Below are positions 1 through 64,000 of a stretch of 64,000 nucleotides of DNA, one piece after another. Made by a program: the position numbers and the translations under genes. The notes under the pieces are model-generated. The model saw only the letters and a list, made by a program, of their open reading frames with translations, did no database searches and was not told where the DNA came from. Source of the DNA: Dictyostelium discoideum (taxonomy: Eukaryota); contig CM000152.2 in NCBI GenBank assembly GCA_000004695.1, positions 3,072,001 to 3,136,000 on the forward strand, given 5' to 3'. Numbering within the stretch: the stretch's first letter is position 1; every line of letters starts with the position of its first letter.

Positions 1-1
1 T

Positions 2-2445
2 GAAAATGAAAATGAAAATGAAAATGAAAATGAAAATGAAAATGAAAATGAAAATAAAAATGAAAATGAAAATGAAAATGAAAATGAAAATGAAAATGAA
101 GATGAAGAATTAGTCGAAATTGATGAAAAGGTTAATAATAATAATAATAATATAGTCAATAGTTTAGAGAATGTTCAATTAGATGATACAGATGTAACAA
201 AAGTAGAACAAAGACAATCAATGTGGATTGGTTCACAACCTGCTAAAAAAGAAAGAGAAGCACCAAGAATTTCAACTTCATCAAATCTTAGACAATCTTC
301 AAATGATTTAAATTCTTCAGGAGGTACTAATACTCCAAAAACACCAAGATCAACAACTCCACCACAAAATGAAAATTCATGTAATACTACTGCTACCACT
401 ACTACCATTACTACTTCTGTAACAACAACACCAACACCAACAACAACACCAGCAACAACAACAACATCATCAAGTTTATCATCATGGTGGAATGGATTAA
501 GTTTTAAATTAAGAACTCCACCAACAACACCATCAAATTCACAAATATTTACACCAACATTATTAAATGAACAACAGGATGAGGTTGAGGATCAAATATT
601 TACACATTCAGCAATTGATTCAGCAACTAAAATCGTTAGAGAGGGTTATTTAAATAAGCAAGGTCATCTAAGAAAGAATTGGTTATGTAGATATTTCATA
701 TTGACTGAAACCTCATTAGAGTATTATAAAGACAAAGGTAGAGAATTCTTAAATAGAATTCCATTGAGCGAATGTTCAATAACAATGGCAGAAATTGAAA
801 TAAAGAAATCACTATGCTTCAAGATCACTCATAATCCTACGAAAAGACCATTTTATTTATTCTCCAATGAAAGAGCAAACACTAACGAATACGAACGTGA
901 TAGTTATGAATGGATTGGGTCAGTTCAAGAGATTATCGATTTACAAATACTAAATCTTCAACAACAACAACAACAACAAAATCCTGATGGTTTAACAAAT
1001 TTAGATCCTTCAGCTTCAATCGTTACAGAATCTCATAAAAACTATGAATTGGTTCATTGTATGTCACATGCTTTACTCTTTTCTTTAGGTAAAATTTCTG
1101 CTGCTCAAATGACTGATATTTGTATGGAAGATTTCCAATCTTCTGAAACTTTTAATATAAATAAAGAAGTTACATCTTCAAACTCAACAACACCACTATC
1201 ATCTTCACCATCACCTGAAAGTTTAATAAATCAACAATCACAATCACAACAACCACAATTACAACCACAATCACAACAAAATATAAATACAAATAATAAT
1301 AATAATAATAATAATAATTTAATAAATAGTGGTAATAATATACCGAATATGACAAAATCACTATTTTCATATAAATTTACAGATTATTCACCAAAAGTTT
1401 TTAGGAAAATTAGAGAACTATCAAATGTAAATTCAGCGGATTATATGATATCATTAACTCAAAATACTTTAACTGAAGAACCAACTCAAGGAAAGAGTAA
1501 TTCACTATTCTATTTCACTTCTGATAAAAAATTACTTATTAAAACAATTACAACTACTGAATTTGAACAATTAAAATCAATTTTACCAAATTATTATTTT
1601 GTATGTTATTTATTATTATTATTATTATTATCTTCATACACTATATAATAACAATAATAATAACATTATTTTTTTATTTTTTTTTTTTAATAATATTTAG
1701 CATTTATCACAAAATCCAGATTCATTAATTGTAAAATTTTATGGTTTACATTATATTAGTCCATCAAAAATGAGAAATACATATTTTGTTGTAATGGAGA
1801 ATATATTTACAGATATTCATATGGATGAAATTTATGATTTAAAAGGTAGTACACTTCAAAGAAAAGCTCAAGAAGGTAAAAGAGTATTAATGGATTTAGA
1901 TTTTTGTACTAGAATTTTCATTTCTGATGAAATGAAATTTAAATTTTTTAAACAAATTGAAAGTGATTGTAATGTAAGTTTAATAATAAATAATAAATAA
2001 TAATATATATATATATATATATATATATTGAATCTAAATATATTTTTTTATTTATTTATTTATTTAGTTTTTAGAGAAGAATCAGTCAATGGACTATAGT
2101 TTATTATTAGGAATTCATTATTTAAAGGGTGGTAAGAAAATTGATGAAAAAGAAGTTACAGATAGTAAACAAGCATTATTTAAGAGAGAATTGGGTGGAG
2201 TGATTGCAAGAACTCATGATGGTGAACTTTATGATAAGGTTTACTATATTGGAATCATTGATATTTTAACAGTTTATAATATTAAAAAACAAATTGAACA
2301 TACTTATAAATCAGTGGCATATGATACAACAGATTCAATGTCTGCTGTAAATCCAAATACTTATACTAAACGTTTCCAAAAATTCATTCAAAAAATTACT
2401 GGTTGGAATAAAAATAATAATAATAATAATAAAATCAATGAATAA
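2..2445 (+). CDS. Phosphatidylinositol phosphate kinase (PIP5K-like) with an N-terminal PH domain. It is 5'-partial: the ORF runs in from upstream of the window through the (GAAAAT)n Glu-Asn repeat. Exons: <2..1600, 1701..1973, 2068..2445.
   Basis: A PH-domain stretch (KIVREGYLNKQGHLRKNWLCRYFILTE...YEWIGSVQEI) is followed by PIPK core motifs: KFTDYSPKVFRKIREL, DYMISL, ILPNYY, then HLSQNPDSLIVKFYGLHYIS after a GTATGT..AG intron. After a second GTAAGT intron comes FLEKNQSMDYSLLLGIHY ... YYIGIIDILT. Both introns are in phase and AT-rich, and the stop is at 2443-2445. Confidence 0.85.
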
Positions 2446-2532
2446 TAAAAAAAAAAAAAAAAAAAAGAAAAAGAAAAAGAAAAGCTATTTTTATAAAATT
2501 TATAAATAATTTTTTTATATGGTTTTGGACCT

Positions 2533-2578
<46 letters not shown>

Positions 2579-2703
2579 TTTATTTTATTTTATTTTATTT
2601 TATTTTATTTTTTTTTTTTTTTTTTTTTTTGGAATTTAATTTTTTTTTTTTTTTTTTGTTTTTTTTTTTAAAAAATTTTAAAAAAAAAAAAAAAGAAAGA
2701 GAT

Positions 2704-4362
2704 ATGACGACTATCAAAACAATTACATTACCACTCTATGTTCAAAAATTTATAATTAAATTATTATGTCGACATATAAATAATAATAATAAATTAATTG
2801 AACCATCAGATTTTTTTATTGATTATAGGGATAATGAAGATGAAATTAAGAGATTAATATTTTCAATAGCATTAGTATCAAAAGATTGGTTAAAATCATT
2901 ATCAAATTATTTAAATGTTGCAGTAGATTTCAATTTTTTAGAAAAAGAAAAAGATAATCAATTTACAATCTTTAAAGAAGAAAACATTAAAATTTTAAAA
3001 ATTCACTATGATCATGAAAAGAAATATTTTTATAAAATGATACCAAGAATAAAAAAGAATTTAGAAGAAATTGAAAATAATAATAGTAATAATAATAATA
3101 ATAATAGTGAAAATAATAATAATGAAAATAATATTAATAATATTTTAATTGATAATGAAGAAGAAAATAAAAAATATATTGAAAAAGAGATTAGTTTAAA
3201 ATTTGTTAATAAAAGGTTAGAAAATTTATCAAAGAATGGAATTTTTAAAAAATTAATATTTAGAAATATAAATACTCATCAAAATATTGATATTATTGAT
3301 CAACTTTTTGAATGTGAAGCAACTGAAGAAGGTTTACAAGTATTAGAATTTGAATTGAATGAAGATACAACAATGGAAAGAATTAATCATTATAAGAAAA
3401 AGATTAAAAAAGTTTTCTCTATTATAATTAATGAATGTTTAAATGAAGAATTAATAGTTGATGTTTTTAAAAATTGGTCAAAAGATTTAAATCAATTTTA
3501 TATAATTTCATGTAGCATTACACCATTTCCGATATTTCAAATTTTAGCTGGTATTGGTGAAATTACTTCATTCACTTCTGATTTTTTAAATGATAGTAGT
3601 AATTGTATAAATAATAACAATAATACCACTACTACTACTAATAATAATAATATTGATAATAATAAACCATATAAAACTGGTATAAATTATTTATCAAATA
3701 TTCAATTTTTTGAGATTTATGGTATGGAAATAACATTTGATGAATTGGAAGTATTGATTACACCAAAGATAACGCCTAAATTAAGATACTTATCAATTAA
3801 TATATGTTTTGATAAGTTGATGTATTTTTTAGCAACTGAACAGGAAAGAGTGAAATTAAACATTCCAAGATGTAATTGTTGTAGTCTTTTAAACGAACAA
3901 TTTGGTTATGACCCACAAGATCAAAAAGATTTCGATGCTCATTGGGCAACCATTTCAAATTTGTTAAAAAATAATAAAACTTTGAAAGCTTTGGATTTAG
4001 GTCACGAATGTACTGACGCTGGTGAACTTATGAATTGGGGAGACACTTTTCCAACTAGTTTTGTTGAAAGAGTTGGTGCTTTAGTATCCTCAATTCCAAA
4101 TTTAAGTAGATTCATCATGATGGGTGCTAATTGTCCACAAATATTTCACGAAATTGCAAAACAAAATAAATCAATCATTCATTTCGAATCTGGTATCCTA
4201 TCTGGTCTAACAGATCATTCAAATTATGCATTATCTTTGGAAACTCTAATTGAAAATAATCCACATATCGAATCTTTTAATTTCTCAAAATTTTGCTTTG
4301 CTTTAGAAAATGGTTCATATTCTTATAAAAAAATTTCAGTATTTAATTTTCCAAAAAAATAA
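2704..4362 (+). CDS. Hypothetical protein, 552 aa, with an F-box-like N-terminus and a possible RNI/LRR-like C-terminal region.
   Basis: A long ORF starts at the ATG at 2704, just after poly-A/T promoter-like sequence. The N-terminus (LPLYVQKFIIKLL...ALVSKDWLKSLSNYL) resembles an F-box. No introns were needed. The low-complexity Asn runs are typical Dictyostelium. Confidence 0.55.
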   Translation: MTTIKTITLPLYVQKFIIKLLCRHINNNNKLIEPSDFFIDYRDNEDEIKRLIFSIALVSKDWLKSLSNYLNVAVDFNFLEKEKDNQFTIFKEENIKILKIHYDHEKKYFYKMIPRIKKNLEEIENNNSNNNNNNSENNNNENNINNILIDNEEENKKYIEKEISLKFVNKRLENLSKNGIFKKLIFRNINTHQNIDIIDQLFECEATEEGLQVLEFELNEDTTMERINHYKKKIKKVFSIIINECLNEELIVDVFKNWSKDLNQFYIISCSITPFPIFQILAGIGEITSFTSDFLNDSSNCINNNNNTTTTTNNNNIDNNKPYKTGINYLSNIQFFEIYGMEITFDELEVLITPKITPKLRYLSINICFDKLMYFLATEQERVKLNIPRCNCCSLLNEQFGYDPQDQKDFDAHWATISNLLKNNKTLKALDLGHECTDAGELMNWGDTFPTSFVERVGALVSSIPNLSRFIMMGANCPQIFHEIAKQNKSIIHFESGILSGLTDHSNYALSLETLIENNPHIESFNFSKFCFALENGSYSYKKISVFNFPKK

Positions 4363-4447
4363 AATTTAAAATTAAATTAATTAATTAAATAAATAAATAA
4401 TAATAATAATAATAATAATAAAAATAATTGTTTTTTTATTTATTTAT

Positions 4448-5678
4448 TTATCTTTTTGAAAAATTACCATTAAAATAAAAAAATGAATCAGAATAAAATG
4501 ATAAATAGTTAAAGTAATTTGTAGATTGGAATGTATAAATAATGTTAAAATCATTTTGTAAATCAATGAATTTATAGGTAACTTGTGAATTATTGATGTC
4601 ATTACCACCATCCATAATCATTAAATAATTAAAATCTGGTGAAAAGAAATAAGGTGTAAATTCAAGTGAAATTCCTGTAGTATTGAATGTAATTAATGTT
4701 GTTACTTGACTATTTTCTAAATTAAATTGATGAATTGAATAACTATTTCCAGACTCGTCATTGGAAATATAATAAACAGTTCCTGAGATTACGAATAATT
4801 CACCGCCATATTTTGAATATGGAAGATTTGAAGTTGGAATTTTATAAGTTTCAATATTCGTTACTTTACCATTCACAATTGGTGTATCAATTGATGTTAA
4901 ATATGGTGTTGCATTATCACCATTACCATAATAAATGAAATACATTTTATTATTTATTGAATCGTAACTTGAAAATACTGTAACTGATGAATTATAATCT
5001 GGTAATTCAATTTGAATTAAGTTACTAATAAAAATAAAAAATTAATAAAAATAAATTAATAAAAAAATAACAACAATTTTTTAAAAAAAAAAAAATTATA
5101 ATTTTATATGTAATTACAGTAAATGAGAATTAAAATCCCAATTTGAAAGTGTAAGATCAGGTAATGAACTTGAATAATCAATAGTTGGAATATAGAAATC
5201 GTTCCCGATTTGAATATATTTTTGATCAGGATTTGAACTTGTTAGATCAACATCAACAACTGGTTTAGACATAGTTGAGAATTGATTACTTTGAAAATTA
5301 TAATCAACTGTTACAAAAAATGTTGGTCCTCCATCCTTTTGTTGATAACTTGATAAAGTTGTAAACTAATATTGAAAAAAAAAAAAATTATTAAATTGTT
5401 AATTTTTTAAAAAAAAAATTTTATTTGGAAATTATAATAATAATAATAATAATAATTACAGTTTGATCAACTAATGAAGAAATATATTTAACAGAAAGTT
5501 GTAAATTTTTTTTACCAGCTTGAATTAAGGGTAATGTATTATTAAAAACTAAATCACCAGTATTAATATCAATCATCATGAATGTATTATCATTAGTGAA
5601 AGTATATATGTATTGGCTTTGACTGTCTACAAAGAATGTGATTAATAAGATTTGCAAGATAATAAATAATATTTTCAT
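4448..5678 (-). CDS. Secreted hypothetical protein, 347 aa. Exons on the minus strand: 5678..5460, 5365..5118, 5024..4448.
   Basis: An N-terminal signal peptide (MKILFIILQILLITFFVDSQS) is present. Two AT-rich introns have GTAATT donors and AG acceptors. Phases fit (219+248+577 = 1044 nt) and the stop is at 4448. No similarity I recognise. Confidence 0.6.
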
Positions 5679-6455
5679 TTTTAGGTTATTTAATTAACAA
5701 AACGAAAAAAAAAAAAAAAAATAAAAAAAAAAAAATAAAAAAAATAATAAAAAAAAAATAAAACTTTTGGAAAAAAAAAAAAAAAAAATCTAACAAAAAC
5801 CATGGAATGACAACATTTCATAAATATCTTTTTATTTTTTATTTTTTTTTTTTTTTTCAAAAAATAATTGTCATAAATTTTAGTCCACAAATTATATTAT
5901 GCTGAAAAAAAAAGAATTCTTTTTTTTCCACTTGGATTATTATTCAATTATAACAATATTTATACATTTATATTTTTTTTTTTTTTTTTATTTTTTTTTT
6001 TTAACATTATTTTTAGAATTGTTGCATTTATTTTTTTTTTTTTTTATTTTTATTTTACATTTATTTTTTTTTTTTTATTTTTATTTTAATGGGTTGGGGG
6101 TTAATCAGTTATTTTAATTCATTAATCTCACACTGAAAATTAAAAAAAAAAAATAAAAAAATAAAAAATAAGTGTTGATTTTAATTATAAAAAAAATAAA
6201 AAATAAATGTTGATTTTAATTATAAAATTTTAAATGGAAATATCCTAATGTTTTTTTAATTTTTTTTTGGAAACAAAAAGAATTTTGAAATGTTTTCAGC
6301 AATTTCAATTGTTTTTTTTTATTTTTTTTTATTTTTTTTATTTTTTTTTATTTTTATTTTATTTTATTTTTTTTTTTATTTTTTTTTTTTCAGTTTTAAA
6401 AAAAAACTATTTTTCTTTTTTTTTTTTTTTTTTTACAATTTATTATTTTTGGAAA

Positions 6456-7770
6456 ATGTCAACCAAATCTATTGTTTTATTTGTTTTATTAGCAGTTGCA
6501 ATTGTCTCTGGTGCACATCAATCATGTGTTAAGAGAGTAAATGCACCAACCTCAATTATTAAATCACAACTCCCAAGTGAATATATCGATGAAGATACTT
6601 TACCAACTCAATATGAGTATGTTTTATTACTTAATGAATAATAAATGATTATTATATAAGGTTTTTACAAGTTTCTTTGATTATTCTAATGTTTTATAAT
6701 TTTTTTTTTTTTTTTTTTTTTACCCTAAAATAGTTGGAGAAATATTTCAGGTTCATCATACATCACTATTACCCGTAATCAACATGTAATTATCATCACA
6801 TATATATATATTTATATCCTTTTTCTTATTTTTACAAATTATTAACATACTTCTATAGTTACCACAATGTATGTAATAGGTTTTTTAGGTTTATTTTTAG
6901 GTTTATTATAGGATTTTTAGGATTTTTTATTTGTATTTTTTTAAAAGGATTTCAAGAAAAACAAACAATTAACATTAAAATTTTATTTAATTTTATTTAT
7001 TATTTTGAAAAATTCATTTAGATTGCGGTAGTTGTTGGGCTCATGTAGGTATTTTATTTTAATATTGTTTTAATTCATTTGATTTATAATGATATTAACT
7101 GTTTATTACTATTTATTATTATTGTTTTATTTTAGGGTACCACATCAGCTTTAGGTGATCGTATTAAAATCGGTCGTAAAGGTACTTTCCCAGAAGTTGT
7201 TCTTGCCCCACAAGTTTTATTAAACTGTGCTGGTCCAGATAATACCTGTGGTAAGTAATATGTTTTTTAAAAATAAATTTTATATTAGTAAATGATATCA
7301 TTTACTAATCATTATAAAAATAAAAAATAAAAAATAAAAAATAAAAAATAAAAAATAAAAAATAAAATAAAATAAAATAAAATAAAATAAAATAAAATAA
7401 AAATAAAAAAGATGGTGGTGATCCAACTGAAGCATACGCCTATATGGCCGCTAAAGGTATCACTGATGAAACTTGTGCTCCATATGAAGCAATTGATAAT
7501 GAATGTAATGCTGAAGGTATTTGCAAAAACTGTAACTTTGATTTATCAAACCCAACTGCTGATTGTTTCGCTCAACCAACTTATACTACTTATTTCGTTG
7601 AAGAACACGGTCAAGTTAATGGCTCAGTTGCTATGATGCAAGAAATTTTCGCTCGTGGTCCAATTGCCTGTGGTATGGAAGGTAAATATCAATTTATATT
7701 TTAAAAAATTACTATTATTATTTTATTATTATTTATTTTTCAAATCCAAGCAAAAAAAAATATTAATTAA

Positions 7771-7827
<57 letters not shown>

Positions 7828-8086
7828 TCAAAATTAAATAGTTACTGATGCATTCGAATCATACACAAGTGGTGTTTTCACCTCATCAGTTGGTTCAACT
7901 GGTGAAATTAATCACGAAATCTCAATCATTGGTTGGGGTACTGAAAATGGTGTTGACTATTGGATTGGTCGTAACTCATGGGGTACATATTTTGGTGAAT
8001 TAGGTTTCTTTAGAATTCAACGTGGTATTGATCTTTTATCAATTGAAAGTGCTTGCGATTGGGCTGTTCCAAAGAACTTAGAATAA
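6456..8086 (+). CDS. ctsZ: Cathepsin Z/X-like papain-family cysteine protease, 291 aa. Seven exons: 6456..6616, 6734..6785, 6859..6868, 7022..7044, 7136..7250, 7412..7681, 7842..8086.
   Basis: There is a signal peptide (MSTKSIVLFVLLAVAIVSGA). The spliced product reads [50 protein letters not shown] ... GDPTEAYAYMAAKGITDETC ... ACGMEVTDAFESYTSGVF ... NHEISIIGWG ... WIGRNSWG. That is colinear with human cathepsin Z, including the catalytic Cys, His and Asn regions and the HIP-type mini-loop. All junctions use GT..AG and phases are consistent (876 nt in total). The Dictyostelium gene symbol is assumed from the family. Confidence 0.85.
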
Positions 8087-8608
8087 AAAAACATCTAAAA
8101 TAATAAAAAATAATAAAAAAAATAAAAAAAAATATTAGTGTGTTATTACAATAATTTTTAAAAATCATTTACCAATCTATTCTTTTTTTTTTTTTTTTTT
8201 TTTAATTTTTTTTTTTAAAAAAGGTCTTTTGTGTTTATTTTTTTACAAGTTCACAAAAATGGTTAAATTAGTAACTGAGATATATTTTTTATTTAATTGG
8301 TGGTTCTTTTTATTATTTTTTTTTTATTTGAATAAATTTAAAATTAAAAAAATTAAATTTTATTTTAACAAATATAACACGTAAATATAATATATGTTTT
8401 GTTTAAAAATTAAAAAAGAAATATGTTAATAGATTTTCAAATAATTTTTTTTAATATTCTCATTATATTTTTTTCTTTTTTATTAATATTTTGTCAAATT
8501 AAATTCAATTTTAAAATTAACCACTTCTTTTATTAGTATTTTTTTCAAAATATTAAAACTTTGGTTTATAACTGAAGTTAATTTTTTTTAAAAAATAATA
8601 AAAAAATA

Positions 8609-8616
8609 CCCACAAA
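8609..8616 (+). promoter_or_regulatory. DUSE-like motif ACCCACAA (the Dictyostelium upstream sequence element found before small ncRNA genes), in the intergenic region between ctsZ and the monooxygenase gene.
   Basis: Exact match to the [A/T]CCCA[C/T]AA consensus as I remember it. The downstream ~150 nt has no obvious structured RNA, so this is weak. Confidence 0.2.
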
Positions 8617-9000
8617 AAAGAACCAAAAATTTAAAAAAATATAATTAAAAATTAATTTCTAAATATATCAAACTAATTTTCATTTACAATTAAAATTTAA
8701 AATCCTTAAATAAAGATATATAAACGATTAGTTTCAATTTTATTAAATTTTTTTATTTTTGTTTTTTTAAATTTAATTATATTCAGTTTCTAAATTTGGA
8801 AACATATAAAATCTTAATTAAATGACATTATTAAATGACATTAAAACATCATAACTACAATATTCTTTTAATGATCACATAATTCTAGATTTTTTATTTT
8901 TTTTTTTTTTATATTATTTTTTTTTTTTTTTTAAATTTCACCACATAAATGGAAATTCTAATTCTAGAATTTATAAAAGTGATAAGGTTTTTAATAGTGA

Positions 9001-9038
9001 GTGGAAGTAAAAGTAGTGGGGGTGGTGGTGTAGAGTGG
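9001..9038 (+). promoter_or_regulatory. G-rich G-box-like element (GTGGAAGTAAAAGTAGTGGGGGTGGTGGTGTAGAGTGG), about 290 bp upstream of the monooxygenase ATG, next to a 12-bp palindrome AATTCTAGAATT (8960..8971).
   Basis: It is a striking G/T-rich island in otherwise >85% AT intergenic DNA. G/T-rich G boxes are known regulatory elements in Dictyostelium developmental promoters. AATTCTAGA also occurs at 8881..8889. Confidence 0.3.
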
Positions 9039-9324
9039 TTTTTTTTTCTTCTTATATAGTCATAATGGCATCAATTTTAATTTTTTTTTTTTTTTTTACT
9101 ATATCTGATATAACTAAATTTTTATTCAAATAATTTAAAATTAATTTTTTTTTAATTTTTTATTTTCCTATAAATATTTTTCATTAAAAAAAAAAAAAAA
9201 AAAAAAAAAATTTATAATTATATAAAAATAAAAAATATAAACAAATAATTTAATAAATAATAAAATAAATAATAGCAATAATTAAATAAATAATTAAATA
9301 AAAAAATAAAGAAGAAAATAAAAA

Positions 9325-10617
9325 ATGAATAAAAATATTAAAGATATGAAAATTGTAATTTGTGGAGGCGGAATGAGTGGCTTGGGATTGGCAAGAGTAC
9401 TTCAATTAAAAGGTTGTAAAAATGTTAAAGTTTATGAGAGATCAACTCATAAATATTCAAGATTACAAGGTTCGTCATTAGATTTACATGCAAAACTTGG
9501 TCAAAAATTAATTATAGCAGCAGGTTTACAAGAACAATTTGCAGCCTTTTCAAGACCAGATGGAGAATGTTTTTCATTTTGTGATAAAAGTGGAAATATT
9601 AATGTCAGAAAACCATATTTAAAGATTGCTAGTAAAAGACCAGAAATTGATAGAGGTGATTTACGTGATATCCTTATGGATTCATTGTTACCAGATACTA
9701 TCGAATGGGATTATCATTTCAAATCATTGAAACAAATCGAAAATGATCAAATTGAATTAACATTTACAAATAACGATGGTACAATTGTTAGAGATGCCGT
9801 CATTGCAGATTTGGTTATTGGATGTGATGGTGTTCATTCAAAAGTTAGAAAATATGTTACTCTTGATCAATTTAAACCAGAATATATGGGAATTACAATG
9901 ATTGAAGGTGAAATTACTGATGCAAAGAATTCATGTCCTGAAATTTATAATTTAGTTAATCAAGGTTTAATGTTTGTTATGGAAGATGGAATTGTAATGT
10001 TAGCTCAACAAAAAACAGATGGAAATATTGTATTTAGTTTTGCTCAAAAAGTTGAAAAAGATTGGATAAATAATCAAGGTTTTAATTTATCAGTTAATTC
10101 ATCATCATCTGATGATGATGTTAAAAACTACTTAAAAAATAAATTAATTCCATCATGGTCACCAATATTCCATAGATTAATTGATTCATCAATAACACCA
10201 TTCAAACCAAGAGTTTTATATCGTGCACCAATTAATCAAGAGTGGAAATCTCAATCAAATATTACAATAATCGGGGATGCAGCCCATTCAATTTCTCCAT
10301 TTGCTGGATTAGGTTGTAACATTGCATTATATGATTCTTTTGAATTGGCAAATATTTTAACAAAAGATATCGATTGTACAACTCAAAAACCATTATTGGA
10401 AAAAATTCAAATCTTTGAAAAAAGTATGTTAAATAGATGGAGAACTGCAGCAAAAGAAACAATGGAAAATGAAAATTCTGTTTTCTTACCAAATGGTATA
10501 GATGCTTTAAAAAAAAGAATTGGTGGAATTTATTATTATTTTAATTGTATTTTATCAGTAAGCAAAGTTGTGAATTATATTAATTATTTTACTGATTTAA
10601 TTTTATTAACTAAATAA
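9325..10617 (+). CDS. FAD-dependent aromatic-ring monooxygenase/hydroxylase family protein (salicylate hydroxylase / UbiH-like), 430 aa.
   Basis: N-terminal dinucleotide-binding motif (KIVICGGGMSGLGLA), a DG box (GCDGVHSKVR) and a C-terminal FAD motif (GDAAHSISPFAGLGCNIALYDSFELA). It is a single ORF. The extreme C-terminus (hydrophobic tail) could hide a short terminal intron. Confidence 0.75.
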   Translation: MNKNIKDMKIVICGGGMSGLGLARVLQLKGCKNVKVYERSTHKYSRLQGSSLDLHAKLGQKLIIAAGLQEQFAAFSRPDGECFSFCDKSGNINVRKPYLKIASKRPEIDRGDLRDILMDSLLPDTIEWDYHFKSLKQIENDQIELTFTNNDGTIVRDAVIADLVIGCDGVHSKVRKYVTLDQFKPEYMGITMIEGEITDAKNSCPEIYNLVNQGLMFVMEDGIVMLAQQKTDGNIVFSFAQKVEKDWINNQGFNLSVNSSSSDDDVKNYLKNKLIPSWSPIFHRLIDSSITPFKPRVLYRAPINQEWKSQSNITIIGDAAHSISPFAGLGCNIALYDSFELANILTKDIDCTTQKPLLEKIQIFEKSMLNRWRTAAKETMENENSVFLPNGIDALKKRIGGIYYYFNCILSVSKVVNYINYFTDLILLTK

Positions 10618-10695
10618 ATAAATAAATAAATAAATAGAAATTTTAAATTATTATATATATATATATTTTTAAATTATTTATAATTTTTTTATTAT

Positions 10696-11842
10696 TTATA
10701 TTTTATATAAGTTTAAACAATTTGTTTTAAAAATTTTAAAAGCAAATTCTTTTGATTCTTTTAAAGTTATTTCATTATTTTTTAAAGATTTTGAAAGAAC
10801 TTTGAATATTATATTTCTTGCCCAAATTGAACCGAGATAGAATAATTCAGGTATATAATGACTATCAGAACTATAAATGATTTTATCAATTGGAGCTAAT
10901 TCTAACATTGATTGAATTGAATTTTTCATACCACTTATTGAGAGGAAAGGAATTGCTAAACCAATATCAACATATACATTTGGATAAACCCAACTTAAAA
11001 ATCCTGCTTCCCTAAAAAATGGATAAGAGCAATGTAATAATACAATTGGAACATTTGGATATGATTCAATTAATGGTTTCAATAATAATGGATTTGATAA
11101 TTCTAATGATAAATCTGAATCACCAAATCCAGTATGAATTTGAATTGGCATTGGTTTTGATAATGTTGATGAAACTCCCATTGCAATATGAATGAAAAAA
11201 TTAATCATTGTTTTATTTTCAATTCTATAATTAGTTTGATTGATTGTTGTTATAATATTACCACTACTATTATTAATATTATTATTATTATTATTATTAT
11301 TACTATTATTAATTTGAATTTCATTAATTACTTTTTCAAATTCTTCTAAAACTTTTTGAATTGATGGATTTTCAACACCTAAACCACATCTATACGCAAC
11401 AATACTTTTTAAACCAATTACTTTAATATCATCAATTGGATTATCAATTGTATCTCTAAATAGTTTTTCAACGTATGTTTTCCAAACAAAAAATGACATA
11501 CCATTGGTTTTTGCATCTATTAAACTTTTCTCTAATAATGTTTCCAATCTAATTACTTTGTAGACCTTTGTAAATTGTGAATGCCAACTATTTGATTTCA
11601 ATGGTAACTCTACAGAGTTTATTGAGAATTTTAATGAATCATCTAAAATTATTGCTTCAATATTTGATCTTGTAAAAACTCCTCTCATTATATTATCTGT
11701 ACCAATTTCATTTCTTTTCATATTTATTTCATGTTCAATTATATTTTCATCAATCTCTCCATTTTCTTCCTGTTCTTCTATAAAATCTTTACCATAATAA
11801 AATTTATAAATATCTTTTATACTTCTTTTAAATATCAATGTA

Positions 11843-11877
<35 letters not shown>

Positions 11878-12110
11878 AAATAAATTATAATTAGTTTATT
11901 TAATTGTTTACTTTAAAATAAAATAATTAAAATTACTTTTAGTTGATTTAAAAATAATGGATTATTTATTGAATCACCCTCTGATAAAACAAAAGCTAAC
12001 GGTAATTCAATATTTGGTTGTTTATCTATAACATTATGACAATGATGATCGATTATTGGTAAAGTTTTAATAAAACTTTCCAATTGATTAATTTTATCTT
12101 GCATATTCAT
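10696..12110 (-). CDS. Amidohydrolase-2 (TIM-barrel metal-dependent hydrolase) family protein, about 440 aa. Exons: 12110..11937, 11844..10696.
   Basis: Exon 1 (MNMQDKINQ...IIDHHCHNV...) carries the N-terminal metal-binding HxH. Exon 2 has HTGFGD and HCSYP motifs and a conserved Asp. The intron runs from a GTAATT donor after ...LNQLK to an AG acceptor before STLIFKRS, in phase 0. The ORF-track start of the large ORF is a TTG. Confidence 0.65.
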
Positions 12111-12351
12111 GATTTTTAAACAATATATAAGATGATGTAAAAATTTTATTATATCTGGTGAAAAAAAAAAAAAAAAAAGTGTATCTAATAAAATGGTGAA
12201 AATTTTAAAAAAAAAAAAATAAAAATAAAATAAAAAAATAAAAAAAAAAATTGATTTAATAAATTGTTTATTAATGAAAACAATTTAATCTAAGATTTAA
12301 TTTTAAATTTCTGTTTTTTTTGTTTATTTAATAAATTTTGTAATCAGTTTG

Positions 12352-14922
<2,571 letters not shown>

Positions 14923-14961
14923 TTTCTTTTTTTTTTGAAAAATTTAGAAATATAAAATTAT

Positions 14962-14999
<38 letters not shown>

Positions 15000-15741
15000 T
15001 GTTTTTTTATTTTTTATTTTTTAAAATTTTAAAATTAAAAAATAAAAAAAATAAAAAAAAAGATGGTAATAATATTTGTGTGTTGTGTTTAGAATTATTT
15101 TGAAAATAAAATATAAAATAAAAAAATTAATTTTTGAACATAAATAGGTTATAAGGAAAAAAAAAACAAAAAAAATAAAAAAAATTAAAAAAATAAAAAA
15201 TAAAAATTAAATAAAATAAAAAAAAAATAAAATAAAATAAAATTAAAAATAAATAAAAAAATAACCTTTTTTTATTTTTTTTTAATTTTTTATTATTTTT
15301 AATTTTTTTTATTTTTTTTTTCTTTTTAAACACAATAAATCTATTATAACGATCCATTAAAAAATCAATAGAATATGAGGAAAATTAAAAAAAAATCTAC
15401 CCCCAACTGCGTGCATAGTGGAAAAATTTTTTATAAAAACTGAAATGGGAATTTAACCACAGATTTCAAATTTGGGATTTTTTGTTTTTTTTTTTTTTAT
15501 CTATTTCGGAATTGTGTGTATTTAGATCACCGGAAATAATAATAAATTATAATAATTATTTAGTAACGAAAAAAAATAACCTTTAATATTTATTTATTTA
15601 CTTATTTATTTTTTTGGTTTTTTACTTGGTTTTTTTTTTTTTTTTTTAATAATAATTTATTTATTTTTTTATTTTTTATTTTTTTTTTATTTTATTTTAT
15701 TTTATTTTGTTTTGTTTATTTTTTTTTTTTTTTTTTTTTTT

Positions 15742-16055
15742 TTAGTTATCGCTATTATTAATATTTTGAGGAGTTCCATTGTTATTTGAAGTTGATGGTG
15801 AATTTGGAGAATTTGAGGGTTTTGGTGAAATGATTAAAGGGGCTGAACGTTGAGCACCTGACATACTAATGTTGCTTGGATTATTACCTCTATTTACAGA
15901 ATTTGGTGAGAGTGGATATTGTGGGTTTGGTGGATTAGAATTTGTTTGTACATCATCCATGTCATCAGAAATAATTACAGAACTTTGTTGATTGGTTGGG
16001 TTTGATGTATTCATATTATTATTATTATTACTATTATTATTATTATTATTATTTA

Positions 16056-16107
<52 letters not shown>

Positions 16108-19100
16108 TGATAAAATTGGTGAAGATGTTGAAGAATTAAAATTTGTTGGTTGATTGTTATTACTATTATTATTATTATTATTACTATTATTATTGTTATT
16201 ATTATTATAATCATTATTATTGTTATTAATATTATTATTAGATTCACTATCACTAGTTGATAAAGTTGTTGTTGTACTAGTAGTTGTAGTTGTAGTTGTT
16301 ATTGAGGTATTTTCAATAGTTTGAGATTGTTGTGGAGATTGTTGTTGTTGTGCTTGTTGAGCTTGTTGTTGTTGTTGTTGAAGTTGTTTTTGTCTTTCTA
16401 ATTGTTTATTACTTAAAGAATTTGTAATATTATTATTAATATTATTCATATTATTATTAATAAAGTTAATTGTATTTAAATTATTTTTCTTTCCTCTTTT
16501 ATTTGGATTACTGATGAAATTATTGATATTGAATTTTGGAATTGCAGTTTCTTGAGTTTCACTGAAATGACCATAGGAAATATTAGCAAGATGAATTTCC
16601 TCATCGGTATCTTCGATGAGTGCTTTAAGATGAGAATTAACACAACGTTGTAATGAATTTGTTTTTTCGATACCATAACCACCTTCCAATACAGAGATGA
16701 TTCTACCTTTACAATATTTGAAAGCGACAGTTTTAATCATTTTAGTAATGACGAAATAATCCTCTTCATTTAATTTCAAACCATTGGTTGGATCATCTTT
16801 ATGGCCATCGAAACCAGCTGAAAGGAAGATTAATTGTGGTTTGTAAGCTTCAAGTCTTGGAATGATTTTATTCATCCATTGTTGAAGGAAAACTGCGGAA
16901 CCTGTATTACGTTTCAAGCCAATATTTAAAATGTTACCATCGAATTGACCCGACACCTCATCGATATCACCAACATCTTGACCGGTACCAGGATAAAAGT
17001 AACGTTTTTCATCACATACATGAATTGAAATGAAGAGGAAATTGTCATCACCACTTAGGATCTCTTGAGTTCCATTACCATGATGAACATCGAAATCCAC
17101 CACAGCAATTCTACTATAACCGGCGGTCAATGAAGCATACTTGGCACCAATGGCAACGTTATTGATTAAACAATAGCCTTGAGATGGCGCATCACTTGTT
17201 CTACCATAACGACCAGCATGATGACCAGGTGGACGAATGGCACAAAAAGCACGAGTATAACCAGAACGACTAACTGAATCAACGGCGGCACAAACTGAAC
17301 CACTTGCTCTCAATGCGGCTTTAATGGAACGATGTGAAACAAAGGTATCGTAAATGTTATCATCATCACCCTCGAAATCTTTATGAGAGGCAACAGTAAC
17401 CATAGCACCACTTTTATCACTCTCCAAATGAGTTTCAAACTCTGAATTCTCTGGTGGTAAACTAGTTTCCAACTTTTTAATATAGTTTGCATCGTGGACG
17501 GCCATAACATAACGCATATCGACCTCTGGTGGATTGTCAAAGATATCAACCAATGGATTGCTTGCAAACTCGTTTATACAACTGACAGCGACTTGAATAC
17601 GATCAGGTTTCTCCAAATGAAAGTTTGGAACTTTATGTTGCATGCAAATCTTGTGATAGATTGCAATGGTTTTAAATTTATTCTTTATATCAACTGTGGT
17701 TGGAACGATTACAGGTTGACCATCCTCGCCCATTACTGTGGTTGTAGTGTTTGGAATTGCATTATCCAAAGCATTTGGTGGATGTGGTATTTGTGTCTCC
17801 AATTTATTTTGAAGTTGTGATAGTTTATTATTGATTAACTTTTCACATTCACCAACTCTTGATTCATAAAAGTAATCATGGATCCAATAGATTGATTCAA
17901 CCATTGTAATCAATAACTTGAGAGCGTAAATCTCATTCTCTAGGGTGGCTTGTTGAGATTTTGTCTCCTTTTCTTTGTCAGAGATACCATTTTTAATTAA
18001 TAACATATCGACTTTTAGCTCACTTGATTTCTTTTGAAGAGTATCACGAATTGATTCGTGAGCTGCAATTGCACCACGTACTTTACTTAATGAATCTAAT
18101 AGCTCTACCTCTTGATATTTAAATTTATGAATTTCATCCAAGTTTGCTTTGATTTGATGTTCAATTTGTTCAATCTCTGTGCTAACTTTATTACTTCTAA
18201 GACTTTCCTCCATGAGATTATCCTCGAGATCATGTTGATAATCGGCGATAGCACGTAAAGCAACTTCAATTGAATAGATTAAAGCATTTCTGGTTGAACA
18301 ACATTCTTTACCAATTAAACCTGCAGTTTCATGATTTTCAAATACCATTGTGATTGCTCTTTCCAATGGTACATTACGAGCGTTGGTTGTCATATTTTCA
18401 AGGGCACCCTCTTCCAATGATTTCAACTCTGAATACATCTCAACCACTGATTGTGATGATAATAAATTTCTCTTTATTAAATTTGATAATTCTTCAATCA
18501 TTCTCCAAACTAAACCATAATCTGATGCCCAACGTACAGTTTTTATTCTCATCATTAAATCAACAAAGTTATCAATACGTTCTTTAATTTCATCTGGTGG
18601 ATTTTGAGATAATGTTGAAAAGAATTTAACTGCTGTAAAAGTTTGATCAACGAAATTATCAATTGGATTCAATGGTTCTCTATTTGGTGATAAAACTGAT
18701 TCAATTAAATTATTAAAATTACCATTATTTTGTTGTTGATGTTGATGTTGTTGTTGTAATGCTTTCAATTGTTGAAGTTGAGCTTGTTGTTGTGATAAAC
18801 GAGCTTGTTGATGAGTTTGTTGTAATTGTTGTTGTTGTTGTACCATTAATGTATTTGGTGATGGTGGTGTTGCTGAATAACCCTGTTGTTCAACCACAAC
18901 CGTTGTATTTTTAATAATACCTCCACCAGCAGCACCACTACTACCAACCATCACTGAATTACCAATAATTGATGTTGGTGATGGTGGTGCACTATCTTCA
19001 TCATTTCTCTTTTTAGTATACTTTCTAGTTTCATAAATATCTGATGATGCATTAATTTTCTTTCTTAATCTTTTTTGATTTTGTTGATTATTTGGTGAAC

Positions 19101-21065
19101 CTGATGGATCAAATCCACTATTATTATTATTATTATTTGAATTATTATTATTATTATTATTTGAATTATTTGAATTAAATTGTGATGATCTTTTTTCATT
19201 TGGTGAAGTTTGTTGTTGTTGTTGTTGTTGTAAAAATTGAGCTTGAGCCATATCAAGTTCTGGACCTCTACGGAATTTTCTACTAATTGAGGTTAAACCT
19301 GGATTTAATTGTTCTTTAACCCAACGAGTTCTTTCTTTTTCTTTTGCTTTTGTACGTACGAATTGACAAACCCAACAAATCCATTTATTACCATTTGGAT
19401 GATTATTATGTTTCATGGCTGCAATTTCAACACAATCATTACAAAAACCAAATGCACAACCATTGTTACCACAATGATGTAAATCTTTTTTATCACCACA
19501 AATGCCACAAACTTTATCTTTTACTCCACTCGATTCATCATTAACGAAATCACCTCTTCTTAATGCTTCTGAAATTCTCACTTCACTCTTTATTGCATGA
19601 GTTTTACATGTTGGAATTAAACATGGTCTTAATATTTTTAATGATCTATCTGCTTTAACACATCCAACAAACCAACATGGTCTAATCTATAAATTTTTAA
19701 AATTAAAAAAAATAATAAAAATAATAAATAATTAGTAAAAATTATTTATTTTTTTTATTTTTTTCATTTTTTTTTTTTTTTTTAAAAACTTACATCTAAA
19801 TGATTTGGTACACTTTTTTTACTTGTTTTATATTTTGTTTTCTTTTTTGGTTGACCCATGTCTTCTTCTTCTTCTTCAAATTCTTCACCAAATTCTTCTT
19901 CACCCAAAGAATTATTTTGATTATTTTGATTATTTTGGTTATTTTGATTATTTTGATTAATTTGATTAATTTGATTATTTTGATTATTTGGATCTGATGT
20001 TGTTGTTGATGAACCTTGAGTAGCCTGAATATATTGTTGTAATTGAATTCTTTTTCTTTCTTCTGATCTTGATCCATTTGTCTTTGGTCTACCTCTAGCT
20101 GGCCTATTATTATTATTGTTATTATCATTATTACTATTATTATTATTATTATTATTATTAATATTATTATTATTATTATTGTTATTATTGTTTTGATTTA
20201 AATTTTGATTATTATTATTACTATTGTTAGTGGTGGTAGTTGTAGTAGTGGTATTATTGTTATTATTGTTATTATTATTTTGATTTTGATTTGATTGGTT
20301 TTCATCTTGTGGTTTATCATTTGTAGACATTATTGAATCATCATCTTCACCAACACCACCATCACTTTCTTCAGATAACATTAGATCTTTTTCTTCATCT
20401 GATGTTAATCTTGGTCTTTTATTGGTTTTTAATGCTGATTGAGTGTTTGGTGTATTATTTGTTGATGTTGAAATACGTTTTGGTACTTTTCCATCCGGTG
20501 TAAATATAGTTGGTGACTCTGGTGTAGTTTGTGATAAATGTGTATTTGTTGATTGTTGAACTTTTGATGGTCTCTGTAATTTTTTAAAAGTTTATAAAAA
20601 AAATAAAAAAAATAATAAAAATTAAGAAATTAGTATTTACACATTAGAATTATTATTTAAAAAAGATGTACTTACACCTCTTCTTTTACCACCAGCTGAA
20701 TTAGGATTTTGATTTTGTCTTCCATCAGCATCCTCATCATCATCTTCCATTTCATCTTCATCTTCTTCGGCACTATCAGATAATTCATGTTCTTCAAAGT
20801 TTATATCATCTTCTGATCCACTATCTTCAAGTGTAACTTGTTGTTCTTCTGTAACTTGTGAGTTGTTGTTGTTGTTGTTTTTATTATTATTATTATCACT
20901 ATTGTTATCGTTATCATTGGTGTTATTATTGTTGGTAGGTGAGGTTGTATTTTCGGTATTATTTTTGTTGTCATCATTATTATTATTATTATTATCGGTA
21001 TTGCTTTCGTTTGTTATGGTGGTTTTGGTGTCTTCATCACCTTCTATTATGTTATTGGTTGACAT
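15742..21065 (-). CDS. hdaC: Class II histone deacetylase, 1704 aa. Exons: 21065..20676, 20573..19794, 19686..15742.
   Basis: Catalytic-domain motifs RPPGHHAGRYG and VDFDVHHGNGTQEI are present. Exon 3 opens with a Cys/His zinc-finger cluster (CGICGDKKDLHHCGNNGCAFGFCNDCVE...WICWVCQF). Exon 1 ends ...GGKRRG before GTAAGT. Exon 2 is RPSKVQQ...PNHLD. Exon 3 starts after ATAG with IRPCWFVGCV.... The total is 5115 nt, which is 1704 aa, the length I recall for D. discoideum hdaC. The ORF-track start is a GTG. Confidence 0.9.
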
Positions 21066-21380
21066 TTTACAAAATGTATTATATATATAAAATAAATAAA
21101 ATTTTATTTATAAAAACAAAGAAAAAAAAAAAAAAAAAAAAAAAGGAAAAAAAAGTAGTTTGGCTAATTATTTTTTTCTTTTTTTTCTTTTTTAATTATT
21201 AATATTAATAAATAAATTGGATAAATAAATGGGAAGTTTACTAATATAGGTTGGAAATTTTGAAAAAATAAAATGAAATTAAAAAAAGAAAAAAAAAAAA
21301 AAAAAATTAAAAAAATAAATAAAAAAAAAAAAAAAAAAAATGGAAGTATTAGTATTGTTTTGGAAATGGAGGATTGGTAA

Positions 21381-21435
<55 letters not shown>

Positions 21436-22054
21436 GAAAAAAGAAAAAAAAAAAAAAAAAAAAAAAAAACTTCTTCCAATCTAATTTAGAAGAAACTTGA
21501 TCCACAAAATAGGAAATAAAGGTACGCATATATATCCAATTCAAAAAAGTAATATATATATATTTACATATGATATATTGATTGTTTTTTTTTTTTTAAT
21601 TTTCACTTTGCAATACAATTCCTTTTTTCTGTTTCTTTTTCTTTTTTTTTTTTTTTTTTTCTTTCTTTACTTTTTTTTTTTGATTTTTATAAAAAATATA
21701 ATGATAAAGTGGTGTATATGATTTATAATTTGGAAAAGTTTGGAAGATAAAAAGGTTTAATTATGGTTTTTTCCAGTTTTTAAAATAAATAAAAAAATAA
21801 AATAAAAAATAAAATTTTAAAAAAAAAAAAAAAAAATAAAAAAAATAAAAAAAATAAAAAAAATAAAAATAAAAAAAAAAAAATAAAAAAAAATAAAATT
21901 TTTTAATATGGGCTTCTTATTTTTGTTACAAAAAAAAAAAAAAAATTTTTACGACTGGAAAAGTTTATTTGACTAGTGACCCGTTGTTCCATTGGAATGA
22001 TGGGATGGTAAATCTATTTTTATTTGGTATTTTTTCCTTATATTATTATTATTA

Positions 22055-22122
<68 letters not shown>

Positions 22123-22153
22123 ACTATTATTTATAACAATGGTTATGGAAGAG

Positions 22154-22186
<33 letters not shown>

Positions 22187-23672
22187 AAAAAAACCAAATA
22201 AAAATTTTTTATGGTGGGGGAAATTTTTTAAGATAAAATTTTGTATCTTTTTTTATGTGTTTTTAATGTCCAAAAAAAAAAAATATATGAATATACGATG
22301 ATATGGATATTATTGATTTTAAATTAACATAAAGAAAGAAAAAAAAAAGGAAGAAAAAAAAAAAAAAAAAAAAGATAATTAAAAAATTTGGAAAGTTCGT
22401 TTTTTTTTTTTTTTTCCACGATGGCAACATTTTTTTTTTTTTTTTTTTGGATTAAATATCCAAACATAAGGTTTGTATATATAAAAGTGTGAATTTATAA
22501 ATTATGTTTATTTGGTATGATTTGGGTGAATGGATTATTTTAAAATTGTAAAGAAAAAATAAAGATGGAAAAAAAAAAAAAAAAAAATCCAAAAAAAAAA
22601 AGTAGTTAAAAAAAAGGTTAAATGATATTAAAAAAGATGGTAGTACTTACAAATTGGATTAAATTAATCTTTTAAAACAAATAATATTGAAAAATAAATA
22701 AAATTCTAAAATTTTTTAAATAATAGTACTTTATTAATAAAAATCTTTGCTATTGTATAAATAATCCAATCTTAACTTTTTTTTGAATTGAAAAAATGAA
22801 AAAAAAATAAAAAAAATAAAAAAAAATAAAAAAAAAATTTAAAAAAAAAAAGTTTTTTTTTTTTTTTTGTGAAAGTTTAAAATAAAAAAAAAAAAAAATA
22901 AATAAAAAAAAAATAAATAAAAAAAAAAAAAGATTGGAAATTATAACCAAACTGGTAGATCAGTTGGAAATTAATAGATTTGTGGTTTTAGTATGGGTTT
23001 GGATTATTTACTATTGAACTCCATAAAAAATATATTTTTGGTAATTATAAAATATGGGTGGAACCAATTTCGTAAAAAAAAAAAAAAGGAATATATATAT
23101 TCGGAACGTTTACCATATAGGTTGTGTGTATTGATTAACATTTTTTTATTTTTATTTTTAGATTCAAAATAAATAAAAATTTAATAAATTTCACCAATAT
23201 GTAAAGTAAATTATTGGTTGGATTAAAAGTGGATGGTGTGGCAATAAGGAAAGGAAGAAAAAAAAAAAGAAAAAAAAAAGAATCAAATTTCCAAAAAGAA
23301 AGGGATTGGATAAATAACTTACATTAATTGTTTTAATTGTTTTATAACCAAATGGATTATTACTCCTATTAAAATATATGTAAGTAATTTTTTAAAAAAA
23401 AAAAAAAAAAAAAATATAGAGATGACGGGGTTTGGTTCCTATAAAAATTTAAAATGAAATCCACAAAAATTTTTTACTTTTTTTTTTAAAAACAAAAAAA
23501 AAAAAAAAAAAAAATAAAAAAAAAAAAAAAAAAAAAAAATAAAAAAAGATCACTTAAAAAAAAAAAAATCAAAAATTATAAAAAAAAAAATATTCGAAAC
23601 GATTTTAATTAATTTTTGGATTGTTTAATTAAGATTGGATTTTTATTTAAAAAAAAAAAAAAAAAAAAAAAA

Positions 23673-25226
23673 ATGAATTTAAAAAACTTAGAAACATGTA
23701 AAGGATTAATTAAAGGATCTTATATTGATCAAGCAATTCAAGGAACATCACAATTCAATAAACTTTTAGAAACATTATTAATACATGTAGGTTTTTTAAA
23801 TTCATTTTTTAAAAAAATATAAAATAAAAAAAAAAAAAAAAAAGTAAATCTAATTTTTTTTTATATACACACATATTAACATCCAAAAAAAAAAAAAAAG
23901 AAAAAATTACCAAATATAGGATATAATGATAAAATTATTGAATTAATTTTAAATGAAATATCATTGATGGATTCAAATAATTTTATAGAGAATATTGGAG
24001 TTGGTGAAAGAGAGGGAAGAATATATAGTGGGTTAGTTGAAAAAAGACATTATGGATTTGCACATGGTATTGGTAGAAGTGGTGATATTACAGAGCAACA
24101 ACCAAAAGCAGCAGGATCAAGTTTAATTCAAAAATTAACACATTCATTAGTATTGGATGCAATGAAATTGGCAGGACTAGAACAATCATCATTATCAAAT
24201 TGTTTACTATTACCAATGGCAACTGGCATGACATTAGCATTAACAATGTTAACATTAAAATCAATCAATGCAAATAATAAAAGATATGTACTATGGCCAA
24301 GAATTGATCAAAAGTCATGTTTAAAATCAATAATAACAGCAGGACTAATACCAATTGTTATACCAAATCAATTGGATGGTGATATGATTAGAACTGATTT
24401 AGTGGCTATTGAAGACAAAATTAAGGAATTAGGTGTGGATAATATATTATGTGTTTTTAGTACAACTAGTTGTTTCGCACCAAGAGTACCAGATAAGATT
24501 ATTGAAATTTCAGAAATTTGTAAAAGATATAACATTGGTCATATCATTAATAATGCATATGGTTTACAATGTTCAAAGATACTACATAACATATCGCAAG
24601 CTTGTAAATTGGGTAGAGTGGATGCATTCATTCAAAGTACTGATAAAAATTTTATGGTACCAGTTGGTGGAGCAATCATTAGTGGTCCAAATTCCGAATT
24701 TATAGATCAAATCTCTCGTAATTATCCAGGTAGAGCAAATTCTTCACCAATTTTAGATGTTTTCATAACACTCTTATCAATGGGTAAACAAGGTTGGTTA
24801 AATTTATTAAAAGAAAGAAAAGAATTATTAATTTATTTTAATGAACAACTTTCAAAATTTGCATTAGAAAATAATGAAAAACTTTTAAATACAATTAATG
24901 AAAATAAAATTAGTTTTGCTTTAACTTTATCATCAAACAATTTTAATAATAATGAAGAAATCATCTCTAATAATAATAATAATAATAATAATACTTTTTC
25001 AATGATTGGATCAAAATTATTTTCAAGATCTTGTTCAGGTTCTAGAGTAATTGATTTAAAATCAAACAAAAAACTTTTAATTGGTGGTTTAGAATTTAAT
25101 AATTATGGTTCACATATTGATAATTATTCAACATCTTATTTAACTGTTGCTTGTGCAATTGGTATCACAAAATTAGAAATTGATACATTTATACAAAGAT
25201 TATCAAAATTATTTAATAAAAAATAA
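23673..25226 (+). CDS. sepsecs: O-phosphoseryl-tRNA(Sec) selenium transferase (SepSecS / SLA-LP), about 474 aa. Exons: 23673..23790, 23920..25226.
   Basis: Exon 2 is colinear with human SEPSECS: IMDSNNF..GVGEREGR, RRHYGFAHGIGRSGDI, QPKAAGSSL, WPRIDQKSC, STTSCFAPRVPD, DKNFMVPVGGAII, YPGRA. Exon 1 (MNLKNLETCKGLIKG...NKLLETLLIHVG) matches the human N-terminal helix (HLIRLLLEKG). The only in-phase join uses a weak GTTTTT donor at 23791, so exon 1's exact boundary and start are uncertain. An upstream ATG at 23616 is also possible. Confidence 0.85.
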
Positions 25227-25321
25227 AGAAAAAAAAAAGATTTTATTTTTAAAAGTTTATAAAGAAAAATGGATTAATTATTAATTATTGATGCTTTTTT
25301 TTTTATTTTTTTTTTTTAATT

Positions 25322-26826
25322 TTAATGATGGAATGATTGACCTTCATCTTTTGAAATACTTTGAACCATTGGATGTTTATCAAAATATTCAATACTACGA
25401 TTGAAATCTTCAATTAAGAGCATTGCCATATCATGACTGAAACCATGTCTAATTAATACTCTTTGAACTACAATATCTGGTAAGTTTGGTAGAGTATAGG
25501 ATGCAATTTGCCAACCTCTATTTCTCATTCTATCTGAAAGGTCAAAGAGATTGAATTTTACTTTTGCATCTTTTTTCAATTTCCAACATGCACCTGGAAG
25601 TGCACCAGTACCATCATAAACAATATCAAAAATACCGTGTTTTTTAACTTGCTTGGAAATGAAAATACCATGATCTAGACAAGCTTGATGAACTGCGGTA
25701 TATCCACTACGACCATGGCGCAAAAAGTTATAGTACTGGCATACTATTTGACCACCTGGACGTGAGAAATTCAATGAAAATGTTGGCATATTGCCACCAA
25801 GATAGTTGACATCGAATACCAAATCCTTGTGAATGTCATTTTTACCTCTCCATACGACCCAGCCAACTCCCAATGGAGATAGACCAAATTTATGACCAGA
25901 GCCATTAATTGATTTAACACGTGGTAGTCTAAAATCCCAAACAATTTCTGGTTGAAGAAAGGGTGCAACGAAACCACCACTTGCTGCATCGACATGAATT
26001 GGTATATCAAGTCCGGTTTCTTTTTCAAATTTATCCAAAGCTTCTGAAATTCCTTTAACATCTTCATATTGTAGTGTAAATGTTACACCCAATGTTGGAA
26101 TTACACCAATGGTATTTTCATCACAACGTTTTATGGCTTCCTCTGGTGTCATTATGTAACGGTCATGTTCCATTGGTACTTCTCTTAATTCAATATCAAA
26201 GTATAGTGCAAACTTATGCCAACAAATTTGAACTGGACCAGTTACAATGTTTGGTTTATCAAATGGTTTACCTTGTTTCTTTCTATTTTCTCTCCATCTC
26301 CATTTCAAAGCCATTCCACCCAACATTGCAGCTTCACTAGATCCAGTAGTTGAACAACCAATAGTTTCAGAACTTTCTGGTGAATTCCACAAATCCGCTA
26401 AAATATGAACACAACGACTTTCAATTTCAGCAGTTTGTGGATATTCATCCTTGTCAATCATATTCTTGTCAATACATTTATCCATTAATACATGAATCTC
26501 TTTATCAAGATCAGTTTGACAAAATGTGGCCAAGTTTTGTTTTGCATTACCATCTAATAATAATTCATCAATTATTAAATCTTTTTTTAAAAATTAAAAT
26601 TAAAATTAAAATTATTAATTAACATTTTTTAATTTTTTTAAAATTATTATTATTATTATTATATAATTTTATTAATTTTATTAATTTTTTATTTACCTCT
26701 AATAACTTCTGGTTTATTTGACTCTTCTTTTAAAGAATATTTTGAAATTTCTTTTGTTGCAGGTGGTGATGCATAAGAATCATAAAAACCTTTATATTTA
26801 TTTGTTTTGACATGATGAAGTGACAT
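25322..26826 (-). CDS. Glutamate decarboxylase (PLP-dependent, group II decarboxylase), 462 aa. Exons: 26826..26697, 26580..25322.
   Basis: Diagnostic GAD sequence is present: [22 protein letters not shown] (the PLP-lysine motif), HVDAASGGF and GACWKLKK. Exon 1 ([26 protein letters not shown]...) joins in phase 1 through GTAAAT..AG to [20 protein letters not shown]. Dictyostelium has two GAD paralogues (gadA and gadB) and I cannot say which this is. Confidence 0.9.
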
Positions 26827-26830
26827 TTTT

Positions 26831-26866
<36 letters not shown>

Positions 26867-26909
26867 CCAACCTTATATAAATATTAAATGAAAGAAATAT
26901 TTTTATTAA

Positions 26910-26952
<43 letters not shown>

Positions 26953-27614
26953 ATTATAATAATAAAAAATAATAATAAAAAAATAAAAAATAATAAAAAT
27001 AATAAATTAATTATTTGTAAAAATCCAAATAAATAATATTTATTTTTTTTTATTTTATTTTTTTTATTTTTTTTTATGTGAACATCTATGTAAAAAAAAA
27101 AAACAAAAAAGGGGTTACCAAATTTTATTAAAATATCAAAATTTTTATGAAAACACTAACTCCTTATTTTATTATTTTTTGTTTTTTTTTCAAAACAGTT
27201 GGACAATTCAATGTAAAACTAAATTATAAGGATTGTTTGGAAGAAAATAAATATTTATAATCATTTAAATGTTTTTTTGTTGTATTAAAAATTAAATATA
27301 TTTTTATAATAATAATCTGGCAAATAATTAATATCCAAAAAAAAAAAACTACTGAATCCATTCTTTATGATATCCATTCACAAAAAGAAATTTCAGCAAT
27401 TACCAAAAGGGGTAGATTTATAAAAAAAAAAAACAATAATTAAGATTAAAAAAAAAAGATAAATACAATAATATTATTTTTATATAATTGTATATTTTAA
27501 ATTATTAAAAATAGTTTTTATATTTTTATTTTAGTATAGAGTTATATGTTTAAAAAAAAAAAATTTTATTTTTGTGAATCTTTTTTTTTTGATCGAGAAA
27601 AAAAAAAAAATTAA

Positions 27615-28367
27615 TTAAAATGGTAAATTTCCAAGAACTTTTGGTAATTGGATTGGTGATGATTTTAATTTTAATTGTTTTGAATTTGGTTGATTTAAAC
27701 AAATACTTGGTAATTGAAAGTATGAAGAATCGGCTGATGGGCTGTAGTAGTAATAGTTTGTTAATGTATATCCACTTGGTGTATTGTTGATATTTTCAGT
27801 TGAGCCAGAGATTAAAGAACAATCTGATTTATCTACAAGGAGGCCAACATTTGAAGAGTTACCTAAATCACCTGGGTTTACAGAAAACATGTCACATTGG
27901 ACAGTACCGATTTCGAAATCACCAACATACTTTAAACCATCAAGTGGTGGAACAGAGTATGATAATGGTTGTTGGAAACAATAGTCAGTGTCATTTACAT
28001 TAACACTAACGTATTGAGTGCTATTACTACCGAAACCCCAGAGACTACCTTTTGTTTTAGTATTACCATTATCGAATAAAAAGTCAACATACAATTGTTC
28101 ACCAACCAAATCGATATTAATAAAACCAGATTCAAGGAAAGATGATTGTTGAATACCACTGGGAGTTGGATAATTTCCATTGAAACTTAACATAACATAT
28201 GAACTTGCATAACTAGATGGGAGTTGGTTACTTGAAGTAAAACATTGTTGTTGGCCTACTTGATTTTCAATTTTTGAGTAATCAATTTTATTTGTACCCA
28301 TACTAAATGACTTACAACAATTTAATGCAATTGTCATTACTAAAATTAATGATAATAATAATTTCAT
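27615..28367 (-). CDS. Secreted hypothetical protein, 250 aa, with a signal peptide and rich in Cys, Ser, Asn and Tyr.
   Basis: A single ORF with an N-terminal signal peptide (MKLLLSLILVMTIALNCC) and several N-glycosylation sequons. I recognise no homologue. Confidence 0.55.
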   Translation of the reverse strand: MKLLLSLILVMTIALNCCKSFSMGTNKIDYSKIENQVGQQQCFTSSNQLPSSYASSYVMLSFNGNYPTPSGIQQSSFLESGFINIDLVGEQLYVDFLFDNGNTKTKGSLWGFGSNSTQYVSVNVNDTDYCFQQPLSYSVPPLDGLKYVGDFEIGTVQCDMFSVNPGDLGNSSNVGLLVDKSDCSLISGSTENINNTPSGYTLTNYYYYSPSADSSYFQLPSICLNQPNSKQLKLKSSPIQLPKVLGNLPF

Positions 28368-29330
28368 ATTTTTATTTTTTTTTTTATTTTTTTTTATTTT
28401 TTTATTTATTTGTTTTATTTATTTTTAATTTTTAATTGAATAAAAAAAAAAAAAAAAATTATTATTTATACTATTTTTTTTTTTTTAGGTTTCCGACTAC
28501 ATTTTTAAAAATGAATTCAACCAATTTAATTATCCTGGATAATACATTTTTTTGCCTGGTTATGAACTTGCAAAAATTTGTTTATTTTGAATCTTCACAT
28601 TTATTTTGAAAAAATCCGATTCCATTTTTCCGAAAATTAAAATAAAAAATGTAAGGTATTTTTTTTTTATTATTAAAGGTATATTTTGGTAAAAAAGTTT
28701 ATAAAAGAATGTTAAAGAACCTATCTCAAAAAAATAATTTTTTTATTTGGATATTTTTTAAAAATAATATCTCAAAATAATTTTTTTAAAAAAAAAAACC
28801 CCAGGCCATTACATCATAATATCAACGAAAGATTTTTGACCTGGCAATAAATTTATTTTATTGTTTCTTTTTTTTAATAATAAAAAAAAAAAAAAAAAAA
28901 AAAAAAATGGAATTTTAAATGACTAATACTTTTTTTTAGTGACTTATTTGTAATTTGAGTTTTTTTAATAAGAAAAAAAAAAAAAAAAAAAAATTTATTT
29001 AAATGAAAATACTGAAAAAAAAATAAATAACAATAAAATAAAAGAAAGAAAGAAAAAACCAAAGATAAAAATTCTTTTTTTATTTAAACTAATATTAGAC
29101 TAAAAAAAAAAAAATATTGGGATTGGGAAAAAGATTTGTTTTTTTATTATATTTTTATTTTTTTTCTTTTTTTAAAATTTTTTTTTTTATAACCAGAATG
29201 CACAAAGAATTCTTGAACAATAAAATGATTATTTATAAAGATTCAATATTATTTTTATTTTTTTATTAATTTTAAAAAAAAAACAGAACAAAACAAAAAA
29301 AAACAAATATATTAACTAATATTAAATAAA

Positions 29331-30263
29331 ATGTCAAGTGTTTCAAGAAAAGTGGCAAACGTTGCCAAAGGTTATAAAACCAAAGATGGTGCAGGTGTAT
29401 CTCTTTTACGAGTTATAGGTGGACCTATCCATTCTTAATGTTGGATGCATTTAAATCAGAGAATCCAAATGATTATATTGCAGGTTTCCCATCACATCCT
29501 CATAGAGGTCAACAAACTTTAACCTATATGATTGATGGTATAATGGCACAAAGATAACAAAGGAAATAAAGGATTATTAAAACCTGGTATGGTTCAAGTT
29601 ATGAATGCTGCAAGAGGGTATGTTTTTAAATTATTATTAAAAAATAAAACAAAATACTGATAATAATTTAAAATTAAAAATATATAGCATTATTCACTCA
29701 GAAATGCCAAAACAAGTTGAAGGTAAAATGTTTGGATTTCAATTTTGGTTAAATTTAGCAGCAGTAGATAAAATGTCAGATCCATGGTATAAAGATCTTG
29801 AAAGCTAAAGAGATTCCAGAAGTTATTACAAATGATAAAAAAGTTAGAGTTGTAGCAGGTCATTATGAAGGTGTTGAAGGTATAGTTAAAGGTTTACCAG
29901 TTAATCCAATATTTTTAGATGTTAAATTATCACCAAACACTAAATTCTCTGTTGATATACCAGATTTGGATCATAATTCATTCGTTTATGTTTTTGAAGG
30001 TGAAGGTAAATTTGGTCCAGAAGGTTATGAAACAGTTGTTGGTGATCTACAAATTGGTGTTTTAGAGAATAAAGATAGTTACAATTAAAGATAATGAAAT
30101 TACTCCAAATAAATTAGATGCTGGTGAAAATGGTGTTAGATTCCTCTTTTTATCAGCAAAACCATTAAGTGAACCAATCGCCCAACATGGTCCATTCGTT
30201 ATGAATACACAAAAAGAAATTCAACAAGCTTTCTTTGATTACCAAATGGGTAGATTTAATTAA
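29331..30263 (+). pseudogene. Pirin-like (cupin) pseudogene, disabled by at least four frameshifts and premature stops, but retaining one intact 69-nt GTATGT..AG intron at 29618..29686.
   Basis: Conceptual translation across three frames recovers pirin motifs: PFLMLDAFKSENPNDYIAGFPSHPHRGQQTLTYMIDG, DNKGNKGLLKPGMVQVMNAARG-intron-IIHSEMP, PWYKDL-KAKEIPEVITNDKKVRVVAGHYEG, and C-terminal GPFVMNTQKEIQQAFFDYQMGRF. Frame breaks lie near 29425, 29550, 29800 and 30075. Each shift is a 1-2 nt indel relative to the expected reading. Confidence 0.75.
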
Positions 30264-30841
30264 AATCAATATTAAAAAAAAATAATAATAAAAAGATTAA
30301 AAAAAAAATTGTACTATAATTAATGTAAAGTGGTTATTAAATTATTAACCAAGCACCAATTAAACAGAAATTATGCTGTTGAATTAGAAAATTAAAAAAA
30401 AAATATATATAAATAAATAAAATCTTCTAAATTAAACTTATGATTGATATATTATTGTAGATATAATAAATTTTTTTTTTTTTTTATTTTTTTTTTGTTT
30501 GTTATATTACAAATCCATATCCATATCTGGTGTAATGTCAATGCTATTATGTTTTTTTTATATGAAAAATGTCTAAGAGGTCATAGTCTATGGCTTTGTA
30601 TTTTCAATGAAATCCCAAACCAATGTAGTCTATGTTAACTTCATGGTCTTTTTTCTTATTGGAAGGTATGATTGGTATGAATTTGTTTATTGATTTTAAT
30701 TCTTTTGTGTGACCAATTCGTGTTTCCGCATGTTTATTTGATGATGGGCCCTTAAAATTTGGAAGTATTAACATAGGATTTGGTTTGGAACAATGTTCCA
30801 AAAAATAAAATAAATTTCCAAATCAAACCTTGATTATCAAT

Positions 30842-30852
30842 GACATCGAACC
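30842..30852 (-). promoter_or_regulatory. External B box (exB), GGTTCGATGTC, about 31 nt downstream of the tRNA-Arg 3' end.
   Basis: Dictyostelium tRNA genes commonly carry an extra B-box copy (consensus GGTTCGAATCC) a few tens of bp downstream. Here GGTTCGA matches exactly. Confidence 0.5.
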
Positions 30853-30883
30853 AGCGATCTTATTGTACAAGATATTAAAATTT

Positions 30884-30956
30884 CACCCATTGTGGGTCTC
30901 GATCCCACGACCTGCAGCTTAGAAGGCTGCCGCAATTCCAACTTTGCTAAACGGGC
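30884..30956 (-). tRNA. tRNA-Arg, anticodon UCU, 73 nt, no intron and no encoded CCA.
   Basis: The minus-strand cloverleaf is GCCCGTT-TA-GCAA-AGTTGGAA-TTGC-G-GCAGC-CTTCTAA-GCTGC-AGGTC-GTGGG-ATCGAGA-CCCAC-AATGGGT-G. The A box (TAGCAAAGTTGG) is good and the anticodon loop is canonical (U33, TCT, A37). Two features are atypical. The acceptor stem has two G·U pairs (1-72 and 5-68). The T-loop is ATCGAGA (A54, A60) rather than TTCGAAT. Confidence 0.7.
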
Positions 30957-31536
30957 TTTGTTGGAAAGTTATTTTTAATGCATCAAAAAATTAGGGTATT
31001 TTCCAATTAAAAAAAAAGTATTTTAATTAAAAAAGTGAACTATCAATTATTCAACCTATGGGAGGAGATCCGTTTAAAAGGTATTGATAATACTGGCAGT
31101 GGCTTGGACGCTATCAGGTTTTAAACGAAAAGCTTGAACCTTAATTTTGTCACAAACACTACAAGAGATTGCCATATATTTCTCAAATCAAATGGATAGA
31201 AGTTTACAGAAGTTTTCAATCCTCACCAATTTCAGTGGCTTTTGAATTTGGTAAATTTTTATTAATATTTGGATTTTTAAAAAAAAAAACGAAATTATCC
31301 AGATTTTAAAATTAAAAAAAAACAATAAAAAAATAAAGAAAAAAGGTAATAACTATTTAATTTAAATTTTTTGTTTTTTGTTCCCATTCGAATTCTTAAG
31401 TAAAGAAATTTCTTATTAATATTATTTAAAAAAAAAAAGTTAACTGAAAACAAGTTGGAGAATATTGTCAAAATCGAGTTTGCAGAGGTGTTGGTGAAAA
31501 CTTTCATTCAAGAACATTTTGTTCAAATTATTAAAT

Positions 31537-31619
31537 ATTCATTCATTCATTCATTCATTCATTCATTCATTCATTCATTCATTCATTCATTCATTCATTC
31601 ATTCATTCATTCATTCATT
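31537..31619. repeat. (ATTC)~21 tetranucleotide microsatellite.
   Basis: Read directly. It lies at the distal end of the GC-moderate, non-genic block upstream of the tRNA. Confidence 0.95.
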
Positions 31620-31911
31620 ATCTATTGATAACTAGATCTGATAAAAAAAAATCTTAATAAAATAATAGTTTTGATTAAAAACCTTTTTTATTTTATTTTT
31701 TTTTTTCTACATTGGACACTTAAATAAATTCGTATTTTTATTTTATTTTATATATAAAAATTAATTAATTTTGTAATAAAAAGAATTATTTAGTTTGAAG
31801 ATAATTTTTTTTTTTTTTTTTTTTTTTACCAAAATTTAATAAATAAACTAACTTTTTGTTTTTTTTTTTTTTTAAAAATTTTTTAATAAAGATTTTTTTT
31901 TTTTTTTTTTT

Positions 31912-33144
31912 TTATTGTTGAGCACAAGAAACACCTTGTGGATGACCACCATGTTGATCTTCATCATCGTCATCGTAAGCAGAGGATCTACTATGTGAAT
32001 GTTGTTTAGTATCGAAATCATGTAAAACGGCCTCTTCATCGATGCCATCGTGGGAAACTGGTTTTTGAACTGGTTTTGGTTTTGGAAGTATTTTCTCCAA
32101 GAGCTTAGCGTTTTCGGGTGTGATTTGACCAGAGGTTGGGAAAACGACATTGAATTTGATAAAGAGTCTACCCTTTTCAAAAGGTCTCTTGTAACCTGGC
32201 ATACCTTCGTTATAAATACATTTGATATCACCTTGTTTGATGATTTGAGTTGGTGGATTCTTTACGGTGATGACACGACCATCCAAATGGGTGATGTAAA
32301 AGGTGAAACCTGTCAAAGCCTCTAAAAGGGTCAACTCATGCTCCATGACGAGATCGTCGCCATCACGTTGGAATACTGGATGCTCCTTTTGAACGAGTAC
32401 AACGATGACGTCACCTGGTACGATATCAGGTGATTCGTAATCACCTTCCTCTGGGAAAACGATCTTTTGACCGTGTTTCATACCCTTGTCAATGTTTACT
32501 TCGAGTGTTTTCTTCTCTTGAATGGTTTTGTTACCTTTACATTTTGGACATCTATCTTTCTCACGGATAACATTGCCCTCACCTTTGCAAGATGGACATT
32601 GTGATTGTAACTTTTGGACCATACCTGGACCGATTTGTCTATGAATAACCTTGAAACCTTGACCATGACAATCGTCACATTTCTTTACACCATCCTTGCT
32701 TGTTGAACCTTTACCTGCGCAATCTGGACATTTGCTACTCTTTTGTAAGGCGAGTTTTTGAACTTTACCCTTGTATAAATCCTCGAGTGTAACTTTAAGA
32801 TTATGTTGGAGTGGTTCTCCTTTTCTTGGTCCACGTCTACCACCACGTCCTCCAAATCCTCCAAATCCACCACCACCAAAGAATTGTGAAAAGATATCAT
32901 CTGGTGAAAATCCTGCTCCACCTTCTTTCAAACCTTCTTCACCATATTTATCATAAAGTTCTCTCTTTTCAGTATCAGATAAAACTTCATATGCAACTGT
33001 AAGTTCTTTAAACTAAATTTTAAAAATAAAAAAAATTAGTAAAATAATAAATAAATATAAATATAATAATAAATATAATATTATTATTATATATATAATG
33101 TGTTGTGGGAATAAATTTGAATTTGAAATTTCAAATTCTAAACT

Positions 33145-33189
<45 letters not shown>

Positions 33190-33333
33190 AAATCTTACTT
33201 TCTCTACTGCAGCTGGATCTGGATTCTTATCTGGATGATATTTAATTGCTAATTTACGGTATGCCTTTTTAATATCAGTTTCTGATGCATCACGTGCAAC
33301 TCCTAAAATATCATAAAATTTATTATCGGGCAT
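31912..33333 (-). CDS. DnaJ/Hsp40 type I (DNAJA/Ydj1-like) with a C-terminal CaaX farnesylation box, 411 aa. Exons: 33333..33199, 33012..31912.
   Basis: The J domain has HPD ([45 protein letters not shown], then GTAAGA..AG, then [24 protein letters not shown]). A G/F-rich linker follows, then four CxxCxGxG zinc-finger repeats ([32 protein letters not shown]), a C-terminal peptide-binding domain, and the terminal CAQQ. Confidence 0.9.
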
Positions 33334-33746
33334 TTTGTTTTATGCGCTAATGTATATTTATATAAATGTTGTTGAAAATAAAAAAATATGAAAAACCCTA
33401 TAATTTATTTATTTGTTTTATTTGTGTTTGTTTTAAGAGTTTGTTAGTTTGTGTTTAAACATTTAAATAAAAATAAATAAAATAAAAAATGGTAAAAAAT
33501 TTAAAAAACAAATTAGATAAAAACACACACGGTTTAAAAAACAAAAAAAAACAAATTTAAAAAAAATAAATAAAAAATAAAATTAAAAATTATAAACTAT
33601 TTCTTTTTAGAAATGTAATATAACAATTAATCCTACATACTTTGTTTTAATTAATTTTAAAAAAAAAAAAAAAAAAATTATATATATATAAATATCCTTA
33701 AAAGAAAAAAAAAAAAAAAAAAAAAAATGAAAAAAAAATTAAAGTC

Positions 33747-33782
<36 letters not shown>

Positions 33783-34630
33783 GAAAAAAATTAAATTTTT
33801 GTCGTTATAATTCGTTTTAATTTCACCCAAATTTCATTTTTTTTTCTTTTTTTTTTGTTTTGTTCGTGAAGTTTTAATAACCGAAAACAAAGTTTTAAGG
33901 AATATAGTTTTAATTTAAGTTGAAGAAAAAAAATAAAATAAAAATAAAAACCCTCAACTTAATTTCGATTATTTTCATTTTTTTTCTTATTTTAATAACA
34001 GTTTAACTTCCCCAAAAAAAAAAAAAAAAAAAATTAAAAAAAAAAAAAAAAAAAATAAAATGAATTTTTTTTTTTTTTGCAAAAACTCCTTAAATACCGA
34101 AGTTCGATTTAATATATTCAGTTATTTAAATTATTTTAATTTTAATTTTAATTTTTATAAAAATAAAATAAAATGAAATAAAGAAAATCTTAACAAACGA
34201 ACTTTTTTTTTTTTTTTTTTCCTAAAAATATTTGGAAAAATATAATTATATAAAAAATTTTTATACATATGTATTGTCAGTCCATAAATTATTTATTTTT
34301 TTATATTTTTCCAAATATGTTTAAAAAAAAAAAAAAAAAATGATACAACAATAATTTTTTTTTTTTTTTGTTATTTTTTAATTTTATTTCCAAAGGAATC
34401 TTGGTTTGATAAACATTTTATTTATTTTTTTTTGGATATTTTTTTTTATTTATTTTATGTTTTTTATTATTTTATATTTTTTTTTTTATATTTTTACTAT
34501 TATATATTGTAAATATAGATAGATATATGTACATTGTAATATTATTTTTATTATTATTATTATTATTTGGATTATTATAATTTTGAGAATAAAAAAGACA
34601 GATAATAATTAAAATTTTAATATATTATTA

Positions 34631-34725
34631 TTAAAACATTAATTCATCATCTTCATCTAAAATTTGTTCTTGTTGTCGTTCTTCTTGTTGTTCACCTTCT
34701 TGTTGTTCTTGTTGTTCTTTAATTA

Positions 34726-34756
<31 letters not shown>

Positions 34757-35033
34757 TCTTGGTATATAAGTACTATTATTATTTTCATCGAAATCCAAAA
34801 CATCATCATCAATTAAACTATCATGTACAGAATCTTCCAACCAATTAAAATCTACATCAGCAGTAGTTGATTCTTTTATACTATTTGTAAATGATGAAAC
34901 ACTACTTCTTTTACTATTATTATTACTATTACTATTACTATTGCTATTGCTATTATTGTTGTTGTTATTTTCCAAGTCGTCCAAAGTTAATTCTGTAAAT
35001 AAAAATAAAAATATCAATATTATTAATATCAAT

Positions 35034-35074
<41 letters not shown>

Positions 35075-36361
35075 ATAATTACCTTTTTCATAAAAAGATA
35101 AACCTTTTTTAGCATCTCTTAAATTATTCGAAATTTCATCAGAAATTTCATTAAACGCTAATTTATTATCTTGATTTAAACTAATTTCCAATGACTCTAT
35201 ATCAATTTCATCTACATTATCAGATCGTCTCTTTATGGATGAAGTTGAAGTTGAATTTGCTGTTGTTGTGGTTGTTGTTGTTTTAGTTATTGATTTTGGA
35301 GTTGTAGTTTGTTCATCTGTAGGGTTTGTTTTTGTAATAAATGATTTTTTTGTTGCACTTGATGTTGTTGAGTTTGTAGCTGTAGTTGATGGTGTTTTAG
35401 TTGATGATAAAGTGGCGGAAGAAGAAGAAGATGAAGATGATGATGAAGATTTAGGAGTTGAAGTTAAAGTTGAAGGTCTTTTTAAAGCAGATGTTGTTGT
35501 GGAACCAATTGGTGAAGATGTAGTACTGGATGATATTCTTCTAGTTGGTGTTGTTGAGGTTGTCGTTGTTGAGGTTGAGGTTGTTGTATTAGTAGATGAT
35601 GATAATTTTGAAGGTGTAGGAGTTGAAAGTGGTGAAGATGGAGTTGATTTTGATTTTGTTAAAGTTGGAGCAGGTGGTGTTGGTCCTGGTGGTGAAATTG
35701 GTGATTTAATAATTGGTGGTAATGATCTAGTTAAATTTGAACTTGATGATTGTTTAGATAATGAAGTTGTAATTGCTCTAGTTCCAATACTACTATATCT
35801 ACCAGACTGTGTCGATGTTGCTAAATTTGGACTTGATGATGATGCAGTTTTAGTTATCATTGTTGTTGGTGTTTTTGATATTGGTGATTGTGATGAAGTA
35901 CTCATACCACCACCACCTCCACCACCACTACCACCAGTAATAACATCTTTTCTGGTTGTACCTAAACTTGATTTACTTCTAATTATATTTGATGCATCTA
36001 AAGGTCTTTTTATTGAACTACTAACTTCAGTTCTATTACCTATTGATGAACCTGATCTTAAGCTTGTTGATGATGATGATTGTGTTTTATTTGGTGTAGT
36101 TGTAGTAGTAGTGGTAGTTGTTGTTGTTGGGGTAGTATTTGTTGAAGATCTTATTTTTAAACCAGAAGCTCTACCAGTTGTTGGAGTTTTTGATCTAGTT
36201 GTTGATGTATTATTATTATTATTATTATCATTATTATTATTATTATTATTATCCTTTTTAAAATCATTTAAATCAAAATCTAAATCATTTGAATCTTCAA
36301 CCATTTTTTGATGTTGTTCCTCTTCAAAGAGGGAATTTTTTAATTTTTCACAAAATTCCAA
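34631..36361 (-). CDS. Ser/Thr/Asn-rich low-complexity protein segment of about 576 aa. It is most likely the C-terminal continuation of the TOG/HEAT-like gene immediately upstream, in a different frame.
   Basis: The ORF frame reads sensibly upstream of its first Met (NPLFYTHFTPTTQKNLFTVQEHLKGDQLEFCEKLKN...). It directly abuts the stop of the 36373..37388 gene. See the finding on the frame break near 36441..36453. Confidence 0.5.
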
Positions 36362-36372
36362 TTGATCACCTT

Positions 36373-37388
36373 TTAGATGTTCTTGAACAGTGAAAAGATT
36401 CTTTTGAGTGGTTGGAGTGAAATGAGTGTAGAATAAAGGGTTGCACTCTTTTCATTTAGTTCAGAATAAGCCCAAAAACAATAACGTGCCATTTGACGAG
36501 TTTCACTAGCGCCATCGATTAACAGCTTTTGAATGGATTTCTCCAATGCAGGCACACTGCTAACCAGAATCATACCATCGTTCTCGATGGCCCTGCTTAG
36601 AACTATGTAAATATACTCTGAGCATCTTTTACGTAATTGCTCGTTATGTTGGTCTAATGATGCGTCTAAAAAAGTTTGTAAAAGGTTTTTGGTTGAAACA
36701 CTCTCTAGAATATCTTTCAATGTCTGATGTGCAGATTCAGAGATTATCGTTGTTTTAACAGGTACCATTCTAATTAATGCTTGAGTATATTGTAATGCGA
36801 ATGGTTCAAACTTTGATTTCATTCTAAATCCCAACAAACTAACACTTGCACATGCCTCTTTAACAATGGTTGATCTTAATTCTGTCAATTGTTCAATCAA
36901 TGCTGGTGAAATCGATCTCAACATTGAACTCCACCCTTTAAATTCTATACCATTACCATTTATAATCCTTTGTAAAATTTGTAATGCTTTTAATCTAAAT
37001 GTCCATTCTTTATCTTTATTTCTAAATTCACTAACAATATCATCTAATTTTTTTTGTAATTCTTTTTCATTTTCAAACTAAAATTTTTTAATAATAATAA
37101 AAAAAAAAAATAAAAAAATAAAAAAAAATTTAAATAATAATAATAACATATTAATATTTATATATGTATGTGTGTGTGTATGTGTGTTTTTTATATTTTT
37201 TATTATTTTTTTTTTAAAAATAAAAAAAAACTTACATCTAATGGTGAATTATCAACTTTAGTTTGTGTAAATAATCTTGAACCTACTGTGTTAGTGCTAC
37301 TACCACTACCACTACTACTTGAAGGTGATGATGATGTTGATGTTGAGGAGGATGATGTTGGTACAGTTGATAATCTTGATGTTTTCAT
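36373..37388 (-). CDS. TOG/CLASP-N-like HEAT-repeat domain protein, N-terminal part. Exons: 37388..37236, 37077..36373. It ends at a TAA that may be created by a 1-nt frame break.
   Basis: Exon 1 (MKTSRLSTVPTSSSS...NSPLD) has a GTAAGT donor. Exon 2 (FENEKELQKKLDDIVSEFRNKDKEWTFRLKALQILQRIING...RQMARYCFWAYSELNEK) looks like a TOG-type HEAT array. The family assignment comes from the repeat pattern only. Confidence 0.55.
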
Positions 37389-37408
37389 ATCATTTAAAAT
37401 TACAAATT

Positions 37409-37450
<42 letters not shown>

Positions 37451-37600
37451 TTGTTTAATAAATATAAATATGTGTGGATTTTGTGAAAAAATTTTCAATA
37501 TTTTTTTTTTTTTATTTTCATTTTTTTTTTTTTTTATTTTTTTTTTTTTTTTTTTTGTTCCCAATTTTTCAACCGAAGTCACCATTTACTTTCATTTTTC

Positions 37601-37643
<43 letters not shown>

Positions 37644-37724
37644 TATTTTTATCTTTTTTATTTTTATCTATTTTATTTTTACCTTTTTTTTTATTTTATT
37701 TTTATTTATATTTTTATTTTTATT

Positions 37725-42793
<5,069 letters not shown>

Positions 42794-43386
42794 TATGATG
42801 AGTTGAATTTATTTTTTTAATTTAAAAATGAAAAAAAAAAAAAAAAAAATAAATTAAAAATGAAAAATTATGAAACGAAAAAAAAAAATAAAATAAAAAA
42901 TTAAAAAATTGGGTTTTTTTTTTTGGGTGAATAGAAGATACACATTTTATTTATTTAAATTCTTTACTAAATATGTATAAATTCTATTGGGAGGTTTTTT
43001 TTTTTTTTTTTTTTTTTTAATTTTTTTTATATTATTATTTGTATTATTTTTGTAATTATTGGTGTTATTTCTATTAATATTATTATTATTATTTTTTTTT
43101 TTTTTATTATTTGATTTATTTTTATTATTTTTTTTTTTATTATTTTTATTATTTTTTATTATTTTTTTTATTATTTTTATTTTTTTTATTTTTATTATTT
43201 ATTTTTATTATTGATTTGGAATTATTTATTTATTATATTTATTATTTTTATTATTTTTTAAATCCCTTTCTCATTAAATATTTTTTTTTTTTTTTTTATT
43301 TTTTTTTTTTTTTTTTTTTTTCAAGAAGAAAAAAAAAAATTAGAAAATAAAAAAAAATAAAAATATTTTCCAAATGTTTAATTGAA

Positions 43387-44136
43387 TTATTTTTGGGAAA
43401 TATTTGCAATTAATGATTTTGAATTTAACCAAGGATTATTTTGATTTAAATTCTTTTTTAGCATTTGAGTTGAACAGGTTGAGGCGAGACGTGGGAACTC
43501 TATTTCAGAGAAATTGTAAGGAGTGGTGACAAAGTTGACCAAGGAGGAGCTACATTCATCCATAAGTTCCCAATGTTCTAATTCCTTTTCTCTTTCATCT
43601 GGTTGTTCATTGAAAACGACAAAGTCGTTTTCAATGTCATCATTTGGATTCTTTACAATGACGACATCTGTTTGTTTTAGACTCAATTCGATGGCCTTTT
43701 GGATGTCGGAATTCTCTCTAGCATTGGCATTGGTGAAACGAAGTTCATGTTGGAATACACCATTTGGACCGAGTTTGACACAGAACGAGGTTTCGTAGGT
43801 TGGTTCATCAACATCATAATCTTGTGGTTCTGGGAATAAAGATTTCTTATCTTTATCCTCGCCATAAATTAATGGTGGACGATTTGTTTTTATATTGTTG
43901 TTGTTGTTGTTATTATTATTGATACTATTTGTTTGTGGTGGAGCATTGGCTAAACGAATTAAAGTAAGTCTATGCTTTTCTTCTTGTTCCTTCAACTTTT
44001 TTTGATCCTCCAACTTTTTAATTTCAAGTTTTTTTAATTTGTCAACTTTAAGGATTTCTTTTTGTTTTCTAATATTTACATCTTTTTTGTTTCTATTTCT
44101 ACAGTCGAGGCCAAATCTTGGTGGTGTTGATTCCAT
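43387..44136 (-). CDS. Hypothetical protein, 249 aa, with a ubiquitin-interacting motif (ENSDIQKAIELSLKQ) and a Lys/Glu-rich coiled N-terminus.
   Basis: A single ORF with an ATG at 44136 after AT-rich upstream sequence. The UIM consensus (acidic residues, then A-I-x-L-S) is seen directly. No other recognisable domain. Confidence 0.55.
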   Translation of the reverse strand: MESTPPRFGLDCRNRNKKDVNIRKQKEILKVDKLKKLEIKKLEDQKKLKEQEEKHRLTLIRLANAPPQTNSINNNNNNNNNIKTNRPPLIYGEDKDKKSLFPEPQDYDVDEPTYETSFCVKLGPNGVFQHELRFTNANARENSDIQKAIELSLKQTDVVIVKNPNDDIENDFVVFNEQPDEREKELEHWELMDECSSSLVNFVTTPYNFSEIEFPRLASTCSTQMLKKNLNQNNPWLNSKSLIANISQK

Positions 44137-44685
44137 TTTTTTAATATTATATATATATATATTATACTTTTGATAAGGTTTGGTAGATAATTTATATAAA
44201 AAAAAAATAAAAAAAATAAAAAATTAAATTTAATAAATAATTATATAATTTATATATTATCTATTTAAAAGAATGAAAAGGAAAATTTATTTTATACAAG
44301 AAAAAATTTTTTAAAAAAAAAATTATTTATTATTTTTAATAAAAAAAGACAAAAAGAGTATAAAAAAAATATTTGGAAAAAATTATTATTATTTAAAAAA
44401 AAAATTATTATTATTTAAAAAAAAAAGAGGATATTATTATTATATTTACAAAAATGAAAAGAAAAAAAAACAAAAAATAAAATAAAAAGGTTTATATAAT
44501 TAAAAAAAAATAAAAAATAAAAAAAAAAAAAATAAAAAAAAATAAAAAAAAACAAAAAAAAATAAAAAAAAATAAATATTTAAAAAAAAAAAAAATTAAA
44601 TTATTATAAAATTATTTTGATGACAAATGGATAATTTAATATGGGAAATATAAAATAAAATGGGTTTTGTATATATATGTATATA

Positions 44686-44718
<33 letters not shown>

Positions 44719-44760
44719 ATTATTTAAATTTATGATAAATAAAGATAATTGTGGTGAGGT

Positions 44761-44809
<49 letters not shown>

Positions 44810-45746
44810 GGTTAGATTATGTGGACTGAGAATTTGAGAAAAAATAAATAAATAAAATAAAAAAAAAAAAAAGAAAAAAAATAAAATAAAATATAAAAAA
44901 AATGTTAATATTTAAATTTCAAAAAATTGATATTATTTAAATTTTTAAATTTCCAACAAAACAAAAAAATAATGTTGTGATGATAGTCATTTTTTTTTTT
45001 TTTTTTTTTTTTTGGAATCTAATAAACCCTCCAAAATTTTTTTATTCGTTATACATGTAGAGAGATGGGTAAAAAGAAAAAAAATATTTAAATAAAACCA
45101 CCACCAATATATTACACTAGATACCCAAATTTCCCCATGTGTTAATTTGTTTACAGATAAAAAATATTTTTTAAAAAATGTCAATTTATTATTTTTTATT
45201 CTTAAAAAACTACCACTCTTATAATACACACACATACATAAAATACAATACATGTAAGCTTGGTAAAATATTCTATTTTTTTTTTTTTTTTTTTTTTTTC
45301 CAATTTTTTTTTTTTAATTTTTTGGTTTTAATTAATTAAAAATTATTATTATTATTATAATAAAGAAATTACCACTTTTATATATTACAACAGAGAATTC
45401 TCTTACCGTATCTATTTTATTATAATAATGGTTTTTTATTTTAATTTATTTTTTATTTATTTTTTATTTTTGTTTTTTTTTGTTTTTTTTGAATGGATTT
45501 GGGGGTAATTTAAAATAGTAATGAAATAATAAAAATAATAAAAATAATAAAAATAATAATAAAAATAATAAAAAAATTAAATGAAATGAAACATTCATAA
45601 TAAATGAAGTAAAAAATAATTTAAATTAACAAAAATTAACAAATTTATCAGTTGCATATGAAATTAAAATAAATTATTATTATTATATGAATAAAAAAAA
45701 TATTTGGAAAAAGAAAATAATTGTGTTTTATAATTTTATAATTTAA

Positions 45747-45788
<42 letters not shown>

Positions 45789-46608
45789 AAAGTTAGAAAA
45801 TATGGAATAATATTAATATTTTAATCACTTACCAATTGCTATTGAATCCAAAAGGAAATGGTTTTTTTTTAAAAAAATATAAAAAAAAGGGAAATACAAG
45901 TTAAATTTTTTTAAAAAAAATATAAAAAAAAGATATATACAAATAAATACAGAAAAAAGAAAAAAAAAAAAATTAAAAAAAGATAAAAAAGAAAAAGAAG
46001 GAAAAAAAAAATAAAAAAAAAATAAAAAAAAAATAAAAATAAAAAAATAAAAAAAGGTTAAAAAAAAGTTAAAAAATTAAATATATAAAAAAAACAAAGA
46101 TTGAAATAAATTGGTGATTAGATTAGGATGATGAGTGATTGTTAAAATGAAAAAAAAAAAAAAAAAAAAAAAAAAATGAAAAAAATTAAAACAATATTAT
46201 TAAGAAAAAATTAATAAAATTTAATTAAATTTATGATCATTTTTTTTAATTTTTTTTTTTATTAAAAAAAAAAAAAAAAAAAACCACTTGATATCTCACA
46301 AAAATGAGAGCACTGCAAATTTTTAATAAAAAATACATTTAATAACCCAGTCAAAAAATTAAAATTAAAAAAAAAAAAAATATTCAAAAATAAAAAATTA
46401 ATAAAAATAATAAATATAATATGACATCCAACTGTCTTGATTTTTTTTAATTTTAATTTTTTGAATTTTTTTTTTTTTTTTTTTTGAATTTTTTTTTTTT
46501 TTTTTTTTGATTTATTAAAATTAAATTGTAATTTACAATAAAACAAATTTTTTGTGTGTGTTTTTTTTTTTTTTTTTATATCTTTAATAAATATTGAGAG
46601 ATATTGAT

Positions 46609-46630
46609 AGAGAGAGAGAGAGAGAGAGAG
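46609..46630. repeat. (AG)11 dinucleotide repeat in the 5' leader immediately upstream of the ATG at 46643.
   Basis: Read directly. Confidence 0.95.
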
Positions 46631-46642
46631 AAAATATAAAAT

Positions 46643-47911
46643 ATGGGAAATGTAGAATCGCTTTCAAATTCAATTTCTGAGGAATATCATAGGGTAGATG
46701 CTACAAACAGAGGATATTTGGTATGTTAATGATTTATAATTCGCAATCCAATAAAAAAAAAAAAGTGGTGTATACAAAATCATTTTAATGTTGTAAATAA
46801 AAAAAAAACAAATACAAATATATATATTATTTAATAAATACCTTTAACACTTTCAAAATTTTACAAGAAATTTTCAACTTATCAAAAAATTGATATACCC
46901 CCACACACTCACACACTCACACACCACATACACACACTTTCCAAAAAATAAATTTCATTTTTAATCACTTATTTCCTAATCTCATATATTTTTACTTTTT
47001 GGAATACAAATTTACCAAACTACTTTTTTGTTTTCTTTGATAACTTAGTATGAAAGTTTAATTATAGAATCTACTGTCTATCTGGCATTCAAAAAAAAAA
47101 AAAAAAAAAAAAATAATAATAAATAATAAAAATAATAAAATTAAAACATTAAAAAAATTACATAATGACAACACTTTTATAAAATTCTATATTTAAAATA
47201 ATCTATTTTTAAGTTTTTTACATTTATTGACTTTTTTTTTTTTTTTTTCTATTATCATAATAATTCTTTTTTTTTTTTTTAATTTATTTGAAATTTTATT
47301 ATTAATAATTATTACCTTTTTTTTTATTATTATTATTATTAATTATAATGATTTATAAAAGTTATTGGATGAATTATTACAAATGCAACCACCTAGAGAG
47401 AGTACGATTGATATATGTCATCTTGGTACATTATTTGTAATTGATAAAAGAAGGACAGGTAGATTCTATCATAATGATATACTTGAATTTGCAAGGACCT
47501 ATGCATCACAGGCTTTATTAAATGGTAGGAAAGATGATTTTCAATCAAAATTTCAGGCTTATTGTACTTTAAAAATGTGGAACGAGATTTCAAAAGATAG
47601 AGATGAAATATTTGTTGAATGGTTTGTTGTTTTTTTTTTTTTTTGATTTTTTTTTTTTTTATTATTGATATTATTAATATTAACATTTTGTTTGAAAGGT
47701 TTACAAAACTATTCACAGAGAATCCAAACTATATACAAAAATTTGATCAACATAGTGAAACTTATTTAACAAGTGATGCTATAAATAAAATGTATCAGGT
47801 AATTATTATTATTATCATTATTATTAATTATTATTTTATTATAATTATCTTTTTGATTTTTATTTTTGTGATTATTTAAGGAGATAGGGGTTAGATTTTA
47901 TTGTGGGATGG

Positions 47912-47980
<69 letters not shown>

Positions 47981-48237
47981 TTATTTTTTTTTTTTTTTTT
48001 CGAGAAATCTTTTTAAATATTAAAGAAAACTAATTTTTAAAACCACAACACATTTAGATATTATCAATTAAAAATTATTATGGGGGTGATTTTAGAAGTT
48101 TTCTAGATTTAATGCAAAGATCTGCAGAGGAAGAAGATTTAATGAAATTAGATGAAGATGAATTGGACGATGTAGTACCAGCTCAAATTTTAAAAAACTT
48201 TTCAAAACATTTTATTGATGGTTTTAAAAAATTAATG
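46643..48237 (+). CDS. N-myristoylated (MGNVES...) multi-exon protein, possibly with degenerate EF-hands. Exons approximately 46643..46720, 47362..47621, 47699..47798, then about 48096..48237 or beyond. The 3' end is unresolved.
   Basis: MGNVESLSNS fits the N-myristoylation consensus. Exon 1 ends at a GTATGT donor and a 641-nt first intron follows. Exon 2 reads LLDELLQMQPPRESTIDICHLGTLFVIDKRRTGRFYHNDILEFARTYASQALLNGRKDDFQSKFQAYCTLKMWNEISKDRDEIFVEW. It joins in phase 2 through GTTTGT..AG to FTKLFTENPNYIQKFDQHSETYLTSDAINKMYQ, which ends at GTAATT. The next coding block is SFLDLMQRSAEEEDLMKLDEDELDDVVPAQILKNFSKHFIDGFKKLM. None of its candidate acceptors (48095, 48106, 48119) is in phase with the GTAATT donor. 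Confidence 0.4.
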
Positions 48238-49268
48238 GTAAGCAAATTATTTAATTTTATTTCTGTTAATAATTTAATTTTTTTTTTTTTTTTTTTTATT
48301 TTATTTTATTTTATTAATATTATTTTGGGTAAAAAAAAAAAAAAAATCTATTTAAATTTGTATATATATTGATAAAATATTTATATATCTCATTCTTTTA
48401 AAATAATATTATTTTCTAAATCTTATTCTAATTCTAAAAAAAAAAAAAAATAAAAAAATGAATTTCTAGTCTGAACTTGGTTTCCAACCAGATTTACTTT
48501 CAAATGTTCAATAGAATATGAAAAAACTAGTTTTTCTATTTTTTTATAAAAAAAAAAAAAAAAAATTTGTAAATAATAATAAAAGATAGTTAACAATTAT
48601 GTATCAATTTTTTTTTTTTTTTAAAATTTCATATAATTTTTATTCATTTTTTTTTTTTTTTATTTTATTTTTTAAATTTCATACTTGATGTGAAATTAAT
48701 TCAATTTAGAATCACAAATGGTTAAAATAAATATTGTGAAAAAGGAAAAAAAATAAAAAATAAAAAAAAAAATAAAAAATAAATGTGGTAAAAAATATTT
48801 ACTAAAGTTTCAATTAAAAATGTTCAAATTATCCTATCCAATTAACATAAAAACTATATTGTGTGGTAAATAAATTTTAAAAGGAAAGTTGTCTAAAAAA
48901 AAAAAAAAAAAAAAATAATTAAATTTTGTTGTGGTATGGGGTAAATTCGATTTATTGAAAAAAAAATAATAGCTAATTAGTAAAATTCCTCAATTCATTA
49001 TTTACTCTTTAGCTATGGTGTGTTTCCGATAAATTATGGAAATTCATAATAAAAAAAAAAAAAAAAAAAAAATATTGGTGTTCTAAATAATTACTATTTA
49101 AAATAAAAATTATCATAATTCTAAATATCAATTATTAAAATAATAATAATTATCAATTATAATAATAATAATAATTTAATATTTATTTAAAAAAAACAAA
49201 AAAACAAAAAATAAAAATTTATATTTTATTTTTTTTATATTTAAATACTTTTCAATACATATAACAAA

Positions 49269-50626
49269 ATGAGCATTAATTGGTTAACTCACCCATTTGA
49301 AGAATTAAGTAATTTAAAACATTCTTTGGATGAAACTTTAAAAAATTGGACTGAACCAGCACCAACTGCTGCAACATCAATGGATTGGGGTTGGAAGCCA
49401 AGAATGGATGTTTGTGAAAACAAGGATTATTACAAAATCATCTTGGAATTACCATCGTTCAACAAGGATGAAATTGAAGTCCAAGTAAATGGTCGTTTCT
49501 TATCCATCAAAGGTCAAAAAATTGAACATACCACTGATGAATGGAAATATCATAGAAGAGAAAGATATTCTGGTGGTGAATTCCATCGTGCAGTTGCACT
49601 TCCAGAAGGTAATTTTAATATTATTTTTTAAATATATATTTAATAAATCTAATAATAATAAAAACTAACTTTTTTTTTTTTTTTTTTTCTTTCTTTCTTT
49701 CTTTCTATTTTTTAGGTATTGATGGTTCATCAATTCAAGCAAAATTCCAAAGTGGAGTTTTATTATTATTAATTCCAAAGACTGGAGGTAAAACTAGTCA
49801 ACATATTTCATTATTTGGTCGTGAAGAACATGGTAATAAAAGAAATGTAATTGATTTAGAAGAGAAAGAAAGAAAAAGAAGAATGGAAGAATCAGATCCA
49901 ATGTTAGGTCGTCGTTGGGGTACTGGTCGTTCATTGTTTAGTGGTTCAAAATTGAATAATCAAAATGATACCATGTATCGTAAACCAAGTGCATCTGATT
50001 TAAGATTAGTTAAACAGATGGAAACTAAAGAACGTGAAAGAAGAATTAGAGATACCAAAGGTGAAACTGAAAAGAAGAAGAACGCACTCAAAGTCAGTCG
50101 TTACATTAAATCACTTGGTATGAATCCAAGATCAACCTTGAGAAGAGGTGGTCGTGAAATGGAAAAGATTATTCATCTTGAAGAACGTGAACGTCAAGCA
50201 AGAATCAGAGACAAAGGTAGAATGAGACAACAACAAGCTCTCGCTAAAAAAGTTTCCAATTTAATTAAACACTCTGGTGGAGCTGCTAGACTTCGTCATA
50301 CCGGTTTCAACTATTCTACCATTACTAAAGGTTACAATACCAACAAGACCAAATTTGATCGTTTCGGTAAAGAAAATGACTCCTTTGGTGGTTTCAACAT
50401 TAACAAATCATTCACCAACCAATTCAAAGGATTTGGAAAGAATAGTGGTGGTAAATCAATAAACATTACCACTGGTGGTTTCAAAGCTCCATCTCAATTC
50501 AACAAATTCACTCACAACTTGGAAGAAAAAGAACGTCAAAGAAGATTAAATGATAAAAAAGGTCAAAATGATGCTAAACGTTTAGCTGCTGAAATCTCTC
50601 ATATGATTGGTAATGCTCATTTTTAA
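49269..50626 (+). CDS. Small heat-shock protein (Hsp20/alpha-crystallin family) with a long basic C-terminal extension, 416 aa. Exons: 49269..49608, 49716..50626.
   Basis: Alpha-crystallin domain: WKPRMDVCENKDYYKIILELPSFNKDEIEVQVNGRFLSIKG...GEFHRAVALPEG, then a GTAATT..AG intron in phase 1, then IDGSSIQAKFQSGVLLLLIPK. The about 250 aa tail contains three copies of an EKERxRRIRD/NDKKG-like motif. Confidence 0.85.
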
Positions 50627-50880
50627 AAATTTTTTCATTAATTGATTAAAAAAGGTTAAATAACTATTTACTTTTTCAAATTCATACATATTTTCATACA
50701 AACAATAATTCTCGAATTTGAGGATTTTAATATTTTCTTAAATATTTAAATAAAAATTTATATATTTATTAATTAAAAAAATGAGTGAGAGATAATGGTG
50801 ATGTATATTTTTAGTGTTATTAAAGTGTATTTTTTTTTTTTTTTGATGGTTGGGATGAGATATGGTTTTTTTTATTTTTT

Positions 50881-51051
50881 TTATGCAGCAATACGATCTT
50901 TTCCACCTTGTTTTACAAAGACAACAGTTTCTTTTGGATTCCATCTTGATAATTCATTTGATGATTGATTGACTAAGCCATTGTAATTATTAAAATTAAA
51001 ATCATTTGATTTATTTGATTTAAAAGAAATATTAAATGATGATAAAGATCC

Positions 51052-51095
<44 letters not shown>

Positions 51096-51172
51096 TTTTT
51101 TTTTTTAATAAAATTAATATCTTTAAAGTTTTTTTTTTTTAAAAAATATATATACTTACTAAAAATGGACAT
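50881..51172 (-). CDS. Small two-exon ORF, about 60 aa (MSIF-R-SLSSFNISFKSNKSNDFNFNNYNGLVNQSSNELSRWNPKETVVFVKQGGKDRIAA). Exons: 51172..51160, 51050..50881.
   Basis: The ATG is followed after 13 nt by a perfect GTAAGT donor. A roughly 110-nt A/T intron ends ...ATAG, and the downstream exon is in frame to a TAA. ATG-proximal introns like this are common in Dictyostelium. No homologue recognised. Confidence 0.35.
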
Positions 51173-52644
51173 TCTTCCTTTAATTAATTATTGTAATGGA
51201 TTGAAACAATTGTAATTTATTTAATTAATGAAATTATTGTAAAAGAATTAAGTTTATTTATACTGATTTTTTTATTTTTTTTTTTTTTTTATTTAAAAAA
51301 AATTAATTTTTATTAATATTAAACTGATAATAAAAATAATGGAAATAAAAAAAATAATAACGAAAAGAATAATAATACCAATATTAAGTTAATTATTATT
51401 ATTAATATTTTATTTTTTTAAACTCAATGAGTAGATTTTTTTTTTTTTTTTTTAAAAAAATACCATAAAAAATTTTAACCAAATTAAATATTGTTACATA
51501 CCTAATCTCTCTTATTAAAATACATAAATGGAATTGTTTAATTATTAATTAAAATAAATAAAAAAAAAAGACTTGCTAAAAAATTAATTTTAATTTTTGC
51601 CCCTAAATAACCTCATCATTTCACAAAAATAGTTAAAACTATCAATTTAAAACAGTTTAAAATAATTTTCAAAACCCAATTGACAAATGATAATTTTAAA
51701 ATAATATTAAAATAAAACCAAAGATATTTAATTTTTTTTTTTTTTAAAAAAAAAAAGAAAACATTAAATAAATTATTCATTAATGTATTAATATATGTAT
51801 ATGTTTGGTCCTTATTAATTTAAAAGACAAAAATAAAACAAAAATTTCATCGGCATTATAAAAAAAAAAAAAAAAAACTTCGGCATTCAATCAAAAACCC
51901 AATCGAGATTTTGATTTATTGATTGGAATTATATATCTTTCATTATTTATTTTTTTTTTTTTTCTGCTTTTTTTTTTAATTTATCATAAAAAAAAAAATA
52001 CTGAAAAAAAATATAAAAAATATAAAAAATATATATAGAATATTATTCACACACCATTACCACCCAATGCAATTAAATAGATTATTTTTTATTTAATTTT
52101 ATTTATTTATTTTTTTTTTTTTAAAAATATTTTTATTGTTTTCAACGCCATCGATGGTGAATAATTAATTTTAAAATTATATAAAAAAAAAAAAATTTAT
52201 ATATTAAACCAATATAAATAAACATATACATTTAAAAAGAAATTTATTTGTTTTTGGTTTATTTTTTTTATTTATTTTTTTTTTTTACTTGAAATTATTA
52301 TTTATTAATAATATTTTGAATATGATTTTTAAAAAATTATCTCCTTACTAGAATATTTTCGAGAATAAATAGTGCGAAGAAATATAAATTAAAAAACCAA
52401 ATTAATCATCAACCATAAAATGAAAAATGAAAAATACAAATCAATACTAATATTTTTAAAAAAGAAAAAAAAGATAAAAAAGAAAAAAAAGAAAAAAAGA
52501 AAAAAATAAAAAAAAAAAAAATGAATGATTATTATTATTATTTATTTTTTAATTATTTTATTAGTTGAAAAAAATAAAAAAAAAAAATAAAAGAAATTTA
52601 TTATTACTATTTTTTAATTATTATTATTATTATTTTTATTTTAT

Positions 52645-55046
52645 TTAAAGTTCGTCATGGGTTGATTGTGGTGGTTGTTGGAAATCTTGTTGTTGATTTT
52701 CATCATCATCACCAAATGAAACTGATGGACCAGAATTTTCATTTTTAGTGGTTTCGAAATTAGTTTGAGCTAAACTATCACCATTAATCATCATTAATTT
52801 GTAAATGAAATCGGCAAAGTTTGTTGGATTATCAATGGAATAACCAGCGGTAAGAGCAGAAGTTTCATATAAAACATGAGCGCTAACTTTGGTAGTTTCA
52901 TCTTCTTCACCAAATTCATTCAATCTATTCAAGAGTTTTTTAATGAGTGGATGGGAAGGATTAATTTCCATGATTTTCTTTGAATTGAATTGTGGTTGAG
53001 CGTTTGCTTGATGAGCTTGAGCTTTCATGATACGTTCTTGATTGGCAGTGACACCCCAAGAATTTGAGACTAAAATACTTGGTGAATCAGCTAAAACCTT
53101 TGAAATGACGACTTTTTCCAATTTATCAGAGAGAGTCTTTTTGAGGTAAGAAAGGAGTGGTTTGAATTCTTCGGCGGTTTGTTTACGTTGATCCTCTTCC
53201 TCTTTGTCTTCATTGAATTTAACACCACTACGTGCAAGATTAGTGAATTTGTATTTATCGTCAAATTTATCCAATTGTGGTACTAAATACTCATCGATTG
53301 GATCGACTAAGAATAAAACTTCATAACCTTTTTTAATGGCTTGTTCAATGAGTGGTGAAGCTTCTACGGAATCCTTTGATTTACCAGTGATAAAGTAAAT
53401 TTGATCTTGACCCTCTTTCATACGTTCTACATAACCAGCAAAAGTGGTTAACTCTTCCTTACTTGATGGGAATAAGAGGTATTTAGTTAAACGTTTTTTA
53501 TTGGCTTGATCTTCGATGGCACCTAATTTCATTGAAGAACCGAATTTCTTAAAGAATTCATTGTATTTGGTTTTATCTTCATCTTCAGATAACTCTTTAA
53601 TCATTGAAATGAATTTACCAATGACCTTCTTTTTAATGGCATCTAAAATCTTATTTTGTTGTAACATTTCACGAGAAACATTCAATGGTAAATCATCGGA
53701 ATCAATAACACCAACTAAAAATCTTAACCAATTTGGAACCAATTCCTTAAGGTTATCAGTGATGAAAACACGACGTACAAATAATTTAAGACCACTACCG
53801 GCAGCTTCTAAATCAAACATATTTGATGGTGGATTCTCTGGAATGTAAAGAATTGAACGGAATTCAGTATCACCTTCAGTCTTAAAATGTGAATAAGTGA
53901 TTGGTGTATCTTGAGTTTTACTTAATGATCTAAAGAATTCAGTGTATTCTTCTTTGGTAACATCTTTTGCTGCTTTCATCCATAATGGTTTTGAATCATT
54001 TAATTCTTCCCATTTATAAACGGTTTTAGTTTTCTTTTCTTCAGTTTGTCCTTCTTCTTCGGTTGTAGTCTCTTCTTCACCTTCTTCTGTGGTGGTGGTA
54101 GTTTCTTCAACTTGATCATCGGTGATTGGTTTTGAATCTTCTTGTTCTTCTTTTGGAATTTCAACTTCTTCAGAAACGTATAAATAAATTGGGAAATTAA
54201 TGAATTGTGAGTACTTCTTTACGAGTTGTTTAATAACTTCTTGATCTAAGAATTCTTTAGAGTCATCTTTAATGTGAAGACTAATACGAGTACCTCTACC
54301 AAGTGTATTACCTTTTGGATCTTTGGCAATGGTGTATGATGATTGTGAATCTGATGTCCAAACGTATTGATCATCATCATTACTCTTTGAGGTTACAACA
54401 ACAGAATCGGCAACTAAAAATAATGAATAGAAACCAACACCAAATTGACCAATTAAATTGGATGATTCTGCTGAATCACTAACTTTCTTTATGAATTCTT
54501 TAGTTCCTGATTGGGCAATAGTACCTAAATTTCTAACTAATTCATCTTTAGTCATACCAACACCTCTATCAGTAATATGGAGAACATTATTAGCTTTATC
54601 AATTTTAATATGAATATCTAAGTTTGATTGTTCACCTTCACCTAATAAATCTGCATTTGTTAATGCTAAAAATCTAATTTTATCTAATGCCTTTTTTTAG
54701 AAAAAAAAAAAAAATAAATAAATAAAAATAATTAATAATCTTTTTTTTTTTTTTTTTTTTTTTTGTTTAAAAAAAAATTAAAACTTACATCTGATGCATT
54801 TGAAATTAATTCTCTTAAAAAGATTTCTTTTTTAGAATATAAGGAATTAATGATAATATTCATTAATTTATTGACTTCAGTTTGGAAAGTGAATTTTTCA
54901 CCCTTTTCTTCAATTAATTTTGCTTCAGCTTCTGTGTATCCATCACTTTCAAGGTTAACAGTGGCAACACTTGAACTTGGAGCGAATGCAACTAAAAGGA
55001 ATGCAAATAAACCAAGAATTAAAAATATTTTTGTAATACTTTTCAT
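52645..55046 (-). CDS. grp94: GRP94/endoplasmin (ER-resident Hsp90 paralogue), 767 aa, with a C-terminal HDEL. Exons: 55046..54789, 54690..52645.
   Basis: There is a signal peptide ([22 protein letters not shown]). The Hsp90 signature is split by the intron: ...[15 protein letters not shown], then GTAAGT..AG, then [24 protein letters not shown] ATPase motifs ([10 protein letters not shown]), charged linkers and the terminal HDEL are present. Confidence 0.92.
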
Positions 55047-55090
55047 CTTTTTTTTATAAGTATGTTTTTTAATTTAATGTATAATTGATG

Positions 55091-55128
<38 letters not shown>

Positions 55129-55256
55129 AAAAATGAAAAAAAAAAAAAAAAAAAAAATGAAAAAAAAACAGTGCATCGTCACCTTTTATTTTTAAAATAA
55201 AATGAAGCCCATCAGATGGAGTTCGATTTTTTCTAAAATTTTTTTTTTTTTATTTT

Positions 55257-55412
55257 CCCAAAACTTTAAAGGGAATAAAAAAATATTGTGTGACGATGCA
55301 AATTGATTAATGTAAAAATCAAAAGTTTTGATGCATTGTTTTAAATTTACAGGGTTTTTTTTTTTTTTTTTTTTTTTTTCTTTTTTCTTTCCTTTCTATT
55401 GATGTTTATATT
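55257..55412 (+). repeat. Copy A of a ~160-bp direct repeat. The core is CAAAACTTTAAAGGGAAT...ATATTGTGTGACGATGCAAATTGATTAAT...TCAAAAGTTTTGATG...TTTAAATTTACAGG, then a long T-run, then TTCTTTCTATTGATGTTTATATT.
   Basis: About 95% identical to copy B over the core. Each copy ends in a long T-run (T>=13). An 11-bp inverted match to GTGACGATGCA (TGCATCGTCAC) lies about 115 bp upstream at 55171..55181. Confidence 0.7.
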
Positions 55413-55484
55413 GGAAGGGTTCAATTTTTTTATTTTTTTTTTTTTATTTTATTTTTTTATTTTATTTTATTTTTGTTTTGTTTT

Positions 55485-55642
55485 CTCAAAACTTTAAAGG
55501 GAATTAAAAAATATTGTGTGACGATGCAAATTGATTAATATAAAATCAAAAGTTTTGATGTATTGTTTTAAATTTACAGGTTTTTTTTTTTTTCATTTTT
55601 TTTTTCATTTTTCTTTTTTTTCTTTCTATTGATGTTTATATT
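55485..55642 (+). repeat. Copy B of the same ~160-bp direct repeat, about 228 bp downstream of copy A.
   Basis: Aligned by eye to copy A, with a handful of substitutions (GGGAATT/GGGAATA, AATGT/AATAT, GATGC/GATGT). Both copies sit between the grp94 start (55046) and the vps55-like stop (55670). Confidence 0.7.
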
Positions 55643-55669
55643 ATTATTAATTGTTTTTTTTTTTTTTTT

Positions 55670-56180
55670 TTACCAATTATTGTCTTCATCATTATGTCTA
55701 TTAAAGAACCAAAGGAATGTAATAATTGTTGCATAAACTGTAACACCGCCTGCCATTGAAAATGCAAGTGCTTTTCCTGAAATCTGGAAATTTTTTTTAA
55801 AAAAAAAAATACGATTAGTTATTCATTCTTTTAACATATATATTTAAAATTATATTTAAATAAACCTACAATATCTGAATGGGCTAAAATCATTGGAATT
55901 GCAAATCCAGATGTAATAAATAGACCTGTTAAAAATAACCCAATATCTTCAAATGTTCTGTTTAGTTGTATTTTTTTAAAAAAAAAAAAAGAATGAGTAA
56001 TTAATTAATTGGAATTTTTAAAAAAAAAATAAAAAAATAAAAAAAGAACAAAATAATTAATAAATAATACAAACCCTTTTTCACTTGAAAAACTATCTCT
56101 ATTTCTACATAATATATTTGGGAACGGAGCAAGAAAATATGATGCAACTTTTTTTTTTTTTTTTTTTAAAACAAATTAGT

Positions 56181-56213
<33 letters not shown>

Positions 56214-56628
56214 TTTTTTTTTTTTTTTTTTTTTTGATTCTGATATAAATTTTGAAATATACATACCAACTATAATTGGATAACCAGAGTGAGAAACTAT
56301 ACATGCTAAAATATTAAATAATAAACCAACTGCAAATGCGCAAGAAAAACCTATAATTCTATATTATAATGTAAATATTTTATCTTTTTTTTTTTAATCT
56401 TTTTTTTATTTATTTTTATTTGTTTTTATTGTTTCATTTTCTTTCATATAAATATTGATCTTACGCTATAATTATAGTAATATTAAAATAAAATAATGAG
56501 ATGTTAATAAAGAGATTAAACTTTTTATTCTCGAAAAAAAAAAAAAAATAAAAAAAAAAAAAATAATAATAATAAAATAATCAAAAAATATGTTCAAATA
56601 ATTAAATACCTTTAATATCATGTCCCAT
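55670..56628 (-). CDS. Vps55/LEPROT (endospanin, OB-R gene-related) family four-TM protein, 125 aa, split into 5 exons: 56628..56610, 56350..56267, 56147..56075, 55957..55870, 55783..55670.
   Basis: The spliced product is MGHDIKGFSCAFAVGLLFNILACIVSHSGYPIIVVASYFLAPFPNILCRNRDSFSSEKGTFEDIGLFLTGLFITSGFAIPMILAHSDIISGKALAFSMAGGVTVYATIITFLWFFNRHNDEDNNW. Its C-terminal half aligns with human LEPROTL1 (...[31 protein letters not shown]). Donors are GTATTT, GTATGT, GTTTGT and GTAGGT. All phases close (19+84+73+88+114 = 378 nt). Confidence 0.7.
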
Positions 56629-57178
56629 TTTTTTGATGTTTATGTGTGATTAAATAAATATATAAATAAAAAAAAAAAAAAAAAATAAAAAAATAAAAAA
56701 AAAATTAATTTAAAAAAAAAAAAAAAAAAAAATAGAAATTAATTTAAAAAAAAATAAAAAAAAAAAATAATTGTTATTCACCCAAAAAATTAAAATTTTT
56801 TTTTTTGAAAACAACTCAAAAAAAAGGGTGAGGACGATTGTTTTATATATTTTTTTTTTTTTACAACAAATAATATTCGGATTAAAATGTTGATTATAAT
56901 TATCAAAAGATCCAATTTGGATGTATACATTTATTTTTTATTTTTTATATTTTTTTTTCTTTTCTGGAAAAACAAATTGATTTATTTAATCCTTAATTTT
57001 TCATTTTTTAATTAATTTTTAATCAATTTTTAATGAATTAATTTCTTTAAAATATTTATAAAAACTATTAAAAAATGAGAAATTGAGGAATTTAATAATT
57101 TCTTTTTTCCAGGATTATTATTTGTTTTTTTTTTTTTTAAAAATTTTTTAATTGTTTTATTTTTTTTTTATTTTTTTT

Positions 57179-59389
57179 TTATCTACCTCTAAAATCTAAA
57201 TTGAATTGAATAATTTTAGCATTTTTATCCCAAGAAGTAGTTACAATTGAAGAATCATAAGTTGTTAAAGAAGATATACGATTTGAATGATTATAAAGTG
57301 TTCTTTTACATTTTCCATTATCAACATCCCATAATTTAACGGTACCATCAAAGGAAGCAGAAACCACGAAATTATTGATAAATTTGGAAAGATTGACAAC
57401 TTCATCAGTGTGACCTTCTAAACAATGATAGGATTCACCATAGTTTGAATCCCAAACTTTTAGAGTTGAATCGGAGCTTGCAGTTAAGAATTTCTTTGGA
57501 GCAGTTGTACCATCGGTATCAACTTTACCATAGACCAAGATTGAATTTACACTACCACTATGAGATTGAAGAGTTTTAATACATTCACCATTATCCAATG
57601 ACCAAACTTTAACTCTACCATCACACGAGCCACTAATTAAAGTATCGGTAGAGTCAACTTCTAAACATTTAATCCAATCACTATGACCCGATAAAACATT
57701 TGTACTGGTACTGGTACGGATATCCCAAACTCTAATATTTGAATCATTTGAGCCAGAGATTACACGATATTGATCATTAACCACCAAACACATTACAGCT
57801 TGTTGATGACCAAACAATGTGATTGCAGGTTTATGACTACGACTATCCCAAACATTGATATTATTATCATTGGAGCCCGATACGAATATATTTGAATCTT
57901 GATTGACCAAACAAGTGATTGAACCTTTATGACCTCTAAATGATTTAATTTTTTGACCTTTTTGTAAATCCCAATATTTGATGGTTTTATCATATGAACC
58001 ACTTAACAATTTGGAGCCATCGGAACCCATAATCTCACAAGTTGTAACCCAACCACTATGATCCGATAAAGTGTTGATACATTTTGTAGTTGTTACATCC
58101 CAAACTTTTAATGTCGAATCGGCTGAACCCGTAATCAATAGATTATTTTCACGCTGAGAAATGGTTGAACATAAAACACCTTCAGAATGACCAGTGAACA
58201 ACTTCACCACATAATCACCTCTACTTTCAGAGATTTCTTTAATTGAGAAATTATTATTTTTGGTTGAATCTTTCTTTTTACTTGACTTACTCTCCTCCCA
58301 AGTTGATTTAATATTCATAATTTTATTCAATGAAACATGACCCTTTTCATCGAATAGATTTTGAAATATTTCATTGCCAACCTTGTTGTTTTTAGAATCT
58401 TTACCGCCACTACCAATCTTTGTAATCAATTGATAGGAATCCTCTTTTTCTCTCATTATATGTTTACGATGAACCAATTCATTATTATTATTATTATCTT
58501 GAAGTTTGGTTGAATTGATACCATTGTTAACTGTACTATCAAGATCTGATAATTCTCTAGCTCTTGACATATTTGAAACCACTTGTAACATTGTATCAGA
58601 ATCCAAATTAACTGAAGCACACATTCTATTTACAAATCTACGTACTAAATCGGGGGTTGAACCCAATGTAATCATTTTAAAAGTTTGATTTGATAATAAT
58701 GAAAATGCCATATCTTCTTCTTGTTTTATTAATTCCTTTTTAGTATCATCATTCTTTATTGACCATTCTACCATTTCTATTAACATTGAATTACCAATAC
58801 CATAAAGGTTTTTACATTTTGCTTCAATATGATCATAAAATAATTTTTCCCAAAACTTTTGGTTTTGCCAAAGGTCAATATTTGTTTGTAACTTTTCATG
58901 TAAATATTCATTTTGTCCTTTAAAAATTCTATGATAAATAAAAATTGATTCTAAAAATAATTGTGATGATATAAAATCTAATTGTGTATTACATTCTCTT
59001 AATGTAAATCTAATTATATCAACTAAACAATTAAATATTAAATCTGATAATTTAGTTTTACTATGATTTACACTACTACCAATACTACCACTTCTACTAC
59101 CACCACTTTTTGTATTTGAATTACTACTACCACCACCACCACCACTATGTAAACTCATTTGTGAAACATTTGAACCAACATAATTTTGTTTATGATGATT
59201 TAATAATAATTTACCAAAAATATGTCTACCATAATCAAATTGTAATACATCTAAAATTTGTTGAATATCATCAATTGGCACTTGATCACTAAAAATCTTA
59301 TCTAAAAATTTTTCAATTAAAATTACAAATGATTTATGTTGATCTTCATTAAATGAAAATTGTTGTAAACTTGATGAAATAATTGATAA

Positions 59390-59482
<93 letters not shown>

Positions 59483-62378
59483 TGATAATTCAATATTATT
59501 ATTATTATTATTATTATAAATATCATAAAGTGGTTTTAATTGATCTTGATTTAATAATGAAGTTGATGAAGAAGTTAATGAAGTTGAAGTTGAAGAAGTT
59601 GAAGAAGGTGAAGAAGTTATTGAACCAAATAAATCCAATTTTAAAGGTGATGGGAATTTTGAATATTCTTTTAATGTTGAATTATGTTGTGATGGATATG
59701 AAACTGATTGATAACTACTATAATGTGAAGATTTAATTGAGGATGGATTTGAAGATTGAATTATATTTACACTGAATGGATCAATTAAACCCAATGCTAG
59801 AGGTATTTGTGATTGATATTGTTGTTGTAATTCATCGATGGTTAATTTTTGATATCTTTTTGAATGCACAAGATAATCGAATAAATTCTTTGTTGGCCAA
59901 CTATGTTGTTCTAAAAAGTAAATGAATGCTTGAGTTTTAATAAACATTGAAATGAATGGTCTTGACGCAACAGCTTTTGATTTAATATATTCTTCATTAT
60001 TAAAAATTGGTACAGGTTGAGGGAAAACTCTTAAATATTTATAATATTTTCTATAATCATGTAATAAATTACAAAAATATTGTAAAAATGAAAATCTAAT
60101 ATGTTGATCAGGATTTGATGATATTGTTGGTAATGGTGGTATTGGTTGACTATTTGTTGTTGAATTACGTGATGAAGAATTTGAAGTTGTTGTTGAAGTT
60201 GTTGTTGTTGAAGATCTTTTATTACTAATTGAATCATTTGAGTTATTATTATTATTATTATTACTTGTTTTAATTGATGATAATGTATTTGGATTAAAAT
60301 TTGGTAAATCTGATGATAAAATTTCAAATTGTACAACTTTTTTTAATTGATTAATTAGTATTTGAGTTTCTTTTTCAGGTAATTGAATATCTTTTGTAGA
60401 GGTTGGAATATTGATTGAATTATTATCTAAATCGACTATTACCAATTCGTTTAATAGATCTTCTTTTGAAAGGATACGATCAGCATATGATCTATGAATG
60501 CCCATTATGAATGGGAACGGTGTACTACCCGCAATGTCAACTAAAACCTCTGGTAATACAGGTACATAGATATGAGTATACACTAATGGATGAATTAATG
60601 TTGTAATGATTTCGCAAATATAAGTTAAAAGAGTATACTGTGATGAAATGATTAAAATCTTTTCTTCCAATAATAAACACTTTATCAATGAAAGTACATT
60701 TCTAATATCCAAACTAAGGAATAACATTCTATAGGAGATGTCAGGTTCTGGTAATAAACATGGATCTGGTTGCTTCAATAAACATTGATTTAATCCACCC
60801 AAACTAAAGGTAACTGGATTCTTTCCTGGTCTTGGTAATTGAATTTCACTAACTAAATTGAATATATATCTTTCAATTGGAATTGGTGATGGATTATGAA
60901 ATACTCTATGATAAATTTCATTCAATGCAACTCTAAATGAACTAAAAAATGGAAAATGTGATAAAACACAAATACATTTTGGTGCATATAATTTAATTGG
61001 AAAATCATCAATTATTGTTGTTGTTATTGTTGTTGAAGAATTTGTTGAATTATTATTATTTGTTGTATTAGTTGTAGTAGTAGTTGTATTGGTTACATTA
61101 GTAGTATTTGAATTAGAATCTTGTGGCGAAGAAGAAGAAGAAGAAGAAGATGTTGTTGTTGTTACTGCTGCTGTTGGAATTGTAGTTGTTTGAGAATTTC
61201 CAATAGTTGGTGAGGAATTTGAAGAAGATGAAGAAATTGTTGGTGAAATTGCAGTTACATTTGCTTCAGAAATTGTTGAATCTCTTATTAATGACTCAAT
61301 ATCTTTTTCTTTAACATCATTATTTTGTTCATTATTATTATTACTATTATTATTATTATTATTTAAATTACTATTATTTAAATTATTATTATTATTTAAA
61401 ATTAAATTATTAAAATTTTTAGAATCTAAAGTTTCTTTATGTAATTCTTGATAAATTGAATCATTAATTTGTTCATAAAAAGTTAAACAAGAGGCATAAA
61501 AACGTTGACCAGTTTCATTTGTTAAAACAAAAGGAAAGAATGATGGTTGTGGTTGTTCAGTTTTAAAATTAATACCACGTGGAAAACAATACATCCAAAT
61601 ATGTTTTGGTAGAATACCTTCTTTAATTAAATCTTTTTCTTCTTTGTGAGGGTAGTAATCTAAAAGTTCACCTTTATAAGATTTCTCCAATGGTAATGGT
61701 AGAATTGTGGTTGTAGTATTACCCGATGTACCTCTATGACTATTATGAAATTGTTGTTCATTCAATTGATCCAATGGGTCAAGATTTTTAGTTGATGATA
61801 AACCACAAACAAAGAAATAATCAATCGGTCTATCTGGTACATACTTTTTCTCTCTTTCTAATTTCTTTTTCTCTTCTTTCTCTCTTTTACGTGCCTCCCT
61901 TCTTTCAGCTTCAATCTTTTTATGAATTTCCTCTTGTTCCAATTGTCTTAATTTTTCACGTGCCATAGCTTTCTCTTTTTCAATTCTTTCCGATTCTTGT
62001 TCTTTTGCTAATTGTTCCTCTATTATTTTTCTTTCTTGTTCTTTTCTTGCTTTTTCAATTGCTATTGAATCTTTATTATTAGTTATTAAAAATGATGAAC
62101 CTGAATTATTTCCTGTAGAATTTGTTGTATTGGTTGTTTGTACATTTGGTGAACCTGCTATTGATGCTGTAGTTGTTGTTGTTGTTGTTGTTGTTGTCGT
62201 TGTAGTTGTTGCTATATTATTTTGTGTTATAGGTGATGGTGGTGCTGTTGTTACTGTTGATGATTGTGATGAAATTGATTGTGAATGTAGTGGTGGTGTT
62301 GTTGGTTCTGATTGATTACCCGCTATATTATTATGATCACTATTACTTGGTGTAATATTACAACTATTACTATTATTA

Positions 62379-62446
<68 letters not shown>

Positions 62447-63066
62447 GGTACCATTTACATTATTTTGATTTTGAGTTTGATTTTGATTTTTTGATGACGA
62501 TGATGATGATGATGATGATGATGATGTTGTTTTATCTATTCTTGAAGTTATTTTCTTTTTTAATTTTAAAATTTGACTACCACCCTTACCAATAAAAGAC
62601 ATTTCTTTTGGATTTACAGGTTCTGGTTTATAATCTTTTGGTGGTGCTTGTACACCATTTATATTATTGCTGTTTACATTGTTGCTATTATTACTATTAC
62701 TATTACTATTACTATTACTATTACTATTACTATTACTATTACTATTACTATTACTATTACTATTACTATTAGTTCCACCTCCACCTATTATACCACTACT
62801 GCTACTATCATCAATTGATTGAGCACTATTTGTATTTGTATCAGTATCAAAATAAATATCCCTAATTTTAACCATTATTTTTACACGTAATTCTGAAAGG
62901 ATTTGAGGTGAATTTGATGATGGTTTTATATCTCTATCTACAGGTGTCCAACAATCAATTGTAAATATTTCAAATACTGATGTTGATTCCGATGTTATTG
63001 AATTTGAATTCATTGATGCTATACCATCAATACTATTACTATTCACCATTATGCTATTTCTATTAC

Positions 63067-63097
<31 letters not shown>

Positions 63098-63525
63098 TGT
63101 AATATTATTCATATTATTAGAAATTGAAGGTGACGATGATATTTGAGCACTTGTTAATGTTTGTTCATTCGTTGATGTTGATGTTGATGTTGATGATGGT
63201 GGTGGTGGTGACGTAGGTACTGATGGTGATGTTACATCTGATATTACCGTTGTTGGTGTTGGTGTTGAGGCTATTGTTGATGTTGGTGTTGGTGTAGTTG
63301 CTATTGTTGGTGTTGATGTTGGTGTATTTGTTATATTTTGATCATCACTAACACCATTTGGCTTTATATCTGTAATTATTATTGGTGATGGTGTGGTTAT
63401 TATTGAATTTGGTGATACAATTGGTATTTTTATTGAACCAACTCGTATATCATTACCAATTATATTTTGACTATAAATTTGAAATAAAACAAGATCTACT
63501 GTTTCTGTAGTTGTTCTATAAAATT

Positions 63526-63566
<41 letters not shown>

Positions 63567-63878
63567 TAGTTTAAATTTATTATTTTTTATAATAGATTAA
63601 AAATATATATAAAAAAGAAAAATTACACTGTAAATTTATCACTCCAGGAAGGATTTTGAGTTTTTTTATGCACTTTTGTTCTAAACTTTTTCCCATCTAC
63701 AGAGAATTTTATAAATGTATCTTTATCTGTTATATTCTTTGCTTGAAGCCCTATTGGAAATTATAAGTAATATGATCATTTTTTATTAAAAAAAAAAAAA
63801 GAACTTACCCTCAATCATTAATGTTGTTAACCTCGAAAAATTTGGTCTTGGAGATATTGGTGGTGTTGTTGTGGACAT
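57179..63878 (-). CDS. C2-DENN-WD40 multidomain protein, about 2176 aa. Exons: 63878..63809, 63750..63627, 63515..57179.
   Basis: The N-terminal C2 domain is spread over three exons: MSTTTPPISPRPNFSRLTTLMIE, then GTAAGT..AG, then GLQAKNITDKDTFIKFSVDGKKFRTKVHKKTQNPSWSDKFT, then GTAATT..AG, then VTTTETVDLVLFQIYSQNIIGNDIRVGSIKIPIV. A central uDENN/DENN/dDENN region follows (KLYAPKCICVLSHFPFFSSFRVALNEIYH...LPRPGKNPVTFSLGG...FIMGIHRSY). The C-terminus has at least 7 WD40 repeats (LSGHSDWIKCLEV..., LKVWD, VRVWD and so on). Long poly-Asn, poly-Thr and poly-Ser runs are present. The ORF-track Met at 63112 is internal. Confidence 0.8.
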
Positions 63879-64000
63879 TTTATATTCTGTCAATTACTTT
63901 TTTTTTTTTTTTTTTTTTTTTTAATGATAAGTTTTTTTTATTTTTTTTTAGGGCGAAATTATTATTATTATTACTATTATAATTTTATTATATATTATTA

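Follow-up and report, generated by a model that had tools for sequence, protein, structure and literature searches.

Genes of Dictyostelium discoideum carry few introns: one survey counted about 17,300 genome-wide, with a median length of 103 nt (PMC2483917), and D. giganteum has been reported at 1.96 introns per gene. Within a 64,000-nt window of D. discoideum DNA, an initial annotation, which fairly took the paucity of introns as its premise, proposed a papain-family gene divided into seven exons, two of which, of only 10 and 23 nt, encode parts of the active site. This locus raises the question of whether exons of such a size are real and needed to encode the conserved protein, and of how introns came to be crowded around the active site.

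Gene model and identity of the locus

The proposed split into seven exons, with the 10- and 23-nt exons among them, proved correct base for base (Table 1). All six introns start with GT and end with AG, and the exons sum to 876 nt, in frame, encoding 291 amino acids before a TAA stop. The G+C content is 30-48% in the exons and 6-16% in the introns, a contrast typical of an AT-rich social-amoeba genome. Three of the six introns fall inside 33 coding nucleotides around the active site; across the micro-exon junctions the protein reads RNQH/LPQ(Y)/, followed by the residues of exons 4 and 5. The assignment of Leu-Pro-Gln to exon 3 was confirmed, as was that of CGSCWAH to exon 4, which reads in full (Y)CGSCWAH and contains the catalytic Cys79.

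Table 1. Exons, introns, active-site residues and alternative joins of the gene, in window coordinates
Feature	Position	Strand	Length (nt)	Human cathepsin X	Description
Exon 1	6456-6616	+	161		ATG, predicted signal peptide, short pro-region with Cys24 (HQSCVKR)
Exon 1 end	6616	+			phase 2, within Asp of DWRN
Intron 1	6617-6733	+	117		GTATGT..AG; TCTAAT branch-like motif at -49
Exon 2	6734-6785	+	52		starts inside the split codon (D)
Gln70	6780-6782	+		Gln22	oxyanion hole
His71	6783-6785	+		His23	final codon of exon 2
Intron 2	6786-6858	+	73		GTAATT..AG; TTAAC at -17
Exon 3	6859-6868	+	10		micro-exon TTACCACAAT; three codons and first base of Tyr75
Leu72-Pro73-Gln74	6859-6867	+		Ile24-Pro25-Gln26	within the 10-nt exon
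Tyr75	6868 / 7022-7023	+		Tyr27	split codon
Intron 3	6869-7021	+	153		GTATGT..AG; phase 1 in Tyr codon; TTAAC 6969-6973
Exon 4	7022-7044	+	23		micro-exon ATTGCGGTAGTTGTTGGGCTCAT; (Y)CGSCWAH
Cys79	7033-7035	+		Cys31	catalytic
Intron 4	7045-7135	+	91		GTAGGT..AG, phase 0; conserved TTAAC 7095-7099
Exon 5	7136-7250	+	115		coding ends ...DNTC
Intron 5	7251-7411	+	161		TACTAAT at -108, then A-rich AAAAT-type repeat 7316-7410
Exon 6	7412-7681	+	270		
Intron 6	7682-7841	+	160		perfect (ATT)19 microsatellite 7771-7827
Exon 7	7842-8086	+	245		TAA 8084-8086
His235	7913-7915	+		His180	catalytic
Asn255	7973-7975	+		Asn200	catalytic
Join 1	6750/7022	+			stop-free, in frame; ...NISDCGSCWAH
Join 2	6774/7022	+			stop-free, in frame; ...ITITHCGSCWAH
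Join 3	6785/7136	+			stop-free, in frame; ...RNQHGTTS; both micro-exons skipped, 33 nt total

An exact-sequence look-up found that the spliced 291-amino-acid product is identical to a protein of D. discoideum AX4, EAL67320.1 (labeled "peptidase C1A family protein"), also known as UniProt Q54VR1 (labeled "cathepsin X"). Three newer assemblies of D. discoideum contain the same protein, and D. firmibasis, D. citrinum and D. dimigraforme have nearly identical ones. The seven-exon model is the deposited annotation of DDB_G0280187, public since the AX4 genome, and it was re-derived here rather than newly found. We conclude that positions 6456-8086 on the plus strand very probably represent DDB_G0280187, predicted to encode a 291-amino-acid secreted or lysosomal cysteine carboxypeptidase of the cathepsin X/Z type from seven exons, with micro-exons that would be included constitutively. 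Biologically the gene is ordinary: a conserved lysosomal or secreted protease of the cathepsin X type that had already been catalogued and seen in proteomic data. What is useful for annotation is that reading the raw sequence alone recovered a gene model that is both difficult and correct.

The initial annotation had called this a cathepsin Z gene, which holds for the type of enzyme (best structural match 1DEU, E=1.5e-65) but not for the gene that bears the name. The supplement of a study of the bacteriolytic fraction (PMC7886984) assigns ctsZ to Q54R55 and lists DDB_G0280187 separately as Q54VR1, "cathepsin Z-like"; mass spectrometry found the two products in that fraction, which is evidence at the protein level. 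The product encoded in the window is Q54VR1, not Q54R55. The two share the organism and the family annotation (peptidase C1A, cathepsin Z type; Q54R55 is a "cathepsin Z precursor") but are separate genes and proteins, and DDB_G0280187 is a paralogue of ctsZ, not ctsZ itself. An alignment of the "dictyBase cathepsin Z protein" to this locus, as had been proposed for checking the model, would therefore align a paralogue.

The exon lengths are constant between D. discoideum strains and the intron lengths vary: intron 5 measures 161 versus 96 nt (L001, L003), and intron 6 measures 160, 219 or 177 nt depending on the strain (L001 and L003 included). In L002, a 6.43-Mb chromosome (GCA_054883475.1), the lengths of all exons and introns are identical to those in the window. 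The surroundings of the gene are syntenic with L001-L003. Upstream, on the minus strand, lies a gene for a 314-345-aa protein without a Pfam match; downstream lie a squalene-epoxidase-like FAD_binding_3 protein of about 430 aa (9325-10617, plus strand) and then an Amidohydro_2 protein of 440 aa (10696-11838, minus strand). The sole RNA family match in the window is a tRNA-Arg with anticodon TCT (30884-30956, minus strand).

The cathepsin X-type active site and its mini-loop

The protein matched the Pfam family Peptidase_C1 (PF00112) over residues 49-280 (E=5.1e-51, 174 bits against a cut-off of 20.7), so that the papain-family profile (MEROPS C1A) covers the whole mature domain. The closest solved structures were human procathepsin X (1DEU) and cathepsin X (1EF7, E=9.6e-63), and the next match after these was dipeptidyl peptidase I (3e-33). 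Identity to human cathepsin X was 46.7% over 214 residues of the mature domain. The oxyanion Gln and the catalytic Cys, His and Asn all occupy the aligned positions expected of a papain-family enzyme.

A mark of the cathepsin X/Z subfamily is a mini-loop of three residues inserted between the oxyanion Gln and the catalytic Cys. According to one review (PMC9712828), Ile24, Pro25 and Gln26 form the mini-loop wall of the S2' site, and the substrate carboxylate is docked by His23; a second review (PMC13257197) confirmed the three-residue loop and described a disulfide-tethered prodomain of 38 residues. The mini-loop region of DDB_G0280187 aligns without gaps to that of human cathepsin X (CTSZ; MEROPS C01.013), including the three-residue insertion and the His, and the spacing Q-H-[IL]-P-Q-Y-C-G-S-C is identical in the two proteins, which indicates that both the mini-loop and the carboxylate-docking His are present. 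The claim that the 10-nt exon carries the mini-loop is accordingly right in one respect and too broad in another. Because the loop consists of Ile24-Pro25-Gln26 and His23 is separate from it, the exon encodes exactly the three loop residues and not the key His, whose equivalent ends exon 2.

Other features of the protein can be compared with the human enzyme as follows. The pro-region is likewise short and contains a Cys: about 28 residues separate the predicted signal peptide from the mature LPTQYDW, with Cys24 as the single cysteine. All dictyostelid orthologues keep the surrounding motif in the form [ST]CV.R. Cys24 itself lies before the start of the HMMER alignment to 1DEU. In contrast to human cathepsin X/Z, DDB_G0280187 has Leu in place of Ile24, a 5-residue insertion (FDLSN), a shorter C-terminal region, and no RGD seen in the sequence of the pro-region. 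DDB_G0280187 encodes a complete enzyme of the cathepsin X type, and neither micro-exon can be left out if the conserved protein is to be obtained.

Support for the micro-exons, alternative joins and splicing signals

A homology-guided predictor might force a chance AG..GT segment into a gene model, in which case the micro-exons would be an annotation artefact and the locus a decaying pseudogene or a gene with other junctions. The model does depend on homology-guided reasoning, since plain tblastn missed exon 3 entirely and found exon 4 only at E=2.7; for the same reason the model is hard to find. The placement of both exons was examined by several routes. Exhaustive threading of the 291-aa protein onto positions 5501-9000 by dynamic programming, with GT-AG introns, gave exactly one solution, the seven-exon model, and threading gave the same seven exon lengths, with varying intron lengths, in three other D. 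discoideum strains (L001-L003), D. firmibasis and D. citrinum. In scored spliced alignments (BLOSUM62), residues 1-65 of human cathepsin X, or the matching segment of T. lacteum, which is intron-free there, recovered 6859-6868 as well as 7022-7044 with each of the non-zero intron penalties tried (5 to 40). In the stretch from the exon-2 donor to the exon-4 acceptor, exon 3 is the one stop-free AG..GT segment whose length is 3n+1. A search of both strands of the 64 kb for AG-NTN-CCN-CAR-T-GT returned a single occurrence, compared with 0.02 expected from shuffled sequences; so low a chance frequency of the flanked 10-mer (about 0.02 per 128 kb) argues against an artefact, and the match lies well beyond chance.

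Comparison among genomes argues in the same direction. The 22 alignment columns ATAG-TTACCACAAT-GTATGTAA were invariant in five aligned genomes from three species, whereas introns 2-4 contained many substitutions and indels; in a sixth genome, L002, exon 3 and the sequence downstream of it are the same as in the other five. Exons 2 and 4 differed across the aligned genomes by synonymous changes only, and all seven exons kept an open frame. Exon 3 is bounded by AG and GT, restores the frame and can be placed in a single way, and purifying selection has acted on the exon and its splice sites when compared with the adjoining intron. Adding the annotation of an identical protein in independent assemblies and the detection of the protein by mass spectrometry (PMC7886984 supplement), we regard an artefact as extremely improbable.

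Searches for transcripts returned no direct match to the spliced form. The spliced junction CAACAT-TTACCACAAT-ATTGYGGTAG had 0 matches in the JGI metagenome and metatranscriptome contigs, a 97-aa junction-spanning protein query retrieved no transcript-derived D. discoideum fragment (top identity 73%), and the exact-protein look-up returned genome assemblies only and no RNA-seq contigs. A full-text search found no paper discussing Dictyostelium micro-exons. Like the constitutive micro-exons of animals and plants (about 3-30 nt), exon 3 is internal, coding and tiny, has canonical splice sites next to conserved intron sequence, and escapes ordinary similarity searches. Unlike them, it sits in a genome with few, short introns, and it probably belongs to no neuronal or regulated programme.

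The initial annotation also stated that no in-frame model exists without the micro-exons. This was too strong, because three stop-free, in-frame joins exist (Table 1), but each of them loses essential residues, deleting either the oxyanion Gln together with the mini-loop or the catalytic Cys. The 10-nt exon might be regulated, with some transcripts skipping exon 3 or exons 3 and 4, or using cryptic donors at 6751 or 6775, so that catalytically dead or loop-less in-frame proteins would be made beside the active enzyme. Apart from the existence of the three joins, this scenario draws on the fact that exons 3 and 4 total 33 nt, so that the frame is kept when both are skipped, and on an unusual row of five TAGG motifs just downstream of the micro-exon, which has no counterpart elsewhere in the 64-kb window and is conserved in part. 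Since the three patterns are compatible with the sequence, minor isoforms could be produced. However, every alternative removes residues shared without exception by the dictyostelid orthologues and human. Moreover, Dictyostelium is thought to use mainly intron definition, in which errors would yield retained introns rather than skipped exons. We consider regulation of the exon improbable, and constitutive inclusion of both micro-exons the probable course.

How exons of this size would be spliced can be outlined on the same grounds. Introns of Dictyostelium are short (about 100-150 nt; 73-161 nt here), and splice sites are probably paired across the intron, as described in the intron-definition framework (PMC2397502); exon length would then not be limiting, so that micro-exons could be as small as those observed. 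Each flanking intron would be equipped with a strong 5' site (GTAWGT) and a conserved branch-like motif (TTAAC or CTAAT) of its own. Because 10 nt are too few for the 3' and 5' sites to be occupied simultaneously, introns 2 and 3 are probably removed one after the other. WCTAAY, the published branch consensus of D. discoideum (PMC2483917), is found in introns 1 and 5, and TTAAC is found in introns 2, 3 and 4 at -17, -53 and -41, conserved between species. Although these TTAAC motifs differ from the consensus, they are likely branch sites.

Two further conserved elements flank the 10-nt exon. A 20-nt block in intron 2, TTTTACAAATTATTAACATA (6830-6849), lies just upstream of it and is invariant in three species. 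In intron 3, directly 3' of the exon-3 donor, the five TAGG motifs (6877-6929) lie within 62 nt at a period of about 10 and resemble TTTTTAG/G-like pseudo-acceptors. Nowhere else in the 64 kb, on either strand, do four or more such motifs cluster. The five are identical in all four D. discoideum genomes and partly kept in D. firmibasis and D. citrinum. The row may be a splicing-control element or merely a conserved low-complexity repeat.

Intron positions around the active site in relatives

We threaded annotated orthologues onto their own genomes and counted intron positions from the first base of the NQH Asn codon. The orthologues of P. violaceum, T. lacteum, H. album, A. subglobosum and C. 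fasciculata are 62-72% identical and invariant in the active-site motif ending [SA]CW, but the 10-nt and 23-nt exons of D. discoideum occur in none of the five. The introns near the active site lie at +9, +19 and +42 in the D. discoideum clade, +11 in C. fasciculata, +17 in H. album, -8 and +22 in P. violaceum (with exons of 35 and 30 nt), +45 in T. lacteum and +47 in A. subglobosum. For P. violaceum, a relative is represented by an intron-free, transcript-like environmental contig of 1.1 kb, whose protein is 82% identical to that of P. violaceum; against the P. violaceum genome the contig falls into five aligned blocks, which correspond to the five exons there, including those of 35 and 30 nt. 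The idea that the mini-loop itself arose as this micro-exon was rejected, because animals and every other dictyostelid also possess the loop, there as part of a larger exon.

The position of intron 1 was identical in 7/8 dictyostelid genomes (the exception being T. lacteum). Around the active site, 9/18 of the distinct dictyostelid intron positions in the 714-nt core fell within 56 nt (simulated scan-statistic P about 1.5e-4), and five gaps between neighbouring introns were <= 3 nt (P about 0.004). The positions form three tight groups, +9/+11, +17/+19/+22 and +42/+45/+47. The catalytic Cys and the specificity-determining mini-loop each lie on a micro-exon of their own, and the introns of relatives are 2-5 nt away. 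This pattern fits either an old intron at the downstream edge of the micro-exon that has shifted slightly in some lineages, or a favoured site at which introns were gained more than once; it is relevant to the old debate over intron sliding versus recurrent gain at preferred sites.

A more distant comparison bears on the age of one of these introns. In a cathepsin Z-like gene of Priapulus caudatus, minimum-intron threading placed an intron at CAG T[gtaagt..734..ag]AC TGC, phase 1 in the Tyr codon, exactly the position of intron 3; a first threading was degenerate (exons of 1-2 nt) and was set aside. Since this position is common to an animal, the intron site that bounds the 10-nt exon downstream looks old, and intron 3 may have been present already in the ancestor shared by Amoebozoa and animals. 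Intron 2, which forms the upstream border, was seen in the D. discoideum clade only. Two further homologous loci from ENA metagenomes (L016, L017) were intron-free and thus uninformative on intron age. It is a tentative and rather doubtful reading that the tiny exons are the remnant of an old intron-dense patch at the cathepsin X active site, in which three ancestral introns slid by 2-5 nt and were lost differentially. If this reading is true, the 10-nt exon, whose three full codons are precisely those of the mini-loop, would have existed already in the ancestor of Dictyostelia, and the locus would offer a rare and clean case in which to test intron sliding against repeated gain at a hot spot.

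Two features of the deposited models of relatives are noted here. The predicted proteins of H. album (L008, 1501-3155) and C. fasciculata (L010, 1501-2025) have N-terminal extensions (358 and 321 aa, compared with about 290). Additional exons upstream, together with introns of unusual length (1432 and 470 nt), make up these extensions, and the gene predictions seem to reach too far. In the 388-aa cathepsin Z-like protein of Priapulus caudatus, the N-terminus almost exactly repeats two internal exons (GTTSAIADRIN...ANGPI; L015, 501-1340 versus 4598-5331), which points to a partial tandem duplication or to an artefact of assembly or prediction.

Follow-up and report, generated by a model that had tools for sequence, protein, structure and literature searches.

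The pirin-like sequence at positions 29331-30263 (+) of the window, the 64,000-nucleotide stretch of Dictyostelium discoideum DNA analyzed here (contig CM000152.2, positions 3,072,001 to 3,136,000), is very probably (at roughly 0.92) an unprocessed pseudogene without function, derived from an intact Dictyostelium pirin gene and lost in a lineage-specific manner. Pirins bind metal, consist of two cupin domains, and belong to the pirin / quercetin-2,3-dioxygenase-like family. Conceptual translation of this interval gives a pirin-like reading of full length, but one that is spread over three forward frames: it passes from F0 to F2 near 29426, returns to F0 near 29546, enters F1 across an intron, and within the second exon moves to F2 near 29800 and to F0 near 30078. 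The conceptually repaired product is 290 amino acids long, as compared to 295 amino acids for the ancestral protein, which was encoded by two exons. Both the N- and C-terminal cupin domains that define the family are recognized in the repaired reading, Pirin (PF02678) with an E-value of 5.3e-30 and 104 bits (cutoff 26.1) and Pirin_C (PF05726) with an E-value of 2.6e-21 and 76.4 bits (cutoff 27). These matches, together with homologue searches, bear out the full-length pirin homologue described in the initial annotation, which was made from the DNA letters alone. A translatable full-length open reading frame, as expected of a functional member of the family, is absent, the reading being interrupted by five frame-changing indels.

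In a search of a large protein database with the repaired reading, the closest relatives were all from Dictyostelium. Intact 295-residue pirins were found in D. discoideum, D. dimigraforme, D. citrinum, and D. firmibasis at about 90-95% identity; identity to the intact pirins is 90-91% overall and 94-95% when indel columns are ignored. Beyond Dictyostelia and other Amoebozoa (Planoprotostelium, Physarum), the best matches are bacterial, at ∼48-51% identity (SAR324, Myxococcales), and are annotated as 'YhaK / quercetin 2,3-dioxygenase'; they outscore the human pirin chains obtained from a separate PDB search. Human pirin (PDB 1J1L, 4HLT, and others) belongs to the same bicupin family and matches the intact Dictyostelium orthologue with an E-value of 6.5e-53. 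Its HxH...HxE motif, whose metal ligands are His56/His58/His101/Glu103 (PDB 1J1L), aligns with H62, H64, H106, and E108 of the Dictyostelium protein. By way of this intact orthologue the N-terminal cupin ligand motif can be located in the window copy, where the HPH codons remain at 29495-29503 and those for the H and E of IIHSE at 29695-29703, consistent with the metal-site motifs reported earlier. All four surviving ligand codons lie in frames that differ from that of the start codon. Sequence identity between human pirin and the window copy is only distant, and a protein of the human pirin fold cannot be produced from the window copy.

Exon 1 (29331-29617, +) was delimited by translation and orthologue alignment; it covers ancestral codons 1-103, ends with the first two bases of Gly103, and carries the Pirin domain. 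Exon 2 (29688-30263, +) covers ancestral codons 103-295 plus a shifted stop, contains the IIHSE codons at 29689-29703, and carries Pirin_C. Between them lies a retained spliceosomal intron (29618-29687, +; GTATGT...ATATAG, phase 2, 9% GC) that splits the glycine codon as GG|C. The clean GTATGT..AG intron of the initial annotation is thus retained at a conserved position, although its length is 70 nt and not the 69 nt given there. The same phase-2 intron site is used in the syntenic loci L002 and L005 (introduced below), in copy A of the cluster L003, and in L004, and the introns of the relatives measure 75, 75, 88, and 68 nt; the position is conserved in every orthologue and paralogue compared. 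The window as a whole has a GC content of ∼22%, and long runs of poly-A/T occur in its intergenic DNA. A tblastn search detected no second pirin copy within the 64 kb, and an Rfam scan of 27000-32000 together with the list of open reading frames identified no sizeable reading frame or known RNA family overlapping the pseudogene on either strand. A literature search on pirin in Dictyostelium returned nothing concerning this locus; a 'pirin-like protein' (DDB0219410) appears in a microarray table of one Dictyostelium paper.

Lesions were called by aligning the window DNA to the intact genes of three, and then five, loci. Six were identified, five frame-changing indels and one in-frame deletion, and all are private to the window copy. 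The first is a 19-bp deletion (ATCCCATCAAAATCAGTGG) at 29426-29430 (+; junction 29426|29427) with a 4-bp ATCC direct repeat at its borders. It takes out IPSKSVD, and with it the Asp of the conserved DPF motif, and shifts the frame from F0 to F2, with a first in-frame stop at TAA 29436-29438; the deleted sequence is kept in L002, L005, and cluster copies A, B, and C, and is missing only in the window. The second lesion (29545-29547, at ∼29546, +) removes the GA of ATG-GAG-CAC at codon Glu79 and shifts F2 to F0. The possibility that the -19 and -2 deletions jointly compensate by restoring the frame was rejected, since the stop at 29436-29438 falls inside the out-of-frame stretch. The third lesion (29797-29807, +) is a complex cluster in which ATATTCCAGCTG has become CTTGAAAGCTA by the changes A>C, CC>GAA (net +1 base), and G>A; it shifts F1 to F2, and the incoming frame stops at TAA 29806-29808. 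The fourth (30076-30079, at ∼30078, +) is a 2-bp deletion of one AG of GATAGAGTT at codon Arg233, shifting F2 to F0. Orthologue alignment revealed the fifth, an in-frame 6-bp deletion of GTCGCA at 30122|30123 (+) that removes Val-Ala 248-249. The sixth (30255-30263, +) is a 1-bp deletion in a T4 run (30255-30257) that changes AGA TTT TAA to AGA TTT AAT TAA, so that the ancestral TAA is destroyed and a new stop lies one codon downstream, at 30261-30263. The initial annotation had counted four frame corrections; all four sites were recovered, but the frame-changing lesion at the 3' end and the in-frame deletion come in addition, and the first of the four is a loss of 19 bp rather than a slip of one base. 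Translation from the native ATG stops after 35 codons, the longest product from this start, and therefore no bicupin can be made. We infer that the dead copy retains no residual function.

The pseudogene belongs to a duplicated gene pair. Upstream of it lies an intact ependymin-like gene of 250 amino acids (27615-28367, -), which is arranged head-to-head with the pirin copy and for which Pfam Ependymin_amoebozoa is matched in the orthologous loci. The two are separated by an AT-rich divergent intergenic region of ∼960 bp (28368-29330) that is presumed to act as a bidirectional promoter; it is co-linear with its counterpart in L002 and L005 and, in the cluster described below, was duplicated along with both genes. 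The head-to-head pair of ependymin-like gene (-) and pirin (+) constitutes the duplication unit and is found at no fewer than three sites on one chromosome. The initial annotation had called for a search for the intact paralogue, and intact copies were found on the same chromosome at ∼3.76 and ∼4.15 Mb. At ∼3.76 Mb (L007, CM142509.1) there are two more cassettes, with pirins of 283 and 295 amino acids, the latter identical to AX4 XP_641148.1. The cluster at ∼4.15 Mb (L003, CM142509.1) holds one intact pirin (P0141), which differs by 1 amino acid from AX4 XP_640827.1, together with five ependymin-like genes and two broken pirin copies; Beta_elim_lyase gene fragments are also present there. In the comparisons, the P0141/P0016 locus stood in for the near-identical AX4 locus of P0002 (XP_640827.1). 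The AX4 pirins XP_641148.1 (Q54UY3, P0122) and XP_640827.1 (Q54UE9, P0002) are same-chromosome paralogues, 94% identical to the repaired reading, and each stands head-to-head with an ependymin-like gene, as does the window copy. They differ from it in being intact and in lying within tandem cassette arrays ∼0.6 and ∼1 Mb away.

The two broken cluster copies have decayed along other routes. Copy B carries a nonsense codon at position 9 and an internal deletion of ∼310 nt, and copy C carries three small frameshifts and a large deletion. In the alignment, no lesion was common to the window copy and copies B or C. The frame break of copy C near codon 33 was considered as a shared form of the 19-bp deletion and rejected, as copy C has a 1-bp deletion there. 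Given the independent decay of copies B, C, and the window copy, together with repeated duplication, the family turns over by birth-and-death.

Substitutions were assigned to branches with two outgroups, the cluster paralogue and the gene of D. dimigraforme. D. dimigraforme P0003 had been considered as a syntenic orthologue; it adjoins a Beta_elim_lyase gene, like the 4.15-Mb cluster, and was for this reason rejected and used as an outgroup only. The window branch has acquired 16 private substitutions, 10 non-synonymous and 6 synonymous, as compared to 2 on the stem common to the two intact orthologues. In relative-rate (Tajima-type) comparisons with the cluster paralogue as outgroup, the window copy has the excess of changes against both L005 (19:4, p=0.002) and L002 (20:8, p=0.02-0.04); with D. 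dimigraforme as outgroup, the counts are 16:6 against L005 (p=0.03-0.05) and 16:11 against L002, the last not significant. Gene conversion may homogenize the intact copies in the family of the outgroup paralogue and could inflate this rate asymmetry. Nine private amino acid replacements are found outside the complex cluster and clear of the indel junctions, R173P, F196L, Q223L, R266S, and V270A among them, and in every case either the position is invariant among 19 close family members or the residue of the window copy is never seen in them. The dN/dS of the pseudogene branch is 0.44, a value below 1 that at these small counts does not differ significantly either from neutrality (1) or from the intact branch. 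Pairwise divergence is 3.3% for the pseudogene, 2.2-4.5% for the neighboring genes, and 3.7-10% for adjacent intergenic DNA. The 3.3% divergence and the dN/dS of 0.44 fit constraint for part of the branch followed by drift, with counts too small for a firm date. Relaxed constraint on the window copy is thus likely from these alignments, but statistically soft.

These data also bear on whether the pseudogene has been retained for a role as a non-coding transcript, for example through antisense or siRNA action on, or decoy regulation of, the paralogues to which it is at least 94% identical. Several features that persist at the locus would be in keeping with such a role: the intergenic region shared with the ependymin-like gene still lies upstream and remains co-linear with its counterpart beside the intact orthologues, the splice signals are intact, and the DNA is still ∼94-97% identical to the expressed paralogues. 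The substitution rate and indel load are, however, what neutral decay predicts, and two other copies of the family are decaying in different ways. We consider retention for such a role very improbable, and a pseudogene that decays without function the better account of the locus.

The history of the loss can be read from two isolates labelled D. discoideum, GCA_054859385.1 (L002; pirin KAM9956419.1 / P0001) and GCA_054859355.1 (L005; pirin KAM9968114.1 / P0131), both of which carry an intact 295-residue pirin at the syntenic position. Gene order and orientation are kept, comprising SepSecS, pyridoxal-dependent decarboxylase, ependymin-like (-), pirin (+), DnaJ (-), and CLASP-like genes, and the DNA of both isolates is co-linear with window positions 19371-40054. 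Over 19 kb of syntenic DNA, substitution divergence between the window lineage and L002/L005 is ∼3.6%, with many indels besides; between L002 and L005 it is 1.4%. A value of 3.6% seems high within one species, a hint that the D. discoideum complex may contain deep lineages. The two syntenic pirins share with the window copy their neighborhood, orientation, two-exon structure, and intron position, with ∼97% exon nucleotide identity and 94-95% amino acid identity to the repaired reading. They differ in having an uninterrupted open reading frame of 295 codons, whereas the window copy has its six lesions and at least 16 private substitutions. Because an intact syntenic pirin is present in both isolates, the copy predates the lineage split, was intact, and died on the branch of the window.

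The comparison with these isolates leaves still less room for a young, dead-on-arrival duplicate, or a retrocopy, inserted here in the lineage of the window. The many duplicates of the family on this chromosome would suit such an origin, but two lineages at 3.6% divergence have the same cassette and flanking genes with the pirin intact, and the retained intron excludes a retrocopy. The initial annotation had likewise argued against a retrocopy, and its conclusion stands on the conserved intron position and the syntenic flanking genes. Its further description as a decayed genomic duplicate holds insofar as the copy is a decayed family member, but not in the sense of a redundant new copy, the locus being intact in L002 and L005. 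The comparative sequence data instead support an established family member that was lost in one lineage. In terms of pseudogene classes, the retained intron and the synteny with intact orthologues set the locus apart from processed pseudogenes; homology to a functional gene, disabling mutations, and an intron at the conserved position place it among unprocessed ones. It is not a unitary pseudogene, for although its orthologue is intact in L002 and L005, intact paralogues (P0122, P0141) lie on the same chromosome in the same lineage. Like classical unprocessed pseudogenes of birth-and-death families, the window copy has retained its intron and flanks, carries multiple frameshifts, has functional paralogues nearby, and displays a substitution pattern that appears accelerated and largely unconstrained. 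Unlike a classical extra copy that was never functional, it occupies a locus that still functions in sister lineages.

The annotation of GCA_054883475.1 represents the locus as a 234-residue 'hypothetical protein', KAM9949668.1 (P0015, ACTFIT_010888; L001:10001-10933, corresponding to window 29331-30263), which is the only database protein deriving from it. This model contains extra 'introns' at 29397-29461, 29540-29573, 29764-29794, and 30038-30065 (+) of 65, 34, 31, and 28 nt. A functional gene in which four additional short introns bypass the frame breaks would account for such a model, which was produced by automated annotation and keeps its Pfam Pirin and Pirin_C matches. The extra introns, however, have a coding-like GC content of 29-36%, as compared to 9% for the genuine 70-nt intron, and in the intact orthologues the same stretches belong to uninterrupted coding sequence and encode conserved residues (VSLLRVIGGPIPSKSVDPFLMLDAFKSE, IMEHKDNKGNKG, VDKMSDPWYKD, VGDQQIGVLENKD). 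Their excision would remove core strands of both cupin barrels. A gene rescued in this way is harder to credit than even a young duplicate, and the KAM9949668.1 model is regarded as an annotation artefact.

All 933 bp of the pseudogene are identical in GCA_054883475.1, an independent chromosome-level assembly (CM142509.1, ∼3.17 Mb), and across 21 kb of flanking DNA that assembly shows 5 mismatches and 19 gap openings relative to the window. At the level of assemblies the lesions are thus real, and because of this identity a sequencing slip is excluded, in agreement with the initial annotation. GCA_054883475.1 may stem from the same laboratory lineage, in which case the comparison rules out assembly error and is not informative on the natural spread of the dead allele. 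The least credible reading, a functional gene whose frameshifts are sequencing or assembly errors, could draw on the extreme AT-richness and homopolymer-error-prone nature of Dictyostelium DNA and on lesion 6, which is of that type, but most of the lesions (the 19-bp, 6-bp, and 2-bp deletions and the multi-base complex change) fall outside homopolymers, the independent assembly agrees throughout despite its differing flanks, and, quite apart from the indels, non-synonymous changes are in excess at residues that are invariant elsewhere.

A course of events leading to the present pseudogene can be proposed. The ancestral two-exon, 295-residue pirin would have stood head-to-head with the ependymin-like gene, between the pyridoxal-dependent decarboxylase and DnaJ genes. 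Constraint would have been lost in the AX4-type D. discoideum lineage after its split from the lineage of GCA_054859385.1 and GCA_054859355.1. This loss was likely tolerated through redundancy, with several intact paralogues of at least 94% identity on the same chromosome. The copy would then have gained its indels, apparently by slippage or microhomology-type events, along with the excess of substitutions.

Several other features of the window were recorded. A tRNA-Arg(TCT) gene lies ∼620 bp downstream of the pseudogene at 30884-30956 (-) (Rfam, 59 bits; ARAGORN). The ∼150 bp around it (30842-30991) align at 91% with syntenic L002, and the ∼400-bp interval between pseudogene and tRNA gives no alignment between the lineages. 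Trinucleotide arrays are present at 13275-13522 ((TTA)83), 40017-40165 ((ATT)50), and 59390-59517 ((ATT)43) and cross-match similar arrays in related loci; they probably either encode poly-Asn or a similar homopolymer on the opposite strand or are simple repeats between genes. At 55238-55672 there is a tandem duplication with a 228-bp unit in 1.9 copies that are 87% identical.

A broader interpretation, which we regard as possible but rather unlikely, is that the head-to-head ependymin-like/pirin pair is a co-regulated two-gene module whose copies are gained and lost together in the D. discoideum complex, with no fewer than three sites on one chromosome and with lineage-specific losses, or that a transcript of the dead copy regulates the 94-97% identical paralogues. 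Were the module reading true, it would imply that the secreted ependymin-like proteins of Amoebozoa and the cytosolic pirins are functionally linked. As a decayed pirin gene, the window copy is nothing out of the ordinary, a familiar type of unprocessed pseudogene in a birth-and-death family, and it is biologically minor, adding another dead copy to a family that has many. It does carry a warning for annotation, as the artefactual KAM9949668.1 stands in public protein databases bearing Pirin and Pirin_C matches. For the family itself, the locus is a clean and dated case of a gene lost in one lineage from a tandemly amplified ependymin/pirin cassette family, and it could be used as a marker of neutral evolution, or of strains or lineages within the D. 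discoideum complex.

Follow-up and report, generated by a model that had tools for sequence, protein, structure and literature searches.

A conserved tRNA-Arg(UCU) gene of Dictyostelium discoideum, flanked by debris that probably derives largely from host-gene copies

The locus

The window analysed here is a stretch of 64 kb of Dictyostelium discoideum DNA, from chromosome 3 of AX4. Genes in the window match exactly DDB_G0280201, DDB_G0280211, and Ddj1 of D. discoideum AX4. According to ARAGORN it holds a single tRNA gene, with the anticodon TCT. The gene lies on the minus strand, so that positions from 30957 upwards are upstream of it and positions below 30884 are downstream. Promoter elements, three blocks of GC-moderate DNA, and a microsatellite lie in and around the gene (Table 1).

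Several protein-coding genes are found in the neighbourhood. Transcripts of ddj1 end about 50 nt past its stop codon. The pirin gene adjoining the tRNA carries four frameshifting indels in AX4 relative to the intact 295-aa gene of wild strains, and in AX4 it is evidently a pseudogene. In this lineage alone, the tRNA is separated from a Pyridoxal_deC gene by the pirin gene and an ependymin-like gene. The window also contains an intact histone-deacetylase ORF, in which the Pfam family Hist_deacetyl covers aa 655-987 (E 1.6e-73).

Table 1. Features of the tRNA-Arg(UCU) locus, with positions in the window.
Feature	Position	Strand	Basis or remark
tRNA-Arg(UCU) gene, 73 nt	30884..30956	(-)	ARAGORN and Rfam RF00005
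A box TAGCAAAGTTGG, tRNA positions 8-19	30938..30949	(-)	from sequence; invariant in 9/9 genomes
Internal B box GGATCGAGACC, tRNA positions 52-62	30895..30905	(-)	A for T at 54, A for pyrimidine at 60
RNA polymerase III terminator, T4 run 4-7 nt past tRNA 3' end	30877..30880	(-)	sequence
External B box GGTTCGATGTC	30842..30852	(-)	+32..+42, 31 nt after tRNA 3' end
AT-rich spacer directly upstream of tRNA	30957..31034	(-)	conserved within D. discoideum group
Block D, downstream, GC-moderate	30500..30835		no coding signal; D. discoideum proper only
Block X, decayed partial copy of class-II histone-deacetylase gene	31084..31257	(-)	about aa 608-684 of parent
Parent segment of block X	17530..17756	(-)	inside intact histone-deacetylase ORF 15742-19581
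GC-moderate block beside microsatellite	31425..31536		conserved within D. discoideum group
(ATTC)20.8 microsatellite	31537..31619	(+)	Tandem Repeats Finder, 100% matches

The tRNA gene and its promoter elements

The Rfam tRNA family RF00005 matches the gene over model positions 1-71 of 71 with a covariance score of 59.2 bits, about twice the gathering score of 29 bits. Standard pairs are formed at all 21 pairs of the cloverleaf. The acceptor stem includes two G·U pairs, G1·U72 and G5·U68, and the anticodon stem is GCAGC/GCUGC. The T-arm reads GUGGG-AUCGAGA-CCCAC, with A at positions 54 and 60.

The consensus of Dictyostelium B boxes is GTTCRAnYC (PMC3159450). Compared with it, the internal B box GATCGAGAC has exactly two mismatches, at positions 54 and 60, and G53, U55, C56, A58, and C61 are intact. 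In D. discoideum, 66% of tRNA genes have an external B box, at a distance of about 41 bp downstream (PMC3159450). The one found here, GGTTCGATGTC, contains the only GGTTCGA in the 64-kb window, where 1.28 occurrences are expected. Its last three positions deviate from the nYC of the consensus.

By elimination from Table S2 of PMC5391098, the tRNA at 30884-30956 is probably ArgUCU-8 of dictyBase, on chromosome 3. That table lists at least 11 ArgUCU genes and gives 26 de novo TRE5-A insertions upstream of ArgUCU-8. If ArgUCU-8 is the tRNA gene described here, the insertions imply that it is occupied by TFIIIB and TFIIIC in vivo. A published primer named 'ArgUCU' does not match this tRNA.

Conservation across Dictyostelium genomes

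Nine genomes were compared, AX4 and eight others, and the tRNA is syntenic beside ddj1 in all eight. It is identical at 73 of 73 positions in AX4 and six others. These seven genomes represent four named taxa: D. discoideum, D. cf. discoideum, D. firmibasis, and D. dimigraforme. Across the same seven the flanks cannot be aligned, and between 595 and 2840 bp separate ddj1 from the tRNA.

In D. citrinum (two genomes) six sites of the tRNA differ, five by substitutions in stems and one in the T-loop. The stem pairs change from UA to GU, from G·U to G-C, and from UA to GC, and G59 of the T-loop changes to A. Pairing is nevertheless retained at all 21 pairs. A shuffle statistic for the preservation of pairing (133/500) is weak, there being just two distinct tRNA sequences. 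None of the nine genomes, D. citrinum included, departs from A54 and A60, which are evidently fixed features of this tRNA, not signs of decay.

To judge from these comparisons, the tRNA is under strong purifying selection and is probably an active gene of RNA polymerase III. It is extremely improbable that it is a decaying or non-functional copy that has survived since its external B box still recruits TFIIIC. Features that could be read in this way, and that led the earlier note to raise the question, are the departure of the internal B box from consensus at two positions and the two G·U pairs in the acceptor stem. Decay is contradicted by a covariance score of twice the threshold, by perfect preservation in seven genomes despite unalignable flanks, and by D. 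citrinum substitutions that all keep pairing in the stems.

The elements around the gene are conserved to different extents. A run of four or five T follows the tRNA at an unchanged place in all nine genomes. The external B box sequence CTGGTTCGATG is found at constant spacing in seven genomes (D. discoideum, D. cf. discoideum, and D. citrinum), where it is invariant while the 31-nt spacer between it and the tRNA varies. In D. firmibasis, GGTTCGAATC is located further downstream of the tRNA. On the other side of the gene, the spacer at 30957..31034 is where TFIIIB would bind and transcription would start. The sequence from 31034 to 30842 aligns to L035, a D. cf. discoideum locus, at 82%, and that from 30991 to 30842 aligns to L010 and L011, two loci of other D. 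discoideum strains, at 91-93%.

The earlier note had described a tRNA-Arg(UCU) with A54, A60, and two acceptor G·U pairs, a weakened internal B box, and a good external B box 31 nt downstream. ARAGORN, Rfam, and the sequence itself find the tRNA as claimed. The mismatches at 54 and 60 bear out the weakening, and the GGTTCGA core with its conserved spacing bears out the external B box.

A mechanism can be proposed that connects these features. The conserved external B box may act as a second site for TFIIIC, one with a consensus core. The tRNA may in turn require a T-loop with A54·A58 and purine 60, as in eukaryotic initiator tRNA and tRNA-Ala(AGC), and such a requirement would mean the loss of two consensus positions in the internal B box. 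On one of two further readings of this locus, the milder one, the conserved external B box would let an arginine tRNA keep an initiator-type A54/A60 loop that damages its internal promoter.

The flanking blocks

Three blocks in the flanks, at 30500-30835, 31035-31260, and 31425-31536, have a GC content of 27-39%, compared with 4-17% in the surrounding spacer. None of the three contains an ORF of more than 70 aa. Moderate GC content and a lack of ORFs on both sides of the tRNA had been reported in the earlier note and are indeed seen, as is the (ATTC)21 tract, which is present as a perfect (ATTC)20.8. Repeats of ATTC occur at the equivalent place in L010, L011, and L035 in differing numbers. 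The tract was rejected as the end of an element, being a length-polymorphic microsatellite common to other strains.

Downstream of the tRNA, block D begins about 50-90 bp past the gene; its far end, read on the strand of the tRNA, is an A-rich run. The part from 30612 to 30794 is 75.7% identical to L010, and just about 47 nt of the block match in L011. Block D has no protein match (E<=10), belongs to no Rfam family, and has no match elsewhere in the window. Upstream, the block at 31425-31536 shows 91-92% identity in L010 and L011. It is partly present in D. cf. discoideum, at L035, where it is truncated, and at L037. Searches for a protein, Rfam, or in-window match to it gave nothing.

Block D and the blocks X, Y, and Z are all absent from six other genomes, and strains differ from one another by clean deletions of flank blocks. 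No parents for block D, block Z, or 31425-31536 were found within the window.

The flank blocks were translated in six frames and compared with 5.8 billion proteins, with no match at E<=10. This search needs shared 5-residue words and missed a homology to the deacetylase, and its database may lack TRE proteins. Exact look-up of the flank ORFs as called genes found none on record. Within the intergenic region, the tRNA is the only Rfam match at E<=1.

A relic of a histone-deacetylase gene

The homology to the deacetylase was found by comparison at the DNA level, by way of a less decayed strain. Block X aligns locally to 17573-17758 with a score of 37; shuffled sequences score 19.6±2.5, and 0/500 reach 37. 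An nhmmer profile built from the AX4 and L010 copies of block X matches the window at 17756-17530 with an E-value of 3.6e-21. The L010 copy is 79% identical to the deacetylase gene at the nucleotide level (E 5e-10), and tblastn also detects it (E 1.5e-6).

The sense strand of block X runs in the direction of the tRNA, and stop codons interrupt every frame. The AX4 and L010 copies are 72.5% identical, which is close to the divergence of the neighbouring spacer. Block X is cleanly missing from L011, with TA microhomology at the junction. No further pieces of the deacetylase were found around the tRNA. By all these comparisons, block X can be recognised as a relic: about 175-225 bp of non-coding DNA whose source is the histone-deacetylase gene 13 kb away on the same strand.

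A second relic can be found in other strains. L010 and L011 contain block Y, a fragment of a gene homologous to CYY_002687 of P. violaceum (database E 2.9e-9). It lies beside the block X site, and its parent gene is unrelated to the deacetylase. An intron in block Y was considered and rejected, as tblastn gives one continuous frame. Around the tRNA no further pieces of the CYY_002687 homologue were found. In P. violaceum the homologue of the block Y parent is located in an unrelated gene neighbourhood.

The GC-moderate flanks appear not to be part of the tRNA gene. They have the character of young, fast-eroding debris, specific to D. discoideum proper. The blocks at 30500-30835 and 31425-31536 are presumably leftovers of the same decaying kind, produced by local duplication and rearrangement around the tRNA.

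Origin of the flanks

The most probable reading of the locus is an active, conserved tRNA gene with flanks that are debris, largely of host-gene copies, and that form no part of the gene. Other origins for the flanks can be considered, among them retroelements that target tRNA genes. TRE5 inserts in the orientation opposite to the tRNA and TRE3 in the same orientation. Skipper-2 inserts 8-23 bp downstream of tRNA genes, and DGLT-A inserts 13-33 bp upstream.

It is unlikely that the flanks are 5'-truncated remnants of such elements (TRE5 or DGLT-A upstream, TRE3 or Skipper-2 downstream), consisting mostly of untranslated-region sequence. A TRE adjoins 61% of D. discoideum tRNA genes (PMC5006619), and the blocks start at roughly the distances of TRE5 (40-54 bp upstream) and TRE3 (40-150 bp downstream). 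Relative to the empty site of L011, block X of L010 lies 57 bp upstream of the tRNA. The blocks are also lineage-specific and polymorphic, and distal A-runs occur on the expected strand, as an A11 at 31279-31289 and a T-run at 30470-30497. However, the impression in the earlier note that the flanks look like retroelement remnants is not supported for the main upstream block: block X shows homology to a deacetylase gene of the host, and the strand on which it reads sense is not the one expected of an insert in TRE5 orientation. The A11 and the adjacent 45 nt are common to L011, which is without block X. The A11 is therefore not the tail of block X and was rejected as a poly(A) tail. The sole repeat resembling a target-site duplication (family D13; 30998-31017 and 31303-31322) is an A-rich 20-mer, rejected since the motif recurs elsewhere in the spacer. 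Further points against retroelement remnants are the lack of any similarity to proteins in six frames and the failure to find any of the blocks a second time, either in the window or in eight 13-kb loci.

A solo LTR of DGLT-A at the usual distance upstream of the tRNA does not fit either. About 35 bp there are collinear at 91-93% in wild D. discoideum, and the alignment to L035 extends over about 78 bp at 82%; nothing foreign interrupts the interval. A query made of the DGLT-A RNase H and integrase, approximate because rebuilt by OCR, matched only Ty3/gypsy proteins from animals and metagenomes, at <=50% identity, and none from Dictyostelium. A 10-nt match to the primer Rep-190 at about 31061-31070 was judged to be chance. 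A query pieced together from peptides that TRE5-A ORF1 primers encode would, by simulation, reach E-values of just 1e2-1e4. One of these peptides, DGEDVQ, matches the actin N-terminus MDGEDVQ as well, so its primer may lie in sequence derived from the actin6 promoter and not in ORF1.

Alternatively, blocks X and Y may have been picked up at the tRNA gene when a TRE5-type reverse transcriptase switched templates, or when breaks there were repaired with filler DNA, rather than being left over from a larger local duplication. This is possible, though on balance it seems doubtful. Two short internal fragments of unrelated genes are neighbours at the distance where TRE5 inserts, the parent of block Y has its homologue in an unrelated neighbourhood in P. 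violaceum, and TRE5-A integrates experimentally upstream of ArgUCU-8 (PMC5391098). On the other hand, block X lacks a poly(A) tail and any clear target-site duplication, and parsimony over AX4, L010, and L011 favours ancestral presence followed by deletions. Its parent is just 13 kb away on the same strand, which fits local DNA duplication, and the rest of the neighbourhood is also rearranged, as the lineage-specific pirin and ependymin-like genes show. A bolder generalisation is that Dictyostelium Pol III genes capture host sequence, the deacetylase and CYY_002687-homologue fragments having been pasted about 57 bp upstream of the tRNA through template switching or break repair. Taken with its alternative, the milder reading on the external B box, this proposal is quite unlikely to hold.

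Finally, the GC-moderate blocks could have a function without coding for protein, as small RNA genes or as regulatory DNA for ddj1, pirin, or the tRNA. The block at 31425-31536 is indeed 91-92% identical between AX4 and wild strains, above the 81-84% found from the 3' end of ddj1 to 31276, and the 35 bp immediately upstream of the tRNA are well conserved. A function of this sort is still very unlikely. The divergence of blocks X and D is like that of spacer, and some strains have lost them wholly by deletion; 31425-31536 is truncated in L035, ddj1 transcripts end about 50 nt past the stop codon, and Rfam at E<=1 contributes nothing besides the tRNA.

Comparison with known systems

The locus is ordinary, with one small curiosity: an arginine tRNA that carries a T-loop of the initiator and tRNA-Ala type.

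TRE5 and TRE3 remnants. The flanks resemble these in being lineage-specific, strain-polymorphic, non-coding blocks near a tRNA gene, at about 50 bp on its upstream side and 50-100 bp on its downstream side. They differ in having no coding remains like APE, RT, or ORF1, and the upstream block comes from a host deacetylase gene. A poly(A) tail, a target-site duplication, and a second copy cannot be demonstrated here.

Partial pseudogenes from local duplication and deletion. Block X likewise copies a short internal stretch of an intact gene nearby and is full of stop codons. It evolves at a neutral rate, is lost by deletions, and adjoins a frameshifted pirin pseudogene. In contrast to other such pseudogenes, just about 200 bp of it survive, and its position at the TRE5 target distance may or may not be coincidence. 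GC-moderate, ORF-less DNA beside a Dictyostelium tRNA gene need not be retroelement debris. Since the upstream block is at least partly a decayed host-gene copy, it would be an error to annotate repeats here from their position alone.

tRNA genes with an external B box. Hofmann et al. reportedly described D. discoideum nuclear tRNA genes of this type in 1991. The work of Siol et al. on the external B box is summarised in PMC3159450. Like those genes, the one described here has internal A and B boxes, an oligo-T terminator, and a GGTTCGA on the same strand tens of bp downstream, and if it is ArgUCU-8 it is targeted by TRE5-A integration. It differs in having A54 and A60 where the consensus has GTTCRAnYC, and in that no TRE, or just unrecognisable remains of one, adjoins it. 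The gene offers a natural setting in which to ask whether an external B box frees the sequence of a tRNA from constraints set by its promoter.

Initiator tRNA-Met and tRNA-Ala(AGC). The combination of A54·A58, purine 60, and U17 has been described in tRNA-Ala(AGC) (PMC7566577) and in initiator tRNA (PMC3950347). The arginine tRNA shares with them A54 facing A58, the purine at 60, U17 in the D-loop, and A20, and its T-loop AUCGAGA (AUCGAAA in D. citrinum) equals that of initiators exactly or nearly so. Such loops also occur in other arginine tRNAs: in a scan of metagenomes, A54 turned up in 13 tRNA-Arg(UCU) genes, and two of these had the identical loop AUCGAGA. The modified base T54 (m5U) is normally made on U54, which the T-loop of this tRNA does not have. 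An identity as initiator tRNA was rejected, given the anticodon UCU in place of CAU, G1·U72 in place of A1:U72, and an anticodon stem without three consecutive G:C pairs at 29-31:39-41; of the features tested, just A54, A60, and A20 are in common. An ordinary G15-C48, in place of R15/A48, is a further difference, and the tRNA is neither an initiator nor a tRNA-Ala. An elongator tRNA-Arg(UCU) has here kept, unchanged across a species group, an A54·A58/A60 loop that is otherwise known from initiator tRNA and tRNA-Ala(AGC).

The tRNA gene and its signals

Exact copies of the proteins DDB_G0280201, DDB_G0280211 and Ddj1 of D. discoideum AX4 are encoded in the window, which is therefore AX4 chromosome 3. 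Its GC content is 22.9%. The tRNA gene is on the minus strand, so positions above 30956 are upstream of it and positions below 30884 are downstream. The Rfam tRNA model aligns to it over its full length. The covariance score against this model is 59.2 bits, compared with a gathering score of 29. GGTTCGA occurs once in the window, in the external B box.

Everything that the earlier note described as observed is confirmed in every particular, including the external box 31 nt downstream. External B boxes are a known Dictyostelium feature, found about 41 bp downstream in 66% of tRNA genes (PMC3159450). Judged from its sequence and conservation, the tRNA-Arg(UCU) gene, already annotated in AX4, is most probably functional.

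Features of the tRNA locus in the window and in related loci (L010 and L011, wild D. discoideum; L034 and L036, D. citrinum; L035, D. cf. discoideum strain ACTFIY; L018 and L022, metagenome contigs)
Feature	Source	Position	Strand	Detail
tRNA-Arg, anticodon TCT	window	30884-30956	-	sole tRNA in 64 kb (ARAGORN)
T-arm of tRNA-Arg	window			GUGGG-AUCGAGA-CCCAC; positions 54 and 60 are A
Acceptor stem of tRNA-Arg	window			G1·U72 and G5·U68
A box of tRNA-Arg	window			TAGCAAAGTTGG
TTTT run	window	4-7 nt past tRNA-Arg 3' end
External B box	window	31 nt downstream of tRNA	-	GGTTCGATGTC
Block D, downstream	window	30500-30835
Block X, upstream	window	31084-31257	-
Third block, upstream	window	31425-31536
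(ATTC)20.8	window	31537-31619		perfect repeat
Deacetylase ORF	window	15742-19581		Pfam histone-deacetylase domain, E 1.6e-73
DDB_G0280201	window	27615-28367	-	Pfam Ependymin_amoebozoa
Pirin-family gene	window	29331-30262	+	left of tRNA; pseudogene in AX4
Ddj1 ORF	window	31912-32931	-
HSP90 ORF	window	52645-54555	-
Block Y	L010	7986-8280		just upstream of tRNA; one or two stop codons
Block Y	L011	8019-8299		just upstream of tRNA; one or two stop codons
tRNA-Arg	L034	9009-9081
tRNA-Arg	L036	8616-8688
tRNA-Ser(AGA)	L035	9716-9797		normal GGTTCGAACCC T-loop; 1.6 kb downstream of tRNA-Arg
tRNA-Arg(TCT), T-loop AUCGAGA	L018	84-156		low-GC contig
tRNA-Arg(TCT), T-loop AUCGAGA	L022	192-266		low-GC contig

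Conservation of the tRNA

The same locus was taken from eight other genomes by means of the neighbouring gene Ddj1: two wild D. discoideum isolates, two D. cf. discoideum, two D. citrinum, D. firmibasis and D. dimigraforme. In all eight, a tRNA-Arg(TCT) gene lies downstream of ddj1 in the same orientation, at a distance that ranges from 595 to 2840 bp. Six of the eight genes match that of AX4 at all 73 nt. In the more distant species, the DNA on either side of the tRNA cannot be aligned to AX4 at all.

Six positions, five of them in stems, set the two D. citrinum genes apart from the shared sequence. U6-A67 becomes G·U and U50-A64 becomes G-C, both doubly compensated, and G5·U68 becomes G-C; the sixth change, in the T-loop, replaces G59 with A. 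Each of the 21 pairs remains a standard one, and A54, A60, A20 and G1·U72 are unchanged in every genome compared. A shuffle control on the pairing (133/500) is weak, with only two distinct sequences. Nevertheless, the substitutions look like those of a working tRNA and unlike those of a decaying copy, and the suggestion of decay does not survive the identity of the gene in seven genomes and the intact pairing in D. citrinum.

The core of the external B box, CTGGTTCGATG, is invariant in seven D. discoideum, D. cf. discoideum and D. citrinum genomes, and the 31-nt spacer before it varies in the same seven. D. firmibasis has GGTTCGAATC farther downstream of the tRNA. The tRNA-Ser(AGA) gene of L035 is not at the corresponding place in AX4.

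Origin of the flanking blocks

The intergenic region 30263-31915 contains blocks of 27-39% GC, compared with 4-17% in normal spacer, and these blocks hold no ORF longer than 70 aa. Both this composition and the (ATTC)n tract had been reported earlier. Among the genomes compared, the blocks are common to D. discoideum proper only, and three strains differ in them. The tract keeps its position in L010, L011 and L035; its repeat number differs, and it is interrupted in some strains.

The proposal that the flanks are remnants of tRNA-targeted retroelements is worth taking seriously from geometry. TRE5 inserts 40-54 bp upstream of tRNA genes in the opposite orientation, TRE3 inserts 40-150 bp downstream in the same orientation (PMC5911963), and a TRE adjoins 61% of tRNA genes (PMC5006619). 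However, when translated in six frames, the three GC-moderate blocks match no protein at E<=10, and none of the flank ORFs is recorded as a called gene.

For block X, the main upstream block, the alignments point to a host gene. The block measures 186 bp in L010, where it is 72.5% identical to AX4 (E 3e-17), about the divergence of the neighbouring spacer. The L010 copy shares 79% of its nucleotides with window 17573-17643 (E 5e-10), and its translation ...KKPDRIQVTASCINKL... matches EKPDRIQVAVSCINEF in the deacetylase ORF (tblastn E 1.5e-6). The AX4 copy is collinear with 17573-17758 at an alignment score of 37, compared with 19.6±2.5 for dinucleotide shuffles, 0/500 of which reach 37. A profile from both copies matches 17756-17530 (E 3.6e-21). 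Block X is thus a partial, decayed copy of the deacetylase gene, which lies on the same strand at a distance of 13 kb; it covers about residues 608-684. On this sequence evidence a retroelement origin of block X is refuted; for the remaining blocks it is unsupported after the protein-level search.

Block X is missing from L011, where the empty site, ...GATGTA|CTTTTTTGG..., lies 57 bp upstream of the tRNA. When the three strains are compared, parsimony favours a relic that is older and was larger before deletions cut it back. Less probably, this internal 200-bp piece of the deacetylase gene was captured at the tRNA gene, from which it lies at the distance typical of TRE5 insertions.

L010 and L011 also share block Y, about 290 bp that AX4 does not have. 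It is a fragment of a homologue of P. violaceum CYY_002687 (residues 76-161; 55% identical, E 2.9e-9 in the whole database), a gene with ordinary cellular genes around it. The protein search with block Y returned no other protein, and so no D. discoideum homologue. Host-gene fragments located at a retroelement target site are of specialist interest.

Over 183 nt, block D shares 75.7% identity with L010; L011 lacks most of it. Its similarity is equal in all reading frames, and no match was found elsewhere in the window or in Rfam. Because it lies at a TRE3-type position and has an A-rich run at its end, read on the tRNA strand, a retroelement untranslated region is a candidate origin. The third block is 91-92% conserved within D. 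discoideum and partly present in D. cf. discoideum.

The wider neighbourhood

Relative to the intact 295-aa pirin gene called in two wild D. discoideum genomes, the AX4 gene has a 19-bp, two 2-bp and a 6-bp deletion and a 1-bp insertion; in D. cf. discoideum the alignment is confined to roughly the last 300 bp of the gene. Gene order was compared between L009, L012, L034 and L036 (D. firmibasis, D. dimigraforme and D. citrinum) and the window, L010, L011 and L037 (D. cf. discoideum). In the former group the Pyridoxal_deC gene comes next after the tRNA. The pirin and ependymin-like genes between the two occur in the D. discoideum lineage only, and partly in D. cf. discoideum. Taken together with the variation in (ATTC)n, the pirin indels and differences in gene order indicate a site of recent rearrangement, with gene pieces eroding through small deletions.

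DDB_G0280201 is one of 31 proteins that cluster at >=90% identity; many members are same-chromosome paralogues, which indicates a recent local gene-family expansion. L010 and L011 come from assemblies that bear the name D. discoideum (GCA_054859385 and GCA_054859355). Compared with window 29200-32000, they share only about 90% identity with AX4 in the pirin gene; from the ddj1 3' end through the spacer downstream of it (32000-31276) the figure is 81-84%. Within a single species this divergence is large. Logan contigs of 1.2-2.3 kb (runs SRR26869257/58/66 and SRR28564540-42) contain exact matches to the HSP90 and Ddj1 ORFs and look like transcript assemblies; those with ddj1 stop about 50 nt past the stop codon.

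Published insertion data

Three ArgUCU genes are listed for chromosome 3 (ArgUCU-7, -8 and -9; Table S2 of PMC5391098), and of these ArgUCU-8 (5126146-5126218) alone is free of neighbouring tRNA genes within 50 kb. Since the window holds one tRNA, ArgUCU-8 fits, and the two may be the same gene, identified by elimination only. A primer-independent library maps 26 de novo TRE5-A insertions to ArgUCU-8 (PMC5391098), which may bear on the in vivo state of the window tRNA. Primer-based libraries gave almost no reads from ArgUCU genes (PMC5391098). The 'ArgUCU' family primer CCTATTGATTCTGAAGTCAATCGC (Table S1 of PMC5391098) is mismatched to the anticodon arm of the window tRNA and, as printed, gives an 8-nt anticodon loop. 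This reflects either a second ArgUCU isodecoder family or a misprinted primer.

The T-loop and known tRNAs

The internal B box, GTCgtggGATCGAGAC, departs from the Dictyostelium consensus GTCnnnnGTTCRAnYC (PMC3159450) at exactly positions 54 and 60, which bears out the earlier description of a weakened box. Conservation shows that the T-loop is under selection as a property of the RNA, and comparison with the consensus shows that it weakens the internal promoter. The conserved external box could then give TFIIIC a consensus core.

In JGI metagenome contigs, a scan for an anticodon loop of the Arg(UCU) type with GGATCGA after it gave 21 matches. ARAGORN called tRNA-Arg(TCT) in 13 of them; two have the AUCGAGA loop, which thus recurs in Arg(UCU) tRNAs elsewhere. 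An archaeal-looking Arg(TCT) gene group (GGGCCCGTAGCTCAG...) likewise has A54.

The unusual T-loop is a selected trait of a known kind. Together with a conserved external B box, a T-loop of the initiator or tRNA-Ala type in an Arg tRNA is of interest to specialists. Eukaryotic initiator tRNA has as its signature A54 paired with A58 and a purine at 60 (PMC3950347); this combination is also documented in elongator tRNA-Ala(AGC), there with U17 (PMC7566577). The tRNA-Arg carries U17, A20, A54, A58 and A60, and the D. citrinum loop, AUCGAAA, is identical to the eukaryotic initiator loop. At 15-48 the tRNA-Arg has an ordinary G15-C48 pair, and it shows none of the other initiator marks.

Follow-up and report, generated by a model that had tools for sequence, protein, structure and literature searches.

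The window analyzed here is a stretch of 64,000 nucleotides of chromosome 3 of Dictyostelium discoideum AX4 as given in the 2005 Sanger reference. Exact look-ups identified neighboring open reading frames (ORFs) of the window as DDB_G0280201, DDB_G0280211, Ddj1, and grp94 of D. discoideum AX4. The gene of interest lies on the minus strand, and its model was built from the window sequence. With one missing base added, the restored gene has three exons and encodes a protein of 836 aa. The features of the locus are listed below.

34631..37388, minus strand: whole gene, DDB_G0280205 merged with DDB_G0280207 (dictyBase)
37236..37388, minus strand: exon 1; ATG at 37388, 51 codons, Ser/Thr-rich leader, GTAAGT donor at 37235
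37078..37235, minus strand: intron 1; GT..AG, 158 nt, A+T-rich
36439..37077, minus strand: exon 2 before the break; frame A, residues 52-264, end ...ELNEKSAT
Between 36439 and 36438, minus strand: the lesion; one A missing (plus strand: T), located by comparison with ten genomes
36373..36438, minus strand: out-of-frame tail and stop of the 285-aa model DDB_G0280207; LYSTLISLQPLKRIFSLFKNI and stop, 21 residues
35083..36438, minus strand: exon 2 after the break; frame B, in which the TOG domain ends and a basic linker rich in Ser/Thr follows
34993..35082, minus strand: intron 2; GT..AG, 90 nt, spliced out in protein models P0033 and P0034
34631..34992, minus strand: exon 3; conserved acidic C-terminus, TAA at 34633..34631
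36395..37059, minus strand: CLASP-type TOG domain; Pfam CLASP_N (PF12348), residues 58-279 of the restored protein
34012-34011 (GG vs. TT; GGGG vs. GTTG) and 33697 (G vs. T; AAGGAT vs. AATGAT): discrepancies private to the reference; intergenic, between ddj1 and the TOG gene

Upstream of the TOG gene, 37725..41048 (minus strand) is the large last exon of a neighbor encoding a protein of about 1,590 aa, with an Asn run of about 45 residues. At the corresponding locus in the comparison set (L004), this neighbor has the RPAP1_N, RPAP1_C, and TPR_RPAP1 domains, and its product measures 1,533-1,618 aa depending on the strain. A homologue search with this neighbor gave no match, apparently as low-complexity words took up its candidate list.

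Translation of the minus strand confirmed that two natural-looking ORFs in different frames meet within exon 2, as a reading made from the sequence only had reported. Frame A reads ...RQMARYCFWAYSELNEKSAT LYSTLISLQPLKRIFSLFKNI up to a TAA stop at 36375..36373, and its C-terminal reading is ...ETRQMARYCFWAYSELNEKSATLYSTLISLQPLKRIFSLFKNI. Frame B, which is -1 relative to frame A, is open after the TGA at 36454..36452 and reads KECNPLFYTHFTPTTQKNLFTVQEHLKGDQLEFCEKL...; it continues to 35083, across the 90-nt intron, and on to the final TAA at 34633..34631, about 1.8 kb in all. The two ORFs had been described as abutting within about 12 nt; they overlap by 76 nt (36451..36376). The frame break is not a product of chance: frame B has no stop for about 1.8 kb although the genome is about 78% A+T, and the orthologues share it codon by codon. 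Intron 2 is itself in frame and stop-free, so that mechanical ORF lists run through all 90 nt.

The site was compared with ten other Dictyostelium genomes: the laboratory-strain assembly GCA_054883475.1, two wild D. discoideum, two D. cf. discoideum, two D. citrinum, and one each of D. firmibasis, D. dimigraforme, and D. purpureum. In eight of them the same locus was reached through the neighboring Ddj1, and in D. purpureum directly by a search for homologues of the TOG region; this search matched the partial D. purpureum model only and missed the known orthologues of D. discoideum (835/836 aa), D. firmibasis, D. citrinum, and D. dimigraforme, so absence from it is uninformative. The extra base and a single continuous frame, reading ...NEKSATTLFYTHFTPTTQKNLF..., were present in all ten genomes, and the translation across the site was ...NEKSAT(T/A)LFY(TH/Q)FTPTTQKNLFTV... 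in each. At the lesion, the window has GCAACC followed directly by CTTTATTC, whereas the other genomes have GCAACC, then A, then CTTTATTC, or a synonymous or near-synonymous variant. The broken form of the site is thus GCAACCCTTTATTC (k-mer AGAGTGCAACCCTTTATTCTA) and the intact form, with the A, is GCAACCACTTTATTC (k-mer AGAGTGCAACCACTTTATTCT). The codons at the site in nine of the genomes were as follows.

Two wild D. discoideum and two D. cf. discoideum: GCA ACC ACT, then TTA, CTA, or TTG
D. citrinum (two genomes): GCC ACA ACT TTA
D. dimigraforme: GCT ACA ACT TTA
D. firmibasis: GCA ACA ACA CTA
D. purpureum: GCA ACA GCT TTA

The sequence-only reading had proposed one gene with a single-nucleotide shift, caused by an error or a very recent inactivation, and this proposal holds: the ten genomes are continuous, and one A is missing relative to the laboratory-strain assembly. 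The D. purpureum and D. firmibasis orthologues, to which that reading had pointed as the useful comparison, each have one continuous ORF across the site, as do the eight others. The lesion falls within the interval 36373-36460 in which the break had been placed, but 2-3 nt outside the narrower span of 36441..36453 proposed for the shift itself. The residues NP, which had been given for the junction, are an out-of-frame translation, and the actual junction is ...SAT-T-LFY.... The tail formed by LYSTLISLQPLKRIFSLFKNI and its stop in DDB_G0280207 arises artificially when frame A is followed past the lesion; its translation is present in none of the ten orthologues.

The variable columns of the comparison, counted by codon position 1/2/3 in one continuous frame, were 51/31/149 before the site and 14/5/32 after it. 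The third-position excess after the lesion shows that frame B is the selected frame from the first codon past it. This pattern of nucleotide variation indicates purifying selection on the TOG gene throughout the group. The annotated orthologue products of the compared genomes range from 789 to 852 aa.

The frame break falls within the last helix of the TOG domain. Of the 227 positions in the CLASP_N profile, the frame-A product matches 1-208, whereas the restored protein matches 1-226 and scores 109 bits against PF12348 (cut-off 27). Among solved structures, human CLASP1 TOG2 (4k92, E = 2e-14) and CLASP2 TOG2 (3woy) come closest, and the structure alignment spans the break into the last helix (TLFYTHFTPTTQKNL vs. 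TLYNSLEPSYQKSL). The match to CLASP_N and to CLASP1 TOG2 thus takes in the final helix and the ..P..QK.L motif, which spans the break.

A Pfam scan of the 836 aa found no second or third TOG, no C-terminal CLIP-interacting domain, and no further domain. The Dictyostelium protein has a single TOG, whereas CLASPs have an array of two or three TOGs and a C-terminal CLIP-interacting domain. The rest of the protein is a low-complexity, basic, Ser/Thr-rich linker (39 KR vs. 16 DE residues) followed by the acidic tail. The only match to [ST]x[IL]P (SxIP-like) is TYIP at residue 791, in the acidic tail and outside the basic linker. On these sequence features, the product is best described as a single-TOG protein with a CLASP_N domain, and not as a demonstrated CLASP orthologue. 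Antisense to the Ser/Thr-rich linker, on the plus strand, runs an ATG-initiated ORF of 358 aa that is rich in Val, Asp, and Glu (35235..36311); this ORF merely mirrors low-complexity coding sequence and is not a gene.

The protein KAM9949706.1 is encoded by CM142509.1 (GCA_054883475.1, locus L002). Over the whole 2.5-kb coding sequence, the sole difference between CM142509.1 and the window is one extra A, GCAACC[A]CTTTATTC. GCA_054883475.1 is among the ten assemblies made by Holland et al. from Nanopore and Illumina data, in which AX2-214 is the sole laboratory strain (PMC12745789). Its near-identity to the window, together with this published strain list, means that it is almost certainly AX2-214. 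That the error might lie in the AX2 assembly was ruled out, as its base gives the ancestral codon of the nine other genomes.

The comparison with the AX2-type assembly was extended over 22.6 kb (31616..54177), where coding sequence differs by the missing A alone. Nearly all differences are in the lengths of long A/T runs in noncoding DNA. Beyond simple homopolymer length there are about five differences (~2e-4 per base), the missing A included; the other four events are at 34012-11, 33697, 46385, and 45746-44, and most of them lie beside A/T runs. Polarity was checked for the two of these four that fall inside the coverage of the wild-isolate loci, 34012-34011 and 33697. In both, AX2 and wild D. 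discoideum agree with each other and differ from the window, so there are three reference-private discrepancies within 2.8 kb, counting the missing A. The two G-for-T differences are probably further miscalls of the reference, and their proximity suggests that the reference sequence is locally of low quality.

As to the A/T runs, almost all length differences between 31616..54177 and the newer assembly (L002/L011) consist of a shorter run in the latter (about 20 events of 1-13 nt). These could reflect compression of homopolymers in long reads, over-long runs in the Sanger sequence, or real slippage.

These comparisons establish that one base is missing, at which exact point it is missing, that the ORF is intact in all relatives, and that selection acts on the downstream frame. 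We consider that the base was most probably dropped from the 2005 Sanger AX4 reference by an error of base calling or assembly, with a probability of about 0.85. One coding-strand A is absent from the record between 36439 and 36438, inside a single conserved and functional gene, and its absence leads automatic annotation to split that gene into DDB_G0280207 (285 aa, with the 21-residue tail) and DDB_G0280205. The most likely cause is technical, in a part of the reference that is locally poor, and not biology; AX4 cells would then not carry the deficit. The same combination of one missing base, two perfect halves, and intact relatives is found in other single-base indel errors that split genes in Sanger-era references, which likewise have reference-private miscalls nearby; here the context differs in being non-homopolymer. 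Homopolymer runs are the commonest context of indel errors, and the position of the missing base outside any such run speaks against an error. Exact look-ups in the Logan assemblies with the 183-aa frame-A ORF, the frame-B ORFs, and the corrected ORFs, spliced and unspliced, gave no match for either version of the site.

Published data on the laboratory strains bear on how often the reference is wrong. Among 1,917 candidate sites at which AX4 mutation-accumulation lines departed from the reference, 1,916 were common to the lines, and the authors ascribed the shared differences to reference errors or stock differences (Saxer et al., PMC3466296). Base substitutions arise at about 2.5-2.9e-11 per site per generation (literature including PMC3466296), and the identical axeB lesion in Ax2 and AX4 implies a recent common axenic ancestor (PMC4374526). 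With so low a mutation rate and so recent an ancestor, very few real coding indels are to be expected between the two strains, against thousands of errors in the reference. Given also the shared differences reported in PMC3466296, the density of about 2e-4 per base seen here is too high for real divergence. A density beyond real divergence, in a locally weak stretch, makes a reference error the best explanation of the missing base.

A genuine 1-bp deletion, private to the AX3/AX4 laboratory lineage and arising after its split from AX2, would account for the same deficit, but we regard it as improbable. With the deletion, the transcript in AX4 cells would contain a premature stop. At most a fragment of 285 aa could be made, with neither linker nor C-terminus and with a TOG domain short of its last helix, and the allele would in effect be null or hypomorphic. 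A deficit that is confined to the AX4 record while all other genomes are intact is what a very recent mutation would leave, and a downstream frame that is still perfectly intact fits an event only decades old; the non-homopolymer context and the existence of other AX4-private lesions, such as the chromosome 2 duplication, also agree with it. However, only a handful of non-repeat indels would be expected genome-wide from the extremely low mutation rate and the recent AX2/AX4 split, the differences between reference and AX2 (~2e-4 per base) are far too dense to be mostly real, two more reference-private differences lie within 2.8 kb, and the gene is subject to purifying selection across the group. 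If the deletion were real, the most widely used reference strain of D. discoideum would naturally lack the function of a conserved CLASP-like microtubule protein with a single TOG, which AX2 and the wild strains retain; this loss could underlie cytoskeletal differences between AX2 and AX4 and would matter for microtubule work. An old pseudogene was rejected, since there is one lesion only, the 1.8 kb downstream of it is free of stops and matches AX2 exactly, and the splice sites are intact.

Joining of the two frames in vivo, by programmed -1 ribosomal frameshifting or transcriptional slippage, is scarcely credible. Its geometry fits, with frame B at -1 to frame A and an overlap of 76 nt, as at known programmed -1 sites, and there is a heptamer CCCTTTA at 36440 (36434..36440, minus strand). 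This heptamer, however, is phased for frame B and is created by the deletion itself, and frame A has no X_XXY_YYZ heptamer. The downstream RNA is unstructured (MFE -11.6 kcal/mol vs. a shuffle mean of -11.5, z = -0.04), and the break occurs in 0 of 10 relatives, the near-identical laboratory strain included. Thus, unlike known programmed sites, this one has no in-phase heptamer, no stimulatory structure, and no conservation of the arrangement.

The chance that two true genes lie side by side at the locus, or that a single gene has a very small intron spanning the site, is likewise negligible. The original AX4 annotation does give DDB_G0280207 as a separate protein of 285 aa, and the D. purpureum model DICPUDRAFT_20262 stops at ...NEKSAT. 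That model, however, is partial and stop-less, and D. purpureum DNA runs through the site as one ORF; coding is continuous there in all orthologues, and the break lies inside a folded TOG domain. The suggestion of two genes 9 bp apart fails in that no orthologue ends in ...LFKNI and a stop or starts with MEFCEKL. The codon of the proposed second start is TTG (Leu), within ...GDQLEFCEKL.... The earlier view that there is no room for an intron was borne out: the only GT..AG spans of the required length (3n+2) are of 65 and 77 nt, are not intron-like, and would delete conserved codons.

The existing annotation of the two halves agrees with a reference error. Exons 1 and 2, read as far as the TAA, give the frame-A product of 285 aa. 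This product is identical to XP_641306.1 / EAL67330.1, DDB_G0280207 of the 6,357,299-bp AX4 chromosome 3, and its UniProt entry is Q54VP9, "CLASP N-terminal domain-containing protein." Two full-length models, Q54VQ0.2 and KAM9949706.1, share a 90% cluster with it. Q54VQ0.2 (DDB_G0280205) is the same gene as a merged product of 835 aa, with the halves joined at exactly this site; it regains the frame by a 2-nt skip and so has one Thr fewer, with NEKSAT followed directly by LFY and on to ..LFYTHF... KAM9949706.1 (ACTFIT_010928, 836 aa) is the same gene with the actual base and reads ..NEKSATTLFY.., that is, ..NEKSATTLFYTHF... The split gene has already been merged by curators (Q54VQ0.2) and is resolved in the AX2 assembly, while the GenBank/RefSeq AX4 record still has the split 285-aa DDB_G0280207. 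A literature search by gene id for DDB_G0280205 and DDB_G0280207 found no papers. For work on this TOG protein, the correct sequence is the 836-aa KAM9949706.1. The biological weight of the result is small, and its practical value is one of housekeeping, as it concerns the truncated XP_641306.1 / Q54VP9, the missing Thr, and the end of DICPUDRAFT_20262.

The latter model (L001, 10001..10828) has 250 aa and ends in ...ELNEKSAT, which coincides exactly with the point where the AX4 protein leaves its frame. Past this end, a single ORF with one intron extends through the D. purpureum DNA as far as a TAA near 12460 (L001). The homology-based annotation of D. purpureum seems to have inherited the AX4 artefact.

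What the first reader, a model, noticed from the sequence alone, without database searches (positions are those of the whole stretch)
55171..55645. Tandemly duplicated ~160-bp element, each copy ending in a long T-run, between grp94 and the vps55-like gene
Two roughly 95%-identical copies (55257..55412 and 55485..55642) of a GC-moderate module lie in an otherwise homopolymeric spacer. Each copy ends in a T-run of 13 or more followed by the conserved TTCTTTCTATTGATGTTTATATT. An 11-bp perfect inverted repeat of the core (TGCATCGTCAC / GTGACGATGCA) sits about 115 bp upstream of copy A. The layout suggests either a duplicated small ncRNA gene, with the T-run acting as a pol III-type terminator, or a duplicated cis-regulatory unit for the ER chaperone. 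The grp94 ATG is about 200 bp away on the other strand.
Basis: seen in the sequence. Interest (0 to 1): 0.55.

Follow-up and report, generated by a model that had tools for sequence, protein, structure and literature searches.

The report
Duplicated grp94 promoter element in Dictyostelium
The repeated block is a tandem duplication, found only in Dictyostelium discoideum, of spacer DNA that carries an 11-base promoter motif (GTGACGATGCA) conserved upstream of the ER chaperone gene grp94 across social amoebae; it is not a small RNA gene.

Summary
A head-to-tail repeat with a 228-bp period (55238-55672) has unique ~100-bp cores that differ by 5 substitutions and 1 indel. A third, inverted copy of the 11-mer TGCATCGTCAC lies 118 bp away.

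The window is Dictyostelium discoideum. The repeat fills the spacer between the 3' end of a vps55-like gene and the start of grp94, both on the minus strand.

The ncRNA reading fails:
- There is no Rfam hit.
- There is no Class I RNA match.
- Nothing matches the published DUSE expression.
- RNA folding is no better than shuffled sequence.
- The hairpin parts are not conserved in D. firmibasis, the one sister species checked base by base.
- T-runs of 13 or more occur about every 800 bp on each strand.

The cis-regulatory reading is supported by orthologous loci. GTGACGATGCA, exact or with at most 2 mismatches, sits 90-260 bp upstream of the grp94 ATG in ten of the eleven taxa whose promoters could be read. 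These include Heterostelium album (exact) and Cavenderia fasciculata (1 mismatch). All 18 hits with at most 1 mismatch in 165 kb of fetched DNA are at grp94 promoters.

The duplication is in all three D. discoideum assemblies and in none of four sister taxa. The conserved "tail" is the vps55 3' flank.

Whether the motif is an ER-stress element is an untested inference.

The parts
55238..55672 (.). Tandem duplication, period 228 bp, 1.9 copies. It fills most of the vps55-grp94 spacer.
   Evidence: TRF; alignment. Present in D. discoideum L001 and L013. Absent from D. cf. discoideum, D. citrinum, D. firmibasis and D. dimigraforme.
55172..55182 (-). Proximal site. It reads GTGACGATGCA in the grp94 sense, -136 to -126 from the ATG. 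This is the most widely conserved copy.
   Evidence: An exact or 1-mismatch site lies at -128 to -148 in all seven loci of the D. discoideum complex.
55290..55300 (-). Distal site in copy A. It reads TGCATCGTCAC in the grp94 sense, about -254.
   Evidence: Orthologous exact sites lie at -248 in D. firmibasis and -255 in D. cf. discoideum. The site is deleted in D. citrinum.
55518..55528 (-). Distal site in copy B, about -482. This is the extra site created by the duplication.
55256..55354 (.). Unique core of copy A.
55484..55581 (.). Unique core of copy B.
55392..55412 (-). Tail of copy A. It reads AATATAAACATCAATAGAAAG in the gene sense and is a duplicated copy of the vps55 3' flank.
   Evidence: The same block directly follows the vps55 stop codon in copy B and in sister species.
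55622..55642 (-). Tail of copy B. This is the original vps55 3' flank, 28 bp downstream of the stop codon. It is probably part of the 3' UTR or poly(A) region.
   Evidence: It is conserved as AATATAAA(C/A)ATCAATA in D. firmibasis and exactly in D. cf. discoideum.
55343..55352 (-). CTGTAAATTT block in copy A (the copy B equivalent is at 55570-55579). It is conserved in the close sister species. Function unknown.
55215..55228 (-). AATCGAACTCCATC block between the distal and proximal sites. It is conserved in D. firmibasis (AATCGAAATCCACC).
55072..55091 (-). TCATCAATTATACATTAAAT block, -46 to -27 from the ATG, downstream of a TATA-like TTTAAA and a long T-run. It is the probable transcription start or 5' UTR of grp94.
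   Evidence: It is nearly invariant in all loci of the D. discoideum complex. The role as start site is inferred from the usual Dictyostelium promoter layout.
55044..55046 (-). grp94 start codon.
   Evidence: ORF and splice reconstruction. The product is 767 aa, ends in HDEL, and differs at 12 of 767 positions (ungapped) from D. discoideum P0001.
55670..55672 (-). Stop codon (TAA) of the vps55-like gene.
   Evidence: (Pfam Vps55 gene called in L001).

Best explanation
The spacer holds two things: the 3' end of a vps55-like gene and the promoter of grp94, which encodes the ER Hsp90 (endoplasmin).

The promoter carries an ancient 11-bp element, GTGACGATGCA. It usually occurs as two copies 30-120 bp apart, about 90-260 bp upstream of the ATG, and upstream of a TATA-like box, a T-run and the start region. 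The element most likely binds a sequence-specific transcription factor that drives grp94 transcription. Its TGACG half-site suggests a bZIP-type protein.

In the D. discoideum lineage, after it split from D. cf. discoideum and D. citrinum, a 228-bp segment was duplicated head to tail. The segment ran from the vps55 3' flank through the distal site. Slippage or unequal exchange between the flanking A/T tracts is the probable cause. The result is a third site at about -480 and a second copy of the vps55 3' flank.

Shown: the duplication, its lineage distribution, and the conservation and specificity of the 11-mer.
Inferred: protein binding, the activator role, any dosage effect of the third site, and any link to ER stress.
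For: - Identity of the genes and organism.
- Duplication. The differences that distinguish copy A from copy B are shared between the window and L001, so it predates the split of those two strains.
- Absence from sister taxa: the spacer is about 625 bp in the window and 602 bp in L001, but 462, 347, 388 and 350 bp in D. cf. discoideum, D. citrinum, D. firmibasis and D. dimigraforme, each with a single module.
- Footprint: the 11-mer is exact in D. discoideum (3 sites in each of 3 assemblies), D. firmibasis (-248, -133), D. dimigraforme (-148), D. citrinum (-128), D. cf. discoideum (-255, plus a 1-mismatch site at -134) and Heterostelium album (-254, plus a 1-mismatch site at -173). C. fasciculata has a 1-mismatch site at -105. 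D. purpureum has two 2-mismatch sites at -136 and -103. T. lacteum has CCGTCAC at -91 and CGCGTCAC at -70.
- Shuffle tests on 300-bp upstream regions: p<=0.002 for the best match in 6 of 8 species.
- Specificity: all 18 hits with at most 1 mismatch in 165 kb of fetched dictyostelid DNA lie -105 to -482 from a grp94 ATG.
- The CGTCAC core occurs 7 times in the 64-kb window. Only the three promoter copies are non-coding.
- The 11-mer is absent from about 800 kb of D. discoideum and D. firmibasis sequence held as text in a paper supplement. Matches split across line ends would be missed.
Against: - No binding, reporter or expression data could be obtained.
- The motif could not be looked for at other ER chaperone promoters.
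- A. subglobosum has only CACGTCAC, with no 11-mer (p=0.96).
- Only 128 bp of the P. violaceum upstream region is held, and it shows no site.
- The distal site is evolutionarily labile: deleted in D. citrinum and degenerate in D. dimigraforme. The duplicated copy may therefore be neutral.
- The orientation of the proximal site flips between close species.
- The close species of the D. discoideum complex are alignable, so their sites are not independent observations.
Confidence: 0.8

Rival explanations
1. Each copy is a small non-coding RNA gene on the plus strand. It would be driven by a DUSE-like upstream element (TCCCAAAA at 55256) and terminated at the T-run by RNA polymerase III.
For: - Copy A has TCCCAAAA about 62 nt upstream of an AAG at 55323-55325, close to the published DUSE-to-start distance of about 60 nt.
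- A T-run follows.
- One copy A/copy B difference (C to T at 55563) would keep a G-U pair in a plus-strand hairpin.
Against: - The published DUSE expression [TA][CA]CCA[TC]AA does not match anywhere in the spacer.
- A occurs at DUSE position 6 in 2.7% of sites. Copy B has T where C is invariant.
- WCCCAAAA occurs 8 times in the window, against 16 expected by chance.
- No Rfam family matches at E<=10.
- The Class I model scores at most 4.6 bits in the module, and there is no CCTTACAGCAA motif.
- Fold z-scores are -0.9 to +1.3.
- Neither the CCC nor the hairpin arms are conserved in D. firmibasis (read by eye).
- There are 151 A or T runs of 13 or more in 64 kb.
- None of the 37 curated Class I loci on chromosome 3 lies near 3.2 Mb. 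Placing grp94 on that chromosome is inferred only from contig size in another assembly.
Confidence: 0.04
2. It is neutral duplicated spacer DNA. The duplication, including its copy of the 11-mer, has no function, and grp94 is served by the proximal site alone.
For: - The distal site is dispensable in evolution. It is deleted in D. citrinum and degenerate in D. dimigraforme.
- The whole 228-bp unit is retained at similar identity, with no sign that the motif is better kept than its flanks. There are 5 substitutions in 101 bp, about 0.5 expected within the motif.
- A/T tracts make slippage easy.
Against: - The distal site is exact in D. firmibasis, D. cf. discoideum and all D. discoideum copies.
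- Two-site arrangements recur in distant species: D. purpureum, H. album, T. lacteum and C. fasciculata.
- This rival agrees with the best explanation about the element itself. It differs only on whether the extra copy matters.
Confidence: 0.3
3. The module belongs to the vps55-like gene. It would be that gene's 3' UTR with polyadenylation and termination signals, duplicated along with it.
For: - The tail AATATAAACATCAATAG directly follows the vps55 stop codon and is conserved there in sister species.
- CTGTAAATTT lies 60-100 bp downstream of the stop codon in the close species.
Against: - D. purpureum, H. album, C. fasciculata and T. lacteum have no vps55 gene upstream of grp94, yet they keep the 11-mer or its core at the grp94 promoter.
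- The 11-mer therefore tracks grp94, not vps55.
- This reading is probably right for the tail and possibly for the CTGTAAATTT block, but not for the core motif.
Confidence: 0.1
4. It is a fragment of a mobile element (MITE or retrotransposon remnant). The inverted 11-mers would be terminal repeats.
For: The 11-mer occurs in inverted orientation 118 bp apart.
Against: - There are no other copies in the window.
- The position is orthologous in 11 taxa separated by deep divergence.
- Only 11 bp are shared between the arms.
- There are no target-site duplications and no coding remnants.
Confidence: 0.01

Closest known systems
ER-stress response elements of ER chaperone promoters: mammalian ERSE (CCAAT-N9-CCACG) and UPRE (TGACGTGG/A), yeast UPRE (CAGCGTG), plant pUPRE (CCACGTCA). 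They are bound by the bZIP factors ATF6, XBP1, Hac1 and bZIP60/28. These consensus sequences are given from my own knowledge.
   Same: - A short GC-rich element, present in one to three copies within a few hundred bp upstream of an ER chaperone gene, and deeply conserved.
- It contains the bZIP half-site TGACG.
- The A. subglobosum variant reads GTGACGTG, which is the UPRE core.
   Different: - The D. discoideum spacer has no CCACG, no CCAAT-N9-CCACG, no TGACGTG and not even an ACGT core.
- The conserved sequence is GTGACGATGCA.
- No Hac1/XBP1 or ATF6 orthologue has been identified in Dictyostelium (PMC6025073, PMC13343406).
- Neither stress inducibility through this element nor its presence at other UPR target genes has been tested.
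Dictyostelium Class I RNAs and other ncRNA genes driven by DUSE (Kjellin et al. 2021, PMC7919456).
   Same: - Same organism.
- A small GC-moderate island in AT-rich spacer, followed by a T-run.
- A CCCA-containing octamer about 60 nt upstream of an AAG in copy A.
   Different: - The covariance model and the 11-nt motif test both fail.
- There is no valid DUSE.
- There is no terminal stem.
- Nothing beyond the 11-mer is conserved outside the D. discoideum complex (read by eye).
Lineage-specific tandem duplication of promoter segments, which changes the number of binding sites for a factor.
   Same: - Head-to-tail repeat of 228 bp bounded by low-complexity A/T tracts.
- It adds one transcription-factor site.
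- It is present in all three sampled assemblies of one species and absent from its sisters.
   Different: No expression consequence has been shown. The duplicated segment also carries the neighbouring gene's 3' flank.

Membership tests
Dictyostelium Class I RNA | Sequence and structure profile: 5' GTTGAC, the 11-nt CCTTACAGCAA motif, and 3' GTCAACTG forming a terminal stem. | tested here: not met
   Model R2 was built from 27 curated DdR sequences. With filters off over 54000-57000, the best hits inside the module are 4.6 and 4.4 bits and are partial A/T-rich matches. CCTTACAGCAA has no match in the spacer at up to 2 mismatches.
Dictyostelium Class I RNA and other DUSE-driven ncRNA genes | DUSE [TA][CA]CCA[TC]AA about 60 nt upstream of the start, or of a TGTG box AAATGTG. 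| tested here: not met
   The expression comes from the authors' MEME output. The window has 41 matches, none between 55047 and 55669. Copy A has TCCCAAAA (A at position 6 occurs in 2.7% of sites). Copy B has TCTCAAAA, which breaks an invariant C. There is no AAATGTG at the right distance.
Any curated RNA family (Rfam 15) or tRNA | A covariance-model match. | tested here: not met
   At gathering threshold the only hit in the window is tRNA-Arg at 30884-30956. At E<=10 over 55000-55800 there are only two chance miRNA-model hits, at 20 and 16.5 bits against gathering scores of 70 and 60.
Structured ncRNA in general | Folding energy below shuffled controls, and a structure conserved in relatives. 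| tested here: not met
   z-scores are -0.93 to +1.30 for both copies on both strands. The hairpin arms are absent from the D. firmibasis orthologue (read by eye).
Structured ncRNA in general | A discrete transcript. | not testable with these tools
   No RNA-seq data were accessible.
Conserved cis-regulatory transcription-factor site (phylogenetic footprint) | The same short sequence is retained at the orthologous promoter in species whose flanking non-coding DNA no longer aligns. | tested here: met
   The 11-mer is exact in H. album, has 1 mismatch in C. fasciculata, and appears as two 2-mismatch sites in D. purpureum. All lie within 260 bp of the grp94 ATG.
Conserved cis-regulatory transcription-factor site (phylogenetic footprint) | It occurs more often than composition predicts and is specific to that promoter. 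| tested here: met
   (window). (shuffles: p<=0.002 in 6 of 8 species). (18 of 18 hits in 165 kb lie at grp94 promoters).
Conserved cis-regulatory transcription-factor site (phylogenetic footprint) | It binds a factor and affects transcription. | not testable with these tools
   This needs EMSA or DNA pull-down and reporter mutagenesis.
UPR / ER-stress response element (ERSE, UPRE) | A match to a known consensus: CCAAT-N9-CCACG, TGACGTG or CAGCGTG. | tested here: not met
   None of these, and no ACGT core, occurs in 55047-55672. Only the TGACG half-site is shared. A. subglobosum has GTGACGTG.
UPR / ER-stress response element (ERSE, UPRE) | It is shared by promoters of several ER-stress-induced genes (BiP/grp78, PDI, calreticulin and others). 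| not tested
The D. firmibasis calreticulin promoter in the only held text lies in an assembly gap.
UPR / ER-stress response element (ERSE, UPRE) | It confers induction by tunicamycin or DTT. | not testable with these tools
   This is an experimental test. The library holds no promoter study of Dd-grp94.
Lineage-specific tandem duplication | Head-to-tail copies, with copy-specific differences shared between strains, and a single copy in outgroups. | tested here: met

The most novel reading that the evidence does not exclude
GTGACGATGCA is the ER-stress (UPR) response element of dictyostelids. [quoted passage not shown] Its sequence differs from the ERSE and UPRE elements of animals, fungi and plants. 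If so, the element gives a direct handle, by DNA-affinity capture or one-hybrid screening against the 19 Dictyostelium bZIPs, on a factor that homology searches have not found.
Probability: 0.3. Interest if true: 0.6.

Novelty: new member of a known kind. Interest (0 to 1): 0.36.

Why it matters
The transcriptional arm of the Dictyostelium unfolded protein response is unresolved. IreA is required, yet no Hac1/XBP1 or ATF6 orthologue and no response element have been identified (PMC6025073, 2018; PMC13343406, 2026).

An 11-bp element that has stayed put at the grp94 promoter across Dictyostelia is a concrete candidate binding site. It can be mutated in reporters, scanned genome-wide, and used as bait to find the factor.

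The tandem duplication is ordinary on its own. It does offer a natural series across close species: one site (D. citrinum), two sites (D. firmibasis, D. cf. discoideum) and three sites (D. discoideum). That series could be used to ask whether site number tunes chaperone expression.

If the motif turns out to be specific to grp94 and unrelated to stress, this is simply a well-conserved promoter element of local interest.

Tried and rejected
1. Rfam searches, at gathering threshold on the whole window and at E<=10 on the region, and ARAGORN. Nothing relevant.

2. Class I RNA membership. R2 found nothing.

3. DUSE. The authors' regular expression was recovered from the paper's supplement. It has no match in the spacer.

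4. RNA folding of both copies, both strands and sub-segments. No signal.

5. Literature search for the motif string. All hits are unrelated primers or synthetic sequences. Searches for Dictyostelium bZIP/TGACG, IreA and Dd-GRP94 found no promoter work. The primary ER-stress RNA-seq paper (PMC6002696) is not held.

6. Attempts to test the motif at other ER chaperone promoters.
   - All 12 locus look-ups went to grp94 orthologues.
   - The supplement of PMC7919456 holds about 400 kb each of D. discoideum and D. firmibasis sequence and parts of both proteomes. Calreticulin was located in D. firmibasis, but its promoter is an N gap.
   - The PDI1 and BiP protein sequences were found, but their loci could no longer be fetched.

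7. A slow pure-Python shuffle test timed out. It was redone with numpy.

8. B-box-like strings (GAGTTCGATT at 55219, GGGTTCAATTT at 55417) were considered as pol III elements. They were rejected as weak partial matches with no tRNA-like gene nearby.

9. Matches to the DUSE expression elsewhere in the window, at 33103 and 47901, were inspected. No ncRNA-like sequence lies downstream.

Full report
**Context.** The window is 22.9% G+C and full of homopolymer runs. The long minus-strand ORF at 52645-54555, joined to a first exon at 54789-55046, gives a 767-aa Hsp90-family protein that ends in HDEL. Its closest relatives are the D. discoideum endoplasmin homologue grp94 and its dictyostelid orthologues. 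Upstream on the same strand is a Vps55-family gene whose stop codon is at 55670-55672. The finding therefore lies in a spacer of about 625 bp. That spacer must hold both the 3' end of vps55 and the promoter of grp94.

**Observation.**
- Tandem Repeats Finder reports one array at 55238-55672: period 228, 1.9 copies, 87% matches.
- The unique cores (55256-55354 and 55484-55581) differ by 5 substitutions and one indel.
- The T-rich runs after the cores differ in length. The 21-mer CTTTCTATTGATGTTTATATT after each run is identical.
- TGCATCGTCAC occurs three times in 64 kb, all in this spacer, against 0.13 expected.
The window has 151 A or T runs of 13 or more, about one every 420 bp.

**Test of the ncRNA reading.**
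- Rfam gives nothing at gathering threshold, and only two chance miRNA-model hits at E<=10.
- ARAGORN finds only a distant tRNA-Arg.
- Dictyostelium has its own abundant small RNAs, so I took the definition of Class I RNAs and of their upstream element DUSE from Kjellin et al. 2021 (PMC7919456).
- A covariance model built from 27 curated D. discoideum Class I RNAs finds nothing in the module. The best scores are 4.6 and 4.4 bits, both partial A/T-rich matches.
- The 11-nt Class I motif is absent.
- The authors' DUSE expression [TA][CA]CCA[TC]AA has 41 matches in the window and none in the spacer.
- Copy A has TCCCAAAA. The A at position 6 is seen in 2.7% of DUSE sites, and this octamer is no commoner in the window than chance predicts. 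Copy B has TCTCAAAA, which breaks an invariant C.
- Minimum free energies of both copies on both strands lie within one standard deviation or so of shuffled controls (z from -0.93 to +1.30).
- In D. firmibasis, neither the CCC nor the hairpin arms are kept (read by eye).
- I rate this reading at about 4%. Only transcript data could revive it.

**Comparative evidence.** I fetched the grp94 locus from eleven further assemblies (plus one transcript contig that carries no upstream sequence):
- D. discoideum: two more assemblies (L001, L013)
- D. cf. discoideum (L012)
- D. citrinum (L011)
- D. firmibasis (L003)
- D. dimigraforme (L002)
- D. purpureum (L004)
- P. violaceum (L005; only 128 bp of upstream sequence)
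- T. lacteum (L006)
- C. fasciculata (L008)
- H. album (L009)
- A. subglobosum (L010)

The order vps55 then grp94 is kept within the D. discoideum complex and lost elsewhere. The spacer is 602 bp in D. discoideum L001. It is 462, 347, 388 and 350 bp in D. cf. discoideum, D. citrinum, D. firmibasis and D. dimigraforme, and each of these has a single module.

The differences that distinguish copy A from copy B (an extra T; GGGAAAAT against GAGAAAAC) are shared by the window and L001. The duplication therefore arose once, in the D. discoideum lineage, before those two strains split and after the split from D. cf. discoideum and D. citrinum.

**What is conserved.** Read in the grp94 sense, the islands shared within the complex are:
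- AATATAAA(C/A)ATCAATA directly after the vps55 stop codon.
- CTGTAAATTT.
- The distal TGCATCGTCAC.
- TTTTGAGAAAA.
- AATCGAA(C/A)TCCA.
- The proximal GTGACGATGCA.
- TCATCAATTGTACATTAAAT at -46 to -27, after a TATA-like box and a long T-run. This is probably the transcription start region.

These islands are seen.

Outside the complex the non-coding DNA no longer aligns, yet the 11-mer persists:

| Species | Site(s), relative to the grp94 ATG |
|---|---|
| H. album | GTGACGATGCA at -254 (exact); GTGACGAGGCA at -173 |
| C. fasciculata | AGCATCGTCAC at -105, abutting GATGCGTCA |
| D. purpureum | TGTATCGTTAC at -136; ATGACGATGCG at -103 |
| T. lacteum | CCGTCAC at -91; CGCGTCAC at -70 |
| A. subglobosum | only CACGTCAC at -146 |

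Shuffling each 300-bp upstream region gives p<=0.002 for the best match in six of eight species. The CGTCAC core occurs seven times in the window, and the four outside this promoter are in coding sequence.

This is a classical phylogenetic footprint. It follows grp94, not vps55.

**Evolutionary detail.**
- The proximal site is the constant one.
- The distal site is deleted in D. citrinum and degenerate in D. dimigraforme.
- The proximal site is flipped in D. cf. discoideum and D. dimigraforme. D. dimigraforme reads ATGATCATGCATCGTCAC there. This hints at an ancestral palindrome, GTGACGATGCATCGTCAC, of which different halves survive.
- The part that D. discoideum duplicated is therefore the more labile half of the promoter. 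The extra site may well be neutral.

**Mechanism.**
- Shown: the segment is duplicated; it carries one of two copies of a deeply conserved grp94 promoter element; the rest of the repeat is the vps55 3' flank plus low-complexity spacer.
- Inferred: the element binds a sequence-specific activator. Its TGACG half-site is typical of bZIP proteins.
- The known ER-stress elements are absent. There is no CCACG, no CCAAT-N9-CCACG, no TGACGTG, no CAGCGTG and no ACGT core in the spacer. It is therefore not a member of those element families, although the A. subglobosum variant GTGACGTG matches the UPRE core.
- The ER-stress transcription factor of Dictyostelium is still unknown (PMC6025073; PMC13343406). 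I found no paper that mentions this motif in Dictyostelium.
- I could not test whether the motif is shared by other ER-stress genes. The look-ups were exhausted, and the one promoter I could reach as text, D. firmibasis calreticulin, lies in an assembly gap.

**Verdict.**
- The ncRNA interpretation is rejected.
- The cis-regulatory interpretation is supported for an 11-bp core.
- The duplication itself is an ordinary lineage-specific event.
- The finding is of modest interest as it stands. It would be of clear interest to the field if the motif proves to be the dictyostelid ER-stress element.

Noticed in passing
L002:3846-3863; L012:1867-1877: The proximal grp94 site is in the opposite orientation in D. 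dimigraforme and D. cf. discoideum. D. dimigraforme reads ATGATCATGCATCGTCAC, which looks like a decayed palindrome of two 11-mers overlapping at TGCA (GTGACGATGCATCGTCAC). The ancestral site may have been palindromic.
   Followed up: partly
L011:1740-1770: D. citrinum has lost the distal site through a small deletion, leaving ...TTATATCACAATG.... It keeps only the proximal GTGACGATGCA, so it is a natural one-site promoter.
   Followed up: partly
window 55072-55091 (minus strand): TCATCAATT(A/G)TACATTAAAT, 27-46 bp upstream of the grp94 ATG, is almost invariant across all seven loci of the D. discoideum complex. It follows a TATA-like box and a T-run of about 40 nt. It is probably the transcription start or 5' UTR.
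   Followed up: partly
window 55209-55219: A perfect palindrome, CCATCAGATGG, lies between the distal and proximal sites. It is broken in the other D. discoideum strain (L001 reads CCATCTGACGG), so it is probably not functional.
   Followed up: partly
L012:1570-1640: D. cf. discoideum has an (AAATAAAG)n microsatellite expansion in the vps55 3' flank, at the position where D. discoideum has a plain A/T run.
   Followed up: no
window 30884-30956 (minus strand): tRNA-Arg (anticodon TCT). It is the only RNA gene detected in the window by Rfam and ARAGORN.
   Followed up: no
window 33103-33110 (-), 47901-47908 (-), 57327-57334 (+): Three octamers match the DUSE expression with all three Cs (TCCCACAA, TCCCACAA, TCCCATAA). 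A glance at the first two shows no recognisable ncRNA about 60 nt downstream, and Rfam finds nothing there.
   Followed up: partly
window 31912-32931 (minus strand): A type I DnaJ chaperone gene (DnaJ_C plus the CXXCXGXG zinc-finger domain). The two CGTCAC hexamers inside it are in coding sequence and unrelated to the promoter motif.
   Followed up: partly
D. firmibasis JH723757.1:24957-28660 (old assembly GCA_000277485.1; supplement of PMC7919456): The geneid model JH723757.1_8 fuses a gene that looks like COP9 signalosome subunit 1 (my reading of the protein sequence; no domain search was run) to calreticulin across a 1-kb 'intron'. That 'intron' is really the intergenic region and contains an N gap. 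The calreticulin start and promoter are missing from that assembly.
   Followed up: partly
window 55047-55700 compared with L013:346-1000: The window and another D. discoideum assembly that encodes the identical AX4 grp94 protein place the three sites 6 bp apart relative to the ATG. This is most likely a difference in homopolymer lengths in this spacer, either a real polymorphism or an assembly difference.
   Followed up: no

Follow-up and report, generated by a model that had tools for sequence, protein, structure and literature searches.

The minus strand of the window, a 64,000-nucleotide stretch of the Dictyostelium discoideum genome (contig CM000152.2; GC content 23%), very probably carries a three-exon gene for a 2176-residue protein of the SCD1/DENND3 class with two additions, a C2 domain at the N-terminus and a charged segment; a mechanism is proposed below. 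The value of this result lies in a correct gene model: a naive open-reading-frame call yields 1977 residues, drops the first 199 and breaks up the C2 domain; constructs or knockouts designed from it would therefore be wrong. The features of the gene and its product are collected in Table 1.

Table 1. Features of the C2-DENN-WD40 gene (positions within the window) and of its predicted protein
Feature	Position	Strand	Description
Exon 1	63878-63809	minus	70 nt; aa 1-23 and first base of codon G24
Intron 1	63808-63751	minus	58 nt; GTAAGT..AG; phase 1 in codon G24
Exon 2	63750-63627	minus	124 nt; aa 24-65; from the end of C2 strand 1 through strand 4
Intron 2	63626-63516	minus	111 nt; GTAATT..AG; phase 2 in codon V65
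Exon 3	63515-57179	minus	6337 nt including stop; aa 65 (last base) to 2176
C2 strands 1-6	63416..63839	minus	aa 14-98; span takes in both introns; Pfam, AF2, Foldseek
Insert within C2	62978..63415	minus	aa 99-244, ~146 residues, low-complexity; predicted disordered, pLDDT below 50
C2 strands 7-8	62849..62977	minus	aa 245-287; AF2 strands 246-256 and 273-286, packed against the sandwich
Basic motif NPKEMSFIGKGGSQILKLKKKITSR	62534..62614	minus	aa 366-392; near-invariant in seven sequences
Charged segment	61835..62053	minus	aa 553-625, K/E/R-rich, immediately N-terminal to uDENN; conserved in seven-sequence alignment
uDENN (longin-like)	61475..61834	minus	aa 626-745; PF03456 aa 681-744, 75.9 bits (cutoff 22.3)
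Core DENN	60419..60988	minus	aa 908-1097; PF02141 190.5 bits, full-length 1-186/186
dDENN	59873..60004	minus	aa 1236-1279; PF03455 37.2 bits (cutoff 26.8)
Middle region	58538..59353	minus	aa 1453-1724; SBF2 (PF12335) aa 1544-1677, 28.3 bits (cutoff 22.1)
WD40 propeller, eight-bladed	57182..58207	minus	aa 1835-2176; Pfam WD40, 8 stretches, 168.5 bits
DWD-box-like motif VISGSNDSNIRVWDIR	57716..57763	minus	aa 1983-1998, in one WD repeat; regex to 16-residue DWD consensus

Joining the three exons in frame gives a coding sequence of 6531 nt with no internal stop, exactly along the exons, junctions and splice sites that an earlier note on this DNA had proposed. The start codon (63878-63876) follows an in-frame TAA 18 nt upstream and is equivalent by alignment to the first methionine of the orthologues; at the other end, the stop codon TAA (57179-57181) is preceded by a C-terminus, FNLDFRGR, that agrees with orthologue C-termini. 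Exon 1 carries the first part of C2 strand 1 and S9, the sole [S/T]PR motif of the protein. Compared with D. purpureum over 49 codons, exons 1 and 2 have a pS of 0.60 against a pN of 0.059 (pN/pS ~0.1). Orthologues, conserved intron positions and this ratio agree independently in support of the gene model, which, as judged from sequence, is correct. An exact look-up of the 2176-residue product returned no match, as did a search with its N-terminal 128 residues. Intron 2 contains an (ATT)n microsatellite.

The Pfam scan of the spliced protein suggested in the earlier note returned C2, uDENN, DENN, dDENN and eight WD40 repeats. The C2 match (PF00168, aa 20-99, 45.8 bits, E 7.7e-12, cutoff 22) spans both exon junctions and reaches 48.5 bits with the disordered loop taken out, and exon 2 by itself is recognized at 30.5 bits (E 4.4e-7); as controls, neither an unspliced extension upstream of exon 3 nor the N-terminus read from the ORF-track methionine gave a Pfam C2 match. 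Chance falls far short of explaining this result. An AlphaFold (AF2) model forms an eight-stranded antiparallel beta-sandwich with core pLDDT above 90, and the best 50 Foldseek PDB matches listed are all C2 domains (E about 1e-5), among them perforin, dysferlin C2A, CAR1/CAR4 and Munc13. The first six strands of the model lie at residues 14-28, 35-41, 44-47, 63-67, 73-81 and 87-96, placing G24 in strand 1 and V65 in strand 4, so the introns do interrupt C2 strands as had been argued. The related claim that the upstream extension adds a complete C2 domain stands as far as the presence of the domain goes, but the upstream exons provide strands 1-4 only and strands 5-8 are encoded by exon 3. The domain is split rather than compact because the disordered insert separates strands 6 and 7; this insert differs in length and sequence between orthologues, whereas D252, W254, E273, R283 and D284 in the region of strands 7-8 are invariant.

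Comparison with other dictyostelids, also suggested earlier, showed the same C2 N-terminus in six of six orthologues, including those of D. purpureum (DICPUDRAFT_155132), P. violaceum (CYY_004307), T. lacteum, H. album PN500 and A. subglobosum (annotated as 'WD40 repeat-containing protein'). Like the window protein, the orthologues have a C2 domain with a disordered insert, a GKGG motif, a charged segment, a uDENN-DENN-dDENN module, an SBF2-like region and a WD40 propeller, with 51-78% identity across conserved blocks; at 1745-1914 residues they are shorter, because they contain less low-complexity sequence. The orthologues differ in which of the two N-terminal introns they retain. An intron matching intron 1 in codon and phase occurs in P. 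violaceum and T. lacteum and is absent from D. purpureum and H. album, and intron 2 has such a counterpart in D. purpureum, P. violaceum and H. album; Polysphondylium violaceum thus keeps both, and its exon 2 is also 124 nt long. The gene is most similar to that of D. purpureum, where the downstream Vps55-like gene is syntenic. Precomputed Pfam C2 matches are present on the gene records of D. purpureum, T. lacteum, H. album and P. violaceum. Because the C2-DENN-WD40 architecture is conserved throughout Dictyostelia and already present in public annotations, the combination is not new; existing knowledge is unchanged, and our contribution is a sound gene model rather than a discovery. The earlier description of the combination as uncommon is therefore fair against plant SCD1 or animal DENND3 but does not hold within Dictyostelia.

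The three parts of the DENN module occur in canonical order, each above its Pfam cutoff, with uDENN and core DENN set apart by a low-complexity insert of ~160 residues. The charged segment ahead of uDENN is, from its sequence, probably helical or a coiled coil. Trimmed blocks from DENN to the middle region show 76% mean column identity, and their conservation, at least equal to that of the propeller, argues for a selected DENN function. These Pfam domains agree with the earlier reading of a DENN Rab GEF module joined to a C-terminal WD40, for which the GEF role comes from family membership: the module would catalyse guanine-nucleotide exchange on a Rab GTPase. Such activity is not known from any DENN protein of Dictyostelium (PMC8923023). 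The propeller was modelled with a pLDDT of 91.3 and a pTM of 0.88, its 33 strands being read as 8 four-stranded blades, and could, in line with accounts of DENND3 and SCD1, be a platform for partner binding or autoregulation.

Alignment with CAR4 and synaptotagmin assigns the five Ca2+ positions of the C2 domain to N29 (D1), D34 (D2), S80 (D3), N82 (D4) and N86/D87 (D5). Across seven sequences D34 is the only invariant Asp of the five; Q81 and N82 do not vary either, and Asp is not conserved at position 86/87. By this alignment the domain lacks four of the five aspartates that canonically coordinate Ca2+ in domains of the synaptotagmin/PKC-alpha/CAR type, suggesting that it is probably Ca2+-independent. 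Some C2 domains bind Ca2+ or lipid through non-canonical residues. A conserved polybasic stretch (K44, K45, R47, K49, K52 and K53) on strands 3-4, encoded by exon 2, appears similar to the cationic groove through which other C2 domains bind phosphoinositides.

Translation might instead begin at the ORF-track methionine (M200, 63112-63110), giving a 1977-residue DENN-WD40 protein without C2 and reducing the upstream sequence to an untranslated leader or chance frames. Although no earlier ATG occurs in the long uninterrupted ORF, the open frame runs 134 codons further upstream to a canonical acceptor, and M200 falls in a non-conserved poly-Asn stretch of the disordered C2 insert, with strands 5-6 upstream and only strands 7-8 downstream, so that a quarter of the domain would be left. 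Together with the presence of the upstream part in all six orthologues, the conserved intron positions and the constraint on exons 1 and 2, this makes such a start exceedingly improbable; the ORF-track methionine is internal, as had been proposed. A different question is whether the protein acts mainly as a WD40 scaffold, for instance a DWD-box substrate receptor of the CUL4-DDB1 ubiquitin ligase, with its DENN module catalytically silent. One repeat matches the DWD consensus and the motif is kept in orthologues as VISGSRDTNIRIWDIR, and plant SCD1 has been named as a possible substrate receptor of the DWD type (PMC5812994). The consensus is short and common in WD40 proteins, however, so that the match is weak evidence for this receptor class, and DENN, dDENN and middle regions are conserved at least as well as the propeller; we consider a scaffold role quite unlikely.

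A membrane role for the C2 domain faces a stronger competitor, in which it mediates protein-protein contacts or autoinhibition, for example by folding onto DENN or binding a Rab or another partner, and is not a lipid anchor. Membrane binding is typical of most C2 domains, and the apparent likeness of the polybasic stretch to a phosphoinositide groove speaks against this alternative, whereas the missing aspartates at the canonical Ca2+/lipid site, the presence of the Munc13-1 C2A dimerization domain (2cjt) among the structural neighbours, and the reported intramolecular regulation of DENND3 (Xu and McPherson 2017, as cited in PMC6249801) speak for it. We hold it to be a minority possibility. 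Under the mechanism that we favour, the C2 domain would bring or hold the protein at a membrane and, given the replacement of four of the five coordinating aspartates, would probably do so without Ca2+, through the conserved polybasic face of strands 3-4. With a C2-bearing DENN-WD40 protein, the question of how exchange factors of this class are targeted to membranes can be approached simply.

Exhaustive searching with the profile recovered 25 DENN+WD40 proteins outside the orthologue group, which share the DENN, dDENN and middle regions. In the middle region, 24 of the 25, plant SCD1 included, match within profile positions ~570-745, the exception being P0228, whose match ends at position 652. 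Profile-search ranking and the regions shared with these proteins point to placement of the window protein in the SCD1/DENND3 class, with plant SCD1 as its closest named relative; the name DENND3 did not occur among the 20 proteins whose names were looked up. A second dictyostelid DENN-WD40 paralogue (D. purpureum DICPUDRAFT_97633, P. violaceum CYY_002883) has DENN, dDENN, middle region and WD40 but lacks C2, because only ~115-142 residues precede its DENN. It probably corresponds to the group of DDB_G0287961, an ErkB target annotated as 'WD40 repeat, DENN domain' (PMC6397043). The phosphopeptide of DDB_G0287961, IASRRSSISVVLT, was not found in the window, and the gene described here is therefore a different one.

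The C2 head on DENN-WD40 proteins is confined to Amoebozoa. Mastigamoeba balamuthi DENN-WD40 proteins (EP00727 P012715, P011296) carry a Pfam C2 fragment N-terminal to uDENN: aa 12-67 of P0113 match profile positions 47-104 (27 bits) and aa 237-280 of P0115 match positions 3-46 (21.5 bits), half-domains that are probably due to incomplete gene models. The dictyostelid C2 profile does not recognize these fragments, so a common origin is unproven. Tentatively, and with more doubt than confidence, the C2 head might be an old amoebozoan addition to an SCD1/DENND3-class GEF, with traces in Mastigamoeba, that gives Ca2+-independent, phosphoinositide-driven targeting. If so, the C2 domain would direct the GEF to, for example, sites of exocytosis or cytokinesis or the contractile vacuole, and these proteins would form a mechanistically distinct DENN-WD40 GEF branch open to study in a tractable model organism.

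Among known systems, plant SCD1 is a DENN/WD40 trafficking regulator linked to Rab, clathrin and the exocyst (PMC5812994). It resembles the window protein in combining an N-terminal tripartite DENN, a middle region and a C-terminal WD40 in one polypeptide; in Mangifera SCD1 (P0152) the profile matches fall at DENN 3-242, dDENN 295-366 and middle 576-656, followed by the C-terminal WD40. SCD1, of ~1200 residues, has neither the charged, probably helical segment nor long inserts of low complexity, and it has no room for a C2 domain because only ~117 residues precede its core DENN match. DENND3 is likewise not known to have an N-terminal C2 domain. Animal DENND3, a Rab12 GEF whose architecture the earlier note had cited, shares with the window protein a DENN module and C-terminal WD repeats (PMC6249801).

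Re-reading and splicing the minus strand returned exactly the exon coordinates, intron phases and product length that the earlier note had proposed. Joining three exons extends the 1977-aa ORF to a CDS of 6531 nt encoding 2176 aa, with its sole stop codon at the end. In a Pfam scan the spliced N-terminus matched the C2 family at aa 20–99 (45.8 bits, E 7.7e-12, cutoff 22), a match that thus spans both splice junctions and bears out the predicted N-terminal C2 domain. Neither control, the unspliced upstream extension of exon 3 (237 aa) or the N-terminus beginning at the first methionine of the ORF, gave a C2 match. Exon 2 alone (41 aa) still scored 30.5 bits, and removing a low-complexity loop from the spliced sequence gave 48.5 bits.

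Features of the DENN gene, its product and neighbouring genes in window coordinates
Feature	Window position	Residues	Strand	Remarks
Start codon ATG	63878–63876		minus	A-rich tract 5' of ATG; in-frame TAA 18 nt upstream
Exon 1	63878–63809		minus	GTAAGT donor directly after 63809
ISPR motif	63850–63858	8–10	minus	Serine S9; in exon 1
Intron 1	AG acceptor ends at 63751		minus	58 nt, phase 1, inside codon G24
Exon 2	63750–63627		minus	GTAATT donor directly after 63627
Intron 2	AG acceptor ends at 63516		minus	111 nt, phase 2, inside codon V65
(ATT)n microsatellite	63527–63566			~13 units, a third of intron 2
Exon 3	63515–57179		minus	Completes CDS
Long ORF	57179–63112		minus	1977 aa
Basic motif NPKEMSFIGKGGSQILKLKKKITSR	62534–62614	366–392	minus	Almost invariant in 7/7 dictyostelid sequences
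K/E/R-rich charged segment		553–625	minus	After NPKEMSFIGKGGSQILKLKKKITSR
uDENN			minus	Pfam 75.9 bits
DENN			minus	Pfam 190.5 bits, full-length match
dDENN			minus	Pfam 37.2 bits
Conserved middle region			minus	Pfam SBF2 28.3 bits
C-terminal WD40 region			minus	Eight Pfam repeats
Vps55/LEPROT-like membrane protein gene	~55670–56628		minus	About four exons (at least 4 coding blocks); directly downstream of DENN gene
HSP90-family ORF	52645–54555		minus	636 aa; exact product on ~2.2-kb contigs assembled from public runs SRR26869257 and SRR28564540
tRNA-Arg (anticodon TCT)	30884–30956		minus	Sole tRNA found in the 64-kb window

Comparison with other dictyostelids, which the earlier note had suggested as a check, led to the same gene structure. 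The same N-terminal domain opens all six homologues (D. purpureum, Polysphondylium violaceum, a JGI relative of P. violaceum, Tieghemostelium lacteum, Heterostelium album and Acytostelium subglobosum), and the alignment is ungapped at both junction positions, as in the window sequence RLTTLMIEGLQAKNITDKDTFIKFSVDGKKFRTKVHKKTQNPSWSDKFTVTTT against D. purpureum RLTTFVIEGFQAKNITDKDTFIKFSVDGKKFKTKVHKKTQNPSWSDKFNVTTT. Across the 49 alignable codons of exons 1 and 2, pS was 0.60 and pN 0.059 relative to D. purpureum, values that indicate strong purifying selection. We also mapped annotated orthologous proteins back to their own genomic loci. P. violaceum has both introns at homologous codons and in the same phases (phase 1 at IE|D, phase 2 at KFT|V), with an exon 2 of 124 nt, equal to that of the window gene; T. 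lacteum has intron 1 only, and D. purpureum and H. album have intron 2 only. These shared positions indicate that both introns are old within Dictyostelia and that the three-exon model equals the public gene model of another species.

Two other readings of the N-terminus were weighed. Translation could start at M200, where the long ORF opens; this is very unlikely, as M200 lies within a low-complexity insert of the C2 domain and is thus internal, as had been claimed. A separate small upstream C2 gene was ruled out, there being no stop codon and an unbroken frame across both junctions. The observation is therefore confirmed, its interpretation is supported and the gene is correctly reconstructed.

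An AlphaFold2 model of aa 1–295, with the window protein and its six orthologues as the input alignment, describes a C2 domain that is complete yet split. Strands at 14–28, 35–41, 44–47, 63–67, 73–81 and 87–96 were modelled at pLDDT above 90, followed by a disordered stretch (~aa 100–243), after which strands 246–256 and 273–286 close the sandwich. Exons 1 and 2 thus encode strands 1–4, the start of exon 3 encodes strands 5 and 6, and strands 7 and 8 are placed after a low-complexity insert of ~146 residues. In this model intron 1 falls in strand 1 and intron 2 in strand 4, in agreement with the proposal that the introns interrupt C2 beta-strands. The best 50 Foldseek matches listed from the PDB were all C2 domains, including those of perforin, dysferlin (C2A), Arabidopsis CAR1/CAR4 and Munc13.

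We read the Ca2+ site from HMMER alignments to the C2 domains of Arabidopsis CAR4 and synaptotagmin, together with the columns invariant across the seven dictyostelid sequences. At the positions of the five canonical Ca2+-coordinating aspartates the protein has N29, D34, S80, N82 and N86/D87; D34 is the sole conserved canonical aspartate, and Q81 and N82 are invariant. A polybasic stretch in strands 3–4 (K44, K45, R47, K49, K52 and K53) is conserved. To judge from these residues, the domain would be Ca2+ independent and could bind acidic lipids through a cationic face; that it makes protein contacts instead of lipid contacts is also plausible.

The remainder of the protein matched uDENN, DENN, dDENN and eight WD40 repeats. 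The basic motif, for which there was no Pfam match, follows the C2 domain and precedes the charged segment, which is presumably helical. The WD40 region was modelled as an eight-bladed propeller (pLDDT 91.3, pTM 0.88). The extra length of the whole protein relative to orthologues comes from low-complexity runs including N31, N25, T14 and S11; long AAT/Asn runs, up to N31, are a feature of the coding region. No [S/T]PR motif other than ISPR at S9 occurs in the protein.

In both order and orientation the Vps55-like gene is placed as it is in D. purpureum, and amino-acid identity between the two is 66–94% per exon; the DENN protein is 78% identical to its D. purpureum counterpart over conserved blocks, and window GC is 22.9%. 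Only 122 nt of the window lie upstream of the DENN start codon, so the upstream comparison is limited to the D. purpureum locus (L001, 1–1326), where the divergent neighbour is a gene for the exocyst subunit Exo84. Plant SCD1 is reported to act together with the exocyst; the adjacency is probably coincidental.

To place the protein, we used an exhaustive profile search with a contiguous alignment running from DENN to the middle region, which retrieved 6988 proteins at E up to 0.001. The best 148 of these included 25 non-orthologous proteins with a similar C-terminal WD40 region, nearly all of which have DENN, dDENN and the middle region in common with the window protein. Twenty were named, among them proteins from Phalansterium and Protostelium, one from Balamuthia (named 'DENN (AEX3) domain containing protein'), four from Mastigamoeba, and others from Mastigella, Pelomyxa and the green-lineage genera Closterium and Myrmecia. 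A word-indexed search gave just 4 weak matches with a trimmed DENN alignment and none with the N-terminal 128 aa; the latter missed known orthologues too, so these counts reflect low sensitivity of the search and are no evidence of absence. Exact matching of the 2176-aa and 1977-aa products returned neither from the collection searched.

Among ten of these relatives whose N-termini were scanned with Pfam, a C2 signal appeared in just two, paralogues from Mastigamoeba balamuthi, each covering half a domain N-terminal to uDENN: P0113 (27 bits, profile positions 47–104, at the very N-terminus) and P0115 (21.5 bits, profile positions 3–46). The P0115 N-terminus also contains a HAUS1-like stretch scoring under the Pfam cutoff. 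Both gene models look truncated or fused, and the half-domains are likely to reflect incomplete models. Protostelium, Balamuthia and the other scanned relatives showed uDENN only, with no C2 at their N-termini. Every unscanned relative but one has at most ~210 residues ahead of the core DENN match (~117 in plant SCD1), leaving no room for a C2 domain. The exception is P0145, another DENN-WD40 relative, whose 387 residues ahead of DENN look by eye like a Ser/Thr protein kinase (GSGAFSKV..HRDLKPEN) in place of the C2, pointing to fusion of more than one kind of N-terminal head to GEFs of this class. A profile of the dictyostelid C2 found no significant match beyond orthologues among all 148 relatives, the Mastigamoeba fragments included, so homology of those fragments to the dictyostelid domain is unproven.

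The C2-DENN-WD40 architecture is thus certain in Dictyostelia, possibly older in origin and, as far as seen among the relatives examined, confined to Amoebozoa. The earlier description of an uncommon combination holds to the extent that the C2 head was seen in Amoebozoa only; it is not new, because Pfam C2, uDENN, DENN and WD40 families are already on the D. purpureum, T. lacteum, H. album and P. violaceum gene records. The gene is catalogued and uncharacterized: a literature search found no paper on it, and Forbes et al. (PMC8923023) state that RabGEF activity has yet to be assayed for any DENN protein of Dictyostelium. With the domains established here and activities extrapolated from their families, the best-supported mechanism would be that of a membrane-recruited Rab exchange factor, in which C2 would target the protein to membrane, the DENN module would catalyse exchange on a Rab and the propeller would bind partners or autoregulate. 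One WD40 repeat carries a DWD-box-like motif (aa 1983–1998); a main role as a scaffold or through the DWD box is unlikely.

Dictyostelids also encode a second DENN-WD40 paralogue, which differs in having no C2 domain (D. purpureum DICPUDRAFT_97633, P. violaceum CYY_002883); DDB_G0287961, an ErkB target that carries a WD40 and DENN annotation (PMC6397043), probably belongs to this group. The window gene is not DDB_G0287961: the phosphopeptide of the latter occurs neither in the 2176-aa protein nor in any of the six reading frames of the window. ISPR at S9 fits the consensus of ErkB, the MAP kinase that phosphorylates this C2-less paralogue; the S9 peptide was not found in the searched part of the ErkB phosphoproteome supplements (PMC6397043). 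By its shared DENN, dDENN, middle region and WD40, the window gene falls into the DENN-WD40 class, of which plant SCD1 (PMC5812994) and animal DENND3 (PMC6249801) are the typical members.
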